From sequence record SRR20825006_2360: DNA of 33,256 nt. One strand, given 5' to 3'. The position numbers were made by a program, and so were the translations under genes. Position 1 is the first letter of the stretch. Each line of letters opens with the position of its first letter. Under the pieces are notes generated by a model. It worked only from the letters and a program-made list of their open reading frames with translations, was not told the origin of the DNA and searched no databases. Below are positions 1 to 33,256 of the stretch, piece after piece.

Positions 1-1
1 A

Positions 2-742
2 GGCCGTATGACGGTTTGTAATATGAGTATCGAAATGGGTGCGCGAGGCGGAATGATCGCTCCAGACCAGACTACTTTTGACTACGTTCAAGGGCGTGAG
101 TTCGCTCCGGAAAGTGCAGAATGGGAAGAAAAATTAGCCTACTGGAAAACGCTTCCTACAGATGCTGATGCGGCTTTTGATAAAGAGTACTCGTTTGATG
201 CAGAAGACATCGAGCCAATGGTTACTTACGGTACAAACCCGGGAATGGGAATTAAAGTTACCGGAACCATTCCTGATAAAGAGGATGTAAATCTAGATAA
301 GGCACTCGCTTATATGAACTTTAAAAAGGGAGAAAGCCTTATTGATAAACCTATCAATTATGTATTTATTGGTAGTTGTACCAACTCCCGTATTGAAGAT
401 TTCCGCATAGCGGCAGACTTTGTAAAAGGGAAACAGAAGGCACCTAATGTAAACGCCTGGTTAGTTCCGGGATCGCAGCAAGTTGCTAAGCAACTTATTG
501 AAGAAGGATTAGATAAAGTGTTTACTGAAGCCGGTTTTGCATTGAGACAGCCCGGTTGTTCTGCTTGTTTAGCGATGAACGATGATAAAATTCCGGAAGG
601 TGAATATTGCGTTTCTACTTCAAACCGAAACTTTGAAGGACGCCAAGGACAAGGCGCTCGTACGATTTTAGCGAGTCCGCTTATGGCTGCCGCCACCGCC
701 GTTGCCGGAAAAATTACAGACATTACAAAACAATTAAACTAA
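2..742 (+). CDS. leuC: 3-isopropylmalate dehydratase large subunit (5'-truncated by window edge)
   Basis: Aconitase-family motifs [46 protein letters not shown]; frame is open to the window start; abuts leuD. Confidence 0.97.
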
Positions 743-1327
743 ATGGAAAAGTTTACAAAACTTACCGATACCGCTGTTCCGTTACCTATTGAAAATATAG
801 ATACTGACCAGATCATACCTGCGCGCTTCCTAAAGTCTACCGACAAAAAAGGCTTTGGCGATAATGTTTTTAGAGATTGGAGATTTAAACAAAACGGTGA
901 AGTAAATGAGGATTTTGTTTTGAACGATCCTACGTACAGCGGTCCTATTTTAGTTGCTGGAGATAACTTTGGTTGCGGTTCTAGTAGAGAACACGCCGCT
1001 TGGGCGATTGCAGGATATGGTTTTAAAGTAGTGATCAGCAGTTTCTTTGCAGATATTTTTAAAGGAAACGCGCTTAATAACGGTATTCTTCCTATTCAGG
1101 TAACTCCGGAATATTTAAAAGAACTTTTAGCACTTGTTGCTGAAAAACCGGAAACCAAACTCACCATCGATCTAGAAAACCAATTATTGAGTACCCCTGC
1201 GGGCGAACTCGAGTTTGAGATCGATCCGTATAAAAAGGTTTGTATGATCAATGGCTATGATGACATTGATTTCTTGATCAGTAAAAAAGATAAAATCGAA
1301 GCTTTTGAGCTTGAACGCAGCTTCTAA
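743..1327 (+). CDS. leuD: 3-isopropylmalate dehydratase small subunit
   Basis: [13 protein letters not shown] and [14 protein letters not shown] motifs; starts right after the leuC stop. Confidence 0.97.
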
Positions 1328-1351
1328 CTAATAAACGATAAAGTAGCACTT

Positions 1352-2467
1352 ATGAAATTTGATATAGCACTTTTAGCAGGAGACGGTATTGGCCCTGAGG
1401 TCACTGAGCAAGCCGTGAAGGCGCTTGATGCGATCGCAGACGTTTACAATCATACATTTAAATTTAACAAGGCGCTGGTAGGTGCCTGCGCTATTGACGA
1501 GACGGGAGACCCGCTTCCTGAAGATACGATCAAATTGTGTCAGGAAAGCGACGCGGTACTTTTTGGTGCCATTGGTCATCCTAAATACGACAATGATCCT
1601 TCAGCAAAAGTTAGACCTGAACAAGGTTTATTAAAGCTGCGTAAGTCGCTTGGTCTATTCTGTAACATCAGACCGGTAAAAGCTTACGAGCGCTTGATCG
1701 AAAATTCTCCGTTGAAAAAAGAGATCATCAGCGGGACTGATATTTCTATCTATCGCGAACTTACCGGTGGAATTTACTTTGGGTCAAAAGAATTAAGCGA
1801 AGACGGACAAGTAGCAAGCGATGGTTGCTCGTATTCTGTAGAAGAAATCACGCGTATTGCGCACCTAGCTTTTAAAGAAGCACAAAACCGAAGAAAAAGA
1901 TTGACGCTTGTAGATAAGGCAAACGTATTAGAAACTTCGCGTTTATGGCGTAAAACCGTTACCGAGATCGCTAAAGAATATGATGATGTAGAACTCGACT
2001 TTTTGTTTGTGGATAATGCAGCAATGCAAATGATCTTAAACCCAAGTCAGTTTGATGTGATCTTAACCGAAAACCTTTTTGGAGATATCATTTCTGATGA
2101 AGCATCGGTAATTGGTGGTTCTATCGGGCTATTGGCTTCTGCATCTATCGGAAGCACTGTAGGAATGTTTGAACCTATTCACGGTTCATTCCCTCAGGCT
2201 ACCGGTAAAAATATTGCTAACCCTTTGGCTTCTATTCTTTCTGCAGCAATGATGTTACGCCATTTGGATCTGCAAAAAGAAGCAGATGCTATAGAAAAAG
2301 CGGTAGAAAAGTCATTAGAATTAGGGATCACTACTGGCGATATCAATCCTAAAAAGTCATACAGCACGACCAAAGTGGGTGACTTTATCGCTGACTACAT
2401 CACACATCCCGAAGATTCTAATCGTAATTTTAGAAATATTCACGCGGGACAGAGCACGATTATCTAG
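1352..2467 (+). CDS. leuB: 3-isopropylmalate dehydrogenase
   Basis: GDGIGPEV, RPEQGLLKLRK, VDKANVLETSRLWR, NLFGDIISDEAS, EPIHGS motifs; follows leuCD. Confidence 0.97.
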   Translation: MKFDIALLAGDGIGPEVTEQAVKALDAIADVYNHTFKFNKALVGACAIDETGDPLPEDTIKLCQESDAVLFGAIGHPKYDNDPSAKVRPEQGLLKLRKSLGLFCNIRPVKAYERLIENSPLKKEIISGTDISIYRELTGGIYFGSKELSEDGQVASDGCSYSVEEITRIAHLAFKEAQNRRKRLTLVDKANVLETSRLWRKTVTEIAKEYDDVELDFLFVDNAAMQMILNPSQFDVILTENLFGDIISDEASVIGGSIGLLASASIGSTVGMFEPIHGSFPQATGKNIANPLASILSAAMMLRHLDLQKEADAIEKAVEKSLELGITTGDINPKKSYSTTKVGDFIADYITHPEDSNRNFRNIHAGQSTII

Positions 2468-2470
2468 GGA

Positions 2471-2519
2471 TAGATTTTAGGTAGAAGACATTAGATTATA
2501 GATCTGAGATTTTAGAATA
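2471..2519 (+). repeat. Degenerate heptamer tandem repeat, 7 units (consensus TAGATTT)
   Basis: TAGATTT TAGGTAG AAGACAT TAGATTA TAGATCT GAGATTT TAGAATA; AG invariant at positions 2-3 of each unit. Confidence 0.75.
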
Positions 2520-2648
2520 TATCTTACCACGGCGAACCCTATGTGTTTAGTGGGAAACAGATTTTTATTATCTACCTAAACCTTAGTAATTTTATACCCT
2601 TTGGCGGTGCCAATAAAAAAGCGACCTTTTGGGTCGCTTTTTTATTGG
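2520..2648 (+). repeat. Copy A of a ~125-bp dispersed intergenic repeat (degenerate), ending in a terminator hairpin
   Basis: Aligns by eye with the reverse complement of 29676-29797; best block ACCCTTTGGCGGTGCCAATAAAAAAGCGACCTTTTGGGTCGCTTT. Confidence 0.7.
2610..2648. terminator. Bidirectional intrinsic terminator between convergent leuB and SRPBCC gene
   Basis: Perfect 17-bp inverted repeat CCAATAAAAAAGCGACC-TTTTG-GGTCGCTTTTTTATTGG with A and T tracts. Confidence 0.85.
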
Positions 2649-2663
2649 TTCAGTGTCAGATTC

Positions 2664-3191
2664 CTAATTATCCTCGAGAATTTCCTTGAGATTTTTGAGT
2701 CCGGCTTCAAAGTCTTTGCCTACCATTTTATCCATACTCATAAAATGCGTCATCACTGTAAAGGGAAACTTATTCTTTCCGCTAAAACCCCAAGCAACGT
2801 TAGTGATCCCAGGATTAGGTGTACTTACCGCTAACCATGCATCGCTGGTACTTTTCATAGGTTTAATAAAGCGCAACTGACTTTCTATACGTTTACCGGG
2901 AATGATCCCTGTAATCTCTTGTTCGCCACTTCCTACTTCTTTATTTCCATCCCATTTAGAAACAAAGCCTACGGTACCATCTACCCCTTCATAGACTTTC
3001 TTCATATCTGGATCCTTTCGGCTCCAAGGAGACCAATGATCTTGATTTTTTAAGTACTTTAAATACTCAAAAACTTTATCTGCTGGTTTTTGAATGTTGA
3101 TATCACGCTTTACTACGTATTGCTTTTTGGCTGTCAAATGCAGAATAGCGATTAAAACTAAAATTCCGATGAGGATATAGACGAATAACAT
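2664..3191 (-). CDS. SRPBCC (START-like/polyketide cyclase) family protein with N-terminal membrane anchor
   Basis: Hydrophobic N-terminus; V.RDINI.KP..KVF.YL, WSPW...DP, W.GN.EVGSGEQ, MDKMVGKDFE.GL.NLK..LE pattern. Confidence 0.8.
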   Translation of the reverse strand: MLFVYILIGILVLIAILHLTAKKQYVVKRDINIQKPADKVFEYLKYLKNQDHWSPWSRKDPDMKKVYEGVDGTVGFVSKWDGNKEVGSGEQEITGIIPGKRIESQLRFIKPMKSTSDAWLAVSTPNPGITNVAWGFSGKNKFPFTVMTHFMSMDKMVGKDFEAGLKNLKEILEDN

Positions 3192-3305
3192 ATCAGGTTG
3201 TTTGAGGTTGCTACAGACTAAAGTAGAAAAATTTTAAATGTAATTCTCAAACTTTTATAAACAACCACTTCCAAAACCATATTTTGTGTCTTAATTGATT
3301 TCAAT

Positions 3306-3340
3306 AAAAAACCGCCCGGGACATCACCACCGGGCGGTTT
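3306..3340 (-). terminator. Intrinsic terminator downstream of the RND efflux operon
   Basis: AAACCGCCCGG/CCGGGCGGTTT 11-bp stem, 10-nt loop, U-tract on the minus strand. Confidence 0.8.
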
Positions 3341-3402
3341 CTAGTTTGCATGCTTCCGATATCAAAAGAAGCGATGCAAACAACCTCAACACTAACTAAA
3401 AA

Positions 3403-4854
3403 CTAGTTCCAGCCGCCACCTAGCGCCTGGTACATATGCACATAGGCATTCATTTGAGCCATTTTAGTTTCCACTAAATCAAAATTAGATTCTAACGCAT
3501 CGCGCTGCGTCATTAAAACTTCCATATAATCAGCTCTTGCCGAAGAGAACAACTGCCCTGAAATATTCACCGAACGATTTAATGCATCTACTTCTTGCGA
3601 CTTCAGCGCAAAACTCTGTTCTAAATTATCAACCTTCGCTAGTTGGTTAGCCACTTCTATATACGCATTCAACACGGTTTGCTCATAATCATAAACCGCC
3701 TGAATTTGTTTTGCATTAGCACCTGCGTACGCTGCTTTGATCTCGTTTCTATTGATCAAAGGCGCTGTCAACTCTCCGGCAATCGAGTACAATAAAGACT
3801 CCGGAGTGTCTAGCAAATACTTGGGGTTGAACGCTTCAAAACCTACTCCGGCTGAAATGCCTAGCGAAGGATAAAAACGTGCTTTTGCCACTTTTACATT
3901 AAGCTTAGCCGCTTCAAGCGCTAATTCGGCTTGCTTGATATCGGTACGATTCTCTAAGAGTTGCGCGGGGACTCCAGACTGAATAACCGCAGGCTTCATT
4001 GCCATCAGATCTTCAGAACTACGAGCAACGTGCTGCGGAAAGCGACCCACCAGAAAATTGATTCGGTTTTGAGCTTCTACAATGCGTTGCTGAATATCAA
4101 ACTGCAAACTTTTAGTGTGCAATACTTCTGCTTCAAATTTACTCACCGCAAGCCCCGTGGCACGTGCAGCTTCTTTTTGAAGTCGCACGATTCGATATGC
4201 ATTATTCTGAATCTCAATATTTCGGTTTAAAATTTCTAACTGATTATCGAGTGCCAAAAGTTCGTAGTAGTTTTCAGCGATCTCGCCTACCAACTGTGTA
4301 ACCATAAAATTTCGACCTTCTACGCTCGACAAATAATTAAATACGGCTGCTTTTTTTGCGTTGCGTAGTTTCTTCCAGATATCCAATTCCCAAGTTGCTT
4401 TGAGTCCGAAATCATAATTAGGCAAAGGCTCCGGGAATTCTTCTCCCGGTCGTATATCTGTGTTGGCATCATTAGCTCCCTGACTTGTATATCTACCAAC
4501 TTTTTCAGTTTCGGCACCAGCACCAAAGCCTACAAAGGGTAAATACTCACCTTTTTTTGCTTTGATCTCTGCTTTTGAAATCGCAATTTCTTGTAGCATA
4601 ATATTCAACTCCTGATTGTTTGCCAGAGCAGAATCTATAAGCACAGTTAAATAAGGATCTGTAAAATACTGCTTCCAGTGTATCAAAGCTGTGTTGGTCG
4701 TATCAGTCACCGCATAATTGGTATAGCTTTGTGGGAGGTCTTTTAAATCGACCTCCCGCTCTGCTAAACCTGGTGCTTTACAGGCAGAAAATGCCAGTAT
4801 CAACAGCACCATTACGGTATATAAAAATTGCGTTTTATTTATCTTCTTGATCAT
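3403..4854 (-). CDS. TolC/OprM (NodT-type) outer-membrane efflux lipoprotein
   Basis: Lipobox-like LILAFSAC; WELDIW.KLR, PAQLLENR.DIKQAE, RFYPSL, YQALGGGW; overlaps the permease 3' end by 20 nt. Confidence 0.92.
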   Translation of the reverse strand: MIKKINKTQFLYTVMVLLILAFSACKAPGLAEREVDLKDLPQSYTNYAVTDTTNTALIHWKQYFTDPYLTVLIDSALANNQELNIMLQEIAISKAEIKAKKGEYLPFVGFGAGAETEKVGRYTSQGANDANTDIRPGEEFPEPLPNYDFGLKATWELDIWKKLRNAKKAAVFNYLSSVEGRNFMVTQLVGEIAENYYELLALDNQLEILNRNIEIQNNAYRIVRLQKEAARATGLAVSKFEAEVLHTKSLQFDIQQRIVEAQNRINFLVGRFPQHVARSSEDLMAMKPAVIQSGVPAQLLENRTDIKQAELALEAAKLNVKVAKARFYPSLGISAGVGFEAFNPKYLLDTPESLLYSIAGELTAPLINRNEIKAAYAGANAKQIQAVYDYEQTVLNAYIEVANQLAKVDNLEQSFALKSQEVDALNRSVNISGQLFSSARADYMEVLMTQRDALESNFDLVETKMAQMNAYVHMYQALGGGWN

Positions 4855-7800
4855 CTTCTTCTGAATTTGAAAAACTATCTATTTCGTGTACAAAGCCTTC
4901 GGTTAAAGAACCGTCTTCTTCGTCTCTAATTAATTTTCTTCCGTCTGCGAGAGAGCCAAAAATGAAGTACAATCCGGGTACGATAATCACCCCGAAAATG
5001 GTACCGAATAACATTCCGCCTAATGCCGAAGCACCAATCGTATGGTTACCAATCGCTCCTGCTCCTGAGGCCAATAACAACGGAATTAAACCGGCGATAA
5101 AGGCAAACGAAGTCATTAAAATAGGTCTGAAACGTACCTTTGCACCTTCTATCGCAGCATCGAGTATCGTGGCGCCCTGAGAGCGTTTTAATACCGCAAA
5201 TTCTACAATAAGCACAGCGTTTTTACCCAGAAGACCTACTAACATTATGAGACCAATTTGGGCATAAATGTCATTCTGTAGTCCCATCATTTTAAGCACC
5301 ATAAATGATCCAAATACCCCAACCGGAAGCGAGAACACTACCGATAACGGAATGATAAAAGATTCGTACTGTGCAGCTAAAACAAAGTACACAAAGACTA
5401 ATACAATCAAGAAAATATAAACAGACTCATTACCGCGGTTAGCCTCGTCATAAGAAAGACCTTCCCAGCCAATGTCATATCCTTTGGGTAAGGTTGTCGC
5501 TGCTACTTCACGAATTGCTTCAATCGCGTCTGCTGTGGTATATCCGGGAGCCGGAAGACCACGTATCGCGGCAGAATTGTACATATTGAAACGCGTTACC
5601 TCGTTAGGGCCCTGTGTTTTTTTCAAGGTCATAAATGCCGAATACGGAACCATTTCGCCATCCTCATTCTTCACAAACATATTGAGCACATCTGAAGGCA
5701 ATCTTCTGAATTTAGGATCAGACTGCACATACACTTTGAAGAAACGACCAAACTTAATAAAACCTTGCTCGTAGGTACTACCTATCATAATGTTCAGGTT
5801 TTCCATAGCTTTCCCAATAGAAACACCTTTTTGCATAGCAAGATCATTATTGAATTCGAGTTCATATTGCGGATAATTTGCCGCAAAGAAGGTAAATACA
5901 CCGGTGAGTTCTTTACGCTCTTTTAAATGATCTACAAACTCTTGGTTCACCTTATCAAAATCTTGATAATCGGTCTCCGTATTTTCATCTAGCAAACGCA
6001 TTGAGAAACCACCAGAAGAGCCAAAACCAGGGATGGCAGGCGGTTCAAAGAATTCAATTACGGCACCTAGCCCTTTTGATTTCTCCTCAAGCTCTTCCAT
6101 AATTTCGGTAACATCGTGCTCACGCTCAGACCAAGGTTTTAAGTTAATCAAACACGTACCTGCGTTAGAACCACGACCTTCGGTCATAATCTCATAACCT
6201 GCAAGCGAAGAAACCGACTCAATCCCGTCAACTTCTTCAGCTATTTTCTGAAGTTCAAGTGAAACTTTATTGGTTCGCTCTAAGGTCGCTCCAGGAGGTG
6301 TTTGAATGATCGCATAGATCGTACCTTGATCCTCACTAGGAATAAACCCTGACGGAAGCACTTGACTTTCTAAGAAAATACCAATACAGAAAGCAATCAA
6401 AATTCCGAAGGTTAGCCATCTTCTGCTCACGATACGCTTCAGTACTGCAACGTATTTACCGGTGAGTTTATCAAAACCACTGTTGAATTTATCCAGCGCA
6501 CGCGTAAAGAGATTACGCTTCTTCTCTTTTCCGTGGTTATTCTTTAACAGCATTGCACACAATACCGGCGTCAGCGTCAACGCGATCAATGCTGAAATCA
6601 CAATGGAACTCGCCATAGTAATCGAGAACTGTCTATAGAAGGTTCCTACGGGACCAGACATAAATGATATAGGTAAGAATACCGAAACCATTACACCGGT
6701 AATCGCTATAATCGCTCCGCTTATTTCACCCAAAACTTGTTTAACGGCGAGATACGGCGATTTATGCGGATGCTCTTCAAACTTGGCATGCACCGCCTCG
6801 ACGACAACAATCGCATCATCCACCACAATACCAATAGCCAGTACGAGCGCAAACAGCGTTACCATATTTATCGAAATCCCAAAAAACTGAATGACGAAGA
6901 ACGCCCCAATTAAAGAGACCGGCACTGCGATGATAGGGATTAACGTGGAGCGCCAGTCTCCTAAGAATATAAATACTACTAGTGCTACTAAAATAAAGGC
7001 ATCACGTAAGGTGTCTATTACCTGTTCAATAGAAGAATCTAAGAATTTAGAAACATCATAACTGATTTTATAATCCATTCCCGGAGGGAAATCAGCGCGC
7101 ATTTCTTCAAGTTTCTCTTTTACTTCATCAATAACGTCACTGGCGTTACTTCCGTAGTTTTGCTTCAATACGATCGCCGCAGAAGGATGACCATCTAAGT
7201 TGGAGTAGATATCAAAGAATTCACTTCCTAACTCTACTTTACCAATATCTTTCAGGCGAATGCTTTCCCCTTCAGAATTGGCTCTAATAATGATATTCTC
7301 ATATTGCTCAGGCTCGTTGTACCGGCCTTTATACGTCAACACATATTCTAGAGACTGCGCCTCTATACCAGAACTTCGTCCCAAGCGTCCGGGACGTCCC
7401 ACGATACTTTGCTCTTGCATCGCTTCCATCACTTCATCTACTGAGACGTCATACGCACGCATACGATCTGGATTTAACCAAACACGCATCGCGTATCTAC
7501 GACTTCCTAAAATTTGAGATCGTGCAACCCCTTTTAGACGGTTGATCTCAGGAATCATTTTTACGTTAGCATAGTTGTACAGAAATTTTTCATCCATACT
7601 TTTTTCCTTAGAATACAGGTTCACATACATCAACATACTAGGCTGTATGGGTGTAATCACCACCCCTTCTCGCTGAACCAATTCGGGCAAGAGGGGCATC
7701 ACCTGGTCAACCCTGGTCTTGACCCTCACCACAGCTTGGTTAGGATCTGTACCGGGTTCAAAAATGATTCTAAGCGTGGCTTCCCCTGCACTGGTAGCAT

Positions 7801-8041
7801 CGGTAGCCATATAACGCATTCCTTGAACCCCGTTAATCGAATTCTCTAAGGTTACTAAGGTTGATTTTACTAATACATCTGCACTCGCACCGGGATACGC
7901 GATAAAAATATTTACCGTTGTAGGCGCGATTTGCGGGAACTGTGATATAGGCAGCTGCTTGATCGCGAGCGAACCTATAAACACGATAATAATCGAAATT
8001 ACTATCGCAAATACGGGTCTGTGAATAAATCTACTAAACAT
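4835..8041 (-). CDS. RND efflux permease (AcrB/HAE1-like)
   Basis: 1068 aa; FIHRPVFAIV, LPISQFPQIAP, AMRVWLNPD, AIGIVVDDAIVVVE, GLLGKNAVLIVEF, RFRPILMTS. Confidence 0.95.
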   Translation of the reverse strand: MFSRFIHRPVFAIVISIIIVFIGSLAIKQLPISQFPQIAPTTVNIFIAYPGASADVLVKSTLVTLENSINGVQGMRYMATDATSAGEATLRIIFEPGTDPNQAVVRVKTRVDQVMPLLPELVQREGVVITPIQPSMLMYVNLYSKEKSMDEKFLYNYANVKMIPEINRLKGVARSQILGSRRYAMRVWLNPDRMRAYDVSVDEVMEAMQEQSIVGRPGRLGRSSGIEAQSLEYVLTYKGRYNEPEQYENIIIRANSEGESIRLKDIGKVELGSEFFDIYSNLDGHPSAAIVLKQNYGSNASDVIDEVKEKLEEMRADFPPGMDYKISYDVSKFLDSSIEQVIDTLRDAFILVALVVFIFLGDWRSTLIPIIAVPVSLIGAFFVIQFFGISINMVTLFALVLAIGIVVDDAIVVVEAVHAKFEEHPHKSPYLAVKQVLGEISGAIIAITGVMVSVFLPISFMSGPVGTFYRQFSITMASSIVISALIALTLTPVLCAMLLKNNHGKEKKRNLFTRALDKFNSGFDKLTGKYVAVLKRIVSRRWLTFGILIAFCIGIFLESQVLPSGFIPSEDQGTIYAIIQTPPGATLERTNKVSLELQKIAEEVDGIESVSSLAGYEIMTEGRGSNAGTCLINLKPWSEREHDVTEIMEELEEKSKGLGAVIEFFEPPAIPGFGSSGGFSMRLLDENTETDYQDFDKVNQEFVDHLKERKELTGVFTFFAANYPQYELEFNNDLAMQKGVSIGKAMENLNIMIGSTYEQGFIKFGRFFKVYVQSDPKFRRLPSDVLNMFVKNEDGEMVPYSAFMTLKKTQGPNEVTRFNMYNSAAIRGLPAPGYTTADAIEAIREVAATTLPKGYDIGWEGLSYDEANRGNESVYIFLIVLVFVYFVLAAQYESFIIPLSVVFSLPVGVFGSFMVLKMMGLQNDIYAQIGLIMLVGLLGKNAVLIVEFAVLKRSQGATILDAAIEGAKVRFRPILMTSFAFIAGLIPLLLASGAGAIGNHTIGASALGGMLFGTIFGVIIVPGLYFIFGSLADGRKLIRDEEDGSLTEGFVHEIDSFSNSEEDDQEDK

Positions 8042-8065
8042 TATTTTCTTTTTTAGAAGAAGTGC

Positions 8066-9148
8066 TTATTCAGCGTAAAGAGCTAATTCAGCCATCGCTT
8101 CACTAGGTTCTTCTACTTCATATTCTACTTTATCATTCTCTCTTACCAATCTCAATCCTTCAAGAAGAATTTTATCATCGGTGCTCAGACCATCGCTCAC
8201 AGCATACAAGTGCGGCATTTCTTCTGCGATAGTAATTTGTCTAGAGTGAACGACGCCTTCATCATCAATCACGTAGCAGTACTTCTTGTCTAGGACTTCA
8301 AAAGTTGCTTTCTGTGGAATTAAAAGCGCATTTTCTAAAGGAATAGTAACATGTACATTACCGGTTTCTCCGTGACGTAGTAGCGCGTCAGGGTTAGGAA
8401 AAGTAGCTCTAAAAGGAATATTACCCGTTTCGTTATTAAAGTCGGCTTCAATGGTTTCTACAATACCTTTGTGACCAAAGTATTTGTTGTTTGCCATAAG
8501 CAATTCAACTTCTGGTTTTGTAGCATCTTTCAGCGCAGCTTTATAATCAAGGTATTCCGCTTCAGGAACATTATAGTACACCCACATTATGTTGTTATCT
8601 GAAAGATTGGTGAGTAATTCGCCCTCATCTACGAGACTACCTAAGCGCACGTGGAAACGGTCAACGATCCCGTCAAATGGTGCTCGTATCTGAGTAAATT
8701 CAAGATGTACTTGGGATAGCGCAAGCTCTGCATTGGCCTTTTCTAACTTGGCTTTAGCCATAGCCAGTTCGTTAGGCGCAACCACATTGCTATCGGCGAG
8801 TTTTTTAGTGTTTTGGTATTCAATATTGGCAAATTGTGCTTCGGCTTTTGCCTTTTGCATTTCTGCTTCATAGAGCTTCGGCATAATTTGAAAAAGAAGC
8901 TGTCCTTTTTTTACGGCTTGACCTTCGTCAACAAATATTTTCTGAAGATACCCGCGCTCCTGAGCACGTAATTCAATATGACGACTTGAGTGAATCTGGG
9001 CAACGTAATCCTTTGTAATTACGGTATCCTTACGCATAGGATTAGTAACATAAAAGGTAGTTTCTTCTTCCTTTTCGTGGTGTTCTGACTTGCAGCTTAC
9101 GTGGAACAACATAGTCCCCAAGCCCAACATCATGAGAATCTTTTTCAT
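8066..9148 (-). CDS. RND periplasmic adaptor (membrane fusion protein), lipoprotein
   Basis: Signal peptide with Cys (HVSC); VDEGQAVKKGQLLFQI, TQIRAPFDG, FRATFPNPD.LLRHG; directly upstream of the permease. Confidence 0.93.
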   Translation of the reverse strand: MKKILMMLGLGTMLFHVSCKSEHHEKEEETTFYVTNPMRKDTVITKDYVAQIHSSRHIELRAQERGYLQKIFVDEGQAVKKGQLLFQIMPKLYEAEMQKAKAEAQFANIEYQNTKKLADSNVVAPNELAMAKAKLEKANAELALSQVHLEFTQIRAPFDGIVDRFHVRLGSLVDEGELLTNLSDNNIMWVYYNVPEAEYLDYKAALKDATKPEVELLMANNKYFGHKGIVETIEADFNNETGNIPFRATFPNPDALLRHGETGNVHVTIPLENALLIPQKATFEVLDKKYCYVIDDEGVVHSRQITIAEEMPHLYAVSDGLSTDDKILLEGLRLVRENDKVEYEVEEPSEAMAELALYAE

Positions 9149-9300
9149 GTGATGTGAATTTTACTTTAAAAAATTAAATGGATTTAAAAGCTTTTCCCGA
9201 ACGGAAAAAACATAGGAATGTCCCGGCTTCTTGGCTAAGTGTGAGGCACCAAAAAACTGAAACAGGTTTAGCCCAAACAAGGTGGGCTTAAAAGTTTAAA

Positions 9301-9672
9301 TCAAAGTCTAAATACCTGGAATAAAAGGTATGGCTTTACTGAAGCGCTTAAAGAAGAACGCGCTTTAGTTTTTAAATGTTTGTATTTAAAGTAAAAACAT
9401 CTAGGAACTGATGTCTGTGTAGCGAGGGTTGCGGTTGCAAGGCTTTGGCTTGCTTTAGAAATTGAACGATCGCTTTCTTCAATTTCAAATTCTGCGATTC
9501 TTAATTCTAAGTTTTGACTGTGAACCACGTCAAAATGTGGTTGATTCAAGTCATTGATGAAGGTTTCTTCAAAAGCATTGGATTGCATTGCCGAATCAGC
9601 CGGCAGGTAAGAACTACCTGAAAGCTGCACAAAGCCAGCAAGGAATACAATAAATGAAAAAAGAAACTTCAT
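9301..9672 (-). CDS. Small hypothetical protein with signal peptide, first gene of the RND unit
   Basis: 123-aa ORF, MKFLFSFIVFLAGFVQLS N-terminus, C-terminus PYLLFQVFRL; starts 23 nt downstream of a consensus promoter. Confidence 0.65.
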   Translation of the reverse strand: MKFLFSFIVFLAGFVQLSGSSYLPADSAMQSNAFEETFINDLNQPHFDVVHSQNLELRIAEFEIEESDRSISKASQSLATATLATQTSVPRCFYFKYKHLKTKARSSLSASVKPYLLFQVFRL

Positions 9673-9695
9673 AAGTCCTTTGAATTAAGACGAGA

Positions 9696-9728
9696 CAAAA
9701 TTAACAGAAGACTTAGCAAACCACCAAA
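9696..9728 (-). promoter_or_regulatory. Bacteroidota housekeeping sigma promoter (-33/-7) for small ORF + RND operon
   Basis: Minus strand TTTG (9725-9728), 21-nt spacer, TAATTTTG (9696-9703); exact match to TTTG-N19-21-TAnnTTTG. Confidence 0.7.
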
Positions 9729-9797
9729 AATTGTAAACGAAAAGTTTTAAGAAAAATCATTTTCTTAGCATTTAATCAAAACTTAAAGTGATCTCAT

Positions 9798-9835
9798 AAA
9801 AAAAGTGGCATAAAAATAACTTTATGCCACTTTTT
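9798..9835 (-). terminator. Intrinsic terminator of the arg operon
   Basis: AAAAAGTGGCATAAA-AATAAC-TTTATGCCACTTTTT, about 20 nt after the argH stop. Confidence 0.85.
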
Positions 9836-9856
9836 AGCTTAAAAGCTTACGCTTTG

Positions 9857-11155
9857 CTATTTGATATCTAAAGCGGTGGAAACTTTGCGCATTTTAGCCT
9901 TGATTTCGGCAAATCCCGGATTATGAATGCTACCTATGTGGGTATGATTTTTTCCGGCCTCAGGCTTGTACGTCCCATCTTGTACCTGGCCTCCTATTTG
10001 TTGATAAGCCTCTCTAAACGATTTACCTTCCACTACCAGATCGTTAATGCTATCAACAGTAAAGAGGTATTTATACTTCTCATCATTTAGGTCAATTTCT
10101 TTAACGATCACCTGACCAATCGCATAATCAAAGATCTCTAAAATATCCTTGATGCTCTCAACCGCGCTTATCGTATTTTCCTTCAATAATTGATAATCTC
10201 TGTGATACCCGCTGGGCAAATTATTAGTAATTAGTACCATTTCGGTACTTAAGGATTGAATCTTATTACACTTCCCACGAATTAACTCAAAAACATCAGG
10301 ATTCTTTTTGTGCGGCATAATACTGCTTCCTGTTGTTAGATGCTCAGGGAAACTCACAAAGCCAAAATTCTGGCTCATATACAAGCACACATCCATCGCA
10401 AAACGAGACAGTGTGTTGGCTAAACTTCCTAAGGTCGAAGCCAGTGTACGCTCGCTTTTACCGCGCGCCATTTGCGCTGCAACCACGTTATATTTCATTG
10501 TGGCAAAACCCAATTCTTTGGTCGTCATCTGGCGATCTATAGGAAACGAACTTCCGTAACCTGCCGCAGAACCCAGTGGATTTTGGTCAACAATATCTTG
10601 AGTCGCATTGATCAATATTACATCGTCGATCAATAATTCGGCATACGCTGTAAACCAAAGACCAAAACTGCTAGGCATTGCAACCTGTAAATGCGTATAG
10701 CCCGGCAACAACTTATCTTTATGCGTCTCACCAAGATGCATTAAGGTTTCAAATAAAGAAACCGTACGCGCTTTAATTTGCTGTAATTGTTCTTTGTAAT
10801 ACAATTGAAGCGCTACCAAAACTTGATCGTTACGTGAGCGCGCCGTGTGTACTTTTTTACCGGTATCGCCAAGAATAAGCGTTAATTCTGCTTCTAGTTT
10901 AGAATGAATGTCTTCATATTCAGGCTCTATAAAGAAATCCGGATTTTGCGTATGCGCTTCTAAAATATCAAGCTGCGGAAGCAAACTTTTTAATTCCTCA
11001 TCGGTAAGAATACCTATTTTATTCAGCATTTTTACGTGCGCGCGTGTCGCTTGAACATCATATTTAGCAATATGCACATCGATCTCACGATCGTTACCCA
11101 CCGTAAAATCGATGATCTTAGTATCTATATCAGCACCTTTATCCCAAAGTTTCAT
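9857..11155 (-). CDS. argH: Argininosuccinate lyase
   Basis: EDIHS, HTARSRNDQV, LPGYTHLQ.AMP, PLGSAAGYG, TGSSIMPHKKNPDVFEL. Confidence 0.96.
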   Translation of the reverse strand: MKLWDKGADIDTKIIDFTVGNDREIDVHIAKYDVQATRAHVKMLNKIGILTDEELKSLLPQLDILEAHTQNPDFFIEPEYEDIHSKLEAELTLILGDTGKKVHTARSRNDQVLVALQLYYKEQLQQIKARTVSLFETLMHLGETHKDKLLPGYTHLQVAMPSSFGLWFTAYAELLIDDVILINATQDIVDQNPLGSAAGYGSSFPIDRQMTTKELGFATMKYNVVAAQMARGKSERTLASTLGSLANTLSRFAMDVCLYMSQNFGFVSFPEHLTTGSSIMPHKKNPDVFELIRGKCNKIQSLSTEMVLITNNLPSGYHRDYQLLKENTISAVESIKDILEIFDYAIGQVIVKEIDLNDEKYKYLFTVDSINDLVVEGKSFREAYQQIGGQVQDGTYKPEAGKNHTHIGSIHNPGFAEIKAKMRKVSTALDIK

Positions 11156-11168
11156 ATCTCGTGTGTTT

Positions 11169-11216
11169 TCATTCCCTAGAAATAGGGAATCTAATTATTC
11201 CGCGAAGGCGGAAATC
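11169..11216. repeat. Tandem pair of REP-like palindromes (ATTCCC-N8-GGGAAT type) between argE and argH
   Basis: ATTCCC-TAGAAATA-GGGAAT (11171-11190) and ATTCC-GCGAAGGC-GGAAAT (11197-11215). Confidence 0.65.
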
Positions 11217-12281
11217 TTAAAGTATACTTTTCAGCAAATCTATATAAATTTCGATTCCTTCTTCAATTTCATTTACATAGATAAATTCGTTAGCACTGTG
11301 TGAGCGTGTGCTATCACCGGGACCCAATTTAAGTGAAGGGCAGCTCAATACCGCCTGATCGCTAAGTGTTGGCGAACCGTAAGTACTTCTTCCTAGCGCA
11401 ATGCCGGCTTTAACCAAATCGTGATCTACCGGAATTGAAGAAGAGTTCAATCGCAAACTACGCGGAATGATCTCGTCGCACGGCGCTTTTTGCTGAAGTA
11501 AATCGGCTATTTCCTTATTGGAATACGCATCATTCACGCGCACATCAACAACCAATTCCACATCAGCCGGAACCGCATTATGCTGCTTCCCTCCTTTGAT
11601 CTGCGTAACGGTCATTTTTACATCGCCCAACGCATCTGAAGATTTTTCAAATTTGAAATTCTTAAACCATTCTAAAACTTCAATACAATTGTAAATCGCG
11701 TTGTTATCGTTAGGATGCGCTGCGTGAGAAGGCGTTCCTTTCACTTTGGCGTCAAACACCACAAGACCTTTTTCAGCAACTGCGAGATTCATCAAGGTAG
11801 GTTCACCCACGATCGCAACATCAACCGGCGGAATCACCTTAAGCATACTGTTCAAACCATTAGGACCACTGCTTTCTTCTTCACCACTGGCAACAATAAC
11901 CAAATTGTACTTTGGATTTTCCTGAGCGTAGAAATAAGTGAAGGTTGCGATTAACGAAACTAAACATCCACCTGCATCATTACTCCCTAAACCATACAAT
12001 TTACCATCTTCTACATCCGGACTGTACGGATCACGTGTATACCCGTTATTAGGCTGCACCGTGTCGTGGTGGCTGTTAAGCAGCAATGTAGTTTTGCCTT
12101 CTTGAAAGTCTTTATTGGTTGCCCAGATATTATTGGCCTGCCTTTTAAAAGGAATATCGTGCGCTTTAAACCAAGCTTCAATTATCGCAGCGGTACCTTC
12201 TTCTTCAGAAGAAAAAGATTGGGTTGCAATCAATTTTTTAAGTAGCTCAATCGCTTCCTGTGTAAGTTGCTCTCTATTCAT
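11217..12281 (-). CDS. argE: M20 metallohydrolase, ArgE-like (N-acyl-ornithine/citrulline deacylase)
   Basis: LLNSHHDTV, LYGLGSNDAGG, SGEEE, VGEPT, HAAHP, HSANE; arg operon context. Confidence 0.88.
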   Translation of the reverse strand: MNREQLTQEAIELLKKLIATQSFSSEEEGTAAIIEAWFKAHDIPFKRQANNIWATNKDFQEGKTTLLLNSHHDTVQPNNGYTRDPYSPDVEDGKLYGLGSNDAGGCLVSLIATFTYFYAQENPKYNLVIVASGEEESSGPNGLNSMLKVIPPVDVAIVGEPTLMNLAVAEKGLVVFDAKVKGTPSHAAHPNDNNAIYNCIEVLEWFKNFKFEKSSDALGDVKMTVTQIKGGKQHNAVPADVELVVDVRVNDAYSNKEIADLLQQKAPCDEIIPRSLRLNSSSIPVDHDLVKAGIALGRSTYGSPTLSDQAVLSCPSLKLGPGDSTRSHSANEFIYVNEIEEGIEIYIDLLKSIL

Positions 12282-13057
12282 TACAGTCTTAAGGTTGTAA
12301 AATTAGCATCTTTATGGTGTAGCATTTCGGGCTTTCCTAAACGTACTTGCTGCACACCGCCTTTTAAAGCGTAAAAACAGTTTTCCATTTTCGGAAGCAT
12401 TCCGTCTGCTATTATTTTTTCTTCTAACAATTCAGCATATTTCGCTGAATCAATATCTTTTACTACTGAAGTATCGTCGTTAATATCGAGTAAAACGCCG
12501 TTCTTTTCGAAGCAATAATTCAATGTAACCTCATAGTTTGTTGAAAGTCCACGTGCCAATTCACACGCGATCGTATCTGCATTAGTATTGAATAACTGCC
12601 CGTTTCCGTCGTGAGTGATCGCACAAAATGCGGGTGTAATCCCAATACTCAAAAGCTTATCGATCATCTCTGAATCTACAGCTACCACGTCACCCACAAA
12701 ACCAAAATCGATTTCCTTGACAGGTCTTTTTACCGATAAGATCGTATTCCCGTCTGCTCCCGAAAATCCAATCGCATTGCAGTTTCTCGCCTGCAAGCCG
12801 GCGACAATGCTTTTATTCACTTTTCCGCCGTAAACCATCGTGATTACTTCAACCGTTTCCGCATCGGTAATTCTACGACCATTCACCATATTCACCGGAA
12901 TTGCTAACCGTTCAGCCAGCTGACTCGCCAGCTTTCCGCCACCGTGCACCAAAATCTTCGGCTCCGGAAGCGCTGCAAAAGCATCTAAAAAAGATTGAAG
13001 ATCTTCTTCTTTCTCGATAATGTTTCCGCCAACTTTGACGATGTTTAGCTTTTTCAT
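12281..13057 (-). CDS. argB: Acetylglutamate kinase (N-acylglutamate kinase)
   Basis: VKVGGN, LVHGGG, GRRITD, GFVGDV, NTNADTIA, GMLPK. Confidence 0.94.
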   Translation of the reverse strand: MKKLNIVKVGGNIIEKEEDLQSFLDAFAALPEPKILVHGGGKLASQLAERLAIPVNMVNGRRITDAETVEVITMVYGGKVNKSIVAGLQARNCNAIGFSGADGNTILSVKRPVKEIDFGFVGDVVAVDSEMIDKLLSIGITPAFCAITHDGNGQLFNTNADTIACELARGLSTNYEVTLNYCFEKNGVLLDINDDTSVVKDIDSAKYAELLEEKIIADGMLPKMENCFYALKGGVQQVRLGKPEMLHHKDANFTTLRL

Positions 13058-13066
13058 TTTCGGCTT

Positions 13067-14017
13067 TTAATTCAGGTTTTCTAATATCTTTTTCAAAACC
13101 ACCTGGGCCGAAAACGTACGGTTGTTTGCCTGTTCGATCACGACAGATTGTGTTCCGTCTAAAACTTCGTCTGCAACAATCACATTACGACGTACCGGTA
13201 AACAATGCATAAATTTAGCATCACCCAGTTTTTTATCGGTAATCGTCCAACTGCTGTGCGAATCTACAGTTGCCAAAACTTTACCGTAATCCTCATAATT
13301 ACTCCAGTTTTTGACATAGACAAAATCTGCATCTTTTAAGGCCTCATCTTGATCATAAACAACGGGCGTATCCTTCATCGTGGCGTCACTGAGTTCATAA
13401 CCTTTAGGATGCGTAACGGTAAGTTCAACATCCATTTTTTGCATCATCCCAATAAACGAATTGGCCACAGCGTGTGGTAATGCTTTAGGGTGAGGCGCCC
13501 AACTCAATACCACTTTTGGCTTTTTCTTTTGAGAAAGCTCCGTGATGGTAATAGCATCTGCCAAGGCTTGTAACGGGTGTGCCGTTGCACTTTCCATATT
13601 AACTACCGGGACTGTAGCGTATTTTACAAAATTGGAGATCACGTATTCTGACTCGTCTTTGTCTTTATCGGTCAAGGTTGGGAAAGCACGCACCGCAATC
13701 ACATCACCGTATTGAGAGATCACTTTGGCCGCTTCTTTCACGTGCTCAGAAGTATCTGCATTCATCACAGTGCCGTCTTCAAATTCTAACTTCCAGGCGT
13801 CGCTGTTAAAGTTCATCACCGTAACATTCATTCCTAGGTTACTTGCTGCTTTTTCTGTACTTAGACGCGTACGCAAACTCGAATTGAAAAACAGCATCAC
13901 CAGGCGCTTGCGCTTTCCTAAATGTTCATATGCATATGGATTTGCTTTTAACGCGCGTGCTTCTGCGATTAATTCCTGTAGATCTGTAATGTCGTCTAAA
14001 CCGGTGTATTTTTTCAT
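13067..14017 (-). CDS. argF: N-acyl-ornithine carbamoyltransferase (ArgF' type; probably N-succinylornithine-specific)
   Basis: FFNSSLRTR (not STRT), HPLQALAD, WAPHPKALPHAVANS, HCLPVRRN are ArgF' signatures rather than canonical OTCase. Confidence 0.9.
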   Translation of the reverse strand: MKKYTGLDDITDLQELIAEARALKANPYAYEHLGKRKRLVMLFFNSSLRTRLSTEKAASNLGMNVTVMNFNSDAWKLEFEDGTVMNADTSEHVKEAAKVISQYGDVIAVRAFPTLTDKDKDESEYVISNFVKYATVPVVNMESATAHPLQALADAITITELSQKKKPKVVLSWAPHPKALPHAVANSFIGMMQKMDVELTVTHPKGYELSDATMKDTPVVYDQDEALKDADFVYVKNWSNYEDYGKVLATVDSHSSWTITDKKLGDAKFMHCLPVRRNVIVADEVLDGTQSVVIEQANNRTFSAQVVLKKILENLN

Positions 14018-14076
14018 TAGTTGATTCCTGTCAAAATGTTAGTTAGCAGCCGAAATCTCTGCTAGATTTATAGTTA

Positions 14077-15210
14077 TTATAAGTTGTTTAATTCTATTTT
14101 AAGTGCTTCAAAAAACTGATCGATATGCTCGTTCTGAACCGTTAATGGTGGAAGAATACGTATCAAGTTTTTGTTTTTTGCACTTCCTGTAAAAATATGC
14201 TGATCGTAAATCAGTTTTTTGCGTAAGGCCGCAGTATCGAAATCAAATTCGATACCCAGCATCAAACCGCGCCCTTTTACCGCTTTGATCTGCGGAATTT
14301 CAGTAGTTTTTGCTTTGAAATGATCTGAAACACGCAACGCATGAGCCATCAAATCTTCTTCTTCTAAAACTTCAAGAACGGTCAAGGCTGCGGTACACGC
14401 CAAGTGATTCCCGCCAAATGTGGTTCCCAGCATTCCATATTCTGCTTTGATCGAAGAGTGAATGAGAATTCCTCCAACCGGAAATCCGTTCCCCATTCCT
14501 TTAGCCATTGAGATCAATTCAGGCTCTACGTTGTATTCTTGAAATGCAAAGAATTTGCCGGTACGGCCAAAACCTGCCTGAACTTCGTCTGCAATAAGGC
14601 AGGTTCCGGTTTCCTTGCATAGTTTATCAACGCCTTCGTAAAACTCAGCAGTGCTGATATCTAAACCACCAACACCTTGAATAAACTCCACGATTACCGC
14701 ACAAACATCACCTTTTGCTAAAACTGCGGCTAAAGCGTCCAGATCTCCAAGTGGTAAAAATTCAACTTCTTGCTGTGCATTTATGGGAGCGACAATCTTA
14801 GGGTTATCGGTCGCGGCAACGGCTGCAGATGTTCTTCCGTGAAAACTGTTATGAAAAGCGACTACTTTTTTTCTTCCGGTAACGAAAGATGCCATTTTCA
14901 GTGCATTCTCATTAGCCTCAGCCCCACTGCTACACATAAATAATTGATAGCCGTGACAATTAGCCTGAAGCGGTAATTTTTCGCCTAAAGCTTCCTGTAA
15001 TGGGTTTTTAACCGCATTGCTATAAAAGCCGATATCGCCCAACTGCTTGGTAAGATTTTCTACATATTTAGGATGTGCGTGACCTATGGAGATTACCGCG
15101 TGACCACCGTATAAATCTAAGTATTTGGTAGGTGCAGCATCATAAACCCAGACGTCCTGAGCTTTAATGGGTGTCACATCATAAAGCGGATAAACATCAA
15201 ATAAACTCAT
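14077..15210 (-). CDS. argD: Acetyl/succinylornithine aminotransferase (class III PLP)
   Basis: YLDLYGGHAV, SGAEANENALK, FHGRT, DEVQAGFGRTG, AKGMGNGFP, TTFGGN. Confidence 0.93.
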   Translation of the reverse strand: MSLFDVYPLYDVTPIKAQDVWVYDAAPTKYLDLYGGHAVISIGHAHPKYVENLTKQLGDIGFYSNAVKNPLQEALGEKLPLQANCHGYQLFMCSSGAEANENALKMASFVTGRKKVVAFHNSFHGRTSAAVAATDNPKIVAPINAQQEVEFLPLGDLDALAAVLAKGDVCAVIVEFIQGVGGLDISTAEFYEGVDKLCKETGTCLIADEVQAGFGRTGKFFAFQEYNVEPELISMAKGMGNGFPVGGILIHSSIKAEYGMLGTTFGGNHLACTAALTVLEVLEEEDLMAHALRVSDHFKAKTTEIPQIKAVKGRGLMLGIEFDFDTAALRKKLIYDQHIFTGSAKNKNLIRILPPLTVQNEHIDQFFEALKIELNNL

Positions 15211-16010
15211 TATTTCTGATCTGTTTTTATAACATTAATTTTATTGAAAGATGCAACCATACCTTGAATCAACGACGAACTCAAGCCTTTGTGTTCCATC
15301 TCGTTCAATCCTTCTATGGTGCAGCCTTTTGGTGTGGTTACACGATCGATCTCTTCTTCAGGATGATTCCCGGAATCGATCAATAATTTGGACGCACCAT
15401 TGCAGGTGTGCATCGCCAATTCTTGTGCTTCTTTAGCATCAAATCCTAATTGAATTGCTGCCTGTGTTGTGGCACGAATTAAGCGCATCCAGAATGCAAT
15501 TCCGCTGGCGCAGACTACTGTTGCTGCTTGCATCTGCTTTTCAGGAATGATCAAGCTGTTCCCTAATCTGTTGAAAATAGCTTCGGCGATCTTAATACGC
15601 TTCATTCCTTTTTCATTACTCGCCAAACACGTCATTGATGCACCAACGGCAATCGCTGTATTTGGCATCGCACGAATGATGAATTGGTCTGTACCCACAA
15701 TATCTTCAATCTGCGAAATCTGATAGCCTGTGATCGTTGAGATCAACACGTGCTTATCGGTCAATTCGTTTTTGATATCGTGTAAAATATTTGCCAATTG
15801 TGCGGGTTGTACTGCAAAAATTAAAATATCAGATTTTTGTACCGCCTCGACATTGTCTGAAGTCACAAACACATTTTTATATTCGGCGTACGCCTCAATT
15901 CCCGCAGGATTACGACGCGTCATATATAACGAAGTGATCGCATTGTTGGTAATTAAACCTTTAGCTATAGAAAGTCCCAAATTACCCGTACCTATGATTG
16001 CTATTTTCAT
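15210..16010 (-). CDS. proC: Pyrroline-5-carboxylate reductase
   Basis: KIAIIGTGNLG, RAMPNTA, ASGIAF, DRVTTPKGCTIEGL. Confidence 0.93.
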   Translation of the reverse strand: MKIAIIGTGNLGLSIAKGLITNNAITSLYMTRRNPAGIEAYAEYKNVFVTSDNVEAVQKSDILIFAVQPAQLANILHDIKNELTDKHVLISTITGYQISQIEDIVGTDQFIIRAMPNTAIAVGASMTCLASNEKGMKRIKIAEAIFNRLGNSLIIPEKQMQAATVVCASGIAFWMRLIRATTQAAIQLGFDAKEAQELAMHTCNGASKLLIDSGNHPEEEIDRVTTPKGCTIEGLNEMEHKGLSSSLIQGMVASFNKINVIKTDQK

Positions 16011-16026
16011 ATGTAATATTTTTTTA

Positions 16027-16049
16027 TCATTTCCATGAAGACGGAAATC
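16027..16049. repeat. Third REP-like palindrome, between argC and proC
   Basis: TC-ATTTCC-ATGAAGAC-GGAAAT-C; same 6-8-6 layout, TC/C flanks and central GAA as 11169-11191. Confidence 0.55.
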
Positions 16050-16070
16050 GTTTAAACGCCTCTCTAAGGC

Positions 16071-17048
16071 TTAGAAATAACTTCCTTTTAAATTCAAGCC
16101 TTCGGTTTGTGGTAAGCCAAAAATCAAGTTCATATTCTCTACCGCCTGTCCTGAAGCTCCTTTTAAAAGGTTATCAATACAACTAGTGATCAATAATTGA
16201 TTTTCATGCTTGTGCAAGTGAATCAGACATTTATTGGTGTTCACCACTTGCTTCATATGAATATCTGAATCGGAAACAAAGGTAAATGGCGCTTCTGCAT
16301 AAAAATCGGTATAGATTTTTTTAATAGCTTCCAGATCACCTTCAAATTTGGTGTACGCAGTTGCGAAAATTCCACGAGAGAAATTCCCTCGATTTGGAAG
16401 AAAGAAAATCTCTTTGTCAAAACCGCTTTGCAAACTTTTAACCGACTGATTGATCTCACCCATATGCTGATGGGTAAACGGCTTGTAATACGAAAAGTTA
16501 TTGTCTCTCCAGGTATAATGCGTTGTTGCTGAAAGTGAGGTTCCCGCACCGGTAGCACCGGTAACCGCATTGATATGAATGTCTGAAGTTATATTTTTTG
16601 AATCTGCTAAAGGAAGTAATGCCAACTGGATCGCAGTAGCAAAACATCCCGGATTGGCAATAGAACCCGCTTGTTTGATCTCGTCTTTATTCAGTTCCGG
16701 AAGGCCGTAAATGAATTCTCTTCCTTGAAACTCAGCGTCTGGTTTTAGCCTGAAATCGTTACTTAAGTCAATAATGATGGTTTCTTCAGAAAACACATTC
16801 TTATCTAAAAATGCAGTTGAATTTCCGTGTCCTAAACACAAGAAAACCACATCAACGTCAAAATCAACCGTGTCTGCAAAACGAATATCAGTACTTCCTA
16901 AAAGGTCCTGATGCACATCGCTCAAAAGATTTCCGGCATTTGAAGTACTGAAAACAAAACTTAGATCAACATACTTATGATTCAGTAAAATTCTGATTAA
17001 CTCTCCTGCCGTATAACCGGCTCCACCAATTATTCCAGCTTTGATCAT
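16071..17048 (-). CDS. argC: N-acetyl-gamma-glutamyl-phosphate reductase
   Basis: GIIGGAGYTAGELIR, IDLSNDFR, YGLPE, IANPGCFATA, DNLLKGASGQAVENMN. Confidence 0.96.
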   Translation of the reverse strand: MIKAGIIGGAGYTAGELIRILLNHKYVDLSFVFSTSNAGNLLSDVHQDLLGSTDIRFADTVDFDVDVVFLCLGHGNSTAFLDKNVFSEETIIIDLSNDFRLKPDAEFQGREFIYGLPELNKDEIKQAGSIANPGCFATAIQLALLPLADSKNITSDIHINAVTGATGAGTSLSATTHYTWRDNNFSYYKPFTHQHMGEINQSVKSLQSGFDKEIFFLPNRGNFSRGIFATAYTKFEGDLEAIKKIYTDFYAEAPFTFVSDSDIHMKQVVNTNKCLIHLHKHENQLLITSCIDNLLKGASGQAVENMNLIFGLPQTEGLNLKGSYF

Positions 17049-18232
17049 GAGTCTCCGTTTACGTGGTTATAAATTTTATTTTGATTCCCGGTGATTTTGA
17101 TAAAGCCTTTAGCATCATCTGCCGTCCAGCCTTTGTTCATCTCACCATACGCACCAAACGAAGCATTCATCAAGTCGTGATCAGATTTTATTCCTTCTAA
17201 AGTGAATCTATACGGCTGAAGCGTTACATACACTTCTCCTGAAACGTTCTTTTGACTATCGGTTAAAAAAGCCTCCAAATTACGCATTGCAGGATCAAGG
17301 TATTGCCCCTCGTGAAGGTGCATTCCATAGAAATTAGATAAATAATCTTTGTGCTGCATTTGCCATTTTGTAAGCGTGTGCTTCTCTAACAAATGATGCG
17401 CTTTTAAAATAATCACAGGTGCAGCAGCTTCAAAACCTACACGACCTTTGATCCCGATAATCGTATCTCCCACATGAATATCACGACCGATACCAAACGG
17501 AGCCGCAAGCTTTTGTAAGGCTTCAATATTTTCTACCGGAGATCCTGATTTGCCATTTACAGCGGTTAGTTCGCCCTTCTCAAAAGTCAAGGTTACTTTT
17601 TCTGCTTCAGACTTTTCTACCTGAGAAGGAAAAGCAGATTCCGGCAAACCTTGGTGTGAAGTCAAGGTTTCACTTCCGCCAACAGAAGTTCCCCATAGTC
17701 CACGGTTTATAGAGTATTGTGCTTTTTCCCAAGACATCTCAACCCCGTGACTTTTTAAATAATCGATCTCCTCCTGACGCGAAAGTTTTAAATCTCTAAT
17801 TGGCGTGATGATCTCGATCTCAGGTGCCAAAGTTTGAAAGATCATATCAAAACGCACCTGATCGTTTCCTGCACCAGTGCTTCCGTGAGCGACATATTCT
17901 GCACCAATAGACTTTGCATAATTGATGATCTCAACCGCCTGAATAATACGTTCTGCACTTACCGAAAGCGGATAGGTATTGTTTTTCAAAACATTTCCAT
18001 AGATCAAATACTTAACTACTTTGTCATAAAAGCGGTCTACCGCTTGTACATTTTTGTAGGTTTTTGCCCCGATTTTTAAGGCTTTAGATTCGATTTCGTC
18101 AATCTCTTCTTGCGTAAAACCACCGGTATTAATGCTTACCGCGTGAACTTCAAATCCTTTTTCTTCTGAAAGGTATTTTGCACAATAACTGGTATCTAAG
18201 CCGCCGCTGTAGGCGAGAACTAATTTTTTCAT
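17045..18232 (-). CDS. argG: Argininosuccinate synthase
   Basis: LAYSGGLDTS, AHGSTGAGNDQVRF, IGIKGRVGFEA; ATGA overlap with argC. Confidence 0.96.
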   Translation of the reverse strand: MKKLVLAYSGGLDTSYCAKYLSEEKGFEVHAVSINTGGFTQEEIDEIESKALKIGAKTYKNVQAVDRFYDKVVKYLIYGNVLKNNTYPLSVSAERIIQAVEIINYAKSIGAEYVAHGSTGAGNDQVRFDMIFQTLAPEIEIITPIRDLKLSRQEEIDYLKSHGVEMSWEKAQYSINRGLWGTSVGGSETLTSHQGLPESAFPSQVEKSEAEKVTLTFEKGELTAVNGKSGSPVENIEALQKLAAPFGIGRDIHVGDTIIGIKGRVGFEAAAPVIILKAHHLLEKHTLTKWQMQHKDYLSNFYGMHLHEGQYLDPAMRNLEAFLTDSQKNVSGEVYVTLQPYRFTLEGIKSDHDLMNASFGAYGEMNKGWTADDAKGFIKITGNQNKIYNHVNGDS

Positions 18233-18279
18233 TTTATTCTATTTATTCTGAAAACGCTCGGTAAGTGAGCCTAAGGTTT

Positions 18280-18945
18280 TTATTCGTCTTTTTTTTTATC
18301 TTTTTTCAAAAACAAGTGTTCTTTGATGCTTTTTAAGCGGGTAAATGCTTTAGGATTTACCTCTTCTTTCTCACGAACTCTTTGATTGATTTTCTCTTCA
18401 ATTTCCTGCTTTTTCTTTTCTTCTTTTTCAGGATCATAAAGCATTCCTGTGCACAAACACATTTTTTGCTCAGTACGTTGAAGAATGTCGTAGTTTCGGC
18501 AAGTTTGGCAACCTTTCCAGAAGGTAGGATCATCTGTCAATTCTGAGAAGGTTACAGGGCGATATCCCAAATCTGAGTTGATCTTCATCACGGCAAGACC
18601 GGTGGTGATCCCAAATACTTTAGCATCAGGATATTTAGCTCTGGAGTGGTTAAAGATCGCTTCTTTGATCTGGCGCGCAAGTCCGCTACCTCTATAATCC
18701 GGATGTACAATTAAACCCGAATTAGCAACAAACTTACCGTGACCCCAAGCCTCGATGTAGCAAAAACCGGCAAATTTCTCACCGTCAAGGGCGATCACTG
18801 CGTTGCCGTTTTCCATCTTGGTAATGACATATTCAGGTGTACGTTTGGCGATTCCGGTGCCGCGTACTTTTGCAGATTCTGCGATGGTATCGCAAATATA
18901 TTGTGCATATCCCGCATGGGATTTGTTAGCAATAATAATTTCCAT
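18280..18945 (-). CDS. GNAT-family acyltransferase, probable Bacteroidota ArgA-like N-acylglutamate synthase
   Basis: GNAT motif A LIVHPDYRGSGLA; RGTGIAKR, FWKGCQTC, CLCTGMLY; first gene of the arg operon. ATG at 18945 preferred over TTG at 18951. Confidence 0.8.
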   Translation of the reverse strand: MEIIIANKSHAGYAQYICDTIAESAKVRGTGIAKRTPEYVITKMENGNAVIALDGEKFAGFCYIEAWGHGKFVANSGLIVHPDYRGSGLARQIKEAIFNHSRAKYPDAKVFGITTGLAVMKINSDLGYRPVTFSELTDDPTFWKGCQTCRNYDILQRTEQKMCLCTGMLYDPEKEEKKKQEIEEKINQRVREKEEVNPKAFTRLKSIKEHLFLKKDKKKDE

Positions 18946-19040
18946 ATTCAATTGAATTGGAAGTTAGAAAAAAGTGAAATTGTAATTTGAATCGAAAGTT
19001 GGAACCGGACTCACCTAAGTTCCCTAAAAATATGCACCCA

Positions 19041-19178
19041 CTAGGGGCGGCGGCGCTCACGGCGGCGTACAGGAATATAAACCAATGTAGTGTTGGTTCT
19101 GTTAACTGGGTATAAAGAATTAAGCAACGCATTTACCGCTTGCTTTAGTTCCGTTATATGTCTTTTTATTCCCTTCAT
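19041..19178 (-). CDS. Putative Arg-rich leader peptide of the arg operon (45 aa)
   Basis: Hand translation MKGIKRHITELKQAVNALLNSLYPVNRTNTTLVYIPVRRRERRRP*; 6 Arg codons in the last 8 sense codons; stop is 95 nt upstream of the GNAT start. Confidence 0.75.
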   Translation of the reverse strand: MKGIKRHITELKQAVNALLNSLYPVNRTNTTLVYIPVRRRERRRP

Positions 19179-19330
19179 TGTTGATGCTAAAATACAAAGT
19201 AGATTTAAATGAACCTCCAGAATTTACTAGAAATATCAAATAAATCTACTTTTTTAAATATTCTTCAGTTTTCAATACAAAAAGCACTTTTCACTGATTG
19301 ATTCATAATAAACCAAATCATTTTTGAATG

Positions 19331-20947
19331 TTACAGCAAGTAATCTGTACTTACAAAGTTTGATTTTTTGGTATCCAACAGCTCATTAAGGATCGCATTG
19401 TTGTATGCATTGTCTTTAGAAGCCACAAAGGTACGTATGGAGAACGAACGCAAGGCATCGTGTACGCTTAATGTACTCACCGCTGAATCCTTTCTACCTG
19501 TAAACGGATAAACATCTGGACCGCGCTGACACGAACTGTTTAAATTCACACGACATACTAAATTAACCAAGGTGTCTATCAAGGGAGCAAGTGCTTTTAC
19601 ATCTTTACCGAAAAGACTTACTTGCTGTCCGTAATTCGATTCAGCCATATCATCTAAAGGTTCGTCGATGTGTTTAAACGTCAACACCGGAACTACTGGG
19701 CCAAATTGCTCTTCTTTGTAAACCTCCATCTCTTTAGTCACCGGAAACAATACCGCCGGCCAAATAAAGTTTTCTGAACGCTCCCCTCCTTTTGCGTTGA
19801 TCACTTTTGCGCCTTTGGCTTTAGCATCATCAATCAATTGCTGAATATAATCGGGTTTTGAAGGTTCTGGGAGCGGCGTAAGTTTCACATTATCTTCCCA
19901 GGGCAAACCAAATTTTAAAGCATCAACAGCTTCAGCATATTTTCTATTAAAGGTTTCTGCGATATTTTCATGTACATAGATCACTTTCAACGCTGTACAG
20001 CGCTGACCGTTAAATGACAGTGTTCCGGCGATGCATTCTGCAACTGCAAGATCAAGATCAGCATCCGGTAAAATTATTGCGGGATTTTTTGCTTCGAGAC
20101 CTAAAACCAAACGCAAACGGTTTTGTTTTGGGTGCAATGCTTGAAGTGAATTGGCCGAAGAACTATGACCAATTAAAGCTAGAACATCCACCTTTCCGGT
20201 TTTCATAATTGGTGTTGCCACAGCTCTACCTCTACCAAAAAGAATGTTCACCACTCCGGCAGGGAAACTTTCTTGAAAAGCTTCAAGCAACGGCGTGATT
20301 AAAAGAACGCCGTGCTTAGCAGGCTTAAACACAGCTGTATTCCCCATAATCAACGCAGGAATTAGCAAGCAAAACGTCTCGTTAAGCGGGTAATTATAAG
20401 GCCCTAAACAAAGAACGACTCCTAGCGGTCCGCGTCTAATATGTGCGTGAATACCACCTTCTTTGTAGAATTTGGCACTCTCCCGATCCATATTCTTATA
20501 GTCTTCGATGGTATCAAGAATATATTCTACCGTACGATCAAACTCTTTTTGCGAATCAGGATAATTTTTACCAATCTCCCACATCAGCAGTTTTACAATG
20601 AGTTCCCGCTTTTCTTTCATTTTTGTAACGAAAGTTTCCATACACTTAATACGGTTGGCAACTTTCATTGTAGGCCACAAGCCCTGACCGCGATCATAGG
20701 CTTTGTGCGCAGCATCAACTGCTGCAATAGCTTCAGATTCGCCCAAAGAAGGAATAGAGCCTAAACGAGTTGGTTGACGCTCTCCATCTTTTTCTGTATG
20801 AATGCTTGAGAAAACATCTGCTACTTCACCATTCCAATTGTGCATTTTTCCGTCAATTAGATAGGTGCGCTGCTCAATAGGGTCAACTTTAAACTGATCT
20901 GGAATATCTGTGGGTAATTGTTTCATAGGTTGATTAGATTTTGACAA
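19331..20947 (-). CDS. gapN: Aldehyde dehydrogenase, probable non-phosphorylating NADP-dependent glyceraldehyde-3-phosphate dehydrogenase
   Basis: [61 protein letters not shown]; start uncertain (TTG 20947 or the ATG 7 codons downstream). Confidence 0.75.
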
Positions 20948-21020
20948 AATAAATTAGACTTTAAAACTGCTATATTGAAAATATACAACTTAAAGAGCTA
21001 AGGACAAGATTATTAAATCT

Positions 21021-22286
21021 TTAAATCAGGAATTCAAACAAGTCTGGTTTATCATTGAGATATTCTCCGAAGAAATTTCTACTCTTCATTCGGGTTATTA
21101 ACGGGTCAAGATCCTTACGGTCTTTCAGCTCTATGCCTACCACCGCAGGGCCATCTTCACGAGAGGTTTTCTTCTTATATTCAAAAAAGGTGATGTCGTC
21201 TTCCGGACCTAGGATTTCATTTAAGAACTCACGCAATGCACCTGCGCGCTGTGGGAATCTTATGATGAAGTAGTGTTTTAATCCTCGATACAAAAGGGCA
21301 CGTTCTTTAATTTCAGCAGTACGGGTGATATCATTGTTGCTTCCACTTACAATACATACTACATTTTTACCCTTGATCTCATCAGCAAACTGATCTAGCA
21401 CCGATAAGGTTAAAGCCCCAGCAGGTTCAACTACAATCGCTTCTTTGTTATAAAGATCAAGTATAGTCTGGCAAACCTTCCCTTCAGGAACAGTTACCAT
21501 TTTCTCCAAATATTCTTTACAGATAGCAAATGTGCGATCTCCTACGCGCTGTACAGCAGCACCGTCAACAAACTTTTCGATCAGCGAAAGCGTCGTATTT
21601 TCTTTATTAAAGATCGAAGTGCTCATTGAAGGAGCACCTTCGGGCTCTACCCCTATTACTTTAGTATTGGGCGAAAGCAAATGAAAAACCGTACTCAACC
21701 CGGAAGCTAAACCACCACCACCTACAGGAACAAAAACATAGTCTATCTCTTCTTTACTCTGTTCAATAATTTCTAAACCAACGGTTGCTTGACCTTCAAT
21801 GATCTTTTCATCATCAAAAGGATGTACAAAGATTTTACCTAGCGCATCGCATTCAATTTTTGAAGCTTTGTACGCATCGTCAAACGTGTCTCCGGTAAGC
21901 ACAATTTTGGCATATTCACCACCAAACATTTCTACCTGCTCGATCTTTTGCTTAGGCGTAGGTGACGGCATAAAAATAGTACCGTTGATCTTCAGCTTGG
22001 CACAAGCGAATGCTACACCCTGCGCGTGATTTCCTGCACTGGCACAAACGATTCCTTTAGCGCGCTCTTCATCGCTAAGCGAATTGATCTTGTTAAATGC
22101 TCCCCGAATTTTATACGATCTTACCTGTTGCAAATCTTCACGCTTCAACATTACATTGGCGTCAAACTTGCGCGAATAGTTTAAACTCGGCATTAAAGGC
22201 GTCAACGCAGCAACACCTTCCAAGGTTTTTGCTGCTTCCTTTATTTGCTCTAGATCAGGAAAAAATGTGGTTTTTAAATCGCCCAA
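21021..22286 (-). CDS. ilvA: Threonine ammonia-lyase, biosynthetic (short form)
   Basis: KREDLQ.VRSYKIRGA, ASAGNHAQG, PVGGGGL, VEPAGAL, SGSNND, FPQRAGAL. Start uncertain: in-frame TTG at 22286 chosen because the ATG at 22328 lies in a hairpin loop. Confidence 0.9.
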   Translation of the reverse strand: MGDLKTTFFPDLEQIKEAAKTLEGVAALTPLMPSLNYSRKFDANVMLKREDLQQVRSYKIRGAFNKINSLSDEERAKGIVCASAGNHAQGVAFACAKLKINGTIFMPSPTPKQKIEQVEMFGGEYAKIVLTGDTFDDAYKASKIECDALGKIFVHPFDDEKIIEGQATVGLEIIEQSKEEIDYVFVPVGGGGLASGLSTVFHLLSPNTKVIGVEPEGAPSMSTSIFNKENTTLSLIEKFVDGAAVQRVGDRTFAICKEYLEKMVTVPEGKVCQTILDLYNKEAIVVEPAGALTLSVLDQFADEIKGKNVVCIVSGSNNDITRTAEIKERALLYRGLKHYFIIRFPQRAGALREFLNEILGPEDDITFFEYKKKTSREDGPAVVGIELKDRKDLDPLITRMKSRNFFGEYLNDKPDLFEFLI

Positions 22287-22307
22287 AATAAAAGTATTAG
22301 GATTAAG

Positions 22308-22340
22308 TAAGCCTGTCTCAAAATGCATTGGACAGGCTTA
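22308..22340 (-). terminator. Hairpin after ilvC (possible partial terminator or mRNA-stabilising stem)
   Basis: TAAGCCTGTC/GACAGGCTTA 10-bp stem, 13-nt loop, about 25 nt after the ilvC stop; U-tail is weak. Confidence 0.55.
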
Positions 22341-22364
22341 TTTTAATTCAGTTAAGAAATTTTT

Positions 22365-23864
22365 TTAAGCTGTCACAGCCTCTCCAGAAGCTACGGTCTT
22401 AATATCTTTCATCGCAGTCATCGACTCACGTAACCAAGCTCCTACAGCTTCAACTTCGTGTTCACGAATAGCATCGTTTACAGCAATAAGTGTTTTGTTA
22501 TCAACACTATTGTCTGTCGCATACGCTTTACCAATCACATCGGTATCAATACCTTTCATAAACTCAGTTAGCATTGGTTTACACGCGTGATCAAATAAAT
22601 AACAACCGTATTCTGCAGTGTCAGAAATTACGCGGTTCATCTCGAATAATTTCTTACGTGCAATAGTGTTTGCGATTAGTGGCGTTTCGTGAAGTGACTC
22701 GTAGTACGCAGATTCTTCAATGATTCCGGCTTCAGTCATGGTTTCAAAAGCAAGTTCTACTCCGGCTTTTACCATCGCTACCATCAATACCCCGTGATCA
22801 AAGAATTCTTGCTCGCTGATTTCTTGACTTCCGGCAGGTGTTTTTTCAAAAGCAGTTTCTCCGGTGGCTGCTCTCCATTTAAGAAGATTTGCATCATCAT
22901 TAGCCCAGTCTTCCATCATTGTTTTTGAGAAATGACCAGAGATGATATCATCCATATGTTTGTGGAATAATGGACGTGTAATATCTTTAATTTCTTCAGC
23001 AAGTTCAAAAGCTTTGATTTTTGAAGGATTGTTCAAACGATCCATCATATTGGTGATTCCACCGTGCTTCAACGCTTCGGTAATAGTTTCCCAACCATAC
23101 TGAATCAATTTTGAAGCATAACCTGCATCGATTCCTTTTTCAACCATTTTGTCAAAGCAAAGAATAGAACCGGTCTGCAACATTCCACAAAGAATGGTTT
23201 GCTCCCCCATCAAATCACTTTTTACTTCAGCAACAAAAGAAGATTCAAGAACACCCGCTCTGTGACCACCGGTTGCTACAGCGTATGCTTTAGCCTGATC
23301 AAGACCTTTTCCTTCAGGATCGTTTTCAGGATGCACCGCAATCAAAGTAGGTACACCAAAACCACGCTTGTATTCCTCACGTACTTCAGAACCCGGACAT
23401 TTAGGCGCGCACATAATAACAGTTAAGTCTTTACGCACTTGCATTCCCTCTTCTACAATATTGAAACCGTGGCTATACGCCAAAGTAGCGCCTTCTTTCA
23501 TCAAAGGCATAATCGTATTTACAACAGATGTATGCTGCTTGTCTGGAGTAAGGTTACAAACCAAATCTGCAGTTGGGATGAGTTCGTCATAGGTTCCTAC
23601 TGTAAACCCATTATCTACAGCATTTTTATACGAAGCTCTTTTCTCTTTAATCGCACCTTCGCGCAACGCATAAGAAATATCTAAGCCGCTGTCACGCATA
23701 TTTAACCCTTGGTTTAAACCTTGCGCACCACAACCTACGATGACTACTTTTTTTCCGCGTAAAGCTTCTACCCCATTTGAAAATTCTTCAGATTCCATAA
23801 AGCGGCATTTGGCAAGTTGTGCCAACTGTTCTCTTAGGGATAGTGTATTAAAGTAATTTGACAT
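22365..23864 (-). CDS. ilvC: Ketol-acid reductoisomerase, long (class II) form
   Basis: [63 protein letters not shown]; 499 aa. Confidence 0.97.
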
Positions 23865-23946
23865 TTTGATTTATTTTTAATGATATTGATTAGTTAATTT
23901 TAATTGCGCCTCATAAGGATTTCACCCCTAGCCTAAGCGCGATAGT

Positions 23947-24474
23947 TTACTCGGCAAATTCTGCCAACATTTTAGAGATTTTCATTTCGTCTTTAGTCAC
24001 CGCAATTCTTCCGGAACGTACAAATTGCATAATTCCGAAAGCGCTTAATTCGCGGTATAAAAGTTCGATCTCACTACGGCGACCGGCTTTCTCCAAAACA
24101 AAGAACTCTTTGTTCACGGTTACGATGCGCGCGCTGCTTTCTTTTATAATATTCTGAATTTGGCGCTCTTCAAATAACAAGTCTGATTTGATTTTAAACA
24201 GACAAGTTTCTAAGAAAATAGTCTCTTCATCGGTGTGATAAAAAGCTTTGATAACTTCTACCTGCTTTTCAAGCTGACCGATGATCTTTTTCATACGTTC
24301 TTCAGTAAGGTTGATCACGATAGTAAATCGCGAAACACCTTCAATCTCAGATATCGAGGTATTTAAACTCTCGATATTTATTTTTCTACGCTGAAATATT
24401 GCCGAAATACGGTTAAGTAAACCGATGTTATTTTCGGTATATATAGAAACGGTATATGTTTTTATCTCGCTCAT
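23947..24474 (-). CDS. ilvN: Acetolactate synthase small (regulatory) subunit
   Basis: ACT motif EN.IGLLNRISAIFQRRKINIESL; C-terminal FVRSGRIA. Confidence 0.93.
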   Translation of the reverse strand: MSEIKTYTVSIYTENNIGLLNRISAIFQRRKINIESLNTSISEIEGVSRFTIVINLTEERMKKIIGQLEKQVEVIKAFYHTDEETIFLETCLFKIKSDLLFEERQIQNIIKESSARIVTVNKEFFVLEKAGRRSEIELLYRELSAFGIMQFVRSGRIAVTKDEMKISKMLAEFAE

Positions 24475-24476
24475 AA

Positions 24477-26213
24477 CTACTCAAGTCTAATATCTGAAAC
24501 TGATGCTCCTGTTGGGATCATCGGGAATACGTTATCTTCTTTTTCTACAGTAACTTCAAGGAAGTATGGCCCTTCTGAAGCTAGCATTTCTTCAATAGCT
24601 CCGGCAAGGTCTTCACGTTTTGAAACGCGTTTTGCATCTATATAATATCCTTTTGCGATCGTCACAAAATCAGGGTTGATCAATTCGGTTGAAGCATAAC
24701 GACGGTCAAAGAATAACTGCTGCCATTGGCGCACCATTCCGAGGAAATCATTATTCAACACCACGATCTTTACAGGAACTTTTGTTTGAAAAATAGTACC
24801 TAACTCTTGAATGGTCATTTGATAACCTCCATCACCAATGATCGCAACAACAGGACGCTCTGGCGCTCCCATTTTTGCTCCAATTGCTGCCGGAAGTGCA
24901 AATCCCATAGTTCCTAATCCACCCGAAGTCACATTACTTTTAGAATGGTTAAATTTGGCGTAACGACAAGCGATCATTTGATGTTGACCAACATCTGAAA
25001 CGATCACCGCATCTCCTTTTGAAACCTTATTGATTCCTTCAAGAACTTCACCCATCGTCAAACCTTCTTTCTCAGGAGTGATATCGTCTTTAATAATTTT
25101 ATCAAACTCTACCTGATACAGCTCTTTAAAACGGTTGAGCCATTCGGTATGTTTTTTCTCTTCTAGAAGAGGAAGTAAAGCCGCCAGCGTTTCTTTACTG
25201 TTTCCTAGAACAGCAATATCAGCAGTTACATTTTTATTCACCTCAGCAGGATCAATTTCAAAATGAATCACTTTTGCCTGCTTTGCATACGTATTTAAAT
25301 CACCGGTAACACGATCATCAAAACGCATCCCGATAGCGATCAACACATCACACTCATTAGTCAATAAGTTAGGCGCATAATTCCCGTGCATCCCTACCAT
25401 ACCCACATTTAAAGGGTGATCTGTAGGAATCGCCGAAACCCCAAGAATCGTCCAAGCTGAAGGGACTCCAGACTTCTCTACAACAGCTTTAAACTCTTCT
25501 TCAGCCTTACCTAAAATAACACCTTGCCCCCAAACGATCATTGGCTTTTTAGCATTATTGATCGCTTCTGCTGCAGCTTGTAAAGCTTCAGGGTTTAGTT
25601 TTGGAATCGGTTTATAGCTACGTACTGCTGTACATTTTTTATATGCAAAATCAAACTCCTCGAACTGCGCATCTTTTGTAATATCAATAAGCACAGGTCC
25701 CGGACGGCCACTTTTTGCGATGTAAAAAGCCTTAGCCATCACCTCCGGAATTTCAGAAGCTTTAGTGATCTGATAATTCCATTTTGTAACAGGTGTAGAG
25801 ATACCAATAATATCAGTCTCTTGAAACGCATCACTACCTAATAAATGCGAAGCCACCTGCCCGGTAATACAAACCATCGGCGTAGAGTCTATTTGCGCAT
25901 CAGCGATCCCGGTAATAAGGTTGGTTGCACCAGGCCCCGATGTAGCAATTGCGACGCCTACTCTGCCGCTTACACGTGCATACCCTTGAGCGGCGTGCGT
26001 TGCACCTTGCTCGTGACGGGTCAAGACGTGATGAAGCTTGTCTTGATATTTATACAACTCGTCATAAACGGGCATAATCGCCCCTCCGGGATAGCCATAA
26101 AGTGTGTCTACACCTTCGGCAAGCAAGCATTTAATAATAGCTTCTTTTCCGGTTAAACGCTGCGTAGCTTCTACTGCAGTGTCTTGCAATTTGATTGTTT
26201 GTGTATTATCCAT
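24477..26213 (-). CDS. ilvB: Acetolactate synthase large subunit, biosynthetic
   Basis: GYPGGAIMPVYD, RHEQGATHAAQGYAR, TSGPGATN, RFDDRVTG, SGGLGTMGF, GDGG, GMVRQWQ. Confidence 0.96.
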   Translation of the reverse strand: MDNTQTIKLQDTAVEATQRLTGKEAIIKCLLAEGVDTLYGYPGGAIMPVYDELYKYQDKLHHVLTRHEQGATHAAQGYARVSGRVGVAIATSGPGATNLITGIADAQIDSTPMVCITGQVASHLLGSDAFQETDIIGISTPVTKWNYQITKASEIPEVMAKAFYIAKSGRPGPVLIDITKDAQFEEFDFAYKKCTAVRSYKPIPKLNPEALQAAAEAINNAKKPMIVWGQGVILGKAEEEFKAVVEKSGVPSAWTILGVSAIPTDHPLNVGMVGMHGNYAPNLLTNECDVLIAIGMRFDDRVTGDLNTYAKQAKVIHFEIDPAEVNKNVTADIAVLGNSKETLAALLPLLEEKKHTEWLNRFKELYQVEFDKIIKDDITPEKEGLTMGEVLEGINKVSKGDAVIVSDVGQHQMIACRYAKFNHSKSNVTSGGLGTMGFALPAAIGAKMGAPERPVVAIIGDGGYQMTIQELGTIFQTKVPVKIVVLNNDFLGMVRQWQQLFFDRRYASTELINPDFVTIAKGYYIDAKRVSKREDLAGAIEEMLASEGPYFLEVTVEKEDNVFPMIPTGASVSDIRLE

Positions 26214-26219
26214 ACCCTT

Positions 26220-27902
26220 CTACATTTCGTCTGTCACGCAACCTTTAGAAGCTGACGAGACTGTTTTCGCATATTTATATAACGCTCCGCGTTGGAATCT
26301 AAGTTCCGGAGCTGTCCATTTTTCTCTTCGTTTTGCCAATTCTTCATCGGTAATATCGATGTTGATGGTATTCTTTACAGCGTCAATGGAAATGATATCT
26401 CCATTTTCAACAAGTGCGATATTTCCGCCCACTTGTGCTTCAGGAGAAACGTGCCCTACCACAAAACCGTGCGATCCACCAGAGAATCTTCCATCAGTAA
26501 TCAAAGCCACATCTTTACCTAAACCGGCACCCATAATTGAAGATGTTGGCTTAAGCATTTCGGGCATTCCGGGACCACCTTTAGGTCCTTCATAACGAAT
26601 GATCACTACGTCTCCTTTTTTGACTTTACCAGATTTAATTCCGTCGTTAACTTCAAGTTCGCTGTTGAACACATTCGCTGTTCCGGTAAACGAAAGTCCT
26701 TCTTTACCGGTGATCTTTGCAACAGCACCTTCAGTAGCCAAGTTCCCGAATAAAATACGGATGTGACCACTGTCTTTAATTGGCTTGTCTAAAGGTCTGA
26801 TGATCTCCTGACCATCTATAAGATTTGGAACATCTTTTAGGTTTTCGGCTAAAGACTTTCCGGTAACGGTTAAGCAATCCCCGTGAAGCATATCGTTATC
26901 CAGCATATATTTCAACACTCCCGGAATACCCCCAACACCGTGTAAATCTTCCATAGAATATTTACCTGAAGGCTTAAGGTCTGCTAACAACGGTGTGTTA
27001 TCACTGATTCGCTGAAAATCTTCAAGTGTAAAGTCAACCTGCGCTGCTTTTGCAATAGCTAAGAAGTGTAACACCGCATTGGTAGAACCTCCTAAAACAG
27101 TTACTAAACGAATCGCATTCTCAAGTGACTGCTTCGTTACAATATCTGAAGGTTTAATGTCGTGCTCTAATAAATACTTTAATGCCTCACCTGCTTTTAC
27201 ACATTCCTGCTCTTTAATATTTGCATCAGTCACCGCTGGATTTGACGAGTTAAAAGGCAATGACATCCCTAACGCCTCGATAGCAGAAGCCATGGTATTT
27301 GCGGTGTACATACCACCACAAGCCCCAGCACCCGGACACGCTTTATGCACCACTTCTTTAAACTCATTGTCATCAATAGTTCCTGCTACTTTTTGACCAT
27401 AAGCCTCAAATGCAGAAATGATATCTAGTTTTTTTCCGTTATGGCATCCTGAAGCGATAGTTCCTCCATAAACTAAGATCGATGGGCGATTTAATCGCAA
27501 TTGCGCAATTAAAGCTCCCGGCATATTTTTATCACAACCTACTACTGTCACAAGTCCATCATAGCTCATTGCCTGTACAACAGTTTCCATTGAATCAGCA
27601 ATAATATCACGTGAGGGTAGCGAGAAGCGCATTCCCGGAGTTCCGTTAGAAATACCATCACTTACCCCGATAGTATTGAATATAAGCCCTACCAAGTCTG
27701 CATTAGCAGCTCCTTGTTTCACGTGCGTTGCTAAAGCATTCAAATGCATATTACACGGATTTCCCTCATAACCGGTACTTGCAATACCAATTAAAGGTTT
27801 TTTTAAATCGTCATCGGTCAAACCAATTGCGTGAAGCATCGCCTGAGCAGCAGGCAACGTAGGGTCTTGAGTTACAGTCTTACTGTATTTATTTAATTCC
27901 AT
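26220..27902 (-). CDS. ilvD: Dihydroxy-acid dehydratase
   Basis: [62 protein letters not shown]. Confidence 0.97.
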
Positions 27903-28068
27903 TGTTATAATTCTAATTCGAAATTAGTTATTCCTGTTTTTTATCAGTTCTTTTCTTAAAAACCTTCGGATATACCAAAAAATCTTAAATAGTTTTCAAT
28001 TGTTTGATTAACAGCTATTTAAACTTAAAATACTACTATGTTCAAGTTTTAAAATTCAATTAGATTCC

Positions 28069-28123
28069 AAAAAAAAACCTTCCAGATTAACGGAAGGTCT
28101 CTATTTAGAATAGCACGTTCCGC
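28069..28123 (-). promoter_or_regulatory. ilv transcription attenuator (terminator plus antiterminator arm)
   Basis: mRNA ACCUUCC-GUUAAUCU-GGAAGGU-U8 (28069-28098); upstream GCGGAA (28118-28123) can pair with UUCCGU in the terminator 5' arm. Confidence 0.8.
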
Positions 28124-28124
28124 A

Positions 28125-28178
28125 TCAACTACAGTTAATGACACTAATAGAACGTACGAGAATTGTTGCTGTTTTCAC
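28125..28178 (-). CDS. ilv operon leader peptide (17 aa)
   Basis: GTG-started MKTATILVRSISVINCS*; 6 Ile/Leu/Val and 2 Thr; stop lies just before the antiterminator arm. Confidence 0.7.
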   Translation of the reverse strand: MKTATILVRSISVINCS

Positions 28179-28346
28179 ATGGTAAAGCTATTTATTCTAA
28201 TTGGGGCAGCCCTAGAAAGCGTCCTAAAATATCGGGTTTGAGGGCATTTTTAAAAATACCATATTTTGGCAAGGGTTTAAGATGTTTCCATTATCGAAAC
28301 TTTATTGCTTTTGTATTTTTAGTGAAAATTTTAAAAGCACTTTTTA

Positions 28347-29333
28347 ATGAAGTTCCGAAGATTAGGCAAAACCAACCTTAAAATTTCTGAAATCTCGCTA
28401 GGCACTTGGCAAGTGGGCGGTAAATGGGGTTCTGGTTTTGACGATAACAAAGCTGAGCATATAATTAATACGGCAATAGATCAAGGCATCAATTTTATTG
28501 ACACTGCTGATGTTTATGAAAACGGACTGAGCGAAGCCGCGGTGGGCCGCGTGGTACGCAGCAGATCTGAAGAGGTTTATGTCGCTACCAAATGCGGTAG
28601 ACAAATCACTCCTCACGTTGATGCAGGCTATACCATAAAAGCTTTGCGCAAGTACGTTGATGATAGTCTGAAAAACACAGGTTTAGAACGTCTAGATTTG
28701 ATTCAGTTGCATTGTCCGCCGACAGATACATTTTACCGTCCGGAAATTTTCAGACTTTTTGAAGACCTCAAGCAAGAAGGAAAAATTGCTAATCTTGGTG
28801 TAAGCGTAGAAAAAGTAGAAGAAGGTTTGAAAGCGATGCAATACGACAATGTCGCTTCGGTACAGATCATCTTTAATGTATTTAGACAGCGCCCTGCGGA
28901 ATTGTTTTTTCGCGAAGCGGAAAAAAATGATATTGGTATTATCGTAAGGGTTCCTTTAGCCAGCGGACTACTCACAGGTAAGTTTGATCAAAACTCCTCA
29001 TTTGACAAAGAAGATCACCGAAACTTTAACCGAAACGGAGAAGCTTTTGATAAAGGAGAAACCTTTAGCGGTATCGACTTTAAAACCGGCCTTCAAGCCG
29101 TAGATGAATTGAAAAGCATTTTCCCTAAGGTTGAAAACCTTGCTCCTGTAGCGCTTCAATGGATCTTACAACATCCACAAGTAAGCACTATTATTCCCGG
29201 AGCTTCAAAGGTTGAGCATTTGATGTCAAATCTTTCGCTTTATGAGCGACCTGATCTGACTTCCGAAAAAATTAATAAGATGAATGCGATTTATGCTGAA
29301 AAGATTAAACCGCTTGTACATCAAAAATGGTAA
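28347..29333 (+). CDS. Aldo/keto reductase
   Basis: RRLGKT.LKISEISLGTW, GINFIDTADVY, ATKCG, LDLIQLH, PLASGLLTGK, IIPGAS. Confidence 0.92.
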   Translation: MKFRRLGKTNLKISEISLGTWQVGGKWGSGFDDNKAEHIINTAIDQGINFIDTADVYENGLSEAAVGRVVRSRSEEVYVATKCGRQITPHVDAGYTIKALRKYVDDSLKNTGLERLDLIQLHCPPTDTFYRPEIFRLFEDLKQEGKIANLGVSVEKVEEGLKAMQYDNVASVQIIFNVFRQRPAELFFREAEKNDIGIIVRVPLASGLLTGKFDQNSSFDKEDHRNFNRNGEAFDKGETFSGIDFKTGLQAVDELKSIFPKVENLAPVALQWILQHPQVSTIIPGASKVEHLMSNLSLYERPDLTSEKINKMNAIYAEKIKPLVHQKW

Positions 29334-29345
29334 AACCAAAAACTA

Positions 29346-29648
29346 ATGACAACCCCAACTAAAAAAGGAAATCTTTACAAACTAAGTTTAGAACAACTTA
29401 GTGTATTAAAAGAAGAAAAACGCGTTGATGATGCACTAGAATTGGAATTCTCAAACCACGACGAACTCTTTGAAATTATTAAGCTTGTAAAAACAAAACA
29501 GCTTTTTGCTACCGCTGAAGAATCAACAGAATTTGCACTCGGACTTAAATTATTCACTGAAGTTATGCTGCGCAACAAGAAGCACCCTTTGTTTGAAGAT
29601 TTGAGACCGCACATCGTAGATTTTATGAAAAAACTGAAGAGCTCTTAA
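29346..29648 (+). CDS. Small conserved protein, DUF3861-like
   Basis: LEFSNHDELFEII, FALGLKLFTEVML..KKHPLF, FMKKLK pattern; family recalled, not searched. Confidence 0.7.
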   Translation: MTTPTKKGNLYKLSLEQLSVLKEEKRVDDALELEFSNHDELFEIIKLVKTKQLFATAEESTEFALGLKLFTEVMLRNKKHPLFEDLRPHIVDFMKKLKSS

Positions 29649-29675
29649 TGACGAGCTTCAAGTTGAGTAAAAAGG

Positions 29676-29704
29676 AAAGCGACCCGGTCAGGTCGCTTTT
29701 TTTT
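29676..29704. terminator. Intrinsic terminator between the convergent DUF3861-like and GNAT genes (part of repeat copy B)
   Basis: AAAGCGACC-CGGTCA-GGTCGC followed by T8. Confidence 0.8.
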
Positions 29705-29797
29705 GGCGCCACCAAAGGGTTAATAACCTTAGGCTTGCCTCGAAATTGAAAATTAGTTTCCAGCCTATGCTTCACGGGCTTGCCCTGAGGTAGTTTA
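29676..29797 (-). repeat. Copy B of the ~125-bp dispersed repeat (MITE/REP-like), better preserved
   Basis: Minus strand TAAACTACCTCAGGGCAAGCCCGTG...CGAGGCAAGCCT...ACCCTTTGGTGGCGCC-A8-GCGACC; homologous to 2520-2648. Confidence 0.7.
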
Positions 29798-30268
29798 TTA
29801 TAATATTTTGCCGTATTTGGTTAGATCCGGAGTAAAACCTAAAGATTGATAAAGCTTTCTGGCTTTCTTATTATCGTCAAAGACATTCAGCGTTAATAGA
29901 CTGTAGCCACAATCTTTAGTCCATTCTTCTGCTTTTTGCATCAGCATTTTACCAATGCCTCTGCCGCGAGCTTCAGGTGCCACAATGATATCAGCAATAT
30001 GGCCGTGAGGTTCTCTGTGATAATAGTCGGTGCCTATTTCCAAAAAAATAAAACCCAATCTCTGATTATCCTGAGCATCTTCAGCGATAAAAATAGCATT
30101 ATCCTTATTACCCTCCTCTATTTCAGCTTTTAAAATACGTTGATCAATATCAAGCATTACTTCTGGATCGCGCCAATGGGGTAATTCCGGATCCATTAGA
30201 CTCGGTAGAAGGTTTAATATAAAATCTGTATCACTTTTGGTGACGCGTCTAATGTTTACTTTAGGCAT
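29798..30268 (-). CDS. GNAT family N-acetyltransferase
   Basis: IIVAPEARGRGIGKMLM, L.LNVFDDNKKARKLYQSLGF. Confidence 0.9.
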   Translation of the reverse strand: MPKVNIRRVTKSDTDFILNLLPSLMDPELPHWRDPEVMLDIDQRILKAEIEEGNKDNAIFIAEDAQDNQRLGFIFLEIGTDYYHREPHGHIADIIVAPEARGRGIGKMLMQKAEEWTKDCGYSLLTLNVFDDNKKARKLYQSLGFTPDLTKYGKIL

Positions 30269-30336
30269 TATAAGGTTGGTTTAAAAGTTGGATTTTTTAG
30301 AAAATTAGTCAATTAAACAGAAATTGTGCTTATAGC

Positions 30337-31698
30337 TTATGAGTAGCTGTTGAAATACACCGTCTTTTTATTTACAAACTCCTTGATACCATCTTCAGAA
30401 AGTTCCCTACCGTAACCCGAGATTTTGGTTCCACCAAAAGGCAATCTAGGATCACTTTTAACTAATTCATTTACAAAAACAGCTCCGTCATCAAAGAGCG
30501 GGATCAGTTTTTTAGCCTTTTCAAAGTCTTCAGTAAAAATAGAAACCCCTAATCCAAAGTTTGAAGAATTTACCAAATAAACCGCTTCGTCTTCATTTTT
30601 AAATGTTGTGATCCCAATGACAGGACCAAAAGTTTCCTCCTTAAAAATTGGCATTGAAGGGGTAACATTAGTGACTACTGTAGGTTCAAAATACGCACCA
30701 TCACGCTTTCCTCCTACTAAAATAACCGCGCCTTGTTTTACACTTTTAGTTAACTGCTCGTGCAATTCTTCGGCAAGATCTTCCCGCGCCATTACTCCTA
30801 TAAAAGTTTCTTCATCTGCAGGATCACCGCTTTTAAGCTTTCGCACTTCTTCTACAAATTTTTGGGTGAATTCTTCAGCGATATTTTTATGCAAAAGCAA
30901 ACGCTTCCCTGCAATACAGCTTTGCCCCGTATTTTGAAAACGCGCCTGAACTGCAGTTTTTACCGCTTCTTCCATATTACAATCTTCAAAAACCACAAGA
31001 GCGTTACTTCCTCCTAATTCTAAAACAGATTTTTTAATTTCGTTTCCGGCAACTGACGCCACAGCGCTTCCTGCAGGTTTACTTCCTGTTAAAGTCACTG
31101 CTTTAACCTTTGGGTTCTTTATTATGCTTTCTACTTTAGCGCTAGCAATAGGAAGATTAGTAAAGCAACCTTTAGGAAAACCGGCACGTTCAAAAACCTT
31201 CTGAATGTTCTGAGCGCTTCCCATCACATTACTCGCGTGCTTTAAAATACCTATATTTCCTGCCATTAAAGCCGGAGCGGCAAACCTAAAGACTTGCCAA
31301 AAGGGGTAATTCCAAGGCATTACCGCAAGCACTACGCCTAAGGGCTCATAGCTTACATAGCTCTCCACCGCATCGGTCTCAATGCTTTTAGACGCGAGAT
31401 GCTTAGGTGCATTTTCTGCATAATACTCACAAACCCACGCGCATTTTTCAACCTCAGCAATGGCTTGTTTAATAGGTTTTCCCATTTCTAAAGAAATGGT
31501 TTTAGCGTAAGCTTCTTTGTGTTCTTTAAGATCAGCTGCAGCCGCCTGCATTAAAGCAGTCCGCTCTGCAAAGGTTGTTTTTCGCCAAGAAAGAAAACGC
31601 TCGTGCGCGATTTCTATATGTTCAACAAGTTCGGCTTTAGTTAATTCTTTTACTTCAGATATAACCTCTTGGTTATAAGGATTTATGGACGTTATCAT
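30337..31698 (-). CDS. NAD(P)-dependent succinate-semialdehyde dehydrogenase-like aldehyde dehydrogenase (Sad/GabD1 type)
   Basis: SINP, EMGKP, PLGVVLAVMPWNYPFWQVFR, LELGGS, NTGQSCIAGKR, EETFGP, SDPRLPFGG.K.SGYGREL. Confidence 0.88.
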   Translation of the reverse strand: MITSINPYNQEVISEVKELTKAELVEHIEIAHERFLSWRKTTFAERTALMQAAAADLKEHKEAYAKTISLEMGKPIKQAIAEVEKCAWVCEYYAENAPKHLASKSIETDAVESYVSYEPLGVVLAVMPWNYPFWQVFRFAAPALMAGNIGILKHASNVMGSAQNIQKVFERAGFPKGCFTNLPIASAKVESIIKNPKVKAVTLTGSKPAGSAVASVAGNEIKKSVLELGGSNALVVFEDCNMEEAVKTAVQARFQNTGQSCIAGKRLLLHKNIAEEFTQKFVEEVRKLKSGDPADEETFIGVMAREDLAEELHEQLTKSVKQGAVILVGGKRDGAYFEPTVVTNVTPSMPIFKEETFGPVIGITTFKNEDEAVYLVNSSNFGLGVSIFTEDFEKAKKLIPLFDDGAVFVNELVKSDPRLPFGGTKISGYGRELSEDGIKEFVNKKTVYFNSYS

Positions 31699-31857
31699 GA
31701 TTTTTTGTCAGTATTTTCCTAAAATTAAAGAATGATGAACAAATAATATGGTCGATTAAGAGCACTTTAACCCTAATTGTTTATAAGTAGTTTACAACTC
31801 TTTAAAGCGCATTACACAAGCTTCTTTAATATGTGTAATTTTAGAAAACTTCACGCT

Positions 31858-32262
31858 ATGAATTCTAGAGATTCCCAATTACTAGCACTTAGACCAGAAA
31901 TTTTATCCGCCCGAGTTGATGACACGATGAGTGCAGATGAGCAATTTCAAAACGGAACTTTGCGCCCTGTGGTCAAACTTCAAAATGAGCTCCTGCTTGA
32001 AGCTTTTCGCAACTATATTAAAAAGCACAAAAATGTTTTTTACACATTGAATATAGACCGAAGAATGCAATACATAGAGAATGCCATTCAAAAGGACATC
32101 AAGTTCAGAAACAGCCTAAAAGGTATGGTGATCGGTCAATTTACTGTAGAAGAATATCAGAAATATATTCAGAATTCTTCGGCATTAAATAAACGAATGA
32201 TGAATTTGGTAAAAGAGCGTATTCAAAGTAATATTCAGCTGCTGGAAAGAGAGTTGGTTTAA
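31858..32262 (+). CDS. Conserved hypothetical protein
   Basis: Open frame with protein-like composition (EQFQNGTLRPVVKLQN, LKGMVIGQFT.EEY); ATG at 31858 preferred over TTG at 31777; followed by a terminator. Confidence 0.75.
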   Translation: MNSRDSQLLALRPEILSARVDDTMSADEQFQNGTLRPVVKLQNELLLEAFRNYIKKHKNVFYTLNIDRRMQYIENAIQKDIKFRNSLKGMVIGQFTVEEYQKYIQNSSALNKRMMNLVKERIQSNIQLLERELV

Positions 32263-32315
32263 TTATAGCGAATAGATCAAGATACCGCCAGTAAGGACGA
32301 AAATAAATATCTAAT

Positions 32316-32352
32316 AAAAAATCCCTTTGATAATGTTACCAAAGGGATTTTT
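32316..32352. terminator. Bidirectional intrinsic terminator between the hypothetical gene and ychF
   Basis: AAAAATCCCTTTG-N10-CAAAGGGATTTTT. Confidence 0.85.
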
Positions 32353-32404
32353 CGATTTATAGATTTTGTAGCCTGCCTACTCCAATAGTAATCGGAAAAA
32401 TGAT

Positions 32405-33256
32405 TTATACATTAAATAGGAAGTGCATTATATCACCATCCTTTACAATGTAGTTTTTACCTTCTACACCCATTTTACCGGCTTCCTTTACTTTAGTTTC
32501 ACTTCCGTAGGAAACATAATCTTCATAAGCGATTACTTCAGCTCTAATAAAGCCTTTTTCAAAATCGGTATGAATAACTCCGGCTGCCTGAGGTGCTGTT
32601 GAACCAATTTTAGTAGTCCACGCACGCACTTCTTTTTTTCCGGCAGTAAAATAGGTTTGCTGATTAAGCAGTTTATAGGCGGTACGAATTAGTTTTGAAG
32701 AACCCGGCTCCTCAAGACCGATATCTTGTAAAAACATCTGGCGCTCTTCATAGTCGTCTAGTTCGTTGATATCTGCTTCGGTACCTACGGCAAGCACAAG
32801 CACTTCTGCATTTTCTTCTTTAACGGCTTCACGAACCTGATCTACATATTTATTACCGCTTACTGCAGCATTTTCATCTACATTACACACATACATCACA
32901 GGTTTGTCTGTAATAAACTGAAGTGGTTTTACAAACTCTGCGTAATCTTCTTCAGAAAAATCTACTGCTCGTACTGACTTTCCTTGCTCTAGTGCTTCTT
33001 TAATCTGCGCAAGCACTGACTCTTCTTTTTGAGCTTCTTTATTTCCGGTACGCGCTGCTTTTTTAACTTTCTCAAGTTTCTTTTCAACGGTTTCCAGATC
33101 TTTAAGTTGAAGCTCTATATCTATAGTTTCTTTATCGCGAATTGGGTTTACACTCCCGTCAACGTGTACGATGTTATCATTATCAAAACAGCGCAAAACA
33201 TGTAAAATTGCATCGGTTTCTCTAATATTTCCTAAAAACTGATTTCCTAAACCTTC
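32405..33256 (-). CDS. ychF: Redox-regulated ATPase YchF (5'-truncated by window edge)
   Basis: Frame open to the window end (EGLGNQFLGNIRETDAILHVLRCF); KPVMYVCNV, YFTAGKKEVRAW, APQAAGVIHTDFEKGFIRAEV, YIVKDGD. Confidence 0.96.
   Translation of the reverse strand, partial: EGLGNQFLGNIRETDAILHVLRCFDNDNIVHVDGSVNPIRDKETIDIELQLKDLETVEKKLEKVKKAARTGNKEAQKEESVLAQIKEALEQGKSVRAVDFSEEDYAEFVKPLQFITDKPVMYVCNVDENAAVSGNKYVDQVREAVKEENAEVLVLAVGTEADINELDDYEERQMFLQDIGLEEPGSSKLIRTAYKLLNQQTYFTAGKKEVRAWTTKIGSTAPQAAGVIHTDFEKGFIRAEVIAYEDYVSYGSETKVKEAGKMGVEGKNYIVKDGDIMHFLFNV

Follow-up and report, generated by a model that had tools for sequence, protein, structure and literature searches.

Arginine synthesis is a textbook case of control by the ArgR repressor. 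How might an arginine operon be controlled in a family of bacteria in which no ArgR is detected, and does the DNA ahead of the operon give any clue about it? These questions are raised by the stretch analysed here, referred to as the window (all 33,256 nucleotides taken from sequence record SRR20825006_2360), in which a short, Arg-rich open reading frame (ORF) stands at the head of a set of arginine genes. The first of these genes encodes a GNAT protein that is 99% identical to those of Leeuwenhoekiella palythoae and L. blandensis. The Flavobacteriales are abundant in the sea and in soil, and no description of arginine sensing in this order was found in the literature.

The reading frame at the head of the operon

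The operon, the leader ORF with its codon run, and a box upstream of them lie on one strand:

9857..18945, minus strand: operon proposed to be controlled, with GNAT, argG, argC, proC, argD, N-acetylornithine carbamoyltransferase, argB, an ArgE/DapE-type deacylase and argH (ORFs; NCBIfam and Pfam GNAT matches)
19041..19178, minus strand: leader ORF of 45 codons plus TAG, MKGIKRHITELKQAVNALLNSLYPVNRTNTTLVYIPVRRRERRRP* (sequence, and a frame conserved in 12 related loci)
19047..19067, minus strand: proposed regulatory codon run, CGC CGC CGT (codons 38-40), GAG, CGC CGC CGC (codons 42-44) (codon count)
19187..19194, minus strand: promoter-like -7 box TATTTTAG, 8 nt upstream of the ATG of the leader ORF (pattern match)

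The leader ORF opens at an ATG (19178-19176) and runs through 45 sense codons to a TAG (19043-19041) placed 95 nt before the ATG of the GNAT gene (18945). Its 3' end reads CGC CGC CGT GAG CGC CGC CGC CCC TAG, which gives the peptide the tail RRRERRRP-stop. An earlier note on this DNA had pointed to a 45-codon, ATG-started upstream ORF (uORF) with an RRRERRRP end, 95 nt before the operon, which matches the sequence, and to nine co-oriented arg/pro genes downstream, which the ORFs and their NCBIfam and Pfam GNAT family matches bear out. Arginine occupies six of the last eight sense codons of the leader ORF, as against 3.3% of all codons (8389) in the 19 long ORFs of the window; the two remaining Arg codons of the leader ORF are AGA, and among the Arg codons of the 19 long ORFs CGC represents 19% and CGT 43%. 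The identical peptide is present, without a name, in a public gene-call collection, and it is called as a gene in metagenome assemblies.

Is such a frame more than a chance opening? For the comparison, loci around the GNAT gene were taken from genomes near the one labelled G001 (30 loci) and from named genome records (76 loci, of which 73 were searched with an RNA model), the others being reached via the RNA model itself. The family set comprises 70 distinct Flavobacteriaceae leaders (67 before five further loci were added) carrying the H2 motif, a hairpin downstream of the ORF that is described below. Frames were analysed in 69 of them, one leader having no stop in the search range, and the Arg frame was defined as that with the most Arg codons before a stop just upstream of H2. 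Among 12 close relatives of the window, the same ORF is found at a length of 44-46 codons and all the indels are whole codons; the variable sites fall on the first, second and third codon positions as 21/17/35, and the median uncorrected pN/pS over 73 pairs is 0.44, a pattern that looks like that of a translated sequence under moderate constraint.

The same holds at the scale of the family. Over the 70 distinct leaders, the median open length is 49 codons for the Arg frame and 16 for the other two frames, and a length of at least 30 open codons is reached by the Arg frame in 65/69 leaders versus 29/138 control frames. Furthermore, an ATG, GTG or TTG giving at least 25 codons exists in 65 of the 69 leaders (an ATG in 37 of them). 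The difference in open length, together with the keeping of start codons, argues that the leader ORF is not due to chance, and an Arg-rich leader ORF whose frame and stop position are conserved across genera is, to judge from the sequences compared, more than a chance occurrence. In 22 of the 70 leaders, belonging to several genera (including Sinomicrobium, Neptunitalea, Winogradskyella, Lacinutrix, Olleya, Oceanihabitans, Pontimicrobium and Mangrovimonas), a start codon is located exactly 31 codons before the stop, and this codon is ATG in 10 cases, TTG in seven and GTG in five. A column at a fixed distance that varies only among start codons is hard to account for without translation, and we infer that the uORF is translated. 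The earlier note had considered the peptide long for a classical leader; the ORF has 31 codons in many genera, so it is not unusually long in general.

The Arg codons themselves are kept at the 3' end of the frame, where at least three of them (from three to six) are found within the last nine codons of 61/69 leaders, the other 8/69 having from zero to two. The two counts, of open Arg frames and of Arg clusters at the 3' end, answer positively the proposal made earlier that a conserved Arg-rich uORF be sought in relatives as a check. In many genera there is also a second ORF further upstream, with about 21 codons and an RRRR(R)-stop ending, and in these other genera its last Arg codons and stop supply the 5' arm of an AU-rich hairpin, behind which comes a long U run. 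The lineage of the window is without this additional ORF, and its own ORF is longer and contains more Arg codons (six versus about four).

The starting point of the transcript is suggested by a pattern. The earlier note had marked a near-consensus -7 element, and TATTTTAG does lie 8 nt before the ATG, the yardstick for calling it a -7 box being what we take to be the Bacteroidota promoter consensus. The block around it, TCATTTAAATCTACTTTGTATTTTAGC, is nearly identical in 13/13 close relatives (L001-L013), among which the box itself reads TATTTTAG, TACTTTAG or TAATTTAG, and the DNA further upstream differs; the element and its conservation stand, and its role as a promoter is a pattern match only. 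If this putative box is used, the uORF would be leaderless or nearly so. Metatranscriptome contigs from two studies stop at 19173 and 19171, close to the ATG of the uORF, and two more contigs, one from the second of these studies and one from a third, continue upstream past 19171-19173; the contig ends may be assembly branch points between strains. A sigma-70 promoter scan of the window was uninformative for this phylum.

Hairpins of the leader RNA and their distribution

Around and beyond the stop codon, the leader RNA is predicted to form the following elements, in 5' to 3' order:

19079..19099, minus strand: hairpin inside the ORF, GAACCAA / TTGGTTT (MFE fold)
19035..19049, minus strand: H1, formed by CGCCC (last Arg codon plus CC of the Pro codon), the loop C-UAG-U and GGGUG (terminator-like pattern scan, 5 pairs)
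19024..19034, minus strand: U-rich single-stranded linker CAUAUUUUUAG between H1 and H2 (sequence)
19001..19023, minus strand: H2, with lower stem GGAACU/GGUUCC, 2-nt bulge UA, upper stem GG/CC and pentaloop UGAGU (covariation)
18941..18961, minus strand: hairpin holding the GNAT start codon, UCCAAUUC / GAAU-A-UGGA (consensus fold of 10 Leeuwenhoekiella leaders)

The stop codon of the uORF falls within a hairpin loop in 57 of the 70 distinct leaders, according to the minimum free energy (MFE) fold of a 43-nt stretch, and of the 12 leaders counted as having it outside, three (L025, L079 and L084) do have the H1 hairpin but a different MFE. This layout is kept by four stem sequences, including CGCCC/GGGUG. 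In Zunongwangia, H1 is GCAC/GUGC, where the last residue of the peptide is Thr and the other arm of the stem has changed to compensate; in five loci (L101-L104 and L108) it is CACGC/GCGUG with UGA in the loop; and in a Flavobacterium sp. it is CAGGCC/GGUCUG, with the Arg-Pro-stop ending kept and the Arg codon being AGG. The linker that follows is U-rich in the relatives as well, with a length of about 11 to 16 nt.

H2 adopts across the family a form with a lower stem of 5-7 pairs, a short 5' bulge, a GG/CC upper stem and a pentaloop, with the consensus AGGYGNGUCC and a near-invariant loop. Its lower stem displays compensatory changes in 6/6 pairs, 98.7% of the cells being paired (alignment A2, with 56 model-aligned leaders, 50 of them distinct), and the overall pairing of H2 amounts to 94.7%, versus 89.0% after shuffling and no more than 57.5% once the pairing partners are slid, in an alignment that, having been fitted to the model, favours the structure. 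None of 500 shuffles matched the observed pairing values. In an independent MAFFT alignment of 26 leaders, compensatory changes appear in 5/8 predicted H2 pairs, and in L033 the otherwise invariant upper stem has A-U in place of a G-C pair. The frequent U-G wobble pairs indicate that the structure belongs to the RNA of the operon strand, and these pairs, together with the compensatory changes, rule out that the inverted repeat of H2 be read as a DNA operator. Similarly, a Shine-Dalgarno-like reading of the loop (AGGUGA) is not preserved by the variants AGGCGC, AGGUGU and AGAUGU. In Flavobacterium spp. the loop is UCCGC instead, with the layout unchanged.

H1 and H2, which the earlier note had overlooked, are the most conserved part of the leader. 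A search of Rfam 15 with positions 18000-20000 of the window at E values up to 10 returned only miRNA and snoRNA models that scored far under their gathering cut-offs, and 20 related loci searched at E values up to 0.1 gave no match; the H1/H2 leader is an RNA motif without an Rfam entry. Mutual information between the two variable loop positions of H2 and 125 flanking positions revealed nothing beyond relatedness that would point to a pseudoknot with the loop. Shuffled versions of the leader fold at least as well as the leader itself (z = 0.21 and 0.86), so thermodynamic stability alone is uninformative here. Regarding the hairpin inside the ORF, it may be the counterpart of a covarying hairpin, P0, found inside the 31-codon ORFs of other genera, a tentative match in which only three pairs are kept in the genus alignment and the hairpins at the matching place elsewhere were read by eye.

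Where else does the motif occur? In six genomes of the family, a covariance model (R1) gives a single strong match each, and all six adjoin GNAT-argG, as do two weak matches in another family of the order; the weak matches located away from GNAT-argG (L037-L039, L041 and L043-L050) were treated as chance. The match lies on the strand of the gene, about 35 to 145 nt upstream of the GNAT start, in 56 of the 73 named loci, and the 17 loci without a match correspond to five Flavobacterium spp., eleven Bacteroidales loci and L077. When the phylum was sampled, R1 was found in 4/11 genomes of the family versus 0/140 others.

The distribution of ArgR in genomes was followed through its DNA-binding domain, PF01316. 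PF01316 was detected in 0/5 genomes (99-100% complete), including the nearest one (99% complete), and in 1/151 Flavobacteriales genomes, with a marginal match (G132). In the control, the same domain was detected in 9/14 well-known genomes, including that of Bacteroides thetaiotaomicron. The gene directly upstream of GNAT and on its strand is argR in 8/9 Bacteroidales loci tested (nine out of eleven), in agreement with the statement of the earlier note that Bacteroides has argR at the head of the equivalent operon; the leader and the repressor therefore share the same place in sister orders.

Proposed arginine sensing and its rivals

What could a leader of this kind do? It is probably, although far from certainly, a ribosome-mediated arginine sensor that heads the arginine-biosynthesis operon in a family without detected ArgR. 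According to this proposal, the ribosome would translate the 45-codon ORF and, when charged tRNA-Arg is scarce, would stall on the CGC/CGT codons that fill six of the last eight positions, holding H1 open and sitting at the foot of the linker and H2. The stalled ribosome would keep H1 unfolded because the Arg codons directly precede and partly form this hairpin. When arginine is plentiful, the ribosome would reach the stop and be released, H1 and H2 would fold, and the two states would correspond to high versus low expression of GNAT-argG...argH. We infer both the Arg-dependence of the stalling and the direction of control; the sensor part, that is, a translated ORF ending in a run of Arg codons, appears well supported by the comparison among leaders. 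As for the earlier proposal that arginine is sensed via the leader, the conserved uORF with Arg codons at its 3' end speaks for it; no terminator/antiterminator pair of the trpL/hisL type was found, so the comparison does not speak for classical attenuation.

There are also observations that go against the sensor model, given that the invariant loop of H2 plays no part in the stalling and that the hairpin H1 alone can explain the choice of CGC. In addition, simple occlusion fails to separate the two states, since H1 would be covered to the same extent by a ribosome at the stop and by one stalled at the last Arg codons. Within the main reading, the output could be Rho-dependent termination or polarity set by the position of the ribosome, a candidate to be held tentatively. 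It is doubtful that the output consists of an RNA switch releasing the GNAT start codon from its hairpin, and equally doubtful that it is weak intrinsic termination at H1 or H2, while the shielding of the linker from RNases seems quite unlikely and the rest of the weight falls on something else. The hairpin at the GNAT start has 8 pairs, none of them variable among the 10 Leeuwenhoekiella leaders, and it is seen in this genus only, being absent, by eye, from the aligned leaders of other genera.

The invariant loop of H2 suggests a binding partner, and this leads to another conceivable, if rather improbable, form of attenuator, devoid of a terminator/antiterminator pair, in which release at the Arg-Pro-stop in the loop would be coupled to the folding of an H2 that binds a signal or factor (e.g., arginine, a pathway intermediate, tRNA-Arg or some protein). 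If that were true, charged tRNA, read via the codons, and a second signal, read via H2, would be combined on one RNA.

A step further in this direction is to regard H1 and H2 as a sensor on their own, either a riboswitch-like RNA or the site for an arginine-responsive protein, with the ORF as an accessory or with Arg-like codons that just reflect GC stems. H2 is the most conserved element, with a nearly invariant AGGYGNGUCC loop and a covarying stem, its position is outside the ORF, and it has no part to play in the stalling model; moreover, its lower stem, 5' bulge, upper stem of two G-C pairs and small loop recall arginine-binding RNAs, of which TAR is an example. However, the element is of small size, with few unpaired positions that are conserved, the H1 loops vary (UAG, GUAA, UUA and CUUUGA), the loop of H2 differs in Flavobacterium spp. 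within the same layout, and the start codons, the frame and the position of the stop are conserved beyond what the stems require, all of which makes this explanation an unlikely one.

Could it be the peptide, and not its codons, that responds to arginine? Arrest by a nascent peptide is known for TnaC, a leader with a Pro-stop ending, and for SpeFL, which senses ornithine in the exit tunnel and arrests the ribosome; translation termination after proline is slow. In the uORF of the fungal genes arg-2/CPA1, the arginine attenuator peptide senses free arginine as a nascent chain, in a context of scanning and nonsense-mediated decay (NMD). By analogy, the H-I-[ST] N-terminus and the ...RRP end would stall the ribosome at Pro-stop when arginine or a pathway intermediate is abundant, switching the operon off (like the fungal peptide) or on (like TnaC and SpeFL). 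This would fit the constant length of 31 codons that 22 leaders share across several genera, the purifying selection acting on the peptide, the N-terminal motif common to genera (HIT, HIS, NIS, QIF) and the preservation of Arg-Pro-stop by different codons (CGC CCN, AGG CCG) despite differing H1 stems. Nevertheless, an arrest peptide needs no run of Arg codons, and yet this run is the most regular coding feature; the extra upstream ORFs terminate in RRRRR-stop; Gillisia and five other leaders have an ORF with a different ending; and the residues in the middle of the peptide are free to vary, whereas a hairpin is kept in the RNA that encodes them. The change of Pro to Thr in Zunongwangia, compensated in the stem (GCAC/GUGC), also indicates that the Pro-stop ending, which the earlier note had taken as a sign of arrest, is at least partly a by-product of H1. 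The Arg runs, the compensated Pro-to-Thr change and the variable middle are a better fit to codon sensing plus RNA structure, and an arrest peptide is accordingly given a low probability.

The classical form of attenuation, with an intrinsic terminator that the stalled ribosome would block directly, might be based on H1 and the U-rich linker or on H2 and a pyrimidine tail. H1 passes a loose terminator pattern scan in the window; in some relatives a U run comes immediately after H1 (L018, which is the same leader as L067); the Arg codons and stop of the additional upstream ORF of other genera form the 5' arm of a hairpin with a long U run behind it, as described above; and in some Flavobacterium spp. 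the counterpart of H2 is a GC stem followed by UUUGUUU. Against this, the H1 stems have 4-6 pairs across leaders (five in the window, where the U run begins 4 nt past the stem), and a terminating ribosome would also cover H1. H2 was rejected as a canonical intrinsic terminator, given its weak stem (median -6.8 kcal/mol) and a tail that is no T-richer than its surroundings, the 8-nt tail having a modal content of 3 T, with at least 5 T in 7/70 leaders and a local T fraction of 0.47. A mutually exclusive antiterminator does not appear in the consensus folds of 10 and 21 leaders, which give consecutive hairpins only, and no conserved upstream complement to either arm of H2 is seen by eye in the aligned leaders. 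A genus-specific pairing of the 5' arm of H2 with CUAACUUCC, before the GNAT-start hairpin (8/9 pairs, by eye), displays no covariation and is for this reason not relied on. An attenuator of the classical type is, on these grounds, improbable.

Finally, that the ORF encodes a small protein with its own function, or that its conservation is the neutral one of a promoter region, can be granted hardly any credit: the moderate purifying selection and the gene calls in metagenome assemblies would agree with the former, but the position is fixed at one operon, the peptide sequence diverges widely between genera, and a cis-acting role is indicated by the Arg run, by the stop placed in a hairpin loop and by the covariation of the RNA.

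Known leaders and arginine control in the family

The proposed ribosome-mediated sensor resembles the leader-peptide attenuators, in spite of a structure that does not fit the classical class. As in trpL, hisL, leuL, thrL, pheL and ilvL of enterobacteria, there is a short leader ORF with a run of end-product codons near its end, hairpins come after it, and the position of the ribosome is the presumed signal. Unlike in the trpL/hisL class, the amino acid here is arginine, no terminator/antiterminator pair was found, a hairpin loop contains the stop codon, there is one more hairpin, whose loop is invariant, and the ORF has 31-46 codons. The fungal arginine attenuator peptide shares with the leader a uORF placed before an arginine-biosynthesis gene and a stall at the termination codon, but it is eukaryotic and contains no run of Arg codons. 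ArgR with its ARG boxes carries out the same task, that is, the feedback control of arg genes, by means of a DNA-binding protein instead of a leader RNA.

Other bacterial leaders have a connection to arginine. According to the report on rbfL from S. aureus, slow decoding of a leader with Arg codons under arginine limitation sets downstream expression (Kohl et al. 2026, PMC13009471), as arginine-codon decoding in a leader peptide is proposed to do here. That system differs, according to the same report, in having two rare AGA/AGG codons and in overlapping the ribosome binding site of rbf, as well as in repressing a biofilm regulator at low arginine, with no control of arginine synthesis. In Salmonella and E. 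coli, the speF leader (orf34/SpeFL) likewise combines a uORF of similar length, tied to arginine/ornithine metabolism, with Arg codons and RNA rearrangements, but it acts together with Rho and the gene under its control is that of ornithine decarboxylase, for polyamine synthesis. Arginine and this leader are the subject of PMC6386406.

A full-text literature search found no leader peptide described for any arg biosynthetic operon, in line with the statement of the earlier note that no characterised example was known for a bacterial arg biosynthetic operon. As regards the Bacteroidota, a study on Flavobacterium psychrophilum mentions "strong clues" for leader-peptide attenuation before amino-acid operons (PMC9723704). 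Full-text searches for the Bacteroidota yielded no leader peptide or RNA motif of an arg biosynthetic operon, and the leader-peptide candidates in the supplement of PMC9723704 (Table S7, Appendix D9) may bear on this. Arginine is not mentioned in PMC2965389, and Bacteroidetes appear in PMC4833913 in leader-distance statistics only.

The DNA at the head of this operon is, as the comparisons across genera indicate, a conserved, family-wide cis-regulatory leader of the arginine operon. We know of no Shine-Dalgarno-based initiation in Bacteroidota, and the unusual layout of the leader (a stop in a hairpin loop and a fixed 31-codon ORF, often starting with TTG or GTG) would make it a useful system for studying translation-coupled gene control in this phylum. 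If the proposed sensing is right, arginine would join the amino acids that are sensed by leader translation, and the leader is a concrete candidate for arginine sensing across a whole family that is poor in ArgR.

GNAT start and an unassigned ORF in the window, and ArgR in the order

Two features of the window are located as follows.

18941-18961, minus strand: eight-pair hairpin enclosing the start codon of GNAT (the acetyltransferase gene heading the arg operon), invariant in 10 Leeuwenhoekiella leaders

9301-9672, minus strand: 123-aa ORF flanked by argH and the gene for an RND efflux adaptor

By eye, CUAACUUCC, whose 3' end is formed by the first bases of the 5' arm of the GNAT-start hairpin, can form 8 of 9 pairs with the 5' arm of H2 (the second, downstream conserved hairpin of the leader), and the leader ORF carries, at its codons 2-4, a near repeat of that same H2 arm, AAGGGAAU. 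The 123-aa ORF gave no match in the NCBIfam search. Among the 151 genomes of the order, the sole ArgR-domain match (G132:C33:165612-165746, minus strand) is marginal, at 26.9 bits within a 312-aa frame, and the genome that contains it carries the leader motif too.

Diverged motifs and tandem ORFs in other genera

In five Flavobacterium loci (L110-L114), a diverged version of the motif, missed by the covariance model R1, lies ~60-130 nt 5' of GNAT. The counterpart of H1 (the small GC hairpin with the leader ORF's stop codon in its loop) reads (CA)GGCC-GUAA-GG(UCUG), a mini-ORF has an Arg-Pro-stop ending (e.g., M-R-L-R-P-stop), and the counterpart of H2 is a GC hairpin with the pentaloop UCCGY. 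In L112 and L114 this last hairpin is followed by UUUGUUU, a combination resembling a true terminator.

An additional upstream leader ORF of ~21 codons with an ATG start was observed at ~900-965 of L089 (235-300 nt 5' of GNAT), and likewise in L090, L091, L093, L075, L076, L069, L080, L092, L072, L078, L105, L109, L068 and L074; the window does not have it. It ends in RRR to RRRRR before the stop, its last codons being part of an AU-rich hairpin, after which comes a long U run, immediately 5' of the codon that initiates the 31-codon ORF (the counterpart of the window's leader ORF). Taken together, ORF, hairpin and U run look like a tandem attenuator.

Leaders with other upstream ORFs or without H1 and H2

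A second group of Leeuwenhoekiella species, comprising L014, L016, L020, L021 and L022 (= L062-L065) together with L015 and L017 (L061), has a different upstream ORF, ending in ISPGRRIRRPSSNARF-stop or MISPGRRTERRRCARS-stop, accompanied by a covarying hairpin of its own (GCGCACAG/CTGTGCGC vs GCGCATTA/TAATGCGC). In L014, L016, L020 and L022 the loop contains no stop, and the downstream ORF continues through H1 and H2.

At L077 (Flavobacteriaceae), where the R1 search gave no match and the H2 anchor is absent, an upstream ORF, MLIIKNKNREFSPKRLSLRERSY-stop, lies ~222-290 nt 5' of GNAT; the arg leader seems to have been rebuilt there. Genus g36 (L127-L130) has the arg operon and, instead of H1 and H2, presents a conserved ATG ORF ~260-345 nt 5' of GNAT, which in L128-L130 reads MNKISLHITSLSRT(I/N)SP..SPEVRM/TLS. 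and includes two CGG codons. Since H-I-T and S-P-G motifs are common to the g36 ORF, the window's ORF and that of the second Leeuwenhoekiella group, the comparison suggests that these leader peptides share one origin.
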